Source: Candidatus Latescibacterota bacterium (GTDB lineage Bacteria > Latescibacterota > UBA2968 > UBA8231). From it: DNA of 64,000 nt. A program made the translations under genes and the position numbers. This document shows, one piece after another, positions 1 to 64,000 of the stretch. The notes beneath the pieces were generated by a model. It saw only the letters and a list, made by a program, of their open reading frames with translations, made no database searches and had not been told where the DNA came from. The number at the start of each line of letters is the position of its first letter. The first letter of the stretch is position 1. The stretch is from NCBI GenBank assembly GCA_965208105.1, contig OZ242318.1:2208001-2272000 (forward strand). Reading direction: 5' to 3'.

Positions 1-1088
1 TAGGTTAGTTCGTTCCTAACCCTGTTCATATAGGCCCTTTGCTCGGCAAGGGTGATCTCGGGATCTCCCCTTTTGTCGTCTTCGTCTCTCCAGCGATTCC
101 AGAATGCAAAGCTGTCGTCCCAGGGGTCTTCTGCCCCGGTCGGGTCCAGGCACTTGGAAATAGTCTGCTGTACGCGATTGGTCCGCGCAGTGATGTGATC
201 CTCGTCGGCGACGTCTTCCTCATTATCTCGGGCTTGCTGTAGCGCGAAGAAATACGGCCGGCTGCCTTGCTGTTTTGCCCATTCGTTACGATCTGCGATT
301 TTGTGATTATATGTATCCCAGGTGCCAATCTCGCCAATGACGTTTCTATGGGTAACTTTGGAAAAATCCACGGCGTACTCGCTTACAGCATGCACCAGAT
401 TTGGCCCATCCTGTACGGGATAGAAAATCACCTTGCGGTTGCCAGCCAATTTTCCGGCAAGTATGTCCATCATACGTGCTTGCGCCTTACACTGAAAATC
501 GACAAAATGCTTATAGAGGCGCTTGACCTCTGTATAGCGTGACGTGTTGTAAGGGGCTTTCTGTGCTTCGCCGATGTTCTTGTAGGCGTCACGGGAATGC
601 TTCCCGGCGAGGTCGGTCAAGTACTTTGTCCACTCTGTCTGCCGACTATCCCGCACTTTCCTATAATCGGAACTTGCGTTATCTTCGGCATATTCCCGCC
701 ATTTGGAACCTTCCCGAAACTCTCTGGGGCGATGTTCGTGATTCCAGCGAATACCCTTGAACCGGTCGCCATACTCAGAGGTCACGGAATCGAAGATATC
801 CTCCATGTCTTCGTAGAAAGTCGAGTTTGCATTGTCATACCACGAATCCCGGTTGATCCATCCTACTCCTGAACCGCCGTCCATCCTGGGATCTCCATCA
901 GGCGTAAAGGAAAGGACAAAATCCAGATTGGGGTCAAAATGGTTGTCCATATTTGTTACTTCGCTACGCACTTTGCTTACTGGTGTTCCGCTGTGCAAGT
1001 TCTTCAACTGCGCTGTATCAAAGCCGTAGTCTCCCGCGTCCGTAATATTCAGATCGACGAAGATTCCACGACCATAAATGAGTTTCAT
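1..1088 (-). CDS. Hypothetical protein, paralogue of 3256..4425 (runs to window edge, not in ORF track)
   Basis: Manual translation from ATG 1088 (AAGGAG RBS) is open for 362 codons: MKLIYGRGIFVDLNITDAGDYGFD...YGDRFKGIRWNHE...HFVDFQCKAQARMMDIL...FAFWNRWR...AEQRAYM. It aligns throughout with 3256..4425. The last two bases read TA, probably the start of the stop codon. Confidence 0.85.
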   Translation of the reverse strand, partial: MKLIYGRGIFVDLNITDAGDYGFDTAQLKNLHSGTPVSKVRSEVTNMDNHFDPNLDFVLSFTPDGDPRMDGGSGVGWINRDSWYDNANSTFYEDMEDIFDSVTSEYGDRFKGIRWNHEHRPREFREGSKWREYAEDNASSDYRKVRDSRQTEWTKYLTDLAGKHSRDAYKNIGEAQKAPYNTSRYTEVKRLYKHFVDFQCKAQARMMDILAGKLAGNRKVIFYPVQDGPNLVHAVSEYAVDFSKVTHRNVIGEIGTWDTYNHKIADRNEWAKQQGSRPYFFALQQARDNEEDVADEDHITARTNRVQQTISKCLDPTGAEDPWDDSFAFWNRWRDEDDKRGDPEITLAEQRAYMNRVRNELT

Positions 1089-1179
1089 GGCTGCTCCTTG
1101 GATGTTTGATTGTGAGGAAAGAAAATGTGTGCCGACCCAATCAAGGAAAATATTCCCACCTGGGAATTGTTCCGATTCC

Positions 1180-1200
1180 GCAACCTTCGTATATAATCCC
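1180..1200. repeat. Putative IS1595-family terminal inverted repeat (end of element A)
   Basis: GCAACCTTCGTATATAATCCC closely resembles 4461-4482. The transposase fragment begins immediately at 1201. Confidence 0.6.
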
Positions 1201-1365
1201 TATCACAAAATGTCCGTGAAGCACTTGCACCGCTACGTCAACGAATTTGCCGGCAGGCACAATGTCCGGGACAAAGACACTGTTGAGCAAATGGCCCTCT
1301 TGACAATCGGCCTTGTGGGTCGCAGGTTGAAGTATCAGACTCTTACACGGCAGGCAGCGGCCTAA
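1201..1365 (+). pseudogene. IS1595-family transposase C-terminal fragment
   Basis: YHKMSVKHLHRYVNEFAGRHNVRDKDTVEQM...GRRLKYQTL is typical of IS1595 transposase C-termini; the N-terminal part is missing. Confidence 0.8.
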
Positions 1366-1712
1366 TGACAGAGCAAGAAAAAAGCCAAGCCATAGGAAAT
1401 TTGGTCAATAGCCTCAAGAAAGCAAAGGCCGAGGCCGACTGCATTCAGTTGAAGGGAGATCAGATTGCCGAGAAGCTGAAAGTTTTGTGTCAAGTACTCG
1501 AATCAAGAGAAGTTCTTTGCAGGGCCGCGGGCGATGGATTCCAGCTTAGAAAATGTCCTGCCACCAATCGCTCCGAGCTTGGATTTACGGTTTTAGGGGA
1601 ACACATTGAACTCCCTGAGACGGCTGAAATCGTTGCGCTAATCCAGAAAAAAAACGACGCGCTTGTAAGGCTTTGGGAATTGCAAGCAAAATGGGACGAA
1701 GTGAAACCATGA
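1365..1712 (+). CDS. Hypothetical protein (IS passenger)
   Basis: 115 aa ORF coupled by a TAATG overlap to the transposase stop. Confidence 0.6.
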   Translation: MTEQEKSQAIGNLVNSLKKAKAEADCIQLKGDQIAEKLKVLCQVLESREVLCRAAGDGFQLRKCPATNRSELGFTVLGEHIELPETAEIVALIQKKNDALVRLWELQAKWDEVKP

Positions 1713-1735
1713 AAGGAGAATACCACGAGTAGGCC

Positions 1736-1880
1736 ATGAAAAAAAAAAGCCGGGCGGCCACAAACGCAGCACATGCCGCGTATCGAAGCAACGCCCGAAG
1801 AAGTAGCCCGCGCTCTGTTCGCCGGGGTCAAGCCGCCCGACCCATCGAAGCGAACAAAGAGAAAGCGGACTGCCAAATGA
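1736..1880 (+). pseudogene. Small basic ORF, frameshifted in an A10 tract
   Basis: ATG followed by 10 A. With 9 A it reads MKKKAGRPQTQHMPRIEATPEEVARALFAGVKPPDPSKRTKRKRTAK*. Confidence 0.4.
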
Positions 1881-1902
1881 TCTTGAAAGAAGCGCCTGGG
1901 GT

Positions 1903-2355
1903 CTAATGCCCTGGGCGCTTCTTTCTATTAAGTTTAACTCCCCCCCAACTCATCTTTTGAACTGCAGTCGGCCCAACGACATTAAAAGACAGCAAAAAAT
2001 CGTAGGCGGGATCAAGAGGAACCTTCCGGGCATACACATCATAAACGCGCATTTTGGCCCGGAACTTGATGGTTTTCCCCGGCGAGATGTCGCGTTGAGG
2101 GTAGTAGACCCCCCGAGTCATGGGGCTTCCGTTCTTCCAATACAGCTGGATCATGATCCGAATGTCCGTCAGAACTAAATCAGAAACATTGGTCACGTCT
2201 GCTCGGCAATCAAAATCTATGGCATAACCGGTTTTGGAGCGCTTGATGCTTACGCTTTCTTCCACGACCTTCAGGGTGTCGCCCACCGGTGGGTCGGCGG
2301 CATCGGCAGTGGCCCACCACAGCAGACAGAATAAAAAGAAGAATTTACAAGTCAT
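1903..2355 (-). CDS. Secreted hypothetical protein (FxLYD-like) with C-terminal SWG motif
   Basis: Signal peptide MTCKFFFLFCLLWWATADA; C-terminus PTAVQKMSWGGVK. Confidence 0.7.
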   Translation of the reverse strand: MTCKFFFLFCLLWWATADAADPPVGDTLKVVEESVSIKRSKTGYAIDFDCRADVTNVSDLVLTDIRIMIQLYWKNGSPMTRGVYYPQRDISPGKTIKFRAKMRVYDVYARKVPLDPAYDFLLSFNVVGPTAVQKMSWGGVKLNRKKRPGH

Positions 2356-2381
2356 TGTTGACGCCTTCCTGCACGCTTGCT

Positions 2382-3149
2382 TCAAGTAGAGGACGGTGGA
2401 AGTTTGGCAATCGCCCTGTCTAAGGGGGCGATTGCGTTTACATCCCGATCACCAAAATATTTTTGAGCACGCCCATCTCTAAGCCACTGTTCAAGTTGAA
2501 CATTGAATTCTGTGATCAGCGCATTCGGATATAAACGAGCTTGAACCGCAGGTCTGTGATCCAGGAATTCGTGGTCGTAGGTGGGAAACCTATCCGGCTT
2601 GTATCCTGCCTTTCTTGCCCACCCGGAAAACATCCGACCCAAAGAGATATCTGGCATCATATGGTAAGGCAAGATGTATCCTTGCGCTTCCAGCGGGGCC
2701 AAGAGGCGCAGGGTCATTTGATCCAACATGGAAAAGTGAGTATTGGGTATTTTGTGGCGATTCACCAGATAGCGTCGGACATGCTCGGGAAGTCTTCCGA
2801 TCCCTTGACCATTCATCCACTCAAAGACCCACTTGGTTACTTGGACGGAGAACTCAGGCGAGAGCCACTGAGCCAGGTGAATGGCAATTTGAGGATGGAC
2901 CCAGGTGCCCTGAATTTCGGGAATACCTCCTTTAACTTGTTGCAGGAGTTTCGATACGGGAATTCCCGTATCGGTAGAGAGCGCCTTTAAGTACTCCTGC
3001 GTGAAGGCTAACCTGGTATAGTCATTCATCTTCTTCCCGGCGATTTTGCACATCGCCGTGGCATTGATGTAGCCATCCGTGGCCCGCTGATCTATGGGCT
3101 AGTTCTGCACTTCATGTTCAATAAGAGCAAGCTGTTCTTGATATGCCAT
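2382..3149 (-). pseudogene. KilA-N domain protein with premature TAG at codon 17
   Basis: AGGAGG RBS and ATG 3149: MAYQEQLALIEHEVQN*PIDQRATDGYINATAMCK...QGTWVHPQIAIHLAQWLSPEF (KilA-N signature). In-frame TAG at 3099-3101. Confidence 0.8.
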
Positions 3150-3185
3150 CAGTGCCTCCTTGACGAAGAGGAGTGTGTTGCACAT

Positions 3186-3226
3186 AAAAAGAGAGAGCCC
3201 AAGTGTAGGGCGCCTCGGGCTCTCTC
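3186..3226 (-). terminator. Intrinsic terminator-like hairpin
   Basis: GAGAGAGCCCGAG-loop-CTTGGGCTCTCTC followed by TTTTT on the minus strand, downstream of 3256..4425. Confidence 0.6.
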
Positions 3227-3255
3227 CATCAATTAAAGAATCTCAGTGGACAGTG

Positions 3256-4425
3256 TCAATCTTCCTCATTGAGGGCCTCAGCGACCTCGTCCATGTAAGC
3301 CTTCTGCTCGGCTTTGGTGATCCGTTCGTTTACGGGGATATCGTAGTCGTCGGAGTCATCATCGTCCGCGGTGACGTTCCTCCACTTGTTCCAAAAGGCG
3401 AAGCTACTGCCCCAGGGATCTTCGCCCTCGCCGGGATCGAGGCAATTTTCAATCGCCGCCTGGATTCTGTCTTTGCGTGCGCCGATGCGCTCTCGACGTA
3501 TTTTCTTCAGCTCCTCCTCGCTCTCGCCGCCCTTGGGCTCGAGGTCGCGTCGACCCTGCTGGATGACGAAGAAGTACTTTCGCGAGCCCTGGTCATTTGC
3601 CAAGTCGTCGCGCACCGAGTTGTTGTATGAATACAGATCCCATGTCGCAATCTCCCGCACCGCGTTGCTTGCGGTCACCAAGTTGGTGTTGAGAGTGTAT
3701 TCAGCTACGGTGTGGACGTGACCGGTGCGTTGAGCAGGATAGATGATGAATGTATGGCTGGTTCCCAACTCCTGGCAGAGGATGTCGACCATGCGGGCCT
3801 GGGCTTTGACCTGGAAATCCACAAAGTGGGGATAAACCGCCCGCACCTTCAAATACTTGGCCGTGGTGTAGGGCGCCTCAGCTGCTTTGCCTTCGTTCAG
3901 ATAGGCGTCCCTGGAATGGTCCATGGCGACGTTGGCGAGAAAGTATTCCCATTCCGTCCGGGCATTGGCCTGCACGTAGTCGTAGTCGCTCCGGCAGTGA
4001 ACCCGGGCATAGGCGGCCCACTTACTGCCCTCCTTGAAATGGGCTGGCTTGTACTCGTGGTTCCAGCGCACACCCTTGAAGCGGTCGCCGTAGGCTATGT
4101 CGACCAACTCGAACAAGGCGCCCCAGTCGTGGTAGAAAGCATTGCTAGTACTGTCATACCACGAATCGCGCTCAATGCAGCCCACCTCCCTGCTGTCGCT
4201 GTTCTCTCCACACCTGGAATCTCCGAAAAGGTCGATTGAAAGAACGAAATCGGGGTCAGGATTGAAGAAATCGTCCGGCGTTTCCAGAGCCTTGGTAACT
4301 GCGGCGAGGCCGTCGGTCGAGTGCATGTTTTCCAACTGTATCGTATCGAATCCGTAGTCGCCGATATCCTTGATCTTCAGGTCCACCAACAACTGACGGC
4401 CGTAAATGAGCTTCATAAATTCCAT
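3256..4425 (-). CDS. Hypothetical protein, paralogue of 1..1088
   Basis: 389 aa ORF, acidic and aromatic-rich, no family recognised. Confidence 0.85.
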   Translation of the reverse strand: MEFMKLIYGRQLLVDLKIKDIGDYGFDTIQLENMHSTDGLAAVTKALETPDDFFNPDPDFVLSIDLFGDSRCGENSDSREVGCIERDSWYDSTSNAFYHDWGALFELVDIAYGDRFKGVRWNHEYKPAHFKEGSKWAAYARVHCRSDYDYVQANARTEWEYFLANVAMDHSRDAYLNEGKAAEAPYTTAKYLKVRAVYPHFVDFQVKAQARMVDILCQELGTSHTFIIYPAQRTGHVHTVAEYTLNTNLVTASNAVREIATWDLYSYNNSVRDDLANDQGSRKYFFVIQQGRRDLEPKGGESEEELKKIRRERIGARKDRIQAAIENCLDPGEGEDPWGSSFAFWNKWRNVTADDDDSDDYDIPVNERITKAEQKAYMDEVAEALNEED

Positions 4426-4460
4426 CCTTCCTTTTGGTTATGTTCTCTTTACAGAATTGG

Positions 4461-4482
4461 GCAACTTTAGTTTATAATTCCC
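4461..4482. repeat. Putative IS1595-family terminal inverted repeat (end of element B)
   Basis: GCAACTTTAGTTTATAATTCCC; the bottom strand starts GGGAATTAT, and it supplies the stop codon of the truncated upstream gene. Confidence 0.6.
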
Positions 4483-5086
4483 AAAAAATTTCTCCCGCCT
4501 CCGGAGGGTTATCCTCATAGTAGTCCTCCCTCTGCCATGCCTGCATGACGTGCCAGAAGCTGCTCGGCTTGGCGTTCTTGAGCTTGGCCAGGGCGCTCAT
4601 GTTTTCGATCCCCGTCCAGGGGTCGGTGTCGTCTAGCAGCACATAGTCGGGCGCCGCCAGGACGTCGCACTTGCTCCCCCAGGTGTTGTACACCGCCTGG
4701 TTGGAACGCATCTTCAGGTTGATCACGAGGTCCTTGGACAGACTGAGGTTAAGATCCTGGACGTGATGCGGGCTGTAGCCGAACTCGTCCGGCTCCTCCA
4801 GGTAGAAGCCCTCTACCTTGGAGTGATTGCCGTAGGCATTGTTGATACTGGTCGCGAATGCCCCGTTGCCGAGCGCCGCCGCTGGAATCTCGAGCAGCAC
4901 TTTGACCCCCGTGTCGCCGACCTTGTTCAGGAATTTATCGGCCTCCTTTTTGTAGGCGGCAAATGAGGCGGCGCTTCTGAGCTTGAACGGCATGTAGCAG
5001 GTCATGGCCGTGTTGGCAATCTTTTCGCTTATATCGCTGCTGGATGGAACTTCTCGGTTGCCAAATCATCCGTACTTCATGGACAT
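4472..5086 (-). pseudogene. Truncated and frameshifted glycoside-hydrolase-like (TIM barrel) gene
   Basis: AAGGAGG RBS and ATG 5086 give MSMKYG*, out of frame with the downstream ORF. NHSKVEGFYLEEP resembles the GH-A acid/base region. Cut at 4482 by the IS end. Confidence 0.55.
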
Positions 5087-5572
5087 GATACTACCTCCTT
5101 GAGATTGTGGTTGTGGACTTGGGCAGGTCGATCCCGGCTTCGATGGCCGAGACCGTTCCGCCCCCGGGTCCATTCCTTCTTGCTGATGCTCCGGCGGCCG
5201 CCGTTTCGACAATGGGGACGAACCTCATCCGCGGGGCCGGGCTTTCCACGCTCCCGTCCCCTTCATCCATTACATACCGGAGAATGCCCGAAAACGTCGG
5301 CACTCTCACTCCAGGCACTTCTTCAGTCCCGCCTCTTCGCAGGTCCCCGCAGCCTCTTGATGGACTCGCGGGAGGCATGGAAGGCCCGGGTCGGAGAAAG
5401 CAGGCAGTTGTTCCGTTTACCTGGGGAAGGGATATTTCTATTTGGGGTGTCCCCGGCGAATACTCGCCGGGTAGGATGGGGGGAATGGGCCCGGGACGAG
5501 GGAGCCGGCGCTGGTGCGCAACCGGCGCCTTGTCACATGGACCTGTGACGTATAGGTTGGAAAGGAAGGGCA

Positions 5573-6583
5573 ATGATGAAATTCTTGATTCTCGTACTCG
5601 CGGCCGCTCTTGCGGGCCCGCTCGAAGCCCAGGAAGAGTTCATGCTGGCCTACACCTCGACGATAGAGCGAGGCGCGTTTGCGCTCCACCTGATGCGGGG
5701 GGACGGCTCGCGCAAGACCCGCCTGACCTTCAACGAGGGGCCTGAGAGAGATCCGGCGTGGTCGCCGGACGGACGCCACATCTACTACTGGTTCAATCAT
5801 CGCTATCCATCGAACGACCTGTCGGGCAAGATATTTCGCCTGACCCTTCCAGACCGCTCCATCGAACGGATAACCTTGGCGGAGGGCGACTGGGACCACC
5901 CCAGCGTCTCACCCGCCGGAGACAGGCTGGCCGTGACCTTCCATCCCTACGACTCTTTACCGCCGTACCTGCTTCTCTTCCTCGATATCGCCAGCGGACT
6001 CGCCTCGACCGTGTTCGATATCGGTCTCACCCCCGACGACAATGATTTCTACTTCTACACGCCCGAGTGGTCCGATACACATCCCGCCTGGTCCCCCGAC
6101 GGCGAGCGATTGGCTTTCTCCTCCAATCGGGACGGAGACTATGAAATATATGTCCTGCACCTGGAGACCGGAGACCTGCGGCAGATCACCGACGACGATG
6201 GGAGTGACTCACATCCCGCCTGGTCCCCCGACGGCCGGCGAATCGCCTTCAGCTCCAACCGAGCGGGTCAAAGTGACATTTTTCTCATTGACACGGACGG
6301 CGGTGCGCCGGTCCAATTGACCAACTCTCCGTTCGGAGCATATGACCCCAACTGGTCTCCCGACGGCCGCCGAATTGCCTATGTCGCGGCTTCCGAAGCC
6401 GCTCCCTATGGCAACTTGGACATCTACGTGATAAACGCGGACGGCACTGACATCAGGCGTCTGACCACCAACCCACTTGGCGACGTTGACCCTGCCTGGT
6501 CCCCCGTTCCCCTGCCCGGGTCGTTCCTGCCCTCGGCGGTGGAGGTCCAATCCTGGGGCGCGATCAAGAAAGCCCGGCGCTGA
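5573..6583 (+). CDS. Secreted TolB-like PD40/WD40-like beta-propeller protein
   Basis: Signal peptide, repeated PAWSPDG..IAFSSNR motifs, C-terminal PSAVEVQSWGAIK. Confidence 0.9.
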   Translation: MMKFLILVLAAALAGPLEAQEEFMLAYTSTIERGAFALHLMRGDGSRKTRLTFNEGPERDPAWSPDGRHIYYWFNHRYPSNDLSGKIFRLTLPDRSIERITLAEGDWDHPSVSPAGDRLAVTFHPYDSLPPYLLLFLDIASGLASTVFDIGLTPDDNDFYFYTPEWSDTHPAWSPDGERLAFSSNRDGDYEIYVLHLETGDLRQITDDDGSDSHPAWSPDGRRIAFSSNRAGQSDIFLIDTDGGAPVQLTNSPFGAYDPNWSPDGRRIAYVAASEAAPYGNLDIYVINADGTDIRRLTTNPLGDVDPAWSPVPLPGSFLPSAVEVQSWGAIKKARR

Positions 6584-6645
6584 GGCCGGGGAATTTCACC
6601 GGCAAGAGTAATGCGGGCCGCCAAGGTCTTGGGAAGGTTGTAAAA

Positions 6646-7704
6646 CTAGTAACCGTCCGGCGAGATGCGGAAGCGCGCCTCCCAGCCTTTGCCGTCCTCG
6701 GTCAGCCGGAAGGGATCGCCCTCGAGGTGGAAAAAGTCCCGCAGGTTGCGCGCCAGGATTTCGCGGCGCTTCTGGTTGCGGCGGTGGGCCCGGCGGCTGT
6801 CCCAGGCGATGACGCCGCCTTCCTCGGCGAAGGAGCGGAGCAGGTCCCATTGAACGGTCGGCTCCCCGTTCTTCCTGTTGGCCATGCCCATCTGGGTGTA
6901 GTTGCACACCCTGCGTTCCGCCTTCGCCTGCACCGAGACGGTGTGGCCGTCGGTGAACCGGATCGCCACGTCGCGCCAGGTGGCCCCGGGCGGGGTCGGG
7001 AAAAAGACCGTGGGACCTTCTTTTTTGGGTGACGGGAGGTTGGCCGCCCGCATCGGAGAGAGGACATGTTCGCGGGGCCGGAGGAGATGGAGCTTGCCGC
7101 CCCCGCCGACGACCACCTCTTCCGACAATGGAACGAACGCCGACTTCCGGCCCGTCAGCAGGCTTTCCAACCGCGGCGGGCAGAGATCGCGCGTGGGCGC
7201 CAGCAGGACCAGGGGCGTATCCGCGTGGCTGAGGAGATCGTGGACCACGCGGACGAAATCGTCCGGTTCGACCTGGACGGTCAGATAAACGGGAAAACGG
7301 AATCCGGCGCAGGGCGAGTAGGCCCCGGCTCGCAGGGTCTGGTAGAGACCGGTCTGGCAGTCCGGTTCTTCCTCCAGTTCGAAAACGCCGGCGAGCGCCC
7401 TGGCGACGACCGCCACATCCAGTTCGTAGACGGCGACGTCCGCTGGCTTCAGCGCGAAGGTCGGACAGCCACACTCCCATCGGCTGACCGCCACAAAATC
7501 GTCCCGCCCATGCTCGACCACGTCGTGGGCCCACCCGCAGCCGCTCCGCGCACAGGGATAGGAGCAGGCGCGCTTGCCGTTCGGCCGCAGAAACGGCCCG
7601 GCCGCGGCAGCGTCTTCTCCGAGCCGCGCGCGCCATTCCGCCTCAACCGCGGACAAGGCGGGCACGCTCTCCAACGCCTGCCAGAAGCCCGTTTTTGCCG
7701 TCAT
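6646..7704 (-). CDS. Hypothetical protein (third gene of lexA cassette)
   Basis: About 352 aa; ATGA overlap with the upstream gene; Cys-rich N-terminal segment; basic helical C-terminus. Confidence 0.8.
   Translation of the reverse strand: MTAKTGFWQALESVPALSAVEAEWRARLGEDAAAAGPFLRPNGKRACSYPCARSGCGWAHDVVEHGRDDFVAVSRWECGCPTFALKPADVAVYELDVAVVARALAGVFELEEEPDCQTGLYQTLRAGAYSPCAGFRFPVYLTVQVEPDDFVRVVHDLLSHADTPLVLLAPTRDLCPPRLESLLTGRKSAFVPLSEEVVVGGGGKLHLLRPREHVLSPMRAANLPSPKKEGPTVFFPTPPGATWRDVAIRFTDGHTVSVQAKAERRVCNYTQMGMANRKNGEPTVQWDLLRSFAEEGGVIAWDSRRAHRRNQKRREILARNLRDFFHLEGDPFRLTEDGKGWEARFRISPDGY
6741..6769. repeat. 29-bp exact direct repeat, copy 1 (inside CDS)
   Basis: GCAGGTTGCGCGCCAGGATTTCGCGGCGC, identical to 9742-9770. 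Confidence 0.95.
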
Positions 7705-8855
7705 TGTCCAGAATCCGTGCAAATGAAGCCCCGTTTCCGCAGCCAGGTCTCCACCACGTCGGCGTCGCTGTCCCTGGCGTACTGGACCGTATTCGATGGG
7801 CTGATGGTCACCGAGCGGGCGGTCTTCGAGTCGTTGAACTTCACCTGAAAGCTGGCTCGAATGATGGGCGCCCTTGCGGGAATTCCGCGGCCCCCGCCTT
7901 CGAGCACGACGAAGAGATCGTTGGCCCTGCGGACCTCGACCTCCTTTTCCGTACCGCCGCGAAAGTAGCGGATTTCCTGGAGCCGCACCCAGTCCATCCC
8001 GTCGACGTCGGTGCAGACCACCGAGGCGGGGCCGTCGCGCCGCAAGGGCTCGAGGGAAAATTTGCAGGTGTCGGGAAAAAAGTCTTCGTCGGCGAACAGA
8101 TGACGGCCGAACAGCACCCGGTAGATGTCCCTTTCGCCCTTGCTGCAGGCGTGCATGCGGATTTCGCCCAGGACCGGCTCATAGACCAGCACGTCGTGCT
8201 TTTCCGGCCTGTAGAACACGCTCGAGGTCCGGCCCTCCTCGATGCTGCCTTCGCGCCGGAACGGATCGCCGTGGCGCACCAGAAACCAGATCGAATCGTT
8301 CTTCGAGTAGGCGAAAACGCGAGAAACCCGGCCGCGCTTCCTGCGCTCGAACCAGTCGTCCAGGTCCTTCTCCAGCGCCGCCAGCCTCCGTCGTGAAGGC
8401 CATCTGAACGGGGGCACCGGCCGAACCGTGGTGCGAAAGTACTGAAAGCACCGCGGTCGGACGAGATAGCGCTCGGCGTGGGTGCGCTCCAGGAGCACCC
8501 GGTCCTGGAGGTAGACCTGGACCGCGACGTCAGCGGCGGTCGGGTCTGGAGGTCCTTCCAATACAACACCATGGTTCTCGGCCACATCCAACAGGACCTC
8601 CATGCCTTCTTGGGTGGCCATCTCGTGCACGAGGAAGAGAGCCTCGAGCAGCTCTTCGGGCGTGTCCCTCCCCGGACTCATGAGCACGGCAACCAGTCGG
8701 TCGTAGTCCAGGCCGGCCTCGGACGATTGAGGCAGCGTCAATTCCCGGCCGCCGAGGTAGGACCGGTAGGGCTCCAGGAAGGCCAGAAGGCACCCCGGCG
8801 AGATGGCCTTGAGACCGTCGGCATGGGCGAAGCGGCGGAGACTGTATACTGCCAT
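7701..8855 (-). CDS. Hypothetical protein (second gene of lexA cassette)
   Basis: 384 aa ORF with AGGAGAG RBS, 26 bp downstream of the lexA stop. Confidence 0.85.
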   Translation of the reverse strand: MAVYSLRRFAHADGLKAISPGCLLAFLEPYRSYLGGRELTLPQSSEAGLDYDRLVAVLMSPGRDTPEELLEALFLVHEMATQEGMEVLLDVAENHGVVLEGPPDPTAADVAVQVYLQDRVLLERTHAERYLVRPRCFQYFRTTVRPVPPFRWPSRRRLAALEKDLDDWFERRKRGRVSRVFAYSKNDSIWFLVRHGDPFRREGSIEEGRTSSVFYRPEKHDVLVYEPVLGEIRMHACSKGERDIYRVLFGRHLFADEDFFPDTCKFSLEPLRRDGPASVVCTDVDGMDWVRLQEIRYFRGGTEKEVEVRRANDLFVVLEGGGRGIPARAPIIRASFQVKFNDSKTARSVTISPSNTVQYARDSDADVVETWLRKRGFICTDSGQ

Positions 8856-8881
8856 CGGTCGATACTCTCCTGTCCGAATCT

Positions 8882-9550
8882 TCAGGTTGATTTCTTCGTG
8901 GGGGGGTTCGTCCCGGGCCGGCTGACGGCGACCACCTTGCCCAGGATGCGCAATCCGTCATCGGGCCCGATGGCTCTGGGAGGGTATTCCGGATTTTCGG
9001 ACCGCAGCTCGATGCGTTCGTCGTGGATGAAGAGCCGCTTGACGGTGGAATCTTCACCCAGCAGAGCCACGACGATGTCTCCGCTTTCCGCCACCGGCTG
9101 TTCCCTGACCACGACCAGGTCCCGGTCGTGGATGCCGGCACCTGTCATGCTGTCGCCCTGGACTTCCAGCGCGAAGCAGCGACCGGAGCGGGCGGCGCGG
9201 CTGTCCACCAGGACCTCGCCGACGATATTCTCCTGCGCCAGGACCGGCTGGCCGGCGGCCACCTCGCCGACGATGGGAACGGCCAGCAGGTCGAGCACCT
9301 CATCCACCGGCTCGCGCGCGATGGCGAGGCCGCGGGCCTTTCCCGACTCCCGCCTCAGGTAGCCCTTGCGCACCAGTTGATTGACCTGGTCACGCGCGCT
9401 CGGAGGTGATATCCCCAGGATATCCGCAAGTTCCTGGATGGTCGGAGGAAACCCCTGCCGGCCGATGAAAAGTCCCAGTTCCCGCAGTGTTCGGCGCTGG
9501 GGACCGGTGATTTCCTCAACGCGGGGTCGGCCTCTGGTCGGACCAGTCAT
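8882..9550 (-). CDS. lexA: LexA-family repressor (S24 autopeptidase)
   Basis: wHTH (GFPPTIQELADILGIS), VAAG cleavage site, catalytic GDSM and TVKR; GGAGG RBS before ATG 9550. Confidence 0.9.
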   Translation of the reverse strand: MTGPTRGRPRVEEITGPQRRTLRELGLFIGRQGFPPTIQELADILGISPPSARDQVNQLVRKGYLRRESGKARGLAIAREPVDEVLDLLAVPIVGEVAAGQPVLAQENIVGEVLVDSRAARSGRCFALEVQGDSMTGAGIHDRDLVVVREQPVAESGDIVVALLGEDSTVKRLFIHDERIELRSENPEYPPRAIGPDDGLRILGKVVAVSRPGTNPPTKKST

Positions 9551-9692
9551 GGCAAATCCTCCCTCAAGAGAAATCGCGGTGGGTCGTGGCCATGGATTGC
9601 AAGCAGGGAGCATCTGCCGCACCGGCAGCGAACCAGTAGTGCCGCGAATACGGAGAGCAAGCCTGCTCTCCTTGCCCTGTCTACGGGGAATG

Positions 9693-9721
9693 ACAATAAG
9701 ACCTTTCATATAAAAGGTCAA
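9693..9721 (-). promoter_or_regulatory. Sigma-70 promoter of the lexA cassette with palindromic operator
   Basis: Minus strand TTGACC-N17-TATTGT with an upstream T-tract, overlapped by the inverted repeat GACCTTT-N6-AAAGGTC (9700-9719). Confidence 0.7.
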
Positions 9722-9741
9722 TATAAAAATAAAAAAGGTTG

Positions 9742-9770
9742 GCAGGTTGCGCGCCAGGATTTCGCGGCGC
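9742..9770. repeat. 29-bp exact direct repeat, copy 2 (upstream of lexA promoter)
   Basis: Identical to 6741-6769. Confidence 0.95.
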
Positions 9771-9806
9771 AATTCTTGCCCAATACATGAAGGCGGAAGG
9801 GAAATG

Positions 9807-9838
9807 AAAAGCCCCCGAGAATGCTGTTCTCGGAGGCT
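9807..9838 (-). terminator. Intrinsic terminator after tRNA-Lys
   Basis: AGCCTCCGAGAA-CAGCA-TTCTCGGGGGCT-TTT on the minus strand. Confidence 0.75.
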
Positions 9839-9878
9839 CAAGCTGACCGGAAGGTGCCGCAACGGGCGGGCGGTTTTC

Positions 9879-9954
9879 TGGTGCGCCCACAGGGACTCGA
9901 ACCCCGGACCCGCTGATTAAGAGTCAGCCGCTCTACCAACTGAGCTATAGGCGC
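9879..9954 (-). tRNA. tRNA-Lys (CTT)
   Basis: GCGCCTATAGCTCAGTTGGTAGAGCGGCTGACTCTTAATCAGCGGGTCCGGGGTTCGAGTCCCTGTGGGCGCACCA; cloverleaf, CTT anticodon, encoded CCA. Confidence 0.97.
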
Positions 9955-9975
9955 ACTGCATTTTGAAGGGTCCCG

Positions 9976-10004
9976 AAAATAGCCGAAGATCACCCCATTG
10001 TCAA
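9976..10004 (-). promoter_or_regulatory. Sigma-70 promoter for tRNA-Lys
   Basis: TTGACA-N17-TATTTT on the minus strand. Confidence 0.65.
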
Positions 10005-10071
10005 GAGTCCCCCCGGCTGCGCGGGGCGGCTGGCAACGGCCCCTCGAGCGCTCGGCACGGGCTGCGAACTC

Positions 10072-10100
10072 TTGACATTCATTGCCCCGCACCGTAAAAT
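10072..10100 (+). promoter_or_regulatory. Sigma-70 promoter for TPR-efp-gcvH genes
   Basis: TTGACA-N17-TAAAAT. Confidence 0.75.
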
Positions 10101-10137
10101 AGGCGCCCAAAATCAACTTCAGGCCTCTCCTCCGACC

Positions 10138-11139
10138 ATGGCTTTGAGACTCTCGCAACTGAAAAAGACCTACCGCCGCTATCCCAAATCGATTCTCTTC
10201 GCCCACCTGGCCGATCTCTACCTCCACAAGAACCAGGTATCTCGCGCCCTTTCCTTGTGCAGGGCCGGGTGCGAGCAATTTCCCCACTACGCCACCGGCT
10301 TTACCATTCTGAGCAGGTGTCACCAGGCTCGCGGCGACCTCGAAGAGGCCCGGGCCGCCCAGCAAAGGGCCCTGGACCTGGATCCGGAAAACCCTGGCGG
10401 CCTCGTGCGCCTGGCCGAAATCTTTCATGACCAGGGACGCTCGGCCCAGGCCCTGGAGTCCCTGCAGCAAGCTGCCAGCCTCGCCGATCTCAGCCAGGAG
10501 GCCATGGATCTTATGGACCGGCTGACCTACGCGCAGAGGGTGGAGTCCACCCGCGCCGGAATTGATGGCCTGCTCGACAACGAAACCCAACTCGACGCCC
10601 TGGCTCTCGAGATGGAACGCGAAGAACCGGACGGAGGTGATTCCCGGATTAGGGAACCGGATCCTGCTCCAGAGAGCGCTCCCCCCTCGGCGAACAGTTC
10701 CGACAACGGCACGGCCCCGGGGCCGGATGCGGGAGACCAACCCGAAGCTGCCGACCTGGCGGCCGGCAGTCTCACGGACCCTGTCGAGGAAGGGGATGGA
10801 CATGCCGCCCATCTGGCGGACTCTGCGGAAGAGGCGGACCTGGACTTCCAGGACGGGCAGCTCGCGGACTCTGAAGAGGATGCGGCTTGCGAATCCCCGA
10901 AGCCTGGAGACGACGAACTGCTCCACCTCTTTCAGGAGATCGAAGACCGGGAAGAGGGAGAAATGACGGCGGAGGCCGCCAAGCCGGCGAGCCAGGATCA
11001 CCCCATCCCCACCGCAACCCTGGCGCAAATCTACTCCGACCAGGGTATGGTTCAGCGCGCCGCCGACACCTACAGGCAGGTCCTGGCAAGGGACCCTGGC
11101 AACAAGGAAATCAGGCGCAGGCTGGCCGATTTGGAATGA
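10138..11139 (+). CDS. Tetratricopeptide repeat protein
   Basis: N-terminal TPRs, acidic linker, C-terminal TATLAQIYSDQG TPR. Confidence 0.85.
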   Translation: MALRLSQLKKTYRRYPKSILFAHLADLYLHKNQVSRALSLCRAGCEQFPHYATGFTILSRCHQARGDLEEARAAQQRALDLDPENPGGLVRLAEIFHDQGRSAQALESLQQAASLADLSQEAMDLMDRLTYAQRVESTRAGIDGLLDNETQLDALALEMEREEPDGGDSRIREPDPAPESAPPSANSSDNGTAPGPDAGDQPEAADLAAGSLTDPVEEGDGHAAHLADSAEEADLDFQDGQLADSEEDAACESPKPGDDELLHLFQEIEDREEGEMTAEAAKPASQDHPIPTATLAQIYSDQGMVQRAADTYRQVLARDPGNKEIRRRLADLE

Positions 11140-11163
11140 TCTGACAGGAGAGTTTCACACCAC

Positions 11164-11721
11164 ATGGCGGACACAAGCAACTTCAGAAACGGCTACACCA
11201 TTCGTCTGGGAGCGGCGGTCTATTCCATCTCCGAATTCCAGCACGTGAAACCGGGCAAAGGGGGCGCTTTCGTGCGCACCAAACTCAAGAACGTGCAGAC
11301 CGGCGCCGTCCTCGACCGCACCTTCCGGTCCGGAGAGAAGGTGGAGGAGGTGCGCATAGAGAAGCACGAGATGCAGTTCCTCTACCGCGAGGGAGACCTG
11401 TACTACTTCATGGACAACCAGACCTACGAGCAGCTGCCCGTCGAAGCGGGCCTGGTGGGGGCCTGTTCCGAACTGCTCAAGGAAAACGATACGGCCTTCG
11501 TGCTGCTGGCCGAAAACGAAACCATCGGAGTCGAGTTGCCCAATTTTGTTCAACTTGAGGTCGTCCACACCGAACCCGGGGTCAAGGGCGATACCGCCAC
11601 CGGCGCCGTCAAGCCTGCCACCCTGGAGACCGGGGCCGTGGTCTCGGTCCCCCTCTTTGTCCAGCAGGGAGACACTCTCAAGATCGATACCCGCACGGGC
11701 GAGTACGTTGAACGGGCGTAA
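11164..11721 (+). CDS. efp: Elongation factor P
   Basis: HVKPGKGGAFVR and PGVKGDTA motifs. Confidence 0.97.
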   Translation: MADTSNFRNGYTIRLGAAVYSISEFQHVKPGKGGAFVRTKLKNVQTGAVLDRTFRSGEKVEEVRIEKHEMQFLYREGDLYYFMDNQTYEQLPVEAGLVGACSELLKENDTAFVLLAENETIGVELPNFVQLEVVHTEPGVKGDTATGAVKPATLETGAVVSVPLFVQQGDTLKIDTRTGEYVERA

Positions 11722-11754
11722 CCGCTGCCATTCAGGGTAGAGCGGAGGTATGCA

Positions 11755-12147
11755 ATGAGCGCGACCCACATACCGGAAAATCTGACCTACAGTGAAGAAC
11801 ACGAGTGGATATCTCGTGAAGGCGACATATGCACGGTCGGCATTACCGACTACGCCCAGTCGGAGCTGGGTGACATCGTCTTCGTGGAGCTGCCCGAGGC
11901 GGGCGACTACCTCAAACTGGGACAGACCTTCGGAACCGTAGAAGCCGTCAAGACGGTGTCCGACCTCTTCGCACCCGCATCCGGCGAGGTAGTGGAGGTG
12001 AACCACAGCCTTGAAGAAGATGCCGAGCAGGTCAACTCCGATCCCTACGGAGTTGGGTGGATGATCAAGATCCGCTGCGAGGACGAGGACGAACTGAGCC
12101 AACTGCTGAGCCCCGAGGATTACGCCCAACTGGTCGCCGGGTCCTGA
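11755..12147 (+). CDS. gcvH: Glycine cleavage system H protein
   Basis: HEW, GITDYAQSELGDIVFVELP, EAVKTVSD lipoyl-lysine motif. Confidence 0.97.
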   Translation: MSATHIPENLTYSEEHEWISREGDICTVGITDYAQSELGDIVFVELPEAGDYLKLGQTFGTVEAVKTVSDLFAPASGEVVEVNHSLEEDAEQVNSDPYGVGWMIKIRCEDEDELSQLLSPEDYAQLVAGS

Positions 12148-12283
12148 AAATCCGCCCGGAATCCCCTCCGCAGCTCCGCGATTCTCCTCTTCCCGCCTGC
12201 ATGTGCGATCTTGTTTTCCCGCAATATAATAGGTATAATATTAGCTTTTGTTTCGCTGCGCTCTCCTCACGCGGGTAATTCCC

Positions 12284-12790
12284 ATGCTGTTGAGTAAAAG
12301 CGTACTGGTGCTGAACCAGAACTACGAACCGCTGAACGTCTGCAGCGTGCGCCGCGCCCTGATCCTAATTCTGCGCGGCAAGGCCCAGGCGGTTGAAATT
12401 GCGGAGGAAGTCATCCACTCGGTGAGGCAGAACTTCCCGGTCCCCAGCGTGGTCCGGCTGGAGCGCTACATTCACGCGCCCCGCCGGCGCGTGGTGCTCT
12501 CCAAGCGCAACGTGTTCAAGCGCGACAACTACCAGTGCCAGTATTGCGGGGGAAAAGAGGCCAAATTGACCCTCGATCACGTCGTTCCCCGCAAATTCGG
12601 CGGTCAGTCCACCTGGGAGAACCTGGTCTGCGCCTGTGCCCGCTGCAACAACAAAAAAGGCGAGCACCACCCCGAGTTCGTCGGGCTGAAATTGAGGAGC
12701 AAGCCCAAGCGTCCCAACAACGTGAGCTTCATCCGCAACTTCGTGGGGATCAGGGACCACAACTGGAAGCCCTATCTGTTCGTGGACTGA
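12284..12790 (+). CDS. HNH endonuclease (McrA-like)
   Basis: VLVLNQNYEPL, RDNYQCQYCG, TLDHVVP, WENLVCACARCNNKKG. Confidence 0.92.
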   Translation: MLLSKSVLVLNQNYEPLNVCSVRRALILILRGKAQAVEIAEEVIHSVRQNFPVPSVVRLERYIHAPRRRVVLSKRNVFKRDNYQCQYCGGKEAKLTLDHVVPRKFGGQSTWENLVCACARCNNKKGEHHPEFVGLKLRSKPKRPNNVSFIRNFVGIRDHNWKPYLFVD

Positions 12791-12802
12791 GGAGAGGTTT
12801 GA

Positions 12803-13570
12803 ATGGAGCATACCTTGGAGGAACGAGCCCCATACGAGATTAAACTCGAGGTCTTCGAGGGGCCACTCGACCTGCTGCTCTATCTCATCCGCAAGGACGA
12901 GCTCGATATTTACGACATACCCATAGCCCGCATCACGGCGCAGTATCTCGGATTTCTGGGACAGATCCACCGCCTCGACCTGGAGCAGGCCGGGGACTTC
13001 GTTCTGATGGCTGCGACCTTGATGAAGATAAAGGCGCAGCTACTGCTGCCGCGCCCCGAGACCGCGGACGAAGAAGGGGGCGAGGACCCCCGCGCCGAGT
13101 TGGTCCGCCGGCTGCTGGAGTACCAGCAGTTCAAGGAAATCGCCGACTGGCTGGGCATTCAAAAACAGGCCCGGCGCGGCATCTACCTGCACCGGAGCCA
13201 GGCACAGCCGACCGGAGAAGAAGGTGCGGGCCTTCGCCCGGTGTCTCTCTTCGAGCTCCTGAGTGTCTACAAGCAGGTGCTGGAGGCGGTCCCGGACGTG
13301 CTCGTTCACCGCATTGTCGAAGCGGAGGTCTCGACCGAGGAATGCATCGAGCGCGTCCTGGCCTTGCTGGAGCGGCGCTCCCGCCTGCGCTTTCTCGACC
13401 TGATTCAGGGAAGGGGCCGGGAGACTCTGATCGCCACCTTCATCGGCCTGCTGGAACTGCTCAAGTCGCAGCGAGTCCGGGTCCAGCAGGCGCGGCCCTT
13501 CGATGACATCTGGATCGAAAGACAGGCCGGATTATCCGTTGCCCGGGAAGAAGGCGGGAGAACGACTTGA
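12803..13570 (+). CDS. scpA: Segregation/condensation protein A
   Basis: FEGPLDLLLYLI, DPRAELVRRLLEY, TFIGLLEL. Confidence 0.95.
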   Translation: MEHTLEERAPYEIKLEVFEGPLDLLLYLIRKDELDIYDIPIARITAQYLGFLGQIHRLDLEQAGDFVLMAATLMKIKAQLLLPRPETADEEGGEDPRAELVRRLLEYQQFKEIADWLGIQKQARRGIYLHRSQAQPTGEEGAGLRPVSLFELLSVYKQVLEAVPDVLVHRIVEAEVSTEECIERVLALLERRSRLRFLDLIQGRGRETLIATFIGLLELLKSQRVRVQQARPFDDIWIERQAGLSVAREEGGRTT

Positions 13571-14226
13571 CAGCCCCTGCCGTCGAAGCTGATCAGGTCC
13601 GGTCCGTCATCGAGGCGGTCTTGATGAGCGCCGAGAACCCGGTAAGCCCGGGCAAGCTGGCCGCGCTCTTCGACGGGGTCGACGGAAGGGACGTGCGCGC
13701 CGCCATCGACGCCCTCAAAAGTCGCTACGAAGAGGGCGGGCACGCATTTACGATCGTCGAACTCGCGGGCGGCTTCCAATTGGCCACGCGCAAGGAATAC
13801 GGAGCCTGGGTGCGCAAGTATCACAGGGGCCGCAACCAAGAGGTCCGGCTCTCTCAAGCAGGTCTCGAGACCCTGGCCATCGTGGCATACAAACAGCCCA
13901 TTACCCGCATCGAGGTGGATCATATCCGGGGAGTACACTCCGGAGGGGTTATTCACACTCTGATGGAACACAACCTGGTGCGCCTCGTCGGCCGTTCCGA
14001 CGGCATCGGCAGGCCCATGCTCTTCGGCACGACAAGGGAGTTTCTCGCACACTTTGGCCTCAAGAGCCTGGCAGACCTTCCCAAGCCGAAGGAATTGGAG
14101 GAACTCCTCGGCGGCGGCGAGGGCAGGGTCCTGGAGCAACTGGGTCTCGACCTGCCCCAACAAGAGGACCTTTCTGCGCCCGGCGAGGCTGAAAATGACG
14201 GCGGCATGGAAAATGAAACCGGATAA
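13567..14226 (+). CDS. scpB: Segregation/condensation protein B
   Basis: LSQAGLETLAIVAYKQPITR, GRPMLFGTT. Confidence 0.95.
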   Translation: MTAPAVEADQVRSVIEAVLMSAENPVSPGKLAALFDGVDGRDVRAAIDALKSRYEEGGHAFTIVELAGGFQLATRKEYGAWVRKYHRGRNQEVRLSQAGLETLAIVAYKQPITRIEVDHIRGVHSGGVIHTLMEHNLVRLVGRSDGIGRPMLFGTTREFLAHFGLKSLADLPKPKELEELLGGGEGRVLEQLGLDLPQQEDLSAPGEAENDGGMENETG

Positions 14227-15001
14227 TTCCACGGCGCCGCCCATGCGTCTGAACCGCTATTTGGCGCGAGCCGGAGTCGCCTCCAGGAGAAAGAGCGACG
14301 ACCTGATTCGCAGCGGCACCGTGGCAGTCAACGGAAACGTCGTGGAGGAGCCGGGCCACAGCATCGTCGACGGCTGGGACCACGTCGCCGTTGACGGCCG
14401 CCCGGTCGTCCTTCCGGCCTCCTTCGAGTACATCGCCATGCACAAGCCGGCCTCGTGCCTGACCACCCGCCGCGATGAACGCGGTCGTCCCACGGTCTTC
14501 GAGTATCTCGACGGCCTGCGCCCGGGCACCGTGACCGTGGGCAGGCTCGACCTCGACACCACGGGGCTCCTTCTGCTTACCGACGACGGAGAGCTCGCCT
14601 ATCGCCTCATGCATCCCCGCTTCAAGGTGGAGAAGCATTACGAGGCATTGGTCGAAGGGGTTCCGACGGATGATGCTCTGAAGCATCTGCGCCGCGGCAT
14701 CCGGCTGGATGACGGAATGACCGCCCCCGCCCAGGTGCGGGTGCTCCGGCGCCGGCACGGTCTCAGCGGCATGGAGACGCGGCTCGAACTCTGTATCCGG
14801 GAAGGCCGCAAGCGCCAGGTCAAGCGCATGTTCAAGGCGCTGGGCCACCCGGTCGTGGAACTGGCGCGAACCCGGTTCGCGGGCCTCGCCCTGGACGGGC
14901 TCGAGGCCGGACGCTGGCGGCGCCTCAAGGCCGGTGAAATACGGCACCTGCGTTCCCTTGTGGGCCTGGAAGTAACGCAATGCGACGCCCGGGGGGCCTG
15001 A
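14213..15001 (+). CDS. rluB: rRNA pseudouridine synthase (RluB/RsuA family)
   Basis: S4 domain RLNRYLARAGVASRR, GRLDLDTTGLLLLTDDG, EGRKRQVKRM; follows scpB. Confidence 0.88.
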   Translation: MKPDNSTAPPMRLNRYLARAGVASRRKSDDLIRSGTVAVNGNVVEEPGHSIVDGWDHVAVDGRPVVLPASFEYIAMHKPASCLTTRRDERGRPTVFEYLDGLRPGTVTVGRLDLDTTGLLLLTDDGELAYRLMHPRFKVEKHYEALVEGVPTDDALKHLRRGIRLDDGMTAPAQVRVLRRRHGLSGMETRLELCIREGRKRQVKRMFKALGHPVVELARTRFAGLALDGLEAGRWRRLKAGEIRHLRSLVGLEVTQCDARGA

Positions 15002-15660
15002 CCATTGCCATAGACGGCGTCGTCGGAGTGGGTAAGACCACCACGGCGCGGCAGGTTGCCGCCGCCCTGGGCTACAGTCATATGGACACCGGTGCCATGT
15101 ACCGGGCGGTAACCCTGGCCGCCATGCGCAGGGACATAGCCGCCGACCAGGAGGAAGCCCTCGGCGGCCTCCTCGCAAGCCTGAGCATCGAGCTGCAACC
15201 GCGCGGCGAGTGCAGCCGCGTCCTCCTCAACGGCGAGGACATCAGCTCGGCCATCCGCCAACCAGAGGTGACCCGGCGGGTGGGACCCTACGCCGACGCC
15301 CCCGTCGTGCGCCGCGCCCTCGTAGCCCAGCAACGGAGAATGGGCGACCAGGGCGGGGTGGTAGCCGAAGGCCGCGACATGGGCAGCGTCGTCTTTCCCG
15401 AGGCCGAGCTCAAGGTACTGATGGTCGCCGACTTGGAGGAACGCGCGCGCCGGCGTCACCGGGAATTAAGTGAAAAGGGGGTGAAACTCTCTCTGGAGCA
15501 AGTCAAGTCAAGTATCCGCGCGCGCGACCGCGCCGACAGCGCGCGCGATTACGGCGCCGAGCACGACCCGGACGAGACCATCGAGCTCGACACCACCCAC
15601 CTGACGATGGAGGAGCAGGTCGGCCGCATCGTCTGCTGGGCGCGCGAACGCGGCGCTTGA
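14980..15660 (+). CDS. cmk: Cytidylate kinase
   Basis: IAIDG..GVGKTT, DTGAMYR, EGRDMG. Confidence 0.95.
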   Translation: MRRPGGLTIAIDGVVGVGKTTTARQVAAALGYSHMDTGAMYRAVTLAAMRRDIAADQEEALGGLLASLSIELQPRGECSRVLLNGEDISSAIRQPEVTRRVGPYADAPVVRRALVAQQRRMGDQGGVVAEGRDMGSVVFPEAELKVLMVADLEERARRRHRELSEKGVKLSLEQVKSSIRARDRADSARDYGAEHDPDETIELDTTHLTMEEQVGRIVCWARERGA

Positions 15661-15703
15661 AACGGCAATTCAATCGCGAAACCCACACCATAAGGAACCG
15701 ACA

Positions 15704-17536
15704 ATGACGGAAAAATCTCCCCCCGAGGAAGAAGTGGTGTACGGCAATGTCCGAGCCGAGGAGCTCGACGCCCCCGAGTACACCGAGGAGCAGATGAACG
15801 AATTCATGGCTCTCTACGAGGAGAGTATCTCCGGGATCGAGGAGGGCCAGATTGTAAAGGGCAACATCGCCTCCGTAGGGCCCAGCGAAATCCTGGTTGA
15901 CATCGGCTTCAAATCGGAGGGCATCGTCCCCATCAAGGAGTTCAGCGATCCCGAAAACATCGAAATCGGCCAGGAAATCGAAGTCTTTCTCGAGGACATA
16001 GAGGACCAGGAGGGCCAGGTCATCCTGTCCAAGCAGAAAGCCGATTTCATGCGCGTCTGGGACAATATCAAGGAAGCCCACGATACCGGGTCGACTGTCA
16101 CCGGCAAGCTGCAGCGGCGCATCAAGGGCGGAATCGTCGTCGATCTGTTCGGAGTAGACGCCTTTCTGCCCGGGTCCCAGATCGACATTCGCCAGGTCAA
16201 GAACTTCGACCAGTTCATCGGACAGGAGTTTCCCTTCAAGATCATCAAGCTCAACAAGGCGCGGCGCAATATCGTCGTCTCGCGCCGCGCCGTGCTCGAA
16301 GAAGAACGCGAGCGCATGCGCAAGGAGATCATCAAGGAGCTCGAGGAGGGCCAGGTGCGCGAGGGCGTGGTCAAGAACATCACCGACTTCGGCGCGTTCA
16401 TCGACCTGGGCGGCGTGGACGGCCTCCTCCACATTACCGACATGTCCTGGGGCCGGGTCGGCCATCCTACCGAACTGGTCGGCATCGGCGACCGCATCAG
16501 GGTGAGGGTGCTCAACTACGATCGCGAGCGCGAGCGCATCTCCCTGGGTCTCAAGCAGCTCACCGCCCATCCCTGGGAAAACGTCGAGCAGAAGTATCCG
16601 GTGGACACCCAGACCCGGGGCAAGGTGGTGAGCATCACCGACTACGGCGCCTTCGTGGAGCTGGAAGAAGGTATCGAAGGCCTGGTCCACATCTCCGAGA
16701 TGTCCTGGACCCAGCACATTCGCCACCCCTCCAAACTGGTAGCCATCGGCGATGCCGTCGAGGTCATGGTGCTCAAGATCGACAAGGAGCACCAGAAGAT
16801 CTCCCTGGGTATGAAGCAGACCGACCCCGACCCCTGGGAGAGTCTCAACGAGAGATATCCCGAGGGCACGCGCCTGGAAGGAACGGTCCGCAGCCTGACC
16901 AATTTCGGCGTCTTCGTGGAGATCGAGGAGAACATCGACGGGCTGGTGCACATCTCCGACATGTCGTGGACGAGGCGCGTGCGCCAGGCCAGCGAGATGT
17001 TCAAGAAAGGCGACCTTATTCCGGTGGTCGTCACCGAGATCGACAAGAAAAGGCGCCGCATCTCGCTGAGCCACAAGCTCGCCTTCGAGAACCCTTGGCC
17101 CCGCCTGTCAGAGCAGTACGCCGTGGGCACGGAGACCACGGGCACGGTTTCCCGGCTGCTCGAGCGCGGAGTCGTCGTTTGTCTCGAGGATGAGGTGGAC
17201 GGCTTCGTCCCCCTTTCCCAACTGGCGATCGAAGAGCTCAAGTCTCCGCGGCAGAGCTTCGAGGAGGGACAGGAGCTGCCGCTCAAGGTGATCGAGGTGG
17301 ACGAGGACCAGAAAAAGATCGTCCTCAGCGTCCGCGAGTACCTCAAGGACAAGGATCAGGCCGAGTTCAACGCCTACCTGGAGAGCCATCCCGTCAAGGC
17401 AGTGACCATCGGCGAGGTCGTTGCCGACCAGGACGAGGAAATGGAAAGTTGGGGCGACTCCGCGGAGAACCCCGGTGAGAAGGCGGAAAGGGAATCCGGC
17501 GCTGGCGACGGCGAGGAGGCAGGTGGGGAGAAATAG
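15704..17536 (+). CDS. rpsA: 30S ribosomal protein S1
   Basis: Six S1 repeats, AFLPGSQ, DGLLHITDMSW; follows cmk. Confidence 0.97.
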   Translation: MTEKSPPEEEVVYGNVRAEELDAPEYTEEQMNEFMALYEESISGIEEGQIVKGNIASVGPSEILVDIGFKSEGIVPIKEFSDPENIEIGQEIEVFLEDIEDQEGQVILSKQKADFMRVWDNIKEAHDTGSTVTGKLQRRIKGGIVVDLFGVDAFLPGSQIDIRQVKNFDQFIGQEFPFKIIKLNKARRNIVVSRRAVLEEERERMRKEIIKELEEGQVREGVVKNITDFGAFIDLGGVDGLLHITDMSWGRVGHPTELVGIGDRIRVRVLNYDRERERISLGLKQLTAHPWENVEQKYPVDTQTRGKVVSITDYGAFVELEEGIEGLVHISEMSWTQHIRHPSKLVAIGDAVEVMVLKIDKEHQKISLGMKQTDPDPWESLNERYPEGTRLEGTVRSLTNFGVFVEIEENIDGLVHISDMSWTRRVRQASEMFKKGDLIPVVVTEIDKKRRRISLSHKLAFENPWPRLSEQYAVGTETTGTVSRLLERGVVVCLEDEVDGFVPLSQLAIEELKSPRQSFEEGQELPLKVIEVDEDQKKIVLSVREYLKDKDQAEFNAYLESHPVKAVTIGEVVADQDEEMESWGDSAENPGEKAERESGAGDGEEAGGEK

Positions 17537-17686
17537 CCTCATACCCCAAAATCCTCGGCAGCATTTCCCACACGGCCCGGGTCCTTCCCCTGTGCTACCC
17601 GGATCAGTCCTGTACGGACGGGATTGAAGTTGAGTCGATGACGATTTTTTCCTGAGGACGCAACATTCCGTCCATCCGCAAAGACC

Positions 17687-20302
17687 ATGCCCGCTGCCAA
17701 GCTCACTCCCGCGATGGAACAGTACAGGCGCTTCAAGCGCCAGCACGAGGACGCCATACTGTTCTTTCGCATGGGAGATTTCTACGAGATGTTCTACGAC
17801 GACGCCAGGGAGGCCTCCCGTCTGCTCGGCCTCACCCTGACCGCCCGCAACCACGGCAAGAGTGCGGGCGAGGTGCCTCTGGCGGGGGTGCCTTACCACG
17901 CCGTGGAAACCTATCTGGCCAAGCTGATCCAGATGGGCCGCAAGGTGGCCATATGCGAGCAGGTGGAAGATCCGAAGAAGGCCAGGGGCGTGGTCAAGCG
18001 CGACGTGGTCGAGGTGGTCTCACCGGGAACGGCTCTTTCCGACTCCATGCTCGATCGGCAGTGCAACAATTTCCTGGTCGGTCTCTACCCCCATCGGGGT
18101 GAGGTGGGTCTTGCCGTCATCGACCTGTCCACCGGCGACTTCACCCTCAACGAAATCAGCTCCTCCCGGCTGCCGGACGAACTCGAGGCAGTGGCCCCGG
18201 CGGAGCTGCTCATCAGCGACGGCGCCGACGAGCACTGGGTCAAGGAGCTCCGCGGGCTCCTGTCCAAGGTGGCGATCAGCCGCATTGAAGAATGGCAGTT
18301 CGAGTACCACTCTGCCTACGAGACCCTGATCGAGCAGTTCAAGGTGCAGTCGCTCAAAGGTTTCGACTGCGACGACCTGGAGTTGGCCATTCGCGCCGCC
18401 GCCGCCGTGGTGAACTATCTGCGCGAAAACCAGCGCGGCGGCATCGACCACATCAACCGGCTGGTGCGCAAGCGCAGTAACGAGTTCATGATGCTCGACG
18501 CCACCGCCCAGCGCAACCTCGAATTGCTGCACAATCAGCAGGACGGCTCCAGGACAGGTACACTGCTGGAGGTCCTGGACCGCACGCTGACCCCCATGGG
18601 CGCGCGCCTGCTGCGCCGGTGGATCCTCGCTCCCCTCAGGGACCCGGGGGCCGTCGGCCGGCGTCTGGACGCGGTGGCCGCGCTGCGGGGCGCCGGCGCA
18701 GCGCGCGACATCCTCGGCCGGATCGGCGACCTGGAGCGGATCATGGCGCGGGTCTGCTGCCATCGGGCCAATGCCCGCGACCTCGCCGGCCTCGCCCGCT
18801 TCCTCGACACCGCGCCCTCCCTGCGCCGGGAGCTGCAGACTGCGCGCAGCGCCCTGCTCGAGGAGTTGCGCGCCGAAGGGCTGCCCGAAGTCGGCGAGCT
18901 CGTGGAGCTGATCCGCCGGGCCCTGGTCCCCGACCCTCCCGCCACCCTGACCGATGGCGGGCTGATCCAGGACGGATACAACGAGGAGCTGGACGAGTTG
19001 CGCCGCACCAGCAAGGGCGGCAAGGACTGGATCGCCCGGCGCCAGGCCCACGAGCGCAATCGCACCGGCATCGCCTCGCTCAAGATCGGCTACAACCAGG
19101 TCTTCGGCTACTATATCGAGGTCAGCAAGGCGAATCTCGACCGCGTGCCCGACGACTTCATCCGCAAGCAGACTCTGGCCAATGCCGAACGCTACATCAC
19201 CCCGGAGCTGAAGGAATACGAGGCCAGGGTTCTGGGCGCCGAAGAGCGCATCAAGGAGCTCGAGGGCCGGCTCTTTCTCGAACTGCGTTCCCGCACCGCG
19301 GGGTGGACCGCACAGGTGCAGCGGATCGCCCGCACCGTAGCGCAGGTGGACGTTCTGGCGGCCCTGGCCGAGGTGGCGCAGGGCGAGAACTACGTGCGCC
19401 CCGAGGTCGACGACAGCACCGTGGTCGACATCGAGGCCGGTCGCCATCCGGTTGTCGAGCGCATGCTCCAGGAGGGACGCTTCGTACCCAACGATATGCA
19501 CCTGGATTCCGCCGAGGACCAGATCCTCCTGATCACGGGCCCGAATATGGCGGGCAAGAGCACCATCATCCGCCAGGTGGGCCTGATCGTTCTCCTGGCC
19601 CAGATGGGCAGCTTTGTTCCCGCTGGCCGTGCCCGCATAGGCGCCGTGGACCGGATCTTCACCCGCGTGGGCGCTTCCGACGACCTGGCTCGGGGCGAGA
19701 GCACCTTCATGGTGGAGATGAACGAGGCATCCAGCATACTCAACAACGTCACCTCTCGCAGCCTCATCCTCATGGACGAACTGGGGCGCGGTACCAGCAC
19801 TTTCGATGGTCTCAGTATTGCCTGGGCCATCGTCGAATTCCTCCACGAGCGCGACGGCGCCCGGCCGCGCACCCTTTTCGCGACCCACTACCATGAGCTC
19901 ACCGAACTCGAGGGGGTCCTGGCGCGCACGAAGAACTACAACGTGGCGGTGCGCGAAGAGGGCGACCACGTGGTTTTCCTGCATCGCCTGATCCCGGGTC
20001 CCTGCGACCGCAGTTACGGCATCAACGTCGCCCAGATGGCCGGCATGCCCGCAGCGGTCGTGGCGCGCGCGGGCGAGATTCTCCGGCGCCTGGAAGGGGG
20101 ACAAATCGACACCGGGCATCTCCTCGGCTCCGACCGCCAGGTTGAGGTCGAGGAGCAGATGCACCTATTCAGCCCTCCACAAGAACCACCCCGCGCACCT
20201 TTCGAAGAAGAACTGGCCCAGCTCGACCTGAGCCGGACCACGCCCCTGGAGGCGCTGGTCAAGCTGACCGAATGGAAAGACAGACTGGGCGGCGAGCGCT
20301 AG
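17687..20302 (+). CDS. mutS: DNA mismatch repair protein MutS
   Basis: [36 protein letters not shown]. Confidence 0.97.
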
Positions 20303-20466
20303 TGTCCCGCCGCAGAGACAGGTTGACGAAATTGGGCCGCCGAGGCGCCCGGCTCACAAGGCGCCTGAGCGAGTCGTACCAGTGGTGTGCGGCGAGTGAA
20401 GGCAACGCCGTGAGCCGGGATGGATCGGCGGAAAAATGGCGACATATTTCTGCGGCGGGACACTAG
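20299..20466. mobile_element. MITE copy 1 (complete; IS630-like ends)
   Basis: Perfect 18-bp terminal IR CTAGTGTCCCGCCGCAGA / TCTGCGGCGGGACACTAG, internal hairpin, near-identical copies at 25384 and 38280; overlaps the mutS TAG. Confidence 0.88.
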
Positions 20467-20481
20467 TTCGGGACCGCCTCG

Positions 20482-21240
20482 ATGAGCAAGGAAAGTAACA
20501 GCGCCGAGGTAATCTTCGGACGTCACCCGGTCCTGCAGGCCCTCCAGGCAGGGCGCCCGGTGGAGCGTCTCGTCATCGCCAAAGGCGCGCACGGAGCGGC
20601 CATCGAAGAGGTCTTTTCCCAGGCCCGCCTCCGCCGCATTCCCTATGACCTGAGGGAGCGGTCGATCCTGGACCGCAGCGTCGGCACCCGCCACCAGGGA
20701 GTGGTCGCCTACCTGGCCGCCCGGGCATACACTGATTTTGCCGATCTCCTTCCCGCCCTCGACCGGCGCAGTGCCTTCCTTGTCTTTCTCGACCTCATTC
20801 AGGACCCCCACAACCTCGGAGCCATCATCCGCAGCGCCCACGCGGTCCGGGCCGACGGGGTCGTCCTTCAGGAGCGCCGCGCCGCGGGCATGGGCCCCGG
20901 GGCGGTCAAGGCAGCGGCCGGCGCCGCGGAACACATACCCCTCTGCCGCGTCTCCAACCTGAGGCAGGCCCTGCACCAGGCCAGGAAGCACGGCCTGTGG
21001 ATCGTCGGCCTGGAACCCGATGCCGAACAGAGCTTCACCGAGTTCGACTTCACCCAGCCCTGCGCCCTGGTCATCGGCGGCGAAGCCCGGGGACTGCGGC
21101 GACTGGTTGGGGAAACCTGCGACGCCCGCGTGTGCATTCCCATGGGCCGGCGCGAAGTGGGCTCCTTCAACGCCTCGGTGGCGGCCGGACTCGTCCTCTA
21201 CGAGGTATTCCGCCAGCGCAGCGCCGGCGGCGGGTCCTGA
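20482..21240 (+). CDS. rlmB: 23S rRNA (G2251-2'-O)-methyltransferase
   Basis: IFGRHPV, HQGVVA, DPHNLGAIIRSA, SFNASVA. Confidence 0.93.
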   Translation: MSKESNSAEVIFGRHPVLQALQAGRPVERLVIAKGAHGAAIEEVFSQARLRRIPYDLRERSILDRSVGTRHQGVVAYLAARAYTDFADLLPALDRRSAFLVFLDLIQDPHNLGAIIRSAHAVRADGVVLQERRAAGMGPGAVKAAAGAAEHIPLCRVSNLRQALHQARKHGLWIVGLEPDAEQSFTEFDFTQPCALVIGGEARGLRRLVGETCDARVCIPMGRREVGSFNASVAAGLVLYEVFRQRSAGGGS

Positions 21241-21241
21241 T

Positions 21242-23707
21242 ATGCTCCCTGTTGCCTTCACCATCGTCGTCCTCGCGCTCCTCGCCTTCGCCCCCGCGGG
21301 CCGGCTCCACGCCGAGACCTCTGCGGCGGACAGCTCCGCAGCCGGCCTGACCGCCGCCCGCGACCTGCTGGGTTCGATGCATGCCCGCGACGGCAAAACA
21401 GGCTTCCAATATACCGCGGATTCCTTTCTGGGCGATGTCCGCGGCGACTCCATTCTCCTGCGGGGAAACGCGGTGGTGACCCACCAGGGGGTGGTGCTCG
21501 AAGCCGGTCACATGGTCTACGCCCGCAAGGCTGGCATGGTCACCGCGCGCGGGCTCGTGGACAGCAATGGAGCAGCGGTGGGAGAACCGTTGCTCAAGCG
21601 CGGCTCCGAGACCCTGCGGGGGACCCACATCTGCTACGACACGAGGAGCGAAGAGGCCTTCATACGGGAGGGCATCATCCGCCGCGACAAGGGGATTTAC
21701 AGGGGCGAGGGTATACGCACCCTTTCCGCCGGGGAATTCCACATAACCCGGGGGTCCTACACCACCTGCGACTATTCCAGTCCGCACTTCGACTTCTACA
21801 GTCCGCGCATCAAGGTCCTGGTGGACGATATGGCCATTGCCCGGCCGGTCTACGTCCGCATCAAGGGCAGGCGGGTGATGTGGATTCCCTTCTACATCTT
21901 CTCGCTGCGCCAGGACCGCCAGTCCGGAATCCTGACTCCCAGCTTCGGGCGACGGCCCGTCAGCTTCGGCAGCCCCCAACGCGAGTGGGAGCTGCGCAAT
22001 CTGGGTTACTACATCGCCCCGAACGATTACTGGGACCTCCTCCTTGCCGCCGACTGGCGCCAGCGCTCGGGCTGGCTGGCCCGGGTCAAATCGGCATATG
22101 CCCGGCGCTATCTCCTGAACGGCCAGGTCGAGACGCGGCTGCAAAGGCATCAGAGTGGAGGGACCGGCCGTCTGAACTGGTGGGCGAGCGTAAACCACAA
22201 CCAGGAGTTGGGGGAAAGCATGGGGCTGCGCGCTTCGGGAACTTTTCAGAGCAACAAGAACTTCCACCGCGACAACAGCGCCAGCCTGCGCGACCGCCTC
22301 AACCGCACCCTGCGCTCCAACTTCAGCTTCAACAAGCGCTGGCGCCGATCGGGCAACAGCCTGAGCATAAACGCGAGGCACACCAGGAACCTGGATTCCG
22401 AGCGCTCCGACCGGGTCCTTCCCGAGGTGAGCTTTCGCAAGTCGCGCAAGCCGCTGTGGGGCAGCGCAGGCGCCAGGGGCGGCAATTCCGCCGATCAGCC
22501 CTGGTACAGCCGGATCTACTACGACGGCTCCACGCGCCTGCGCAACATCCGCCGAAGCACCGCAACGGACACCACCACCCGGACCAGCGCCAACGCCAAT
22601 CTGAATCTCGGCTCGCAGCACGCACCCCTCACCTGGCTGCACTTCACCCCGCGCCTGGCCACGACCTGGAGGAACGACGACCTGCGCTCTTCGAGCGGGT
22701 CAGTCACGGGCGTGCGCAGCGACCGCCTCGACGCCAGCCTCAGAGTCACCCAGACCTTCTACGGCATGTTCCACCCTCAAATCGGCGCCGTAACCGCCTT
22801 TCGCCACGTGTTCAGGCCCAGCCTGTCCATGCGCTACCAGGCCACCCATACCGATGCCGGTGGCGTTCCGGTCACGGGGGGCGGCGGCAGGTGGAGACAG
22901 AACCGTCCGATCAACATCAATCTGGACAACACCTTCTGGGTCAAGCTACAGGAGGGGGAGGAGGAATCCAAGCTGCGCCTGGCCCAACTGAACTTCTCGA
23001 CCTCCTACGACGTCGACCGCAAAGACCGCCCTCTCTCCGACCTGCAGTCCACACTCGGCATAGCGGCCAGGCGCTACCTGGACTCCCGGCTGACCCTGCG
23101 CGCGGGATTCTACGGCGACGACGGCAAACTGCGACTGCTGGCGCCGCGCCTCAGTCGATTCGAGGTCAGAACCAGTGTGCGCCTTTTCGAACGCCGCTCT
23201 CCGGAGCCGGCATCGGGTACTTACGGACGCGGCTCCTCGAGCCTGGCATCCGGTGCTTACGGACGCGGCTCCTCGAGCCTGGCCTCCGCGCCATACCAGC
23301 GCGGTATGGCGGCGCAGACCTTCGGCTACGAGAGTGGCCTGCAGCGCGACATCCGGCCCCTGGACCGGGGCCGGCGGCTGCAGGTAAGCCACTACTACTC
23401 GCGCTCGCGCAGCGCCTGGAGTTCGTTCACCCGGTCCTGGTTGCGCGCCGCGGTGGGATGGAGTCTGCGCCGCCACTGGAACCTCAACTACTCCCTCAAC
23501 TACAATCTCAGCCTCGAGGGAGAAGCGCTTTTATCCTCGGGGCGCATTACCTCCGAGCTGCTTTCGGTGCAGCGCCAGTTCCACGACTGGACCGCTACAC
23601 TCAACATTGAGCCGAGCCACTTCCATCGCGGCCGCACCTTCTACTTCAAGGCCCAACTCACGGACATCCCCCAGATAAAGTTCGAGCGCGGCGACCGCCG
23701 CCTGTAA
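21242..23707 (+). CDS. lptD: LPS assembly protein LptD-like outer membrane protein
   Basis: Signal peptide, OstA-like N-terminus, YTTCD motif, RQSGILTPSFG, beta-barrel C-terminus. Confidence 0.8.
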   Translation: MLPVAFTIVVLALLAFAPAGRLHAETSAADSSAAGLTAARDLLGSMHARDGKTGFQYTADSFLGDVRGDSILLRGNAVVTHQGVVLEAGHMVYARKAGMVTARGLVDSNGAAVGEPLLKRGSETLRGTHICYDTRSEEAFIREGIIRRDKGIYRGEGIRTLSAGEFHITRGSYTTCDYSSPHFDFYSPRIKVLVDDMAIARPVYVRIKGRRVMWIPFYIFSLRQDRQSGILTPSFGRRPVSFGSPQREWELRNLGYYIAPNDYWDLLLAADWRQRSGWLARVKSAYARRYLLNGQVETRLQRHQSGGTGRLNWWASVNHNQELGESMGLRASGTFQSNKNFHRDNSASLRDRLNRTLRSNFSFNKRWRRSGNSLSINARHTRNLDSERSDRVLPEVSFRKSRKPLWGSAGARGGNSADQPWYSRIYYDGSTRLRNIRRSTATDTTTRTSANANLNLGSQHAPLTWLHFTPRLATTWRNDDLRSSSGSVTGVRSDRLDASLRVTQTFYGMFHPQIGAVTAFRHVFRPSLSMRYQATHTDAGGVPVTGGGGRWRQNRPININLDNTFWVKLQEGEEESKLRLAQLNFSTSYDVDRKDRPLSDLQSTLGIAARRYLDSRLTLRAGFYGDDGKLRLLAPRLSRFEVRTSVRLFERRSPEPASGTYGRGSSSLASGAYGRGSSSLASAPYQRGMAAQTFGYESGLQRDIRPLDRGRRLQVSHYYSRSRSAWSSFTRSWLRAAVGWSLRRHWNLNYSLNYNLSLEGEALLSSGRITSELLSVQRQFHDWTATLNIEPSHFHRGRTFYFKAQLTDIPQIKFERGDRRL
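23209..23287 (+). repeat. 36-bp in-frame tandem duplication in lptD
   Basis: Encodes ASGTYGRGSSSL-ASGAYGRGSSSL-AS. Confidence 0.9.
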
Positions 23708-23955
23708 ACCGGGCTGCAGGCGGTGTCCAGGTCCCTGCCGACGGGTTGACAGCGCAGGGTTCACCATATTGCTTTCTAACACGACGTCGCCAGCAGATCT
23801 TCAGCCTCGTCCGCAAAGAGGTATCCGCGGCGTCCCTTCTCCAGGCAATGGGCGCAACCCTGGGGCATTTCCGCTGACTCCCGGCAAAAACAGGGACCGG
23901 ATTTGATGCCGGGGTTCGAAACTCCTTATCTTGCCATAACCGGGGAGCTGCCGCC

Positions 23956-24738
23956 GTGACGAAATATCTTTCACCCGCACAGATGGAACGCTGGTCCGAG
24001 GATGGCTTCCTCAAGGTGAAAGGCTTTTTGTCGGAGGCCGAAACGGCCAGCCTGCGCAGTTGGGTGGCCGACATTGAAGAGGCGGATGCACAATCCACCG
24101 GGATCATGCACCACTTCGAAAGGACCGCGGAGGGGATCAGACCTTCCCGGACCGAGAATTTCCTGCCCAGTCACCGCGGACTCAATGACCTCCTGACCCG
24201 GGGGAAAATCCTGTCCCTGGTATCGGAGTTGATGGGTGAGACCGCGGTCGTCTACAAGGAAAAGATCAACTACAAGTATCCGGGCGGCGGTGGCTATATC
24301 GCCCATCAGGACGCGCCCGCCTACGAATTCATCAGCTTCCACGTGACCTGTCTCATTGCCGTCGACGCGGCCACCGTGGAGAGTGGTTGCCTCTCCTTCT
24401 CGCCGGGCCTTCACCGCCAGGGACTGATCGCGCTGGACGAACGCGGCTGTATCGAACCGCAGGCCGCGGCGCGGATGGAGTGGGTTCCGGTGGAAAAGGT
24501 GCCCGGCGACGTTCTGTGCTTCAGTTCCTACGTCCCTCACAAGAGCGGAGGCAACCACTCGGACCAACCGCGGAGAATCATCTACGTGACCTACAATGCG
24601 CTTTCCTCCGGCGATTTTCGCGAGCAGTACTACGCCGACAAGCGCAGGACCTTCGCCGATCATGCCAGGGAAGGTCCTGAAAAAGGAGAATTGATCAGTA
24701 AAATCGGCCACTTCCAGGGAAGGACGGTGTTGAAATGA
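23956..24738 (+). CDS. PhyH-family Fe(II)/2-oxoglutarate dioxygenase, PhnY-like
   Basis: KEKINYKYPGGGGYIAHQD (HxD), distal H in VPHKS, R in PRR; coupled to an HD gene. Confidence 0.85.
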   Translation: MTKYLSPAQMERWSEDGFLKVKGFLSEAETASLRSWVADIEEADAQSTGIMHHFERTAEGIRPSRTENFLPSHRGLNDLLTRGKILSLVSELMGETAVVYKEKINYKYPGGGGYIAHQDAPAYEFISFHVTCLIAVDAATVESGCLSFSPGLHRQGLIALDERGCIEPQAAARMEWVPVEKVPGDVLCFSSYVPHKSGGNHSDQPRRIIYVTYNALSSGDFREQYYADKRRTFADHAREGPEKGELISKIGHFQGRTVLK

Positions 24739-25334
24739 AGAAAAGTGTAGACGCGAGCCTCGCTGCCAGATTGGCTGAAGGGAGCCCCTCCCAGAAGGTG
24801 GACGCCTTGTTCGCCTACATGGAAGAGAAGGGACAGTCGAACTACGACGAAGTCGTAACACAGATGGAGCACGCCCTGCAGTGCGCCAACCAGGCCAGGC
24901 TGGCCGGCTCCGACCAGATCCAGGTGGCCTCCGCCCTGCTCCACGACCTGGGCCACTTTCTGATCGACGAGCACAACAAGGAGGTGGATTTCCTCGCCGA
25001 CGACTTCTTCCACGAAGAGGTGGGAGCCGAATACCTGGAGCCGTTCTTCATCGAGGCCGTAACCGAGCCGATGAAGCTGCACGTTCCCGCCAAGCGCTAT
25101 ATCTGCAGCACCGAGGCCGCCTATTACGACAGCCTGTCCCTGGCATCCAAGCGCAGTTTCAAGCTGCAGGGAGGTTTCATGTCCGACGAGGAAAAGAGGG
25201 GATTCGAGCAAAATCCCTATTACCGGCAGGCGGTGCAACTGAGGAAGTGGGACGATTTGGCCAAGGTTCGGGGTCTCGAGACCGCGGGGCTGGAAAGTTA
25301 TCGCCAGGATGTCGAGAGTTGCTTGAAACCATGA
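24735..25334 (+). CDS. HD-domain diiron oxygenase, PhnZ/TmpB-like
   Basis: TQMEHALQCA, LLHDLGH, HEEVGA, HVPAKRY, LQGG, RKWDDLAK; ATGA overlap. Confidence 0.88.
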   Translation: MKKSVDASLAARLAEGSPSQKVDALFAYMEEKGQSNYDEVVTQMEHALQCANQARLAGSDQIQVASALLHDLGHFLIDEHNKEVDFLADDFFHEEVGAEYLEPFFIEAVTEPMKLHVPAKRYICSTEAAYYDSLSLASKRSFKLQGGFMSDEEKRGFEQNPYYRQAVQLRKWDDLAKVRGLETAGLESYRQDVESCLKP

Positions 25335-25383
25335 GACGCCGGAACTGCCCATTTCCCGTAGGGGCGCTCACCCGAGGATCCAC

Positions 25384-25520
25384 CTGGTGTCCCGTCGCAG
25401 AGACAGGTTGACGAAATTGGGCCGCCGAGGCGCCCGGCTCACCAGGCGCCTGAGCGGGTCGTACCAGTGGTGTACGGCGAGTGAAGGCAAGGCCGTGAGC
25501 CGGGATGGATCGGCGGAAAA
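25384..25520. mobile_element. MITE copy 2 (right end missing, CTAG mutated to CTGG)
   Basis: Near-identical to 20299-20435. Confidence 0.85.
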
Positions 25521-25574
25521 TCTGTCAGAATTTTCATCCCACCGGATGCCTCGATCCGGTAGTCCTTCCCCTTC

Positions 25575-26891
25575 TCAGCCGTAGACCAATCTGGGCAGCC
25601 AGAGGGCGATCTCCGGCAGGGTCAGGACCAGCATCAGCCCTGTCAATTGGAGAATGATGAAGGGCCACAGGCCGGCAAAGATGTCCTGGAGGCTGATCTC
25701 GGGGGGCGCCACCCCTTTGAGGTAGAACGCCGCCGGTCCGAACGGAGGCGACAGGTAGGAAACCTGCATGTTCATGCAGAAGAGCACGCCGAACCACACC
25801 GGATCGTAGCCCAGCGCCACGATCACCGGCACGAAGATGGGTACCGTCAGCAACAGAATCCCCACCCAATCCATGAACAGGCCCATCACGATCAGAATAC
25901 CCATCATGACGAGGATGAGGACGATGGGAGCGACCTCCAGACCGGTGACCACCGACCTCACGAACATGGTCCCCCCCAGCAGATTGTAGACCCCGATCAG
26001 GGCCGTGGCACCGAAGGTGAGCCAGAGCAGCATGCCGCAGGTGTTCATCGTCTGCAGCACCGACTCCCTCACCACCTTCCAGCTCAGCTCCCGGCGCAGC
26101 AGCGCCGCGGCCAGGGTGCCAACCACCCCCATGCCCGCCGCCTCGCTGACCGAGGCGATGCCGGAGTAGATGCTGCCCAGCACCGACGCGGCCACCATGA
26201 GGGGGAGGACGAGATTCTTGAACAGGGCCAGTTTCTGGCCGAAGGACATGCAACGCTCTTCGGGAGGAGCCGGCGGTCCGAGGGCGGGATCGAGGGCGCA
26301 GCGCACCAGGATGTATCCCAGGTAGAGACCCGAGAGCAAGAATCCGGGCAGGATCGTGGCCAGGAAGAGGTCCCCTATGGCGACGTTGGCGGTGAGTCCG
26401 TAGATGATCAGCACGATGCTGGGAGGAATCATGGTCCCCAGTGACCCCCCTGCGCAGATGGTGCCTATGGCGATGTTCTTCTGATAGCCCAGGCGCAGCA
26501 TCTGGGGCAGGGCGATCATCCCCAGGAGCACGATCTCCCCTCCGATGATGCCTGTCATCGCCGCCATGATAATGGCCGCAAACAGGGTCTGCACCGCCAG
26601 CCCTCCCCTGAGTCCGCCCGCCCACACGTACATGGCCCGGTAGAGTTCCCTGGCCACCCCGGTGCGCTCCATGAGCGACGCCATCAGGATGAACATGGGC
26701 ACGGCCACCAGCACGTACTCGTTCATGAAGCTGTAGATGCGGCTCGCTATGAGCCCCAGCACATTCGGGCCGAACTCGATCAATCCCACCGTCACCGCCA
26801 CCGCGCCGGTGACGAAGGCCAGGGGCAGGCCCATCACCAGGAGCACGGCCATGGCGCAGACGATGACGAGAGTGAGCAGGCCGATATCCAC
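25575..26891 (-). CDS. TRAP transporter large permease (DctM)
   Basis: AVPMFILM, GGSLGTMIPPSI, YLSPPFG. Confidence 0.95.
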   Translation of the reverse strand: MDIGLLTLVIVCAMAVLLVMGLPLAFVTGAVAVTVGLIEFGPNVLGLIASRIYSFMNEYVLVAVPMFILMASLMERTGVARELYRAMYVWAGGLRGGLAVQTLFAAIIMAAMTGIIGGEIVLLGMIALPQMLRLGYQKNIAIGTICAGGSLGTMIPPSIVLIIYGLTANVAIGDLFLATILPGFLLSGLYLGYILVRCALDPALGPPAPPEERCMSFGQKLALFKNLVLPLMVAASVLGSIYSGIASVSEAAGMGVVGTLAAALLRRELSWKVVRESVLQTMNTCGMLLWLTFGATALIGVYNLLGGTMFVRSVVTGLEVAPIVLILVMMGILIVMGLFMDWVGILLLTVPIFVPVIVALGYDPVWFGVLFCMNMQVSYLSPPFGPAAFYLKGVAPPEISLQDIFAGLWPFIILQLTGLMLVLTLPEIALWLPRLVYG

Positions 26892-26903
26892 GCCCGGATC
26901 CCC

Positions 26904-27404
26904 TCAGCTCCGCCCGCCGGCGCTGCGCCGCAGCTGCGCCGCGGCCTGGAGGATCATCAGAACTACGCCGGCGACGAGAAGGGACTTCAAGGTCACGGGT
27001 AGGGGCAGGTTGGAAGCGGTTCCGGTGCGCTCCACCACGGCGATGGCCTTGCCGGCCTGAAGCGCCGCCCCGTATCCAAGGGCGGCCAGGAAATAGATGG
27101 TGAGGACCAGGTTTACCACGTTCAGCCGGCGGCGCACGGACTGCGGCAGGGAGTCGAGGACGAGGCTGATGCGAATGTGATCCTGGCGCTGCAGGGTGTA
27201 GGACCCGGCGATGATGAACGCCGACGCGGTCAGGGCGACGCTCATCTCGTGGACCCAGGTGGTGGGAGCGTTGAAGAAGTAGCGCAGCACAACCTCGTAG
27301 AAGGTGAGCGCCACGGCAACGAGAAAGACGAAACTCGTTTTCTCGCCGAGAACGCGGGTAGTGAGGTCCACCCAGCCATCCTGCGTTTCATTCCTCCCGG
27401 ACAT
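26904..27404 (-). CDS. TRAP transporter small permease (DctQ)
   Basis: YEVVLRYFFNAPTTW, HIRI; four TM segments. Confidence 0.93.
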   Translation of the reverse strand: MSGRNETQDGWVDLTTRVLGEKTSFVFLVAVALTFYEVVLRYFFNAPTTWVHEMSVALTASAFIIAGSYTLQRQDHIRISLVLDSLPQSVRRRLNVVNLVLTIYFLAALGYGAALQAGKAIAVVERTGTASNLPLPVTLKSLLVAGVVLMILQAAAQLRRSAGGRS

Positions 27405-27412
27405 GGCAGGGC

Positions 27413-28465
27413 CTACTCCATCAGACCGAGTTGTCTGAGATAGGCCAAGTGGGAGTCGTAGATGCGCTGGGCCATCTCGCTGCGCCTGGCGAAATCCTCG
27501 AGCACCGCGGCGGCCAAGAGGCGAAAGCGAAGGCGCTCCTTCTTGCTCCAGGTAACCAGTTCCGCCCCTTGCTCCATTGCCTCCTGCGCCGCCCTGGCGT
27601 CGGCCGCGGCCATCTGCTGGATCATCTCCCTGGCGAAGTCCCGCACCGCCATTTCCACGATGGCCTGAATGTCGGCCGGCAACTCGTTCCAGCGATCGGA
27701 GTTCACCGCCACATCCGCCATGGGCAGAGAGTGGAAGCCGGGATAGATCTGGTAGGGCGCGATCTTGTGGTAGCCCAGGTCGACGTTCATGCCCAGGGTA
27801 CCCCAGTCGGTCGCGTCGATGACCCCGCGATCGAGGGATGTGTAGACCTCACTGCCGGGAATATTGACCGGCGCCGCCCCGATCCGCTTGAAAATCTCCT
27901 GGTTGAGGCCCTCCGGAATGCGCAGCTTGACCCCCTTCAGGTCTTCGATGGACAGAAGCGGTTTCTTCGACGGGATCGACTCCATGCCGTGCCACGCAGA
28001 GCCGACGTAGTGGACGTTGAAGCGCCCGTAGAGTTCGCGCGCCAGTTCCCTGCCGCCTCCGTACTCGAACCACATCTGCATCTGGTATGCCGTCTCGTAG
28101 CCGCCGGGAAATTCCGACAGCATGGCGAAGCCGGGGTCCTTGCCGGCAAAGTAGCCGGGACCGCTCTGATGGCCGTCCAGGATTCCCGAGCCGACGGCGT
28201 CCAGGGTCTCGTTATAGGCCACCAGGGTGCCAACCGGCACGGGGTTGATCACCAGCCTTCCCCCGGTAAGCTTCCCGACATCGGTGCAAAACTCCTCGAA
28301 AACCCGGTGGTTGATCGACCCCGCCTGCCAGAGCGACTGCATGGTCCAGCGGTGATCCTGGGCGGTTGCGCGCTGACAGGCCCCGGCCGCGGCCAGGGTC
28401 AGGGCCAGACAGTATATCCAGCGGCGCTGCCGCGCCGGACCTGGCCTCGTTCGATCCCACTGCAT
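27413..28465 (-). CDS. TRAP substrate-binding protein (DctP)
   Basis: Signal peptide, DLKGVKLRIP, EVYTSLDRGVIDA. Confidence 0.93.
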   Translation of the reverse strand: MQWDRTRPGPARQRRWIYCLALTLAAAGACQRATAQDHRWTMQSLWQAGSINHRVFEEFCTDVGKLTGGRLVINPVPVGTLVAYNETLDAVGSGILDGHQSGPGYFAGKDPGFAMLSEFPGGYETAYQMQMWFEYGGGRELARELYGRFNVHYVGSAWHGMESIPSKKPLLSIEDLKGVKLRIPEGLNQEIFKRIGAAPVNIPGSEVYTSLDRGVIDATDWGTLGMNVDLGYHKIAPYQIYPGFHSLPMADVAVNSDRWNELPADIQAIVEMAVRDFAREMIQQMAAADARAAQEAMEQGAELVTWSKKERLRFRLLAAAVLEDFARRSEMAQRIYDSHLAYLRQLGLME

Positions 28466-28591
28466 GGGCAATACGCTCCTGGGTGATATTATTTCAGATT
28501 GAGAACCTTGTCCTGCACCCGGTAGTGGGGAGGATCCCGTCCATTGCCCGCGCGCCCGCGAATCCGGGGTGGAATTCCCCGGGCGAACCTT

Positions 28592-29587
28592 TCAGCTATC
28601 GCCCCTCGCATAGATTTCGGGATTGACGCACAGGGGCAGCTCCTCTCCCCGCAGACCGGCGAACAAATTGCGCGCGGCGGTCATGGCGACCTTCAACCTC
28701 GTTCCGTGGGTGTCTGTGCCCAGGTGCGGGCTGAAGACGACGTTATCCAGGGCCACGATGGGGTCGTCCATGGGAACGGGCTCCACTTCCAGCACGTCCA
28801 GCGCAGCCCCCAGGATCCCTCCCCCGGCAAGGGCCTGGTAGAGCGCCTTCTGGTCGACCACCGGTCCCCGGGAAGTGTTGACCAGGATGGCGTTCCTCTT
28901 CATGTGGCCGAGCTCTCCGGCGCCGATCAGATGCGTCGTCTCGGCGGTCAGGCGCACGTGGAGGCTCACGAAGTCCGACCGCTCGAGCAACGCGGGCAGG
29001 TTGTCGACCCACTCCAGTCCGAGCTCCTCTTCGAGGTCGTGCTTGCGCGTCCTGGAGTGGTAGAGAATCTTCATGTCGAAGCCGCGGGCGCGCCTGGCGA
29101 CCTCGGCGCCTATCTGCCCCAGACCCACTATCCCCAGGGTGCTTTCGTGGACCTCCTGGCCGACCAGGTGCATGGTCGCCAGGTCGTGCACCCACTTTCC
29201 GTCCCGCAGAAAGCGATCGACCTCGGGGATGCGCCGCGCTGCGGCCAGAAGCAGGGCCATGGCCATGTCCGCCGTTCCCTTGCTCGCCGCTCCGGGGGTG
29301 TTTCCGACGGCAATTCCCCTGCGCGTCGCCGTGGCCACATCGACGTTGTCGGTGCCGCTGCCGATTATGGACACGACCTTCAGATCGGGCGCGGACTCGA
29401 GCAGGGCGCCGCCCACCTTGTCGAAGACCTGGACCATGATGCCCTCCGCCTCCTTGCCCTCTTCCATCAGGATCTCAGGGGGAACCGGAGAGATCTCGGG
29501 CCAGTAGTCCATTACGGCGACTTCCGAGATGGCATCCAGCACCTCCTGCTGCAGGGGAGTGCTGACATAGACCCTGGGTTTGGACAC
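28592..29587 (-). CDS. D-isomer-specific 2-hydroxyacid dehydrogenase (glyoxylate reductase-like)
   Basis: GIVGLGQIG, LVNTSRGPVVD, LDVLEVEP, PHLG; GTG start after AAGGAG. Confidence 0.92.
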   Translation of the reverse strand: MSKPRVYVSTPLQQEVLDAISEVAVMDYWPEISPVPPEILMEEGKEAEGIMVQVFDKVGGALLESAPDLKVVSIIGSGTDNVDVATATRRGIAVGNTPGAASKGTADMAMALLLAAARRIPEVDRFLRDGKWVHDLATMHLVGQEVHESTLGIVGLGQIGAEVARRARGFDMKILYHSRTRKHDLEEELGLEWVDNLPALLERSDFVSLHVRLTAETTHLIGAGELGHMKRNAILVNTSRGPVVDQKALYQALAGGGILGAALDVLEVEPVPMDDPIVALDNVVFSPHLGTDTHGTRLKVAMTAARNLFAGLRGEELPLCVNPEIYARGDS

Positions 29588-29598
29588 GGGAGCTCCTT

Positions 29599-31155
29599 TC
29601 ATCCATTCGGCCGGCGGCCGTAGCGGGCGGGATCGGTGAAGCGCAGCGGCGAAAAGTATTCCTCGGGGTGGTAGTCGGGATCGCATGGTTTTCCGAGCAT
29701 GCGGCGGACCAGGGTCTCTCCGGCGTTGAAGGACACGGCCGAACCGGCTCCGGCGAACCCCCCGAGCATGTAGATGCCGTGCCCGTCCAGAAGGCCGACG
29801 AGGGGAAACTTGTCGGGGCTTTGCGCCGTGGTCCCGGTCCACTCCCGGGTCACCCGCATGGGCTCAGGGTCCCAGTGCTTCTCCATGGCGGCGGCGGCGT
29901 AGCGGGTGATGAAACGGGATGGCCTGGCTTTTCCTGCGAGTGACGGCGCGACCGGGGTATGGTCCGAGCCAAAAACGATGCCTCCGGAGGCAACCTTGAC
30001 GTACCAGCCCAGGTAGCCGCTGATGCCCACCCGGGGCGCCATGGAGGGCGGCCCCCCTTCGCCGTACATGCCCTGTTCCTTGTGGGGGCTGATGAGGTCC
30101 GGAAAGGGAGCCAGAAAATCCTTGAACAAGGTGGAAGTGTGGGACTCGGTGGCGTTCACGACGCACCGCGCCCTGATTGCTCCGCGGGAGGTGCGGACGA
30201 TGTAGTGTTCGCCGTCCCGCTGCACCGAATTCACCTCCGTGCGGGTGAAGAGCCTGACCTGCGGTTTCCGCAGGGCCGCCTCGAGGATGCCCCATACCCA
30301 CTTGGCTGGATGCCAGGTAGCGCTTGCCAGCGATTCGGCGCCGTCCAGCTCGGTGGCCGCCCCGCTGCGCCGGCGCACTTCCCCCGGAGCGCGGCGGACC
30401 CAGTCGGAGTGGCCCAGGCGGCTGCCCAGGGCCAGCGACGCTTCGAGCTTTTTGCTGGCCTGGCTATCGACGAAAAACACCCATCCCCTGCGGGCGTAGT
30501 CGCAGTCGATGCCTTCCTCCCTGATGGTCGCCTCGATGGACTCGTGGCTGGCCTGCACCGCACGGACGTAGACCGCCGCAAAGGACGCGGCCAGCTCGTC
30601 CCGGTCGGCAGCGCTCATATCCGGCCGCGTCGCCCTCAGGTACTCCAGCACCGGCTCGTAGACGTAGAATCCGTGATAGTTGCCGCCGGCCATCACCACT
30701 ATGCCGCCGTTGCGGCCCGCCGCCCCGTTGGCCGCTTCGCCGCGCTCGAGGACCACCAGGTCGTCCGACCCCTGCCTGGACCAATGATAGGCCACCGAGG
30801 CACCGCCGAATCCCGCGCCCACCACCACCACGTCCGCCGACTCCGGCAGAGAGGTCCCCGGTGCCCGCGCCCAGGGGTGGTTTTCAAGGGGATTTTCGGC
30901 GCTGAGCCAGTAGGGCGTGTGCGATATGTTCTCGTCGAGCTGGACCCACGCCATGGATTCGGGAATCTGCCGCCACATGGCGTCCACGGACCAGTAAAGC
31001 AGCTTGACCAGACGCAAAGGCATGGGATATTGCCCGAACCTCGTCTTCATGAGCTGCCGCGCGGAGCAGAGGTCGCGCCAGCGCAAGGCGGCCAGCAGAC
31101 TCAGAACTACCCGCAGCCTGGTGGTGAAAGTTGGACTGTGCTCTTGTCTCGTCAT
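29599..31155 (-). CDS. FAD-dependent oxidoreductase (DAO/PuuB-like)
   Basis: VVVGAGFGG, GAAGRNGG, EWTG; start uncertain (alternative ATG 30954). Confidence 0.88.
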   Translation of the reverse strand: MTRQEHSPTFTTRLRVVLSLLAALRWRDLCSARQLMKTRFGQYPMPLRLVKLLYWSVDAMWRQIPESMAWVQLDENISHTPYWLSAENPLENHPWARAPGTSLPESADVVVVGAGFGGASVAYHWSRQGSDDLVVLERGEAANGAAGRNGGIVVMAGGNYHGFYVYEPVLEYLRATRPDMSAADRDELAASFAAVYVRAVQASHESIEATIREEGIDCDYARRGWVFFVDSQASKKLEASLALGSRLGHSDWVRRAPGEVRRRSGAATELDGAESLASATWHPAKWVWGILEAALRKPQVRLFTRTEVNSVQRDGEHYIVRTSRGAIRARCVVNATESHTSTLFKDFLAPFPDLISPHKEQGMYGEGGPPSMAPRVGISGYLGWYVKVASGGIVFGSDHTPVAPSLAGKARPSRFITRYAAAAMEKHWDPEPMRVTREWTGTTAQSPDKFPLVGLLDGHGIYMLGGFAGAGSAVSFNAGETLVRRMLGKPCDPDYHPEEYFSPLRFTDPARYGRRPNG

Positions 31156-31234
31156 AGGAGATTTCCAGGGGTCGGCAGGCTCCCGGGCCGGGACTGACTG
31201 GAAGAAACCGGCGGCGTGTTCCTGCGGCGGAACA

Positions 31235-32137
31235 TTAGACTACCGGGGTAGTCCAGGACTCTTCGTCGTGAACCTCCCAGTAGCGGCGCCGCAGCCGCGA
31301 GGTGACGGGCCCGGGCCGGCCGCTTCCCACCGTTCGTCCGTCAAGGGTGGTTACTGGCATGATGCCACCGGCCGTGCTGGTCAGGAAGATTTCGGCGGCG
31401 GAGCGCAGCACCTCGACGCCGAAGAGGTCCTCCCTCGCGGCGATTCCCAGCTCGGCCGCCAGTTCGAGTACGGTCCTCCGCGTGATCCCTTCCAGAACAC
31501 CGGAGGCAGGTGTCAAAAGGACGTCGTTGCAATAAGCGAAGATGTTGAACCCGGGCCCCTCGCTGATGTTGCCGTCGGCATCGGCGAGAACCACGGTCTG
31601 GCCGCCGCGCTGGTAGGCCTCGAAGAGACCACCCACCATATCCCCCCAATGGAAGTTCTTGACCCTCGGATCCACCGCGCGGCTGGGAATGCGGATGGTT
31701 TCCCTGCAGACCACCAGGTGGGCTCCGAGCTCCTGGTCCTCGGGCTTGAAGATCCAGACGAAGGGCGCGGCATAGGCGTAGAACCTGTTCTCCATCACCC
31801 TGGGGTCGCGCACGCCGGGCAGCGCCACTCCCCGGGTGAGAATCATTGCAACGTATGCATTTTCCAGCCCGGTGCGCAGGACACACCCCACCAGGATATC
31901 TTTCATCCCATCCCTGGAGAGGGAGGGCGACATGTGCAGGCTCTTCCAGCCGGCTTCGAAGCGGTCCAGGTGGTCCTCCAGGCGGAAGAACCTGCTGTTC
32001 CACACCGAGACCACGTCATAGGTGGCGTCGCAGCGCAGAAACCCCATGTCGATAATGGGAATGCGGGCTTCGGTCAGGGCCACGTATTCGCCGTCGACCC
32101 ACGCACAGCCACTCTCGAACCGTTCTCGCTCCTGCAT
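31235..32137 (-). CDS. Class IV aminotransferase (branched-chain/(R)-amine transaminase-like)
   Basis: DATYDV, DPRVKNFHWGD, EGPGFN, LEGITR, STAGG. Confidence 0.92.
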   Translation of the reverse strand: MQERERFESGCAWVDGEYVALTEARIPIIDMGFLRCDATYDVVSVWNSRFFRLEDHLDRFEAGWKSLHMSPSLSRDGMKDILVGCVLRTGLENAYVAMILTRGVALPGVRDPRVMENRFYAYAAPFVWIFKPEDQELGAHLVVCRETIRIPSRAVDPRVKNFHWGDMVGGLFEAYQRGGQTVVLADADGNISEGPGFNIFAYCNDVLLTPASGVLEGITRRTVLELAAELGIAAREDLFGVEVLRSAAEIFLTSTAGGIMPVTTLDGRTVGSGRPGPVTSRLRRRYWEVHDEESWTTPVV

Positions 32138-32253
32138 TGTACCGTCCTGACCTCCGGCGCCGAACCCGGAACCGGATTCGCCCTCCGGGAGCGCTGCGAC
32201 CGGCCGCAACCGCCGTTTCCCGGTCGATTCTCCTCAGCGCTCTCCGGAATGTT

Positions 32254-33072
32254 TCACATGGCTTCGCGCAGGGTGTTGATGAAGCGAACATCGATCCGGG
32301 TCAGATCCACCACCGTCTCCACGTCCTCGCCGCTGTACTCGCTGTGAAAGCTAATGGCCCCTTCGAAATCCAGCCGCTTCAGCGCGTGCAGCACGGCGGA
32401 CCAGTCCACCAGTCCCTGACCCAGGCGCACCACACTCTTCCCCCAGGTGTATCTTCCGTTGCGCACGCTGCGCCGCTGCACCATGTCCTTGAAGGCCACT
32501 ACCGCCAGGTAGTCGCGCACGATGTCCAGGGCCATGGCCGCGGGTTCGCCGCAGATGGAGAGGTGCCCCGGGTCGGAGAATACACCGACGAGCCGGGGGT
32601 CGAATCCCCTCACGATATTCATCGCGGCGCAGGAGTTCAGGCCCATGGAGTTCCCCGAATGATTGTGCACCACGCTTTGCACTCCATGCTTGCGGGAAAG
32701 CTCTTCGAAGCCTTCGACCCAGCTGCGAATCTGGTCCACCTGATCCCAGTAGTGCTGCTCCGCGCTCCAGTGCCAGTAGCCCAGCTTGATGTGCCTCACC
32801 CCCGCTTCTCCGCAGGCCCCATAGAGCCGGTCCGCGTAGTCCATGTCGGGCCGGACGAAGTCTCCGGGCGCCGTGACCAGGGGAATCTCGAGACCTGCCT
32901 CAGCGAACTGCCGCGCTGCCCGGGGCAGCGCGCTGGCGACATTCTGCGGATCGACCGGATATCCCGGACGCACGCACAAGTCCGCTCCATCGAGGCCGAG
33001 ACCCGTCAATGCCTGTATGAGGCCCGCCAGGTCCAGCCCTTCGAGATGCTTGGTGAACATGATGAAATGCAT
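32254..33072 (-). CDS. Sugar phosphate isomerase/epimerase (xylose-isomerase-like TIM barrel)
   Basis: DLCVRPG, HNHSG, DPGH, SFHSEY. Confidence 0.85.
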   Translation of the reverse strand: MHFIMFTKHLEGLDLAGLIQALTGLGLDGADLCVRPGYPVDPQNVASALPRAARQFAEAGLEIPLVTAPGDFVRPDMDYADRLYGACGEAGVRHIKLGYWHWSAEQHYWDQVDQIRSWVEGFEELSRKHGVQSVVHNHSGNSMGLNSCAAMNIVRGFDPRLVGVFSDPGHLSICGEPAAMALDIVRDYLAVVAFKDMVQRRSVRNGRYTWGKSVVRLGQGLVDWSAVLHALKRLDFEGAISFHSEYSGEDVETVVDLTRIDVRFINTLREAM

Positions 33073-33314
33073 GAACTCGTTCTCCGGTGGCCGCGGAGCA
33101 ATGGACAAGGGACCGCAGGTTTTCTTATTCTAGGTGGTCGGCCCCGCCGAAATTCCTGGAATCCTCGCTCGCGTGAATCCCGGCCTTCGGCTTCGTGCGC
33201 TCCGGCGCCCGGGGCAATATAGATGCGCCGGGGAACGGGTGTCAAGAGCGGTCGCGCGGGCCGGGGAACCGTTCCGGCTGCGCTTCTGGCGCTGCCGTCC
33301 CGAGGGAGAAAACC

Positions 33315-34412
33315 GTGCAGCAGAGAAGCGAATTGGCAAGCCGGATCGACCGATTCAGCAAAGATCCAGGCGCTGCACCACCCCCCGCCGCCATTGTCGA
33401 ATCAGGCCTGGAAGTGCTCCCGGTTGTGCGCGATCTACTTTCCGCCGATCTGCCCCTGGAGGAAGCGGAGAGACTGGAGATGATCGCCAAGGCCGTGCTC
33501 AGGAAAAGCATGTCGGCGGGGACTTCCGGCGCGGTGGCGCGGCAGATCGCCCTATTTCAAAAAGAGCTCGGTTTCATCTTCAAATTCAAGCCCTACGCGG
33601 TCAAAGCCTCGGTCCCCCTGGGATACTCGATCTTCCTGCAGAACCCGGCCGAGGGCTTCAGCTTTCAGCAACATATCACCCACAAGGTCGAGGTTTTTCA
33701 CGTCCTGGAGGCCAAACCCGGAGGCTATGTTTTCCTGTGCGGCCTTTCCGATTGGAAAAGCCACTACGATCCATCCTCCTTTCGCCGCTGGCTGGAGGGC
33801 GAGCCGCACCATTTCTTCGACCGCTGCAGATTCACACCTCAAGCGGGCGACGTGTTCATCATTTCCGCGCTCGCTACGGTGCACACGGTCATCGGCTGCG
33901 TGCTGGAAGAATTCGCCACCGTTTCCACCGATATGGTCGACCGCCTGCACGACCAGAACGCGGGAAAATCCATTCCAACCCACTTCAACCGCGAATATGC
34001 CGAAATGCAGCTCGAGACCCTGGCGCTGCCGGGGAAAAACCGCGTGGTAGACATGTTTTCGCGCGGCGGCGGAATCCGCAGCCTCCATCCGGCCCGCGTT
34101 CCCGGAGGGACGGAAACGGTTCTCACCGACTCGTTTCTTCGGGCTTCCCACCGCACGGTAGAGCCGCGCAAAGAGAGCGCGATGGAGAAAGACCCCGGAC
34201 GCGCCGCGTTCGTTCGCGTACACGCCGGAGAGGGAAGAATCTTCATTGCCGCGGAGAACGAACTCGATCGTCCAGGCCGGACTTCGATCCCTCTTGCCGC
34301 GGGAGACCTGTTCATGATACCCCCCGGGATACACTACGGCTTCAAGAACGAGACCGACGATCCCCTGACCTGCTCCGAGCACCGGATCGAAACAGAAAAG
34401 GCATTCATATGA
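33315..34412 (+). CDS. Bicupin protein, divergent class I mannose-6-phosphate isomerase-like
   Basis: SFQQH..KVEVFHVL, GDVFII...TVH, DRLHD mirror PMI-I motifs; upstream of a manC-like gene. Confidence 0.6.
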   Translation: MQQRSELASRIDRFSKDPGAAPPPAAIVESGLEVLPVVRDLLSADLPLEEAERLEMIAKAVLRKSMSAGTSGAVARQIALFQKELGFIFKFKPYAVKASVPLGYSIFLQNPAEGFSFQQHITHKVEVFHVLEAKPGGYVFLCGLSDWKSHYDPSSFRRWLEGEPHHFFDRCRFTPQAGDVFIISALATVHTVIGCVLEEFATVSTDMVDRLHDQNAGKSIPTHFNREYAEMQLETLALPGKNRVVDMFSRGGGIRSLHPARVPGGTETVLTDSFLRASHRTVEPRKESAMEKDPGRAAFVRVHAGEGRIFIAAENELDRPGRTSIPLAAGDLFMIPPGIHYGFKNETDDPLTCSEHRIETEKAFI

Positions 34413-34520
34413 GGCACTTCACCAGGACACGGACATGAACGCGACTTCGGACCGCTCCGCCACCAGGAATCGCAGCTCGCGGCCCACCACCATGGGGGAA
34501 CCTTGCGGGGGAAGAATTCC

Positions 34521-35600
34521 ATGAAATTCGTCATTCGCGCCGGCGGCATCGGCACCCGCCTGTGGCCATTCAGCCGGGTCCGGCGCCCCAAGCAATTCCA
34601 CGCCATGTCCGGAGAGCGCACCATGGTCCAGGATGCGTTCGCACGCCTGAAGCCGCTCGCGGCGCCGGAGGACATCTACGTCTCGACCGGTGCCGACCTG
34701 GCCGGCCTGGTGCGGGACCAGCTTCCCGGCCTGGCGCCGGACCACCTCATCGTCGAGCCTGCACTGCGCAACACCGGTCCCGCCGTGGGCCTGGAGTGCG
34801 CCCTTCTCGAAGCGCGCCATCCCGGCTGCACCGTCGCCAGCCTGGGATCCGATCACCACATAGGGAAGGAAGAGGAGTTTCGCCGCCTGCTCGAGATTGC
34901 GGCCGCCGCCCTGGAGCGCCATCCCCGGTACCTCTTCGCCCTCGGCGTCGCGCCCACCCGGGTGGAAACCGGTTACGGCTACATCTGTAAGGGAGAGCTG
35001 CTCGACGAGGTCGCGGGTGTGCCCATCCACACCGTTGCCCGCTTCACCGAGAAACCGGGGGAGGAACAGGCCCGGGCTTACCTGGAGAGCGGCCGCTACC
35101 TGTGGAACACCAACATGTTCGCCTGGAAGGCTGCGACCGTGCTCGATCTTTTTTCCCGCTTCGAACCGGAGATCCACCAGGCTCTCATGCGCATCAAGGC
35201 GGCGGCCGGGTCTTCCGCCGAGGAGGCCGTTATCGCGCGGGAATACCCCCGCCTAAAGTCGATCGCGGTGGACCACGCCATTCTCGAGCGCGCCGGGCAC
35301 GTGGCCGCCATAGAGGCCGAAATGGCCTGGGGCGACATCGGCAGCTGGGCGGCCCTCACCGACGTTCTGCCAGCGGACGAAGACGGCAATCTCTTCGCCG
35401 GCGAGGTCCTCGCCCTGGACACGCGCAATGTTACCGCCTACGGGGCAAGGGACAAGCTGGTTGCCCTGGTGGGAGTGGAGGACCTGGTGGTGGTTGATAC
35501 GGAAGACGCCCTGCTGGTGTGCCGCAAGGAAGAGGCGCAGCGCGTCAGGGAAGTTCTGGAGCGCTTGCAGCGCCGGGAGAAGTTCCGCCGCTATCTGTGA
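34521..35600 (+). CDS. manC: Mannose-1-phosphate guanylyltransferase
   Basis: AGGIGTRLWPFSR..PKQF, EPALRNTGPA, TGYGYI, FTEKP, WGDIGSW. Confidence 0.92.
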   Translation: MKFVIRAGGIGTRLWPFSRVRRPKQFHAMSGERTMVQDAFARLKPLAAPEDIYVSTGADLAGLVRDQLPGLAPDHLIVEPALRNTGPAVGLECALLEARHPGCTVASLGSDHHIGKEEEFRRLLEIAAAALERHPRYLFALGVAPTRVETGYGYICKGELLDEVAGVPIHTVARFTEKPGEEQARAYLESGRYLWNTNMFAWKAATVLDLFSRFEPEIHQALMRIKAAAGSSAEEAVIAREYPRLKSIAVDHAILERAGHVAAIEAEMAWGDIGSWAALTDVLPADEDGNLFAGEVLALDTRNVTAYGARDKLVALVGVEDLVVVDTEDALLVCRKEEAQRVREVLERLQRREKFRRYL

Positions 35601-35701
35601 CCGGACTGACCGCCGATCCTGCGGCAGCGGGAAGCGCTTCCGCCCGCGGGATGCCCCCTGTATACCTCCGCCCGGCTCGACCTGCCTCGGAGGCGGAGTC
35701 A

Positions 35702-36601
35702 TCAATCCTCGCCAACCTCCTCGTCCGTCTCCTGCCGCGGCCGGGATACCTTCACCACCCAGATGCTGATTTCGTAGAGCAACAGGACGGGGAGCGCCAT
35801 CAGGATCTGGGACAGCGGATCGGGCGGTGTGAAGATGGCTGCCACGACGAAGATTGCGGCGATGGCATAGCGCCGGATCCGGCGCATGTAATCGGGGGTG
35901 AGCAGCCCGAGGCGGGAGAGGAAGAGGGCCACCACCGGCATCTCGAAGACCAGGCCGAATCCCACCAGCAGCCTTAATACAAAGCCGATATAGGTGTCCG
36001 CCGCCCATTGCGAGGTCATGTCCGGCGGTTCCAGGGCAAGGAAGAAGCGCAGCCCCAAGGGCAGCACGATCCAGTAGGCAACCAGGGCGCCGGCGGTGAA
36101 ACACAGGACGCTGAGGCCGATGAGCGGCAGGGCGATGCGCTTCTCGCTGCTCAGCAGGCCGGGTGCGACGAACCGCCAGACCTGGTAGAAGACCACCGGC
36201 AGGGCCAGCACGAGGCCGCCTATGAGGGCGATCTGCAGACTGATGAAAAAGTAGGTCATTGGCTTGAGCGACTGCAGCCGGCGCGAGTCGGGCAGAGCCT
36301 GATCGGGCTCCGAGATCCCTGACTCGGCCCCGGGAGACGGCGAGCCCATCCACTCCTCCAGCAGCTTCCGGACCGCATCCACGGCACCCGGAGGGCGCTC
36401 GCTCTCCAGGCTCCGGACCGCTTCCTCGTAGGGGTAGGTCAAAAGTTTCAGGAGTTGGTCGGAGAAAACGAAGCAGACCACAGCTCCCACGATGACCGCC
36501 GCCAGGGCTTTGAGGATGCACCAGCGCAGCTCCTCGAGGTGGCCCAGGAAGGGCATTTCCTTGCGATCTTTCTGCCTGGACTCGTCCAGAAGGTTCTCCA
36601 A
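35702..36601 (-). CDS. tatC: Twin-arginine translocase subunit TatC
   Basis: MPFLGHLEELR, QVWRFVAPGL, FEMPV, TPPDPLSQ. Confidence 0.96.
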   Translation of the reverse strand: MENLLDESRQKDRKEMPFLGHLEELRWCILKALAAVIVGAVVCFVFSDQLLKLLTYPYEEAVRSLESERPPGAVDAVRKLLEEWMGSPSPGAESGISEPDQALPDSRRLQSLKPMTYFFISLQIALIGGLVLALPVVFYQVWRFVAPGLLSSEKRIALPLIGLSVLCFTAGALVAYWIVLPLGLRFFLALEPPDMTSQWAADTYIGFVLRLLVGFGLVFEMPVVALFLSRLGLLTPDYMRRIRRYAIAAIFVVAAIFTPPDPLSQILMALPVLLLYEISIWVVKVSRPRQETDEEVGED

Positions 36602-36846
36602 TCTCTCGAAATCGATTTCCCCGGCGGCGGCGACTCGGAACCCCGTGCTTGAATCCCTGCCAGCTTCGCCCCGGGCGCATCCTACCCTCCCGCCTCGCGC
36701 ACCCGGGGGGCGCGGAAGGAGCGAGTTCCCTAGACCTTATGTATTGACGGAGATATGAAAGACCTCCTCCGACTCGGTTGTCGGGGGTTATCTTTGGGAA
36801 AACGGAGTTCACCCAAAGACCTATCCCCAGCGAGAAGGAGGAGGCC

Positions 36847-37986
36847 ATGCGTAAATCTACGAAATTCGTCGCCTTGGACATACATAAAGATTCGATCACC
36901 GTCGCCCTGGCCGGTGAAGGCCGAAAAGGGCCAGACCTGTATGGAACGATACCGTCTACGGGCGCCGCGTTGTCCAAGCTGGCGGGCCAACTGGCCCGTG
37001 GTGGGACCTCGTTGCGGTTTTGCTACGAGGCCGGACCCTGCGGCTACGGCGTCTACCGTCAGCTCACAGCCCTGGGGCACGCCTGCACGGTGGTGGCGCC
37101 CTCGCTGATCCCGCGTCGGCCGGGCGACCGCATCAAGACCGACCGCCGCGATGCTGTGTCTCTGGTGCGGCTTTTCCAACACGGCGAGTTGACCCCCGTG
37201 TGGGTGCCCGACGAAGCGCAGGAGGCGATGCGCGATCTGGAGCGCTGCCGGGAAGACTTCAAGCACGCCGAGCGCCGCGTGCGCCAGCGGCTGAACAGCT
37301 TCTTGCAGCGCCACGGCCGGATCTACTCCGGGCGCAGTCGCTGGACCCAAGCCCACTTTCGCTGGCTGGAGACCCAGCGCTTCGATCATCCGGCCCAGCA
37401 GATCGTCTTTCAGGAATACGTGGACGCGGTACAGGAAGCCCAAGGTCGGATCCAGGGGTTGGACCAGGCCCTGCAGCAGGCGCTGGAGGGATGGTCTTTG
37501 GAAGGGGAGACGCGGGCTATGAGGGCGCTGCGCGGGGTAGACACGCTCACCGCGGTTACGACCCTGGCCGAGTTGGGGGACCTCACCCGCTTTGACTCGC
37601 CGCGCCAACTGATGGCCTTCGTCGGTCTGGTCCCCAGCGAGCATTCCAGCGGCTCCCGCCAAAAGCGAGGGGCGATCACCAAGGCGGGCAACGCCCACGT
37701 GCGGCGCGTGCTGGTGGAAGCCGCCTGGTGCTATCGCTTTCCCGCCCGCAAGACGGCCGCCTTGCAACGACGCGCCGAACAGACCGCACCCCCCATACAG
37801 GCCATCGCCTGGAAGGCACAGAAACGCCTGTGTGGGCGCTATCGACGGCTGAGTGGGCGAGGGATGCCGAAAAACAAAGTCTGCACCGCGATCGCGCGGG
37901 AGCTTTTGGGTTTCATCTGGGCCATCGCCTGGGAGCAGAAACGCCCCGGCCGCCTCGTGGCCAGGAGGCCTCGGATCGCCGCCTGA
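36847..37986 (+). CDS. IS110-family transposase/recombinase
   Basis: DEDD RuvC-like residues (ALDIH, CYEAG, KTDRRDA) and Tnp-domain GLVPSEHSSG; AAGGAGGAGG RBS. Confidence 0.95.
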   Translation: MRKSTKFVALDIHKDSITVALAGEGRKGPDLYGTIPSTGAALSKLAGQLARGGTSLRFCYEAGPCGYGVYRQLTALGHACTVVAPSLIPRRPGDRIKTDRRDAVSLVRLFQHGELTPVWVPDEAQEAMRDLERCREDFKHAERRVRQRLNSFLQRHGRIYSGRSRWTQAHFRWLETQRFDHPAQQIVFQEYVDAVQEAQGRIQGLDQALQQALEGWSLEGETRAMRALRGVDTLTAVTTLAELGDLTRFDSPRQLMAFVGLVPSEHSSGSRQKRGAITKAGNAHVRRVLVEAAWCYRFPARKTAALQRRAEQTAPPIQAIAWKAQKRLCGRYRRLSGRGMPKNKVCTAIARELLGFIWAIAWEQKRPGRLVARRPRIAA

Positions 37987-38039
37987 TAAGCTCATCGTCT
38001 CAGAAGCCGGCATAGGACCTTTGCTCATGTAAATCGAAA

Positions 38040-38209
38040 CGGGACAGAAGGGACCGGTCAGGAGAATCCTCGAAGACACTATGAGGCGCCTATCAGGCTG
38101 ACCCTCGACTCTAGATTGAGGCCGCTCCGCGACGCACCCAGGACAGGCGGTAACCAACCCGCGAATATCAGTCGGATCAACCGTCGCTACAGCGTCCCTT
38201 CTGTTCCCG
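38040..38209 (+). ncRNA. Putative bridge/seek RNA of the IS110 element
   Basis: Closing stem 38040-54/38194-209; internal loop with GACACTA (38075-81) and CTAG (38111-14) matching the target; second loop with ATATCAG (38165-71) matching the donor junction. Confidence 0.75.
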
Positions 38210-38279
38210 AACAAACTCATGCAAAGATAACACCCGAAATGACCACCCCGGAGGGGGTTGACAACCGTCAATACATATC

Positions 38280-38445
38280 AGTGTCCCGTCGCAGAGATAG
38301 GTTGACGCAATTGGGCCGCCGAGGCGCCCGGCTCACAAGGCGCCTGAGCGAGTCGTACCAGTGGTGTACGGCGAGTGAAGGCAACGCCGTGAGCCGGGAT
38401 GGATCGGTGGAATAATGGCGACATATCTCTGCGACGGGACACTAG
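38280..38445. mobile_element. MITE copy 3 (left terminus interrupted by the IS110 element)
   Basis: AGTGTCCCGTCGCAGAGATA...TATCTCTGCGACGGGACACTAG; the missing CT lies at 36730-31; overlaps the lnt TAG. Confidence 0.9.
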
Positions 38446-40040
38446 TTGCGCGCGAAAACCCCCTTCACTCTGACGGCAACCAAGCCGGCCAGGCAGACGA
38501 CCGCGCCCAGCAGCATGGCGCGGGCGAAGAGGTCGCCGTGGCGCGTGTAGAAGGTGAGACCGCCCCCGACGTCAACGTCTCCCACCCGCACGGCCGGCTC
38601 GAAAATCCCGGTGGCCTGGTAGGTTCGCCCGAAGGGATCAATGAATAGGGAAATCCCACTGGTGGCGCAACGGGCGATGGAGGTGCGGTTCTCGACGGCG
38701 CGAAGGACGGCCAGTTGCGCGTGCTGGTATGGTCCGGCGGTGCGCCCGAACCAGGAGTCGTTGGTGATGTTGATCAACAGCTGCGCCCCCGCCTGCACGC
38801 GCTGCCGCGCCAGATCGGGAAAGACGGATTCGAAACATATGAGCACGGCGAAGGTCGCTTCGGAATGGCTGAACAAGGTGTGTTCCCTGCCCCTGGCGAA
38901 CTCGGCCGGACCGAGATCGCCGGTGAGGGCGGTCCAGTCGATCCCGCGCAGCAGGGGGATGCTGTCCCGGAAGGGGGTGCGTTCGCCAAAGGGGACCAGG
39001 TGCATTTTGGCATAGACCTGCAGATCGGGGTGCCCGGGACTGGCGAAAAAGGCTGAATTATAGGGCTCGCCGCCCGATGGACCATAGTCCGAGGCCCCGG
39101 TGAGCAGGGGTATCCGCAGGTCCTTCACCAGTCGCTCCACCCTGCCCCTGCAACCGGGGCGCCAGCGCAGGTAACAGGGCAGGGCGGTCTCGGGCCAGAC
39201 GAGAAGGGCGGGATTCCGGGCAGCCGCCTGTCGCGACAAGCTCTCGAGGGTGGCAAAGCTGCGGCCGAGGCCGCCGGGCCCCCATTTCTCCTCGCGGGAC
39301 AGGTTGGGCTGGACCAGGGCGACCCGCATTTTCGGGCCCGGCAGGGACGAGGGCGGTATCGAAGCGCGGCCGTGGACCCAGGGTCCCGCTATCCACAGAA
39401 CCAGACCACCCAGCAGCGCCGTCCGCCGCCGGATCCCCATGGGAGCGGCGAGAATGAGAAATACCAGCACATTGACCAGGGCGAGCCAGAAGGAGACCCC
39501 GTAGACCCCGGTAATCGAGGCGTACTGGATCAGGGCGGGAAAGACCGCCTGGGTGTTGCCCAGAAGCAGCCAGGGGAATCCCAGCTCGCCCAGCGAGAGC
39601 AGGTACTCCTGGGCCGACCACAGGACGGGAGCCAGGAGCAGGGCGCGCCGGCCCCAGCGCTGCATCGAGCCGCCCAGCAATCCGGCGAATACGGCGATGA
39701 ACAGGCCCAGGTAGGCGGCCATGAGCACGGTGCCGCCTACTACGGCCGGTCCTCCTCCCTGGGTGTGGGCGACCCAGTAGAGACTGCACAGATTGAAGGT
39801 GAAGCCGGTAACCCATCCCCGCCGAAACCCCTCTTTGAAACCACAGCCCTGCAGGGCCGCGAACAGGGGGATCAGCGCAGTCCAGGCCCAGCCGCCGTGA
39901 TAGAGAATGGCCAGAGGATTTTCGGGATGGCAGGGAAAGGACAGGGCAAGCAGCATCCCCGACAGTATGGGGAGTATGCATCCGCGGAAATGCCGGTTGG
40001 AGCCGGTGAGGGCCAGGCTGGCTGCGGAGATCTGGAGCAT
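38442..40040 (-). CDS. lnt: Apolipoprotein N-acyltransferase
   Basis: GFPW, VWPETA, KMHLVPFGE, ICFE, NITNDSW, RAVEN. Confidence 0.95.
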   Translation of the reverse strand: MLQISAASLALTGSNRHFRGCILPILSGMLLALSFPCHPENPLAILYHGGWAWTALIPLFAALQGCGFKEGFRRGWVTGFTFNLCSLYWVAHTQGGGPAVVGGTVLMAAYLGLFIAVFAGLLGGSMQRWGRRALLLAPVLWSAQEYLLSLGELGFPWLLLGNTQAVFPALIQYASITGVYGVSFWLALVNVLVFLILAAPMGIRRRTALLGGLVLWIAGPWVHGRASIPPSSLPGPKMRVALVQPNLSREEKWGPGGLGRSFATLESLSRQAAARNPALLVWPETALPCYLRWRPGCRGRVERLVKDLRIPLLTGASDYGPSGGEPYNSAFFASPGHPDLQVYAKMHLVPFGERTPFRDSIPLLRGIDWTALTGDLGPAEFARGREHTLFSHSEATFAVLICFESVFPDLARQRVQAGAQLLINITNDSWFGRTAGPYQHAQLAVLRAVENRTSIARCATSGISLFIDPFGRTYQATGIFEPAVRVGDVDVGGGLTFYTRHGDLFARAMLLGAVVCLAGLVAVRVKGVFARN

Positions 40041-40498
40041 CGGCTGCCGGGGTGGTGAGTTATGAGGCCGTGGAGAAGTGCGGAGACGGGCGCGGGCAGG
40101 GATGGAGCATGGCCGGCAAATATAGACCGGTGCGCGGCGGCGGGCAAGGAAGGTGGCACGAATTCTGCTTCGACGGAGGTTGCCCGGTCCGTCCCGGATT
40201 TGGTGAAGGACCCGATTGCAATGGTAGCTGCAGGGCAGTGAGCGGGCTGTCCCCTTGAACCCCTTCCGCTGCCCCGGTCTTCCCCCGGGCCGGCGCAAAT
40301 GGAGGAAGGAAAATTCGCCCGGAAATTTCCTCATGGTTTCTTCCGGGTGCTATGTTGGCAGGAGAGGAGAACAGGAATGGTTCGTTTCTTACACGCATCG
40401 GCCGGAGAGGCAGGAGAATCATGCACTCGGAAGTAAGCTGGGAAGAAAAAAATTTGAACAACGGGGTCGGATGCCTGCCGCCAAGGAAAGGTTCCCCC

Positions 40499-41161
40499 AT
40501 GGCAGAAGTGGCTCCGGTGGAGCTGCCGAGGGAACGCCTGGCCAGGCACGGGGTCGAGGCGCTGAGGGACTGCGAGCTGCTGGCCATCTTGCTGGGCACG
40601 GGCTACCGGGGTCACAATGTCATGCAGGTGGCACAGGCCGTGCTCGACCGGCATCCGAAGGAGGAGCTGATCGCCATGCGACTGGAGGAGCTGAGCCGGC
40701 TGAAGGGACTGGGAAAAGTCAAGGCCGCTACCCTCGTGGCGGCCTTCGAGCTCGCCCGCCGTGGACTGCAACTGGGAATGGGGATCATGCCGGCCATTTC
40801 AACCCCGGCGGAAACCGTGCACCTGCTGGCTGAGATCAAGGACCAGCGCAAGGAATTCTTTCTTTGCCTCTACCTGAATGCGCGCAACCAGGTGATCCAC
40901 AAAGAGGTCATCTCCATCGGCAGTCTGTCGGCATCGATCGTGCACCCGCGCGAGGTCTTCCAGGTGGCGGTGCAGCACTCGGCCGCCGGGGTCATCCTGG
41001 CTCACAACCACCCATCGGGCGACGTGTCGCCGAGCAAAGACGATATCGACCTGACCAGGCGCCTGGTGCAGGCCGGCGACATCATGGGCATCGAGGTACT
41101 CGACCACATCATTATCGCCGCGGCCGATTTCCTCAGTCTCAAGGAGCGGCGGCTGATGTAG
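40499..41161 (+). CDS. radC: RadC/UPF0758 JAB-domain protein
   Basis: PRERL, VHPREVF, HNHPSGD..PS..D, LDHII. Confidence 0.95.
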   Translation: MAEVAPVELPRERLARHGVEALRDCELLAILLGTGYRGHNVMQVAQAVLDRHPKEELIAMRLEELSRLKGLGKVKAATLVAAFELARRGLQLGMGIMPAISTPAETVHLLAEIKDQRKEFFLCLYLNARNQVIHKEVISIGSLSASIVHPREVFQVAVQHSAAGVILAHNHPSGDVSPSKDDIDLTRRLVQAGDIMGIEVLDHIIIAAADFLSLKERRLM

Positions 41162-41294
41162 GCCTGGCAGGACCGGGTATTGTATGCGGATTCAAATTTT
41201 ATTATTGTCTTTGAACAGGATGTTCGAGACAGGATCCGCCGTTCCCCCGTCCATTCGTCAGACCGAGGATTTGCTCCCGGCCAGGTAGGCGCCC

Positions 41295-42008
41295 ATGAAA
41301 CACGATGAAAAAGACCTGATACCGGTACAGATTCTCAGTATCTATCCGCAGGCTGAGCTGCAAAACGAAACCTTCATGGTTTTCCTCAAAAGCGAAAAGG
41401 ATAAGAGGATCGTTGCCATTACCATCGGCCGCAACGAAGGGCAGGCCCTGGTTCTGGCGGTGAAGCAGATCCCTCCTCCCCGCCCCTTGACGCACAATCT
41501 GTTGAGCGACTTCCTCGAGAAGATCAAGGCCAAGGTGCACAGGCTGGTCATTCACACCATGAAGGACGGAGTTTTCCACGCCTACTTGCTCGTTCAAACC
41601 TCGGAGCAGGTCCTCCATCTCCAGTGCCGGTCGAACGATGGGATAATCCTGGCCATCCTGATGGAGGTGCCGATCTACCTGAGCCCGGAGGTAATGGAGG
41701 AAGTCGGCCTTGAGTTCGAGCTGCCCGAGGTCTCCGAGTTGAACGCGGGTCTTGCCGGATTGATGGAAGGGCTGCAGATGAGCTCAAGCGGAGAGGCCGG
41801 CAAACCGGAGAAGCCAGGGCTGGAAGCGGAGGAGGGGAAGGTCGAGCCTGCCGGCGAGCCAGTCGCCGAAGTCGAGGCCGAGGAAGTGGTCGCCGGCAAG
41901 GACGAACTGGAAATACTCAAGGCCCAGCTCGACCGGCTCGTAGCCGAGGAAGCCTACGAGGAAGCCGCCAAGATCAGAGACCGGATCAGCGCCCTGGAAA
42001 GCAAGTAA
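41295..42008 (+). CDS. Bifunctional nuclease (DUF151) family protein with UVR domain
   Basis: ITIGRNEG, PRPLTHNL, C-terminal EEAYEEAAKIRD. Confidence 0.85.
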   Translation: MKHDEKDLIPVQILSIYPQAELQNETFMVFLKSEKDKRIVAITIGRNEGQALVLAVKQIPPPRPLTHNLLSDFLEKIKAKVHRLVIHTMKDGVFHAYLLVQTSEQVLHLQCRSNDGIILAILMEVPIYLSPEVMEEVGLEFELPEVSELNAGLAGLMEGLQMSSSGEAGKPEKPGLEAEEGKVEPAGEPVAEVEAEEVVAGKDELEILKAQLDRLVAEEAYEEAAKIRDRISALESK

Positions 42009-42133
42009 GGCGAGGCAGTCCCCCCAGATCCTTCCGGTATCACATCCCAAAAATTCATCAGACCCGCCCTTCGTTCCCGGCACCGGGTCGCGACCTGAGA
42101 ACCTGCTTGCTTCCGGGCTGTCAGGGGGCCGAA

Positions 42134-42829
42134 TCAGTCGCTGCCCTCCAGCAGATAGGTCAGCACATCGGCCATCAGGCCGTTGATTGCCCGGTACCTG
42201 CCCCGGCCGGCCCCGAGGATGGTGGTCTCGGACTGTACATATCTGGACGGCGACAGTTCGTCGCGGCAGTTGGAGACCAGCGCCCGGGCCGATTCCGGCG
42301 TCGTCTCAAGGTGGAATTGCAGGCCGATAACGGAGCGGCCGAGCTGAAAGGCCTGGTTCTCACAGCCTGGGCTCCTGGCCAGCCGCACCGCCCCCGGCGG
42401 CAGGTCGAAGGTCTCGCCGTGCCAGTGGAATACCTCCACGGAGGAGGGGAAGCGGAATCCCGACCCCGCGCCGGACCCCACTCCCTGGATGGGAAACCAC
42501 CCGATCTCCTTGAAGCGATTCCCGAATACCCTGGCGCCCATGGAGCTGGCGATGAGCTGGGCCCCGAGGCAGACGCCCAGCACCGCCTTGCCGGCCTCGA
42601 TGGCTGCCCCGATGAACTGTTTTTCGCGGACGAGCCAGGGGAACTTCTTCTCATCGTTGACGCTCATGGGTCCGCCCATGGCAACGACCATATCCACGTC
42701 ATCGAGATCCGGCAGAATCTGAGATTCGAAAAAAGGGGTGCTGGTTATCTCGTAGCCCGCCTCCATGAACCAGGGCTCCATGCTCCCCAGACCTTCGAAC
42801 GGGACGTGCTGCAGGTAATGAACGCGCAT
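42134..42829 (-). CDS. Type 1 glutamine amidotransferase
   Basis: MGGPMS, GVCLGAQL, QFHLE. Confidence 0.92.
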   Translation of the reverse strand: MRVHYLQHVPFEGLGSMEPWFMEAGYEITSTPFFESQILPDLDDVDMVVAMGGPMSVNDEKKFPWLVREKQFIGAAIEAGKAVLGVCLGAQLIASSMGARVFGNRFKEIGWFPIQGVGSGAGSGFRFPSSVEVFHWHGETFDLPPGAVRLARSPGCENQAFQLGRSVIGLQFHLETTPESARALVSNCRDELSPSRYVQSETTILGAGRGRYRAINGLMADVLTYLLEGSD

Positions 42830-42860
42830 ACCCCACCTTTCTGTTGAATCGCCGCTCCCA

Positions 42861-45092
42861 TTATTTCAGATTGACGCTGACCACCTCGTGGATCTCCACT
42901 TTGGGCACCACGATGCTGCCGTCGCCGGCGACCTCCAGCTCCCGGTCCCTCATGGGTAGGGAAGCGCTGCGCACCTCGAAGGCGGGAAGGCGCACGATTA
43001 CGTCGTGGACCGGTGGGATCTCGTCCAGGTAGAAGTGGGTGCGGTGCTGCGCCACCGGCTGCGACCAGGGAAGGAAGGCGAGAGGATTGTTGAGCAGGTG
43101 AATGTTTATGGTCCCGGGCCCGAGCCGGGTCGCCGTCACCTCTATGGCTTTATGCGCCTGCACTTCTATGGGCTCCCGGGCCTGGCGCACCAGATAGGAG
43201 AGAAAGCGCCGCAGTTGGGGCAGGGGATGGCACTCGTAGCCCGCCCCCACGTCGCCGCAGATGTAGACGGCCGTGCCGCGGCCGAAGCTGTTGCTGGTGA
43301 CGGCCGGTTCCCCCGAATCGTAGTCCATTCCGGCGTAGAAGTTCTTGAGCGGGGCATCGCTTGTCCACCTCAGACTGCTCTTGGTGCAGAGGACCTGGGC
43401 GGCGCTGCCCGCTGGAACGGATACGGAGGACTGGGGCGCGCCGAAACAGACGGCCAGGCCGAAGCGGTCGCGCAACTCCCCGGTCTGGGGAACGTAGATA
43501 TTGCTCTCGTCCGCTTTGGCGATGCGGCCGTACCTCATCTCCTGGACCTGCCTGGTCTTCGCGTCGATTTCCTCGCCTTCGGCCGCCTCCGCAACGTGAT
43601 CGACGCCGAAGACGTCCGCGAGCAGGAAGTTGTCCCGTGCTTGGCCGAGCTCGTCGTAGAGCGAGGTCTGGTGCGTGGCGATCACCCTGCCGCCGCGCTC
43701 CACGAAGCGCCGGACGGCGTCTCCTTCGGCGCTGGAGAGACAGGCGCTGTTGGACAGGAAGAGGACCTCGTAGCCCTCCAGGGCATCGCCTTCCAGTTGG
43801 CGGTCGAACACGTACTCCATGAGGAACTGGGAGCGGCTCAGGATTTCGTGGCCGCCGCGCAAAAGCTGCCAGTAGCGGTCGGGCTCGTTGCGGTAGGCCG
43901 GGGCGAAGTCGCGGGTCTGCTGCGATACGTGCAGGGCGAGATACTTTACCGTCTCGTCTCCAACGTGGTCGCGCAGCCTGAGGAGCTCGGAGAAGACCGA
44001 TTTCAAGGTGTCGCCATAGAGGGTATGCTCGCCGGCATCGAGGCAGGTGGTGACCGAAGCGCCGCCGTGGGCGACCGCGGTCAGGCCGTAGATCATCGCC
44101 GAGTAGGGCTCGGGATAGGGCGCGCTGTGGGAGACGCAGTCCACCAGGGACTGGGTCGCCCACAGCCAGATGCCGAAGGGGACCCCCGTGGCCTGGCAGA
44201 TCTTGGTCGGCACGCCCGGACCCATGTTGTCGAGGCCTGCCTCCACGAACAGGCGGGTTCCCATGTCCATGGGATTGAGCGGGTGGCCCGTCATCCAGCC
44301 GATGTCGGGTCTGCCGTAGGGGCGGCAGTAGTAGTTGAAGTCGACGATGGCGTCGGGATGGCGCTGGTGCAGCTTCCGGGTGAAATGCTCCATAGCTTCG
44401 ACGAATTTTTCGTAGCGCCAGTTGACGAAGCGCCTGAAATCCGCCGAGTCCATGTCCACCTTGACCTGCAGCTCGCGACCCGTCTCCCTGCGGTAGAGAT
44501 CGCGGCAGTAGGAGCAGTGGCAGCCGCCGGTGCGGCGCTGGTTGTGGTCCGAGTGCGACCCCCAGTTCATGTCGTCGAAGTAGATCCCGTCGAAGTCGAG
44601 ATGGTCGAGGATCTCGCTCAGGTACTCCGGCAGCCAGTCGCGGAAGGGCGAGTTCCAGCAGAACCAGCCCTCGTTCCAGACCTCTTCGCCGCCGTCGTCG
44701 AGCATCTGGATCATCCACTCGGGACGGAGATCGGCCAACTGGTAGTTGAAGATGAAAGGGTAGTAGGTCAAAACGATCATGCCCTTTTCGTGGGCCATGT
44801 CCAGAAAGCGCGGAATCGCCTCCAGGTCCAACTCGTCGGGCGGGGTGAGAATCTTCGACGGGTAGAGGGGGATTCCCCGGGTCCTGAATCCGGATATGGC
44901 CCAGACCTCGGTGCCCGCCGCGTGGATGGCCTCGACCTCCTCTTCCATGGAAGGACAGGGAACGGACTCGTCCACCGGACCCAATATCCTGTCCGGGGCG
45001 AGGCACCTGGGGTAGTGCTCTATGCGGCAGACTCGTTTGTCGTAGGGCATCGCCTGCAGACGCTGGGCGGTTGATCCTTTGCCATGCTCCAT
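42861..45092 (-). CDS. Glycoside-hydrolase-like protein with beta-galactosidase trimerisation domain
   Basis: DGIYFDD, CHCSYC Cys cluster, LSNSACLS..FVERGG..IATHQTS. Confidence 0.8.
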   Translation of the reverse strand: MEHGKGSTAQRLQAMPYDKRVCRIEHYPRCLAPDRILGPVDESVPCPSMEEEVEAIHAAGTEVWAISGFRTRGIPLYPSKILTPPDELDLEAIPRFLDMAHEKGMIVLTYYPFIFNYQLADLRPEWMIQMLDDGGEEVWNEGWFCWNSPFRDWLPEYLSEILDHLDFDGIYFDDMNWGSHSDHNQRRTGGCHCSYCRDLYRRETGRELQVKVDMDSADFRRFVNWRYEKFVEAMEHFTRKLHQRHPDAIVDFNYYCRPYGRPDIGWMTGHPLNPMDMGTRLFVEAGLDNMGPGVPTKICQATGVPFGIWLWATQSLVDCVSHSAPYPEPYSAMIYGLTAVAHGGASVTTCLDAGEHTLYGDTLKSVFSELLRLRDHVGDETVKYLALHVSQQTRDFAPAYRNEPDRYWQLLRGGHEILSRSQFLMEYVFDRQLEGDALEGYEVLFLSNSACLSSAEGDAVRRFVERGGRVIATHQTSLYDELGQARDNFLLADVFGVDHVAEAAEGEEIDAKTRQVQEMRYGRIAKADESNIYVPQTGELRDRFGLAVCFGAPQSSVSVPAGSAAQVLCTKSSLRWTSDAPLKNFYAGMDYDSGEPAVTSNSFGRGTAVYICGDVGAGYECHPLPQLRRFLSYLVRQAREPIEVQAHKAIEVTATRLGPGTINIHLLNNPLAFLPWSQPVAQHRTHFYLDEIPPVHDVIVRLPAFEVRSASLPMRDRELEVAGDGSIVVPKVEIHEVVSVNLK

Positions 45093-45283
45093 GTCTGGTC
45101 CTTCCGGGAATGGAATCCGGCTCGACTGCCGGTTTCAGGCGCAAGTATATCCCGGCCCAGGAGCAGCGTCAAGTGCGCTTTCCGGATGGGTGGAAGTATT
45201 TACATTGCGCCGGAAAATGGCCAATATCTATCTCACCCGAGCACCGCGAAACACACCACCACTCAGCCGAGGGGCAGCGCCCA

Positions 45284-46294
45284 ATGACCGATCCCAGGCC
45301 CGTCAAATGGGGCATACTCAGCACCGCCAGAATCGGCGTCACCGCCTTCATCCCCTCGGCCCGCGCAACTCCCGGCGCCTTGGTCCAGGCGGTGGCCAGC
45401 CGCAGCCAGGACACCGCCGACGCCTTCGCCCGGAAGCACCAGGTCCCGGTCGCCCTGGGCAGCTACCAGGCCCTTCTCGACCACCCCGAGGTCGACGCGG
45501 TCTACATCTCCCTGCCCAACTCGCTGCACGCCGAATGGACCATCAAGGCCGCCCAGGCCGGCAAGCACGTCTTCTGCGAAAAGCCCCTGGGCCTCACCGC
45601 GGAGGAGGGCCGGCGGATGGTGGACGCCTGCCGCCGGGCCGGGGTGCTGCTCTTCGAGGCTTTCGTCTTCCTGCACCATCCCCAGAGCCGGCGCCTCAGG
45701 GAAATCATCGCGGCGGGAGAAATAGGCGCCCTGCGCCACATCAACGCCGGCATGACCTTCCTCCTGGACAGGCCGGGCGACATCCGCCTCAACCCTGAGC
45801 TGGGCGGCGGCTGCATCTACGACGGCGGGGTATATCCCATCACCTTCTCCCGCTTCATCGCCGGCGCCGAGCCCCTCAGCGTCCAGGCCCACATGCGCTT
45901 CCACCCCGAGGCCGGGGTGGATGTGGCCACCTCGCTCATCCTGGAGTACCCCGATGGTCTCACCGCCACCCTGTACTGCGGCTTCGAGGGCCGCGGCGGT
46001 TCCCACGCCCATATTACCGGGGACCGCGGCCGCCTGGTGGTGCCCGTTCCCTACCATCCCGGCACCGAGGACGGATTCGAGGTGGTCATCGGCCCCAACG
46101 AGAACTGCCTGAGACGCACCGAGACCCTGCGCACCGGCGTGCCGCCCTTCCAGCCCGCCATCGACTTCTTCCAGCAATGCCTGCGTGGAGAGGAGACCCC
46201 CGCCTACATGGCCGACCACGCCGAAGGCACGCTCAAGGTGGTCGAAGCCGCCTTCGAGTCGGCGCGCAGCGGACGGCGGGTGGAGCTGGCCTGA
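45284..46294 (+). CDS. Gfo/Idh/MocA oxidoreductase
   Basis: WGILSTARI, AVYISLPNSLH, CEKP. Confidence 0.93.
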   Translation: MTDPRPVKWGILSTARIGVTAFIPSARATPGALVQAVASRSQDTADAFARKHQVPVALGSYQALLDHPEVDAVYISLPNSLHAEWTIKAAQAGKHVFCEKPLGLTAEEGRRMVDACRRAGVLLFEAFVFLHHPQSRRLREIIAAGEIGALRHINAGMTFLLDRPGDIRLNPELGGGCIYDGGVYPITFSRFIAGAEPLSVQAHMRFHPEAGVDVATSLILEYPDGLTATLYCGFEGRGGSHAHITGDRGRLVVPVPYHPGTEDGFEVVIGPNENCLRRTETLRTGVPPFQPAIDFFQQCLRGEETPAYMADHAEGTLKVVEAAFESARSGRRVELA

Positions 46295-46367
46295 GAGAAC
46301 GGGGAAGATCGTTACCAGGACCGGAGGGAGCGGGACGGGGGAACTTCAATCGGAAGAAGAGGGCCCG

Positions 46368-48584
46368 CTACTCCGCCACCTCGACCAGGAGCACCTCGTG
46401 CAGCTCCACCTGCGGGACCACCACCCGCGCCGGCTCTCCACTCACTTCCAGAGATATATCCTGCAATGGCAGCCGCGCCGACTTGACCTCGAAGTCGTTG
46501 AAGCGGATGGTGACGTTGTGAATGGGATTCACTTCCTGGAGAGCAAAGAAGGTGGTCATGTCCCTTCCCACCCGCGAATCTTCGCCGATGCGCCAGGGCA
46601 GCAGGGGGGTGGGATTGTTCACCAGGTGGACCATCAGCTCCCCCGAGCTGCGGCGGGCGGCGGTGGCCTCTATGGCCTCCGGGGCCTCAATCTCGACGGG
46701 GGGCCTGGTTTTCCGCACCAGGTGGGCAAGAAATCTCTTCAGCGGCGGGTAGGGGTTGTTCATGTAGGCGCTGCCCACGTCGCCGCCGATGTATATGGCC
46801 CGCCCCCTGCCGCAGCGATGCAGGGTGACGGTTGGCTCGAAGGTGTCGTGGCCCCCGTCGGGTTCGAAGTTGTCGAGGGGGTCCTTGCCCCAGACCGTGC
46901 CGTTTTTCCACGGCGGTTCGGCCTTGAGGCTGCTTCGGGTGCAGAGGACCTCGACCTCGGCCCCGGGGCGCGGGCGCACTGCCGACTCCTCTCCTGAAAA
47001 ACAGACCACGTGGCCGAGCTCCCGGCGCATGTCCTTATCGTGGGGCAGGTAGATGACCGGGTGGGCTTCCCCCTCGTTCTGCCGGGCGCCCCTGTAGTCC
47101 ACTCCCAGCACCTCGGCCAGGGCGAAGTTGTCCCGCCTGCGGCCCAACTCGTCAAGCAGGGAGGTCTCGTGGGCGGCAACGAGGGTACCGCCGTCTTCGA
47201 CGAACTTCCCGATCGCCGCGCACTGCTTCTCGGAGAGGCAGGTGCTGGTTGAGAGAACCAGCACTTTGTACTGGGACAGGGTCTCCCACGCGAGATTCTC
47301 GTCAAGGACGAGGTCGAGCAATACGTGCGAGCGGTTGAGCATCTCGTAGGCGCCGAGGGCGTCCTTCTGCCCCAGCTCGCCGCGGTGCGCCCGCCGCCAG
47401 TTGCGGTGCAGCTCCGAGGGCCGGAAGTCCCTGCTCTGCTGGGAGTAGTGCAGGGCGGCGTACTTGACCGTGTCCCCCTCGATGTAGTCCGCCCTCTGCT
47501 TGAGCTCGGTGAAGAGCCACTGCATGGTTTCCTTCTGGATGGCGAGGGGATGCCCGATGGGAAGACCGCAGGGCTGGCCTCCGTTGGCTACGGCCGAAAA
47601 GGAGAAGACCGCCGCGGAAAAGCGCTCGGCGTAGGGGGCGGCGCCGAATCCCTCCAGGGTCTGGCAGAGGTTGCGGAAGACGGAGAAGGGCGCCCCGGTG
47701 GACCGCAGCACCTTGGCCACCAGGCCGGGCTCGCGCAGGGACCGCCCGGTGCAGTCGAAGAGGTATGCGCCGGCCTTCTCGATGTGGAGGGGGTTGAGAG
47801 GATGCCCGAGGGACCAGTCCGCGGTGGGCTCCATGTAGGTCTGCACCTCGAGGATGGCCTCGGGATGTTTCTCCCTGATCCTGCCCAGCAGGTGGAGGAT
47901 GAAGTCCCTGAACTTGGCGTAGCGCCAGTTGACGAAATGCCTGAAATCGACCGAGTCGAAGTCCACCCTGCGGGGTATCTCCAGCCCCGTCTCCGCGGCA
48001 AAGAGCTTCTCGCAGTAGCGGCAGCAGCAGGAGGGATACCACGGTCCCTTCTCGTGCGACCCCCAGTTGAGATCGTCGAAGTAGAGCCCGTCCAGGTCGA
48101 GATTGTCGAGCGTCTCGTTGAGGTACTCGGGGAGCCAGTCGCGGAAGGGAGAGTTGAAGCAGAACCAGCCCAGGTTCTCCTCCGGCGGCCTGCCGTCGTC
48201 CAGCATCTGCATCAGCCACTCCGGGCGCAGGAGCTTGAGCGGCTTGCAGTAGTTGACGGCGTAGTAGCCGATGAGGATCATGCCCTTGCGGTGGGCCGCC
48301 TCCAGGTACCTGGGCAGGAGCTCCTGGTCGACGTTGGGATGAGGCGGGAGCATGCGGGAGCGGAAACGGGGCGTGCCCCGGTCGATGACCGGGAGCACCA
48401 CCTGCACCTCCAGGCCCACCTCGTGGATGGCCTCGACGAAATCCTGAATGGCTTCTTCCGCGCCGGGAGCGGCGCAGGCGGGCGGCAGATAGGACAGGCA
48501 TTCCGGGTAGAACTCCGCCCGGCACACTCGCTTTTCGTAGGGCAACTGCCGCAACCTCCGGGAGGTCGAGCCGACTCGCTTCAT
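46368..48584 (-). CDS. Glycoside-hydrolase-like protein, paralogue of 42861..45092
   Basis: Shared WFC.NSPFRDWLPEYL, DG.YFDD.NWGSH, CCCRYC motifs. Confidence 0.8.
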   Translation of the reverse strand: MKRVGSTSRRLRQLPYEKRVCRAEFYPECLSYLPPACAAPGAEEAIQDFVEAIHEVGLEVQVVLPVIDRGTPRFRSRMLPPHPNVDQELLPRYLEAAHRKGMILIGYYAVNYCKPLKLLRPEWLMQMLDDGRPPEENLGWFCFNSPFRDWLPEYLNETLDNLDLDGLYFDDLNWGSHEKGPWYPSCCCRYCEKLFAAETGLEIPRRVDFDSVDFRHFVNWRYAKFRDFILHLLGRIREKHPEAILEVQTYMEPTADWSLGHPLNPLHIEKAGAYLFDCTGRSLREPGLVAKVLRSTGAPFSVFRNLCQTLEGFGAAPYAERFSAAVFSFSAVANGGQPCGLPIGHPLAIQKETMQWLFTELKQRADYIEGDTVKYAALHYSQQSRDFRPSELHRNWRRAHRGELGQKDALGAYEMLNRSHVLLDLVLDENLAWETLSQYKVLVLSTSTCLSEKQCAAIGKFVEDGGTLVAAHETSLLDELGRRRDNFALAEVLGVDYRGARQNEGEAHPVIYLPHDKDMRRELGHVVCFSGEESAVRPRPGAEVEVLCTRSSLKAEPPWKNGTVWGKDPLDNFEPDGGHDTFEPTVTLHRCGRGRAIYIGGDVGSAYMNNPYPPLKRFLAHLVRKTRPPVEIEAPEAIEATAARRSSGELMVHLVNNPTPLLPWRIGEDSRVGRDMTTFFALQEVNPIHNVTIRFNDFEVKSARLPLQDISLEVSGEPARVVVPQVELHEVLLVEVAE

Positions 48585-48603
48585 CTCTCACCTGTCTTTC
48601 GGG

Positions 48604-48684
48604 AGCGTTGGGTATTCAGGCGGACGGCCATCCTCGCCCGACTGGTATCCGGTTACCGATAGCGTTGGGTATTCAGGCGGACGG
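48604..48684. repeat. 24-bp direct repeat pair (57-bp period), intergenic
   Basis: AGCGTTGGGTATTCAGGCGGACGG at 48604-27 and 48661-84. Confidence 0.9.
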
Positions 48685-48726
48685 ACCTTGTCCTCCGGAT
48701 TGTAGTGCCCGCTGGCCTGGCTTCCC

Positions 48727-49545
48727 TTATCGCGGCAGCAGCTCGCGCAGGTGGGCGGCGGCGCGGGCGATGACCTCCCGGTCTCCGCAGGAGTTGACCC
48801 CCCTGCCCTCGAACACCACCTCCATGATGCCGTTGAACCCGGCGTCCGCCAGAATCGCGACGATGCGCTCGTAATCCAGCCACTCCTCCCGGCCGCTGTC
48901 GATCTTGAAGAACTTTGCCCGGACATGGGTGGCGTAGGGCGCGGTCTGCTCCATGAAGCGGTAGATCCGGTCCCCCGCAGTCGGTCCGGGAGGATCGCCG
49001 TAGGCGGCGCAGCCGGTCCACTGTCCGGTGTCCAGAATGTGGGTGAAGTTGTCCCGGTCGACCTGCTCCAGGAGCCGCAGGATGTTGTCTCCGCTGCATG
49101 GGTGATTCTGCAGGCCGACGATGACGCCCCTGTCGGCGGCGATGTCGCAGCACTCCCGCAGGCAGCGGATCTCCGCTTCCTGCTCCCCTGTGCTCCCGGG
49201 TTTCTCGCCGCAGAACACGCGGATGGCCGGGGCTCCGAGAAGGACTGCCCTCTCGATATCCTCCGCCACGAAGTCGATCTTGGCCCGGAGCTCCTCCTCG
49301 GGACCGGTGAAATGCCCCCGCGAGGCCAGGTAGCCGATGGGCAGTCCCGACTGGTGGCAGCGCAGCTTCAGGTCCAGCAGCTGCTGCCTTCCCCCTCTGC
49401 CTACGCTCCCGAAGCCCACGTCGCTGCGGAAGTCGATGGCGTCCAGCCTCAGCTCGCGGGCCAGATCGACAAAGCCGTCGACGCTCTCCAGCTCCGGGGA
49501 GTCCCCCTTGCCGAACATGGACGAGTAGAGGCCCACCTTAATCAC
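48727..49545 (-). CDS. Sugar phosphate isomerase/epimerase (TIM barrel)
   Basis: GAPAIRVFCG, LQNH, LDTG, HVRAK. Confidence 0.85.
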   Translation of the reverse strand: MIKVGLYSSMFGKGDSPELESVDGFVDLARELRLDAIDFRSDVGFGSVGRGGRQQLLDLKLRCHQSGLPIGYLASRGHFTGPEEELRAKIDFVAEDIERAVLLGAPAIRVFCGEKPGSTGEQEAEIRCLRECCDIAADRGVIVGLQNHPCSGDNILRLLEQVDRDNFTHILDTGQWTGCAAYGDPPGPTAGDRIYRFMEQTAPYATHVRAKFFKIDSGREEWLDYERIVAILADAGFNGIMEVVFEGRGVNSCGDREVIARAAAHLRELLPR

Positions 49546-49632
49546 GATGGCACCACCACCGGGGCCCGTTCCAAGCCGCCATGTCCGGAGAGCCGCCCGC
49601 GGAGCAGGCCGGCAGATCCTGAAAGAGCGCTT

Positions 49633-50508
49633 TCACGCCCACTTCTCCCGCTCCCACTGCTTCTCCGATATCCGTTCCACGTACTCTTCACCCTTGTGCT
49701 CCAGCAGCCACGCCTTCAGCGGCACGTCGGCGTCGGTGGGCTGCCACCACCCTTTCACGTCGACCCCGTCGCCGAGCAACTGGCGCCGGATCGGGCCGCA
49801 TTTGGCCAGGATCTCCGGGGGCATGAGGTTGTAATCGAGACCGCGCAGCCAGCGGTAGCTGTAGCCCAGGAACAGCACCTTGCGGGTCACCTCGGAGGTG
49901 TTGGTGCCGCGCGCGTGCCACATGCGCCGGTCGAAGAGCACCGCGGTTCCCGCCTTTACCTGAACCTGCAGCGCCCCCTCCGGATCGGCCTGGGGCTCGG
50001 AGTCCGGCGGGCGGTCGCGCCTGTGACTCCCCGGGACGATGCGGATGCCGCCGCGCTCCGGCTCGTCGATGTCCGTCAGCCAGAAGGCCACCTTCAACGA
50101 CAGGCGCGGATGCGGGCGCTCCATTTCCGGCACCGGGCGGCCGCCGTCCTGGTGCCAGTGGCGGCGCCGGTCCGGTTTGCCGTCGGGCTCGGGGGGATAG
50201 TAGATCAGGTGGGAAATGTAGTGCTGCACGTTCCAGCCGAGAATGTCCCAGATCAGCGGAAAGGTCCGGGGCCAGTCGAGGAGCTCCAGGAAGACCTCGT
50301 CCTCGACGATGGCGCGGAACTTGCTGAGGACGCCGTGGTCCCCCAGCTTTCGAGTCCGGCGCTCGCGCCGGTCCACGCGGTCGGCGGCCGCGGTCAGGCG
50401 CCCGATCATTTCGGCATCCAGGGCGTTTTCGATGACCAGGTATCCTTCCTGGTCGAAGAAGTCGCGTTGCGCCGCGGTCATGCAGTACTGCAGGCAGCCG
50501 GCATCCAT
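49633..50508 (-). CDS. Phytanoyl-CoA dioxygenase family protein
   Basis: WHQDG, VPGSH, FDRRMWH. Confidence 0.9.
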   Translation of the reverse strand: MDAGCLQYCMTAAQRDFFDQEGYLVIENALDAEMIGRLTAAADRVDRRERRTRKLGDHGVLSKFRAIVEDEVFLELLDWPRTFPLIWDILGWNVQHYISHLIYYPPEPDGKPDRRRHWHQDGGRPVPEMERPHPRLSLKVAFWLTDIDEPERGGIRIVPGSHRRDRPPDSEPQADPEGALQVQVKAGTAVLFDRRMWHARGTNTSEVTRKVLFLGYSYRWLRGLDYNLMPPEILAKCGPIRRQLLGDGVDVKGWWQPTDADVPLKAWLLEHKGEEYVERISEKQWEREKWA

Positions 50509-50609
50509 ACTACCTCCTCTTGACCCTCGTGCCCGAAGGCATTTAATAGGTTCCAGCTTGCGGCCCTCGAACCGCGCAGCCCGACCTTTGCTCGAAGGGA
50601 GAAGAACCC

Positions 50610-51728
50610 ATGCAGGTAACGGATATCAAGGTATATCCCGTCAAGTCCTATCGCAACAGCGGCATCCCCTCGCCTTGGATTCTGCTGCAGGTGTTCACCG
50701 ACGAAGGCCTGGTGGGGGTGGGGGACGCGACCAACTGGCCCGGCGGTCGGATCATCGCCAGGGCCATCGAGGAACTCGGCAGCCTGGTGATCGGAGAGGA
50801 CCCCTTTCACATCGAGTACCTCTACCACCGCATGTATCACGCCCTGCACCAGATCGGCCAGACCGGGGCGGTGATAGCCGCCATCAGCGGCATCGAAATC
50901 GCGCTGTGGGACATCGTGGGAAAGGCCCTAGGCCGCCCCATCTACGACCTCCTGGGCGGCCCCTGCCGCGACCGCGTGAGGTTCTACAGCCACGCCGACC
51001 AGCCCCAGGGCTGCGTCCGTCTGGCGCAGAAGGGTTGCACTGCCATCAAGGCCTACTTCCCCGGCGGGCGGCCGCGCCGGGGCGAGCGTATCGAGATTCC
51101 GACCTCAATCACCCTGGGCGATGAAATGAAAGCCCTGGAGCACATGCGCCACTGCCGCCGGGCGGTGGGGGACGAGGTGGACATCGCCACCGATCTGGGG
51201 GCGCGCTACACCACCAGCGCGGCCATCCGCCTGGGGCGGCGGCTGGAGGAGATCGGGCTGCTGTTCTTCGAGGAGCCCGTTGGACCGGAGAACATCGATG
51301 CCCTGGCCAAGGTGAGGGCGGCCATAAACGCGCCCGTCTGCGTCGGCGAGCGGCGCTACACCCGCTTCGGCTTCCGCGACCTGATCGCGGCCCAGGCGGT
51401 AGACATGATCATGCCCGACGTGGTCCGCGCCGGCGGCATTCTGGAGACCAAGAAGATCGCCGCCATGGCCGAGAGCTACTACATGCAGGTATCTCCCCAC
51501 AATCCCAACAGCGCCGTCTCCACTCTCGCCAGCCTGCAGTTGATGGCCAATATCCCCAACGGCCTGGTGCTGGAATACGTCGATGACGAACAGGACGCCC
51601 CCTGGCGCAACGATCTGCTCAGCCACCCTCCGCAAGTGGAAGACGGCTGCCTTCTCGTCCCCGCCAGGCCGGGCCTTGGCACCGAGCTGGTGATGAAAGA
51701 AGTGGAGAAGTACCGCTTCGAGGGCTGA
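50610..51728 (+). CDS. Mandelate racemase/muconate lactonizing enzyme family dehydratase
   Basis: SGIEIALWDI.GK, FFEEP, GER, PHN, PGLG. Confidence 0.92.
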   Translation: MQVTDIKVYPVKSYRNSGIPSPWILLQVFTDEGLVGVGDATNWPGGRIIARAIEELGSLVIGEDPFHIEYLYHRMYHALHQIGQTGAVIAAISGIEIALWDIVGKALGRPIYDLLGGPCRDRVRFYSHADQPQGCVRLAQKGCTAIKAYFPGGRPRRGERIEIPTSITLGDEMKALEHMRHCRRAVGDEVDIATDLGARYTTSAAIRLGRRLEEIGLLFFEEPVGPENIDALAKVRAAINAPVCVGERRYTRFGFRDLIAAQAVDMIMPDVVRAGGILETKKIAAMAESYYMQVSPHNPNSAVSTLASLQLMANIPNGLVLEYVDDEQDAPWRNDLLSHPPQVEDGCLLVPARPGLGTELVMKEVEKYRFEG

Positions 51729-51827
51729 AGTAACGGGAAAGCGCGGGGAGGTGTCACAGCCAACGGGACCAGGTTGCGGGCCCCGCGGTGCTCAGTGGCC
51801 GCGCCTTGGCTGCCACCTCGCCCGGGC

Positions 51828-52823
51828 TCAGCGGCAAACGGAAAATTCGCTGCTCTCCCGGTCGTAAATCAGCTTCTTGCCGGCGCACAGTTCGTCGGCA
51901 TCCACCCCGATCAGGCGCAATGGATTGTAAAACCCCAGAAGATGGAGATCGGCCCCGGTGAGAAATCCCAGGGAGGAGAGGTGGTTCATCGCCGCCAGCA
52001 TGTCCATGCCGGCGCCGGCGAGACAGTCCCGCTGTGGGTTGTAGACCCGCCCCGACCGCTCCAGCACGACCCGGCTGCCCCAGTAGTGGTATTCTCCGGG
52101 AGGAAGCCCGGCCAGGGGCGACAGGTCGCTGGTGACCACCGTGGTGTCAATGCCCTTGGCGCGCAGAACCACCTTGAGCAGGGACGGAGGCAGGTGATGG
52201 CCGTCGGCGATGATCATGGCCATCAGGCCGTCGTTGGCGAGGCCGGCCCAGATGGGATTGTGGTGGCGGTGGAGCTCGTTGGCCAGGCCGTTTCCCAGGT
52301 GGGTGAGGGCCCGGGCACCGGCGCCGGCCATTCGGGCGAGATCCTCCTCGGAAAAGGCGGAGTGCCCCACGGACACCACCATGCCCAGGTCGCGGGCGCA
52401 GTGGGCAAGCTCCTCCGCTCCGGGCAGCTCGGCCGCCAGGGTGAGCATGCGGATGTTCCCCCGGGCCCATTCCTGCATCCGCAGCAGCAGCGAAGGATCG
52501 GGCGGGCGCACGTGGCGCCCATCGTGGGCGCCCACGAAACCAGGTTCTCTGCTGATGAAAGGACCCTCCAGGTGGATGCCGGGCAATCTGCCGCGGAATT
52601 CACCGGACTCGATCGCGTCCGCGATCAGGGCGAGGTTGCGCCTGTATACCGCCAGCGGGCAGGTGACCAGGGTAGGCAGAAAGGCGGCCGTGCCCCTCTC
52701 CAGGAGATAGTTGCAGGCCTGGGCGAATTTGTCCCTGGTGAGCTCCGGGCTGGAGAAATCCGCGCCCATGGCGCCGTTGACCTGCAGGTCGACGAAACCG
52801 GGAATGGAACCTTCGGCGCTCAT
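51828..52823 (-). CDS. nagA: N-acetylglucosamine-6-phosphate deacetylase
   Basis: [30 protein letters not shown]. Confidence 0.88.
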
Positions 52824-53563
52824 GACCGCCGGCTCAGCAGGGACAGGGCCGGCTCGTCGGCAAAGAGCCGGGCATCGGGGTGTCGCTGCAGGATGGAGGC
52901 GGGGACCGTGTCGACCACCTCTCCTTCGAGGGCATGCTTCAGCGCCCGCGCCTTGCGCCGGTCGGGAACGGTGCATACGATGCAGCGCGCCTTCATGATC
53001 TGCCGCACGCTCATGGAGATGGCTCGTTCAGGCACATCGTCCATGGAGGAAAACCAGCCCTCCCCCACCTGCTGCCGGCGGCAGGCTTCGTCCAGCTCCA
53101 CGACGATGAAGGGATCCTCCACGGTGAAGTCAGCCGGGGGATCGTTGAAGGCGATGTGGCCGTTCTCGCCTATGCCGATGCAGGCCAGGTCGATGCGCGC
53201 GCCTTGAATGAGGGCGCCCAGGCGGCGGCACTCAGCGACCGGGTCGGCAGCCTCGCCGTCGATGTAGTGGAACCTGCGCAAGGCCGGGACCTTGGCCGCG
53301 AAGCGGTCGCGCAAATACCTCCTGAAGCTGGCGGGATGATCCAGGGGGAGTCCGACGTACTCGTCCAGATGGAAGACCGTCACCCTGGACCAGTCCACCT
53401 CCCGCAGCACCAGGCTGGAAAGCATCTCGAACTGACTGGCGCCCGTGGCCAGCACCAGGTGGGCTTCTCCGCGGTCCTCGACGGCCTGGTTGATAATCCC
53501 GGCGGCGCAGGCGGCCGCAGCCCTTCCCATTTCATTCTTGGTGGTGAACGCGCGAACTTCCAC
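52820..53563 (-). CDS. nagB: Glucosamine-6-phosphate deaminase/isomerase family
   Basis: [30 protein letters not shown]. Confidence 0.88.
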
Positions 53564-53940
53564 CGCGACGGTCTCCCTCTCGATACGGTGAAAAAACGTG
53601 GGGTGTCAAAAGACTCCCGAATCCTGGTGGAAATGTAAGAGGCGTCCCTGCCGGGTCAACTAATCCGCAACGGGGCGGCTTGCAGCGCATCGGCGGCGAC
53701 CGTGGAGAGATCGCCATCGATACCGGGGCCGGCGGGGTGCGCCTTGCGGGCAACTGACCCTCGCGGTCCTGGAGGGTCGAGGATCTGTGCCGTACCACGA
53801 ATCCCGTTCCGGGCGGCGGTCGAATTAGCGGTCAATTATGCTGTCATAAAACGGTGTAATTTGTCTCGTATACTTGCTTTTACGATATAGATACTATTAA
53901 TTTTAAATAGGTTACAACTTTATGTTTCCCGCCAGGTTGA

Positions 53941-55152
53941 TTGTCAAATAAGAGGCCAAATATGAACTGGGAAAAGTTTTCTTTTGACTTCCGCTTCGAC
54001 CCGAAAGATCTCTTTCACGATCTTGTCGCCATAGAAGCCTATAAAGAGGCTTCCATGAATCTGGCGTTTCCCCAGGAGTGGCAACGGCAACTCGACCGGC
54101 TGAATCGAGTGCGCGCGGTACATGGAACGACTGCCATAGAAGGCAATCCCCTTTCCGAGGCAGAAGTCGCCCTGCAGATGGAGCGTCTCGAACAACAAGA
54201 CCATGACGACAGAAAAACTGCGACAAAGGAACAGTTGCAGATCAGGAATGCCGGGGAAGCTCAGACCTGGGTGAGACAACGGTTCCTTCCAAACAGTCAG
54301 CCTGTTGGCCTGGGAGACATCTGCAAGATGCACGAAATGATCACCCGGGATTCGGATACGGTCAACAATATCCCCGGAAGATTCCGCGATTTTCCAGTGG
54401 TGGTGGGGACGGATGATCTGGGAGGAGTGCACAGAGGCGCCCCACACGAAAGGCTGCCGCGCTTAACGGAGGACTATATCCGCTTTATCAACTCTCCCGA
54501 CCTCGAAGGTAATCATCCGGTTATACGCGCATTACTCGCCCACTTCTTCCTGGTGACCATTCACCCCTTCGGAGACGGAAACGGCAGAGTCTCCCGGCTC
54601 GTCGAAGCGGGCATCCTCTTTCAGCGCGGGTATAATGTCCATGGATTTTACGGGCTCTCCAACTACTTCTACCGTCACGAAGAGCAATACAAATCAATCC
54701 TCCAACAGTGCCGGAAAATTCAGCCCTTCGATTTGACGCCATTCATCCGCTTTGGGGTGGTCGGCTTTGCGAGCGAACTCAAAGGTATAAACAATTTCAT
54801 CAAAGCACGGATCAATCGGCTGGTATACCGGACGATGATTGTCCGTGCTTTCAATAAAAAGACGGGGGTCCGGCGCCGGCTCCTGAATCAAAGAGAATAC
54901 AATCTCCTCGACTTTCTCCTGAGCGAGACCGAGCCGGCAGATCCCTTCTCGGATATCCCGTCCCGCAGAATCGAGCTGTCAGAGTTAATGGAATCCAGTT
55001 ACGTGCGGTCGGCGTACCAGAATGTCACCTGGCGAACTTTTCAGAGGGAGTTGATACGGCTGAGTGAATTGGGGTTTATCCGCTTTGCCAGGGATGAGTC
55101 GGTTCAGGACTGGGTCGTGGAATTGGATTTCGCCGCCATCTCAAAATACTGA
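53941..55152 (+). CDS. Fic family protein
   Basis: Canonical HPFGDGNGRVSR and N-terminal TTAIEGN inhibitory motif; alternative ATG 53962. Confidence 0.93.
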   Translation: MSNKRPNMNWEKFSFDFRFDPKDLFHDLVAIEAYKEASMNLAFPQEWQRQLDRLNRVRAVHGTTAIEGNPLSEAEVALQMERLEQQDHDDRKTATKEQLQIRNAGEAQTWVRQRFLPNSQPVGLGDICKMHEMITRDSDTVNNIPGRFRDFPVVVGTDDLGGVHRGAPHERLPRLTEDYIRFINSPDLEGNHPVIRALLAHFFLVTIHPFGDGNGRVSRLVEAGILFQRGYNVHGFYGLSNYFYRHEEQYKSILQQCRKIQPFDLTPFIRFGVVGFASELKGINNFIKARINRLVYRTMIVRAFNKKTGVRRRLLNQREYNLLDFLLSETEPADPFSDIPSRRIELSELMESSYVRSAYQNVTWRTFQRELIRLSELGFIRFARDESVQDWVVELDFAAISKY

Positions 55153-55188
55153 CGGCGGAACGGCGTCCCGGCGTACGCAAGCTCCGCC

Positions 55189-56529
55189 TTAAAACCTCAA
55201 GGTGAAAACCGTTTCCTGGTCGGCTCCGGAGCGGGCGCTGATGGTCCCCCGGTGCAGACGCATGATCTGCCGGCACAGGCTCAACCCGATTCCGGAGCCC
55301 TCCCGCTTGGTAGTGAAGAACGGAATGAAGATCTTCTCCAGGGCTTCCTCCGTAATTCCCGCACCGTTGTCGCTAACTTCTATGGCGATCCGCCCCCCGG
55401 CGTCCATCCTTCCCTTCAGTGCGATCCGCGCCCGGTCCCGTCCTTCCACGGCCTGGATGGCATTCTGCAGCAGATTGATCAGAACCTGGTCGATCTGCTC
55501 GGGGTCGGCGCTCAACTCCAGACTCTCGGGCTCGACCTCGCTGCGGAAGTCGATGTGAGCCTGCCTCAACGAGGTGCGCATTAGCTGCTCTACCCGGTCG
55601 AAAAGCTCGGTCAGGGGAAAGATCTGGAAGTCGGGAGTGGGCAGGCGGGTGAGCTTCCTGTAGTCCTGGACGAAGTGGAGGAGGCCCTCGCTGCGCCGCT
55701 GGATGGTGTGCACCGCGTCGCGCACGTCGCCCACGGTTTCGAGATCGAATCCGCCGTTTTCGGCCTCACTGTTCAGCATGGTGTCCGCCGTGGATGCCAG
55801 GGAGGCGATGGGGGTGATGGAGTTCATGATCTCGTGGGTGAGGACGCGGATGAGGTTCTGCCAGGCCTCTACTTCCTTCTCTTCAAGCTCGCTCTGGATG
55901 TTCTGCAGAGAGATCAGAGTGTACTGCTGTCCGTGCAGGCGGAAGGCGGTGGCGGACACGGCCAACTGCAGCGGCTCGCCCCTGCTTTCGATTTTGAGCA
56001 GGGTCTTCTCCTGCGGCTTGAGCTGCAGCAGGGTCCGCACCTGGTCGGCGCTGAGCACCTTCAGGGCGCGCATGTTCTTCACCTGGCCCACTTCCAGAAG
56101 ACGCTGGGCCGCGGTGTTGATCAGGTCCACCGCGCCGTCCGGGCGGAAGGCGACGAGGCCGACGCCCACGTGCTGCACCACGGTCTGCAGGTAGCGGAAA
56201 TGCTCCTCTTTTTCGGCGCGGGTGCGGCGGAAAGCGTCCAGGACCTCGTTGAAGGTATGGCGCAATTCGTCGAAGGACGATCCCGCCCCGGCGCCGCCAA
56301 AGGTCTGGGAGAAGTCGGAGTATTTTATGGTCTCGAAGAAGCGGCTCAAATCGCGGTTGGTGGTTTCAACGTAGCGAATCAGAGCGTAGATCTGGTAAAC
56401 CGCGAGCAAGCCCGCGACCAGGGCGGCGACGCGGGAGCCCTCGAGCAAGACATAGAAGAAGAGGCCGAGGCTGGCGCCGAGGAGCACAATGCGGCCGACG
56501 CACTGAATGCGGAAGCGCCTATAGACCAT
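55189..56529 (-). CDS. Sensor histidine kinase (NtrY-like)
   Basis: Two TM segments, PAS-like region, THEIMNS H-box, DNGAG, GSGIGL. Confidence 0.93.
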
Positions 56530-57898
56530 ACTTCTCCATGCGGCGGTAGAGGGAGGTGCGAGTCAGCCCCAGTTCCCGCGCCGCCCGGCTGACGTTGCCC
56601 CTGTACTGCTGCAGCGCCATGCCGATCACCTGCTTTTCCATCTCTTCCAGGTTGTAGCTGGCAAAGCCCGTGTCTCCTTCCACCTTCTGGTCCGCGGCCG
56701 AGAGCAGGAAATCCTCGGGCCGCAGGGTGGAGTCCTCGTTCATGATGAGGGCGCGTTCGGCGGCGTGCTGGAGCTCGCGCACGTTGCCGGGCCAATGGTA
56801 TTGCTCCAGCTTGCTGCGCCCCGCCGAACTCAACTTTTTCTCCGGCTTCTTGTACTTCATTGCGTAGACCTTCAGGAAGTGGTCGAGCAGCAGCGGGATG
56901 TCCTCCGGGCGCTGGCGCAGAGGCGGCAGGTGAATCTCCACGGTGTTGATGCGGTAGAGCAGGTCCTGGCGGAACTGCCGCGAGGCGGCCATGTCGCCAA
57001 TGGGCATGTTGGTGGCGCAGATGAGACGAACGTCGACGGCCACCGGCTCGTTGGCGCCCAGGGGAGTGATCCGGCGATTCTGCAGGGCGCTGAGGAGTTT
57101 GGCCTGCAGGGACAGGGAGAGGTTGCCGATCTCGTCGAGGAAGAGGGTGCCGCCCGAGGCAATCTCGAAGCGCCCGGCGCGGTCAGCCTTGGCATCGGTG
57201 AAGGCCCCCTTGACGTGGCCGAAGAGCTCGCTTTCGAAGAGGGTCTCGCTGAGACCTCCCATGTCCACCCCGATGAAGACCTCGTCGGCGCGCAGTGACT
57301 GGCGATGGATCTCGTGGGCGACCAACTCCTTGCCGGTGCCGTTTTCGCCCAGGATGAGGACATTGGCGTCGGTGGCGGCGACCTTGCGGATGGTGGCGAA
57401 GACCTCCTGCATGGCGGGGGACCGGCCGATGAATTCGCTGAAGGGCTGGGCCAGATCGGCGCTGAGCTGCCGCTGACGGGAGCGCAGGCGCTGGGCCTCC
57501 CGGCGCGCCTGGCGCAGGCTCACCGCCGCCGAGAGGGTGGCCAGGAGCTTTTCGTTGTTCCAGGGCTTGAGGACGAAGTCGGTGGCCCCCGCCTTGATGG
57601 CGCGCACCGCCATTTCCACGTCCCCATAGGCGGTGGTGAGCACCACAACCGCTTCCGGGTCCAGGGCGCGGATCTCCTGGAGCCAGTAAAACCCCTCGCG
57701 GCCGCTGCTGGCGTCCTGGGTAAAGTTCATGTCCAGCAGAATGACGTCCCAGGACGCGGCCCGAAGCCGAGCCGGAATGCGGCGGGGATCTTTTTCGCAG
57801 TGGACCTCGTAGTTGTGCTGCTGGAGCAGAAGACGCGCGGCCAGAAGTACGTCGTCGTCGTCGTCGACGATGAGGATTTTTTCAGCATTCTGGGTCAT
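56519..57898 (-). CDS. Sigma-54-dependent response regulator (NtrC family)
   Basis: Receiver domain, GENGTGKE, GAFTDA, WPGNVREL, Fis HTH. Confidence 0.95.
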   Translation of the reverse strand: MTQNAEKILIVDDDDDVLLAARLLLQQHNYEVHCEKDPRRIPARLRAASWDVILLDMNFTQDASSGREGFYWLQEIRALDPEAVVVLTTAYGDVEMAVRAIKAGATDFVLKPWNNEKLLATLSAAVSLRQARREAQRLRSRQRQLSADLAQPFSEFIGRSPAMQEVFATIRKVAATDANVLILGENGTGKELVAHEIHRQSLRADEVFIGVDMGGLSETLFESELFGHVKGAFTDAKADRAGRFEIASGGTLFLDEIGNLSLSLQAKLLSALQNRRITPLGANEPVAVDVRLICATNMPIGDMAASRQFRQDLLYRINTVEIHLPPLRQRPEDIPLLLDHFLKVYAMKYKKPEKKLSSAGRSKLEQYHWPGNVRELQHAAERALIMNEDSTLRPEDFLLSAADQKVEGDTGFASYNLEEMEKQVIGMALQQYRGNVSRAARELGLTRTSLYRRMEKYGL

Positions 57899-57967
57899 GT
57901 ATATTCCTCTGACAGCAAGATAGCACGGATTAGAGCGCAAACCAAATCCGCGGAAGGCACGTGGAAA

Positions 57968-58005
57968 TGTCCGCAGGCGTACACCGGATGTATCACCAGC
58001 GGACA
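57968..58005. promoter_or_regulatory. Putative enhancer (UAS) for the sigma-54 activator
   Basis: Tandem TGT-N10-ACA (57968-83) and TGT-N11-ACA (57989-58005), about 70-100 bp upstream of the -24/-12 promoter. Confidence 0.5.
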
Positions 58006-58071
58006 CCCCGGCAATGGGAGCTCAAAGTGATATTCTCTGTAAGTCTTTTAAAAACAGATGCAGATTGATTA

Positions 58072-58087
58072 TGGCACGGTTGTTGCA
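58072..58087 (+). promoter_or_regulatory. Sigma-54 (-24/-12) promoter
   Basis: TGGCAC-GGTTG-TTGCA, consensus match, upstream of the ABC permeases. Confidence 0.85.
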
Positions 58088-58163
58088 ATAGATTGCAATA
58101 GCTATCTCAATCAGATATGCTCACAATCCTCAAGCACTCAACGGGGATTCGGGAAGTTACCCT

Positions 58164-60569
58164 ATGTGGAAGAGCAACCTGATCATTGCCCTGCGCGTTT
58201 TGAGGCTCAACAAGACGATCTCGCTGATCAACATCGCCGGCCTGTCCGTGGCCTTTGCCGTGGCGGTCCTGTGTCTGCTGTTCGTGCGCCACGAGACATC
58301 TTTCGACGCTTGGCACGAAAAAGGGGACCGGATATTCGCCATCTATCTTGATCGGCTTGACGCCGACCCCAGTAGTGGCTCTTTCAACCGCATGATGATG
58401 ATGGGTTACCATCTGCGCGAGGCCGTGCGCAATAAAATCACCGGCATCCGCGAATCGGTTTCCATGATGGAGGGATACGGCAAAGTCTCCTATGGCGATG
58501 CGGACCTTGACGGGGACTTCCTCGCTGTCGATCCAGCCTTCCTCACCATGTTCACCTTGCCGCTGGCCGCGGGCGATGCGGCGACAGCCCTCGACGATCC
58601 CCAGAGCGTTGTTCTCGCCCACGAGACGGCGCATAAGTACTTCGGCCCCGATGTCCCTGCCCACGCCATGCTGGGCGAGCGCATCCGGCTGCACCTGGTC
58701 GAGCGGGACTACTCGACATCGCCATGGAAGGAGACGCCTATCGAGGTGGAGCGCACCATTGCGGGTGTGCTGGCACCTCTGCCGGGGCCTTCTATTTTGC
58801 ATCTGGATATACTCGTGCCCGCAGTAGCGGCTGAGGCGCTGCACTTCAGCGGCCTGGAGGGGCTTTTTGTCGAACTTGAAGAGGGCGTGGAGCCTGCCGA
58901 AGTGGAAGCGCGGCTTGAGCATACCCTGATCTCGCGGGAGGACCGATGGAAGTTGCAGCCTTTTTCAGGCGCTCACTTAGGACCCAGAATAGCGGGACCC
59001 GCCGGCTTCGGCTACGGCACGGTCGAGCATGTCAATCTGCTGGCAGGACTGGCCGCGCTCGTCCTGCTGGTCGCTGCCATCAACTTCGTCAATTTCGCCA
59101 TGAGCCGCGCCATGACGCGGACCTTGGAAGTCGGGGTGCGCAAGGCGATCGGCGCGACACGCCACCAGCTTTCCAACCAATTCCTCGCCGAAGCAATCGT
59201 GGTGAGCCTGATCGCCATCGTCGTTGGTATGGTCCTTGCCGAAGTCCTGTTACCGACCTTTAACGCGGTCGTGCATCAGCGGCTGGACATCGAATGGCTG
59301 TCGGTCGAGACCGGGATAGGCGCCTTGACCCTGGCCTTGGTAGTCGGCGTACTCTCGGGCTTGTATCCTGCCCAAGTCGTTGCTCGGCTTCATCCCGTCT
59401 GGGCACTGGCCGGAAAGACCCCCCAACCCGGTCGCGGTCTGCTCGGCCGCAGTCTGATTGTCGTGCAGTTTGCTCTGTCGGCCCTCCTAGTCGTCGTGAC
59501 GATCACTATGGAGCGACAGCTCGATTTCATGCGCACCAAGGACTTGGGCTTCGACGGCGACCAGGTCGTGCTGGTTTACTCCTCAAAAGGCGATCAAAAT
59601 GCTTTGCAGATCGAGCACCTCGCCCACGAGATCAAGTCCCGGCCAGGACTTGTCAAGGGAGTCTCCGGTGCCTCGCCAGCACCCGGCTTTGGCGCCTCGA
59701 ACCTCAAACTACTCCAGTCCGGTGAGAAAGCACTCCGCGCCAAGCCCTTCTACGTAAGTCCAGACTTTTTGAGCGTCATGGGTATCGAGATCCTCTCCGG
59801 GCAGGACTTCGATCCCAATCTGCCGCACGGTGTCCTGCTCAACGAGACCGCCGCACGCTTCTTCGGCCCTGAAGATCTCATCGGTCGCATCTTGACGCTC
59901 CCTGATGATAACGACGAGCCGGTGACGGTAATCGGCATCGTCGAGGATTTCCACTTCGTAGATATGCGCCATACGATAGGGCCAGCCTTCCTGACGACGC
60001 TTATGCCTAAGACCGACTTGCGGGGAGACTGGTTCATGCACACCCTGTTCCGGCTCGACCGTGCCGACCTGCCCGCGGCGGTCGAGGAGGTGAAGGCGCT
60101 GTGGAAGCGGGTCCTGCCGGAATATGAATTAGACGGCGTGCGCTTCCTCGACGAAGCTTTTGCAGCGAGATACGAGACCGAGCGGCGCGTCGGTCGTGTC
60201 CTGGGATGGATGAGTGCCGTCGCCATTGCGATCTCTTGCATGGGGCTTTTTGGCTTGGTCGCCCTAGCGGCCGTGCGGCGCACCAAGGAAATCGGAATCC
60301 GCAAGGTGCTCGGAGCTACGACCGGCAGCGTGCTGCTGTTGGTGTCGCGCGAATTCGGCTGGCTGGTGGTGGCTAACGTCATTGCCTGGCCGGTTGCCTA
60401 TTTCATCTTGAACCACTGGCTCGCGTTCTACGCCTATCGCATCGACATTGGCTTGTCTTGGTTTGTGCTGGCGGGGGTGGGGGTACTCGCCGTGGCGCTG
60501 GTCACCGTCAGCGGCCAGACGTGGCTGGCTGCGCGGGCAAATCCGGTGGACGCGTTGAGATACGAGTAG
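58164..60569 (+). CDS. ABC transporter permease (MacB/FtsX-like, duplicated)
   Basis: INIAGLSVA, EVGVRKAIGA, RTKEIGIRKVLGA, NPVDALRYE. Confidence 0.93.
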   Translation: MWKSNLIIALRVLRLNKTISLINIAGLSVAFAVAVLCLLFVRHETSFDAWHEKGDRIFAIYLDRLDADPSSGSFNRMMMMGYHLREAVRNKITGIRESVSMMEGYGKVSYGDADLDGDFLAVDPAFLTMFTLPLAAGDAATALDDPQSVVLAHETAHKYFGPDVPAHAMLGERIRLHLVERDYSTSPWKETPIEVERTIAGVLAPLPGPSILHLDILVPAVAAEALHFSGLEGLFVELEEGVEPAEVEARLEHTLISREDRWKLQPFSGAHLGPRIAGPAGFGYGTVEHVNLLAGLAALVLLVAAINFVNFAMSRAMTRTLEVGVRKAIGATRHQLSNQFLAEAIVVSLIAIVVGMVLAEVLLPTFNAVVHQRLDIEWLSVETGIGALTLALVVGVLSGLYPAQVVARLHPVWALAGKTPQPGRGLLGRSLIVVQFALSALLVVVTITMERQLDFMRTKDLGFDGDQVVLVYSSKGDQNALQIEHLAHEIKSRPGLVKGVSGASPAPGFGASNLKLLQSGEKALRAKPFYVSPDFLSVMGIEILSGQDFDPNLPHGVLLNETAARFFGPEDLIGRILTLPDDNDEPVTVIGIVEDFHFVDMRHTIGPAFLTTLMPKTDLRGDWFMHTLFRLDRADLPAAVEEVKALWKRVLPEYELDGVRFLDEAFAARYETERRVGRVLGWMSAVAIAISCMGLFGLVALAAVRRTKEIGIRKVLGATTGSVLLLVSREFGWLVVANVIAWPVAYFILNHWLAFYAYRIDIGLSWFVLAGVGVLAVALVTVSGQTWLAARANPVDALRYE

Positions 60570-60646
60570 CAGGTGGAACTTCCGCCAACATTTGCAGAAA
60601 TGAATAACGACGGTTACCAGGATCCCCCGGAGGTGGTCTTAACGAG

Positions 60647-63022
60647 ATGATTGGAAACTATTTCAAAATAGCCCTCCGCAACTTCATGCGCAGCAAGACC
60701 GTCTCCATGTTCAGTCTGCTGGGCCTTTCGGCAGGAATGGCCTGCTGCATTCTGAGTTCCATCTATGTGCTGGACGAATTGAGCTATGACCGGCACCACG
60801 AAAACGCCCACCGTATTTTCAGGGTGGCCGAGGAGATCACTACAGCAGGAACAACACGTCAAGTTGCCATCACGCCATTTTCTTTGGGACCTACCCTGGT
60901 CGATGATTATCCCGAAGTGATCGATGCCGTCAGGTTTTTTCGACAAATATGGAGCGCGAAGGGAATGCTGGTAGGGAACCCCCCGCATCTCTTCTTCGAA
61001 AAAGGTGTCGCATGGGTCGACCACAACGTATTTGACCTGTTCGATTTTCCCTTGAGTGCTGGAGACCCCCAGAGCGCCCTGATGCGTTCATTCTGTGTCG
61101 TACTCTCCCAGGAGATGGCGGATAAATATTTCGACGAGCAGAATCCGTTGGGCCAGACGCTATCGATGGGTGGACAGGATTTCGAGGTCACAGGTGTTTT
61201 GGCCGCAACGAAACAGAATACCCATCTCGAATTCGATTTCTTAGCGACGGCATCTCTAGAACCACCTCCGGGGAGAAAATGGGAAACTCATCAGTATTAC
61301 ACTTACCTGCTGTTGAAAGACAAAGACTCTGCAACAGACCTTGAAGCAAAATTTTCCAGCTTTGTCGATCGACACATGAAGTCCCTGAATGCGGTCGGTT
61401 TTCAAGCCAAGCCGTTCTTGCAACCTTTGACGGATATCAACCTGTATTCCGATCTGGAATTCGAGTTCAGTCCAAATGGAGATGTTCGCAGAGTCTATCT
61501 ATTCATCGCCATCGCCTGTGCCGTTCTCCTACTGGCCTGCGTCAACTTTGTCAGCGTATCCACGGCCCGGGCGCCGCGGCGGTCCAGGGAGATAGGGCTG
61601 CGCAAGGTGCTGGGTGCCCAGCGCCGGCAATTGACCGCACAGTTTTTGTTCGAGTCCGTCCTGTTCGCCCTCGTCGCATTATCTGTTGCCCTGGTAGTGG
61701 TCCACTTTACCTTGCCTCTGTGCAGCGCAATCCTCGGCTATGACCTGACCTACGATGCGGTAACCCACTGGAAGATGGCTGCGCTATTTGGAGGCATTGT
61801 CCTTCTAGCCGGTCTGTTAGCGGGAAGCTACCCCGCCCTGGTGTTGTCGTCCTTTCAGCCCGTGCAAACGCTCAAGGAGCACCTGGCTGCTGGGTCCAGC
61901 AAGGCAACCCTGCGCAAAGTCATCGTAGTGTTTCAATTTGCCCTGGCCATTCTGTTGCTTATCGGAACGGCGGTCATCTATCAACAGTCCCGCTTCCTGC
62001 GCCAGATGGATCTGGGGTTGGATAAGGAGCACGTTGTCGTGATGCCCGTACCCAGAAATGACAGCGACCTGATCGAACGCTATCGTTTGAGTTTGTCGGG
62101 ATATAAGCAGGTCGTAAGTGCCTCGGTATCGTCGGCAGTTCCCGGCCGAAAGACTACCGCCGAGCTTTTCCGTCCTCCGCTCGCGCATGATGACGAGACC
62201 CAATTACTAAACGTTATTTATGCCGATTACGACTTCGTTCAAACCTTTGGCCTCGAAATTGCAGAGGGGAGAAACTTTTCCAAGGAAATTGCCAGCGATA
62301 AAACGGGAGCATTCATCTTGAACGAAGCCGCCATGAAAGAACTGGGGTGGACCTCAGTCAGGCAGAAGGAACTTGATGAGGTTGATATCCTAAAAGGAGA
62401 AGTGGTCGGGGTAGTCCGGGATTTTATCTTTCAACCGCTGCATTTATCGGTCAGTCCATTAGTCATTGCAATGAAGAGAGACTGGCCAAATTATTTTTCC
62501 ATCAGGATCGCACCTGGAAATCCGGCCGACATTTTGACCCTGCTGAAGACCAAGTGGCAGGAAACAGCTCCGGACGAGCCATTCGATTACTTTTTCCTGG
62601 ATGAGACCTTTGACGAGATGTATCGCACCCAGGACCGCCTGGGCCAGCTCCTGAGCGTCTTTGCCGGCTTTACCGTTTTCATCGCCGGCCTGGGCTTCCT
62701 GGGATTGGCACTGCAGACGGTGCATTCGCGCCTCAAAGAAATTGGCATGCGCAAAATCCTCGGGGGCACAACCACCAGCATCATCGGCCTGTTGTCCAGA
62801 GAGTTCCTGGGGCTCATCGTTCTGGCCAACATCATTGCCTGGCCCCTGGCCTACTACGGCGCCCGCTCGTGGCTCGACTACTTTGCCTACCGCATTGACA
62901 TAGGGTTCGCCCCCTTCGTGTTCGGCGCTTCCCTGGCCCTGCTGGTGGCCGTGGTCAGCACCAGCTACCAGGTTTGGCATGCGGCCCGCATCAACCCCAC
63001 CCAAATCCTGCAAATGCAATAA
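60647..63022 (+). CDS. ABC transporter permease (MacB/FtsX-like, duplicated)
   Basis: NYFKIALRN, REIGLRKVLGA, KEIGMRKILGG. Confidence 0.93.
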   Translation: MIGNYFKIALRNFMRSKTVSMFSLLGLSAGMACCILSSIYVLDELSYDRHHENAHRIFRVAEEITTAGTTRQVAITPFSLGPTLVDDYPEVIDAVRFFRQIWSAKGMLVGNPPHLFFEKGVAWVDHNVFDLFDFPLSAGDPQSALMRSFCVVLSQEMADKYFDEQNPLGQTLSMGGQDFEVTGVLAATKQNTHLEFDFLATASLEPPPGRKWETHQYYTYLLLKDKDSATDLEAKFSSFVDRHMKSLNAVGFQAKPFLQPLTDINLYSDLEFEFSPNGDVRRVYLFIAIACAVLLLACVNFVSVSTARAPRRSREIGLRKVLGAQRRQLTAQFLFESVLFALVALSVALVVVHFTLPLCSAILGYDLTYDAVTHWKMAALFGGIVLLAGLLAGSYPALVLSSFQPVQTLKEHLAAGSSKATLRKVIVVFQFALAILLLIGTAVIYQQSRFLRQMDLGLDKEHVVVMPVPRNDSDLIERYRLSLSGYKQVVSASVSSAVPGRKTTAELFRPPLAHDDETQLLNVIYADYDFVQTFGLEIAEGRNFSKEIASDKTGAFILNEAAMKELGWTSVRQKELDEVDILKGEVVGVVRDFIFQPLHLSVSPLVIAMKRDWPNYFSIRIAPGNPADILTLLKTKWQETAPDEPFDYFFLDETFDEMYRTQDRLGQLLSVFAGFTVFIAGLGFLGLALQTVHSRLKEIGMRKILGGTTTSIIGLLSREFLGLIVLANIIAWPLAYYGARSWLDYFAYRIDIGFAPFVFGASLALLVAVVSTSYQVWHAARINPTQILQMQ

Positions 63023-63061
63023 TGACCGTCCACAGGATCCCCCGGAAGTAATTGCAACAAG

Positions 63062-64000
63062 ATGATTCGAAACTATTTCAAAATTGCCCTCCGCAACCTC
63101 CTACGCAGCAAGACCGTCTCCATGTTCAGTCTGCTGGGCCTTTCGGCAGGAATGGCCTGCTGCATTCTGAGCTCCATCTATGTGCTGGACGAGTTGAACT
63201 ACGACCGGCACCACGAAAACGCCCATCGCATTTTCAGGGTGGCTGTGGAAGCCACTACAGCGGGAGCAACACGCCGGGCCGCTATCACGCCATTTCCTAT
63301 GGGCCCTGCCCTTGTCGATGACTTTCCCGAAGTGATCGATGCGGTCAGATTTGATAGACGAATATGGAACGCAAAGGGAATGCTCGTAGGGAAACCACCC
63401 CATCTCTTCTTCGAAAAAGGTGTCGCATGGGTCGATGAGAACGCCTTTGACCTGTTCAACTTTCCTTTGGGAGCGGGAGACCCCGAAAGCGCCCTGGCGC
63501 GTCCAGCCTCTGTCATAATCTCCCAGGAGATGGCGGATAAATATTTCAACGACCAGAATCCGATAGGCCAGACCCTCTCGATGGGTGGACAGGATTTCGA
63601 GGTTACAGGTGTTCTGGCTGCAACGAAACAGAATTCACATCTCGAATTCGATTTCTTATCAACTGGAATAGTAGGAGAAAAGGACAATTGGAGAAGTCAC
63701 GAGTACTACACTTATCTGCTATTGAAGAACAAAGCCTCTGCAAAAGACCTTGAAGCCAAGTTGCCCACCTTTGTCGATCAACACAGAAAATCCGCGAAGA
63801 CGGACGGTTTTCAACCCAAATTTTTTTTGCAGCTCTTGACGGATATTCACCTCCATTCCGACCTGGAATTCGAGTTCAGTGCAAATGGAGATATTCGGAA
63901 GGTTTATCTTTTCACCGCCATCGCCTGTGCCGCTCTCCTCCTGGCCTGCGTCAATTTTGTCAGCGTATCCACGGCTCGGGCGCTGCGGCGCTCCAGGGAA
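63062..64000 (+). CDS. ABC transporter permease, partial (runs off window)
   Basis: MIRNYFKIALRN...; highly similar at DNA level to 60647 onward. Confidence 0.9.
   Translation, partial: MIRNYFKIALRNLLRSKTVSMFSLLGLSAGMACCILSSIYVLDELNYDRHHENAHRIFRVAVEATTAGATRRAAITPFPMGPALVDDFPEVIDAVRFDRRIWNAKGMLVGKPPHLFFEKGVAWVDENAFDLFNFPLGAGDPESALARPASVIISQEMADKYFNDQNPIGQTLSMGGQDFEVTGVLAATKQNSHLEFDFLSTGIVGEKDNWRSHEYYTYLLLKNKASAKDLEAKLPTFVDQHRKSAKTDGFQPKFFLQLLTDIHLHSDLEFEFSANGDIRKVYLFTAIACAALLLACVNFVSVSTARALRRSRE

Follow-up and report, generated by a model that had tools for sequence, protein, structure and literature searches.

Recombinases of the IS110/IS1111 type that are guided by RNA are under development as programmable genome-editing tools. 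Insertion sequences of the IS630 type prefer CTAG as the site of insertion and duplicate its TA. IS4321/IS5075, members of the IS1111 family, reportedly insert in terminal inverted repeats of the Tn21 family, an observation credited to work of Partridge and Hall in 2003. In IS621 (Durrant et al. 2024, PMC11208160; structures 8wt6-8wt9), a bridge RNA with a target-binding and a donor-binding internal loop was described, and bridge RNAs were predicted in 93% of IS1111 elements, according to the part of that paper used here. For IS1111 elements, the sections of Siddiquee et al. 2024 (PMC11187229) drawn on in this work describe seekRNAs, in which the complement of the top strand of the target comes first and the complement of the bottom strand second, the two overlapping. 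The same sections give, as features of these elements, sub-terminal repeats of 11-13 bp, terminal extensions of 7 (or 6) bp at the left and 3 bp at the right end, transposases of 330-350 aa and the C-terminal motif GL-P----S(t)G. The rules of the IS1111 type are less worked out than those of IS621.

Analysis of the window, the whole stretch of 64,000 nucleotides from a genome of a Candidatus Latescibacterota bacterium, showed the presence of an IS1111-type insertion sequence located in the end of an IS630-type MITE (Table 1). With a probability of about 0.88, it is an active element, in which a two-arm RNA guides a DEDD recombinase to the junction at the MITE end. The transposase contains the N-terminal domain PF01548 (E 5.7e-13) and the C-terminal domain PF02371 (E 1.8e-22), and the IS1111 motif GL-P----S(t)G is present in it as GLVPSEHSSG. 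In a search against solved structures, its D, E, D, D and SGS positions line up with those of the ISCro4 transposase; this similarity is weak (E 1.4e-8 to ISCro4, E 2e-5 to IS621), and its significant part is the C-terminal domain. Non-coding DNA occupies 293 nt downstream of the gene (37987-38279) versus 115 nt upstream (36732-36846). The initial annotation had attributed the hallmarks of IS1111 to the element, and this attribution stands: the domains, the motif, the downstream non-coding region and the sub-terminal repeats were all found, as were the extensions of 7 nt and 3 nt, a count that depends on the convention of giving one AG copy to the left end. A transposase length of 330-350 aa, given for IS1111, was not found; the protein comprises 379 aa from the ATG at 36847, and its homologues are similar. 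Among the named relatives found, the ISEc45 family is the closest, with 48.5% protein identity across 94% of the query; identity is about 26% to IS4321/IS5075 over 61% of the length and 27-30% to other IS110-family entries, and with these values membership of the IS1111 clade is tentative.

Table 1. Features of the insertion sequence, its predicted RNA and its host MITE, with positions in the window
Feature	Position	Strand	Remark
IS1111-type insertion sequence	36732..38279	+	1548 bp, one AG core copy assigned to the left end
Left target half, CT of CTAG	36730..36731	+	C from the MITE's original CTAG site, T from the TA duplication
Left terminal extension AGACCTT, 7 nt, AG core included	36732..36738	+	7-left/3-right rule in the part of PMC11187229 used
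Left sub-terminal inverted repeat ATGTATTGACGG	36739..36750	+	Perfect 12-bp repeat with 38265-38276; kept in homologues
DEDD transposase/recombinase gene, 379 aa	36847..37986	+	PF01548, PF02371, motif GLVPSEHSSG
Predicted bridge/seekRNA gene, two arms; closing stem 38041-38054 with 38194-38208	38041..38208	+	Conserved fold
Predicted target-binding loop, 5' strand AAGACACUA	38073..38081	+	GACACUA complements the top strand 5'-TAGTGTC-3'
Predicted target-binding loop, 3' strand ACUCUAGA	38108..38115	+	(U)CUAG complements the bottom strand, left flank and core
Putative left-donor guide AGGAC	38140..38144	+	4/5 versus AGGTC, complement of left-end bases 2-6; weak
Candidate right-donor guide AUAUCAG	38165..38171	+	Equals right end ATATC and AG core
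Right sub-terminal inverted repeat CCGTCAATACAT	38265..38276	+	12-bp partner of 36739-36750
Right terminal extension ATC, 3 nt	38277..38279	+	IS1111 rule
AG core, right junction; G doubles as MITE repeat base 1	38280..38281	+	
Host MITE copy, 162 bp, IS630-type, GTGTCCCGTCGCAGAG...CTCTGCGACGGGACAC	38281..38442	+	One of 92 copies of 140 nt or more
Host MITE TA duplications	36731-36732 (separated from the MITE by the IS), 38443-38444		
Unoccupied perfect target site, opposite MITE end, GACACTAG	38438..38445	-	

The left junction of the element reads ..TTCC-CTAG|ACCTTATG and the right junction ..CATATC-AG|TGTCCCGTCGCAGAG. Removal of the element together with one AG, which had been claimed to restore an intact MITE end, indeed yields a known end: the product, CTAGTGTCCCGTCGCAGAG, corresponds in reverse complement to 38426-38445, the opposite end of the MITE, and is identical to the left end of another MITE copy, at 20299 (20302-20463, 95% identical over 162 nt). 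Perfect sites that had been listed as unoccupied in the window are present at 20299, 20459 and 38438. The MITE ends read C-TA-GTGTCCC, with G as the first base of the MITE, a TA duplication and insertion in CTAG; the resident IS630-like IS of 1163 bp is flanked in the form C-TA-element-TA-G at five of five copies inspected. The site of the IS is made up of a single base of original flank, the duplicated TA and bases 1-5 of the MITE repeat, and it arises only after the MITE has been inserted.

Downstream of the gene, the segment 38036-38212 folds into a closed structure with two arms (-65.1 kcal/mol, z = -3.0), which one of 200 shuffles equalled; the fold of the whole 295-nt non-coding region alone is unremarkable (z = -1.3). 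Arm 1 contains an 8x8 internal loop between the stems CCUCGA/UUGAGG and UGAGG/CCUCG, with GACACUA on the 5' side (38075-38081) and CUAG on the 3' side (38111-38114). The initial annotation had described a closed 3' structure of about 170 nt, with GACACTA and the opposite CTAG in its first internal loop and with a second loop carrying ATATCAG, identical to the right end plus core, and AGGAC, a partial match to AGGTC; each of these was located as described.

Of 80 loci, 77 have a homologous RNA region. RNAalifold, applied to an alignment of 58 distinct sequences, predicted 41 pairs, 26 of them with compensatory changes. Pairing is present in 93.0% of cells, versus 37-45% after displacement of the partners by 1-3 columns (one spurious pair was replaced by hand), and the observed covariation values were reached by 0 of 500 shuffles. 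Variability in the alignment is highest at the two strands of the arm-1 loop, and the stems on either side of them are invariant; T-AG of the target and CUA/UAGA of the loops are almost invariant across the clade. A scan of 36000-39000 against Rfam 15, with E up to 10, gave matches at chance level only and no bridge RNA or seekRNA family. Among the RNA-library runs, eight contain 6-27% of the sampled words of the element, and contigs of four runs, with a likeness of at least 90%, span the gene as well as the RNA region in relatives; these contigs carry no strand or end information, may derive from DNA carry-over and are not a sign of transcription.

For comparison of guides with targets, the ends of the homologues were placed by conserved end sequences, and the loops were compared with the flanks in a fixed register. 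The covariation that the initial annotation had proposed as a check is present on both strands of the loop. The 5' strand is Watson-Crick complementary to the right flank at 206 of 288 variable positions (48 elements with distinct guide pairs, six bases), while permutations gave 89.2 ± 7.9 with a maximum of 120; for the four variable bases of the 3' strand, identity with the left flank was found at 77 of 156 positions (39 elements), with 40.9 ± 4.9 and a maximum of 61 in permutations. Both observed values were reached by 0 of 10,000 permutations, a significance that is overstated because the elements are related; by eye, more than 20 different target sequences are present. Rather than being invariant among homologues, which had been named as grounds against guidance, the strands corresponding to GACACUA and CUAG are hypervariable and change with the flanks. 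The complement of the top strand lies 5' of the complement of the bottom strand, and the two matches overlap in the target. Comparison of the sequences argues strongly that the guide RNA would direct the choice of target.

It is very improbable that the recombinase itself recognises CTAG/TGT, with the RNA representing a stability or regulatory element of the 3' UTR and its matches to the target being coincidental. The near-invariant T-AG and CUA/UAGA leave room for a share of the protein in recognition of the core, but the non-core positions of the loop are the most variable and yet track the flanks (0 of 10,000 permutations), the stems flanking the loop are kept by compensatory changes, and experiments on other IS1111 members have demonstrated RNA guidance, as described in the sections of PMC11187229 used here.

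With a readily alignable RNA and at least 48 natural guide sets accompanied by their cognate sites, the clade makes guide length, register shifts, wobble and the T-AG core readable. Several of the low-scoring elements, for example L071 and L086, represent one-base shifts of the register and are otherwise perfect. Within the genome, the 5' guide is common to all 12 copies of the IS, and a variant of the 3' guide is present in three of them.

The guide of the AUAUCAG type in arm 2 agrees with the right end and core at seven of seven bases in 31 of 34 distinct combinations. The combination of L048 covaries, with AUACCAG in the RNA and ..ATACC at the right end, and the same strings are carried by L042 and L094. 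The candidate left-donor guide matches at four of five bases in 29 of the 34 combinations, at five in two and at three in three, and its register leaves the core unmatched. Judged by these matches, the assignment of the donor loop may be called half-supported. In the sub-lineage of the element, one base of the left-donor candidate was found to be changed jointly with the left end.

The search for genomic copies covered the single 4.85-Mb contig carrying the window. It contains 12 copies of the IS, 11 full-length and one internally deleted, which are 95.6-100% identical and alike in their ends; seven copies are at least 99.4% identical, and open transposase frames are present in copies 1-10. 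Tabulation of the flanks of all copies, as suggested in the initial annotation, showed CTAG at the left and AG-TG at the right in 12 of 12. The site reads CTAGTGT at 11 copies and CTAGTGTC at ten. Ten copies are located at the ends of one IS630-type MITE family. This family has 92 genomic copies of 140 nt or more, and of its 198 recognisable ends, 112 follow a CTA. The eleventh IS copy occupies the site CTAG|TGTTGT in an end of another MITE family, whose members measure about 117 bp, and the remaining one, copy 9, has hybrid flanks; confinement to the resident MITE thus holds for ten copies and fails for these two.

The left flank of copy 9 is the TAG stop codon of a carbon-nitrogen-hydrolase-like frame, and its right flank, AG|TGGTCG, which matches the guide poorly, is internal sequence of an IS630-like transposase gene, the intact copies of which read CC-AG-TGG, without CTAG. 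The two flanks come from different loci and are best read as the result of a subsequent rearrangement.

Counting of sites in the genome gave 1649 CTAG, 345 CTAGTG, 119 CTAGTGT and 87 free CTAGTGTC; 75 of the 87 free sites belong to the MITE end CTAGTGTCCC. About 18 ends of the resident IS630-like IS, which read CTAGTGCT, are present in the genome, and none of them is occupied by an IS1111-type element.

These counts bear on the view that any CTAG is used and that MITE ends prevail by holding many of the few CTAGs, which is very improbable. In its favour, CTAG is about 10-fold depleted (1649 observed versus about 16,956 expected from the base composition), and 112 MITE ends carry it. Against it, the occupied CTAG is followed by TG at 12 of 12 copies and by TGT at 11 of 12, yet CTAGTG and CTAGTGT account for only 345 and 119 among 1649 palindromes that could be used in two orientations, and all of the approximately 18 CTAGTGCT ends are free. 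The same unused ends indicate that specificity arises from 9-10 nt of the guide and not from IS630-type ends as a class. The specialism on ends of IS630-type MITEs and ISs that the initial annotation had proposed stands in part: it agrees with the ten of 12 copies in one MITE family and does not extend to the ends of the resident IS630-like IS.

Of the 12 occupied sites, 11 have a pyrimidine at position -5, versus 49% of the 87 free CTAGTGTC sites (binomial p 0.003). The guide had been thought blind to the variable flank; this bias speaks against it and points to one flank base that is seemingly read. It suggests that the -5 base may be read by the 3' guide, in which the U before CUAG would pair with A or G, with wobble.

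The presence of both end types among the occupied MITEs, their differing outer flanks and the point changes between the MITE variants indicate that the ten insertions in MITE ends are independent and do not represent a copied composite. Accordingly, a single capture of the IS in a MITE, followed by spread of the composite by an IS630-type transposase, so that the shared flanks reflect descent, is scarcely credible: in ten copies, the IS is indeed followed on its right by similar MITE sequence over about 160 nt, but three copies versus seven are at opposite MITE end types, which is impossible from one composite, the MITE copies differ by point changes, two copies are outside the MITE family, the one MITE repeat base to the left of the IS leaves no second MITE end to mobilise a composite, and homologues in other phyla match loop to flank at unrelated sites.

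According to the preferred reading, guidance by the RNA, the gene for the DEDD recombinase would be followed in the element by that for a two-arm RNA, about 170 nt long and corresponding to a bridge RNA or a long seekRNA. In the target loop of arm 1, GACACUA would pair with the top strand 5'-TAGTGTC-3' and (U)CUAG with the bottom strand of YCTAG, and both matches would overlap at the T-AG core, the probable place of strand exchange. The resulting site of 9-10 nt would be almost confined to a MITE that has terminal GTGTC and is inserted in CTAG (C-TA-GTGTC); since the site is nearly exclusive to MITE junctions, the element would accumulate at either MITE end, always in one orientation. Arm 2 would guide the joined ends of the element, the right end and core by AUAUCAG and the left end by the imperfect AGGAC, and the joined ends of the excised circle would recombine with the target, read on both strands around the dinucleotide core. 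By analogy with the described systems, we infer that the RNA is produced and associates with the recombinase, that a circle is formed as an intermediate and that the reaction takes place at the core.

Analysis of 66 homologous loci of other phyla showed an inverted partner of the start of the right flank in 14 of them (at most two mismatches in 14 nt, 4-kb flanks), versus one of 66 with a decoy 14-mer as the control. In 12 of these 14 loci, the partner terminates in TAG or TTAG, which places 12 of the 66 loci at ends of TA-flanked TIR elements. The elements bounded by partners are 128-163, 444, 1178 and 1564 bp long, and the one of 1178 bp encodes an IS630-like protein. The partnered loci comprise about eight guide types and belong to Gammaproteobacteria, Desulfobulbaceae, Bryobacterales and an unclassified bacterium. 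A tblastn search of the downstream flanks of the homologues with the resident IS630-like protein, which is insensitive for counting hosts, found L019 only (E 6e-15). Insertion in ends of TIR elements appears to be recurrent in the clade and is not established as a rule. That the clade as a whole is a multi-phylum, IS1111-like group with a fixed T-AG core, pre-adapted to the C-TA-G junctions of IS630/Tc1-mariner elements, and lives as a hyperparasite by retuning 4-7 guide bases, is a tentative and rather doubtful extension of the 12 of 66 loci at such ends.

One locus of this genome carries an old IS remnant whose 3' guide loop is interrupted, precisely at its TTAG, by a MITE, and the end of this MITE in turn harbours IS copy 2. 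In this one case, the relationship of IS and MITE may be reciprocal, the guide-encoding TAG core being itself a MITE insertion site. As proposed, one mobile element would land in the scars left by insertion of another, which offer abundant and harmless places to insert and renew themselves, in parallel to the targeting of REP, attC and Tn21 ends, with a new host element.

In the open-access literature on IS1111, MITEs and IS630, nothing on this topic was found by title; the supplementary target tables of PMC11187229 and PMC11208160 may list relatives. The element is similar to IS621 in a predicted two-loop RNA that would read both strands around a dinucleotide core, which here is AG (CT on the other strand). 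Unlike in IS621, the RNA is located at the right end and not at the left, the strand matches come in the opposite order and the sub-terminal repeats are long; similarity of the proteins is found in the C-terminal domain only (E 2e-5). In the ISEc45 family, a layout CCUCG...GAGG downstream of the gene is similar by eye, and a search of the ISEc45 locus with the RNA profile detected nothing.

The seekRNA elements of the IS1111 group, ISEc11, ISKpn4, ISPst6 and ISPa11, are alike in the DEDD transposase, the repeats and the extensions, and also in the downstream non-coding region, the guide order and the orientation-specific insertion, as far as these are described in the sections of Siddiquee et al. 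2024 (PMC11187229) drawn on here. The differences of the present element are a protein of 379 aa instead of 330-350, a target represented by the MITE-end junction, guides of 7 and 4-5 nt and an RNA that is predicted. IS4321/IS5075 is likewise a case of one transposable element specialised on the ends of another; the host there belongs to the Tn3 family, whereas here it is an IS630-type MITE, and the site here spans the flank, the duplication and the start of the repeat. The RNA-guided principle and an IS1111 member aiming at the inverted repeats of another element are already known, while the flank-duplication-repeat junction of an IS630-type MITE as a target class, its recurrence across phyla and the natural series of reprogrammed guides are new.

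The 162-bp MITE and the IS1111-type element (IS) of the window occupy the intergenic gap separating the tatC-like and lnt-like genes, and two further MITE copies lie in the window (see table).

Features in the neighbourhood of the window IS and further copies of the 162-bp MITE
Feature	Window position	Strand	Remark
tatC-like gene	35702-36601	-	translation judged by eye
Apolipoprotein N-acyltransferase (lnt)-like gene	38442-40334	-	translation judged by eye
162-bp MITE, further copy	20302-20463		both ends are free target sites
162-bp MITE, further copy	25387-25521		partial, 136/162 nt

The tetranucleotide CTAG, at which the MITE is inserted, is depleted about 10-fold in the whole genome, with 1649 sites observed versus approximately 16,956 expected from base composition; MITE or IS630 junctions represent a sizeable part of the sites left. 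A second MITE family of approximately 117 bp, with ends GTGTTGTGTCCTG...CAGGACGCAACAC and CTAG on the flanks (right flank of contig positions 2089784-2091330), hosts one IS copy, located at these positions, and the site of this copy requires guide position 7 to pair by a G-T wobble.

The genome also contains approximately 9-10 copies of a 1163-bp IS630-like IS (e.g., contig positions 756788-757950), the transposase of which spans two reading frames and the ends of which are C-TA-GTGCTCTGTTAAGG...CTTTAACAGCGCAC-TA-G. Since its repeat is unlike those of both MITE families, this element is not obviously their autonomous partner.

A three-level nesting was observed outside the window, at contig positions 3999566-4001432 (loci L002, L015 and L017). 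The oldest layer is a diverged minus-strand IS remnant, the 3' guide loop of which carries a MITE inserted exactly at TTAG; the end of this MITE was the later insertion site of IS copy 2. The 5' guide of the remnant is ACUGCACUA, the predicted pairing partner of which, TAGTGCAGT, contains TAGTGC, as do the ends of the full-length IS630-like element resident in this genome.

The two flanks of IS copy 9 (locus L009, contig positions 3964970-3966516) derive from different loci: the left corresponds to the stop codon (TAG) that ends a CN-hydrolase-like frame, and the right is an internal stretch of an IS630-like transposase gene, nine intact copies of which have CC-AG-TGG at this position. A deletion or inversion mediated by IS copies or a pseudo-site appears to have produced this arrangement.

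Four copies of one IS homologue (L150, L151, L153 and L154) were found in a Longimicrobiales MAG. An inverted partner of the flank was not detectable at these four loci, all of which share at least 14 nt on the left and 20 nt on the right; the guide type of this homologue is predicted to target another repeated sequence.
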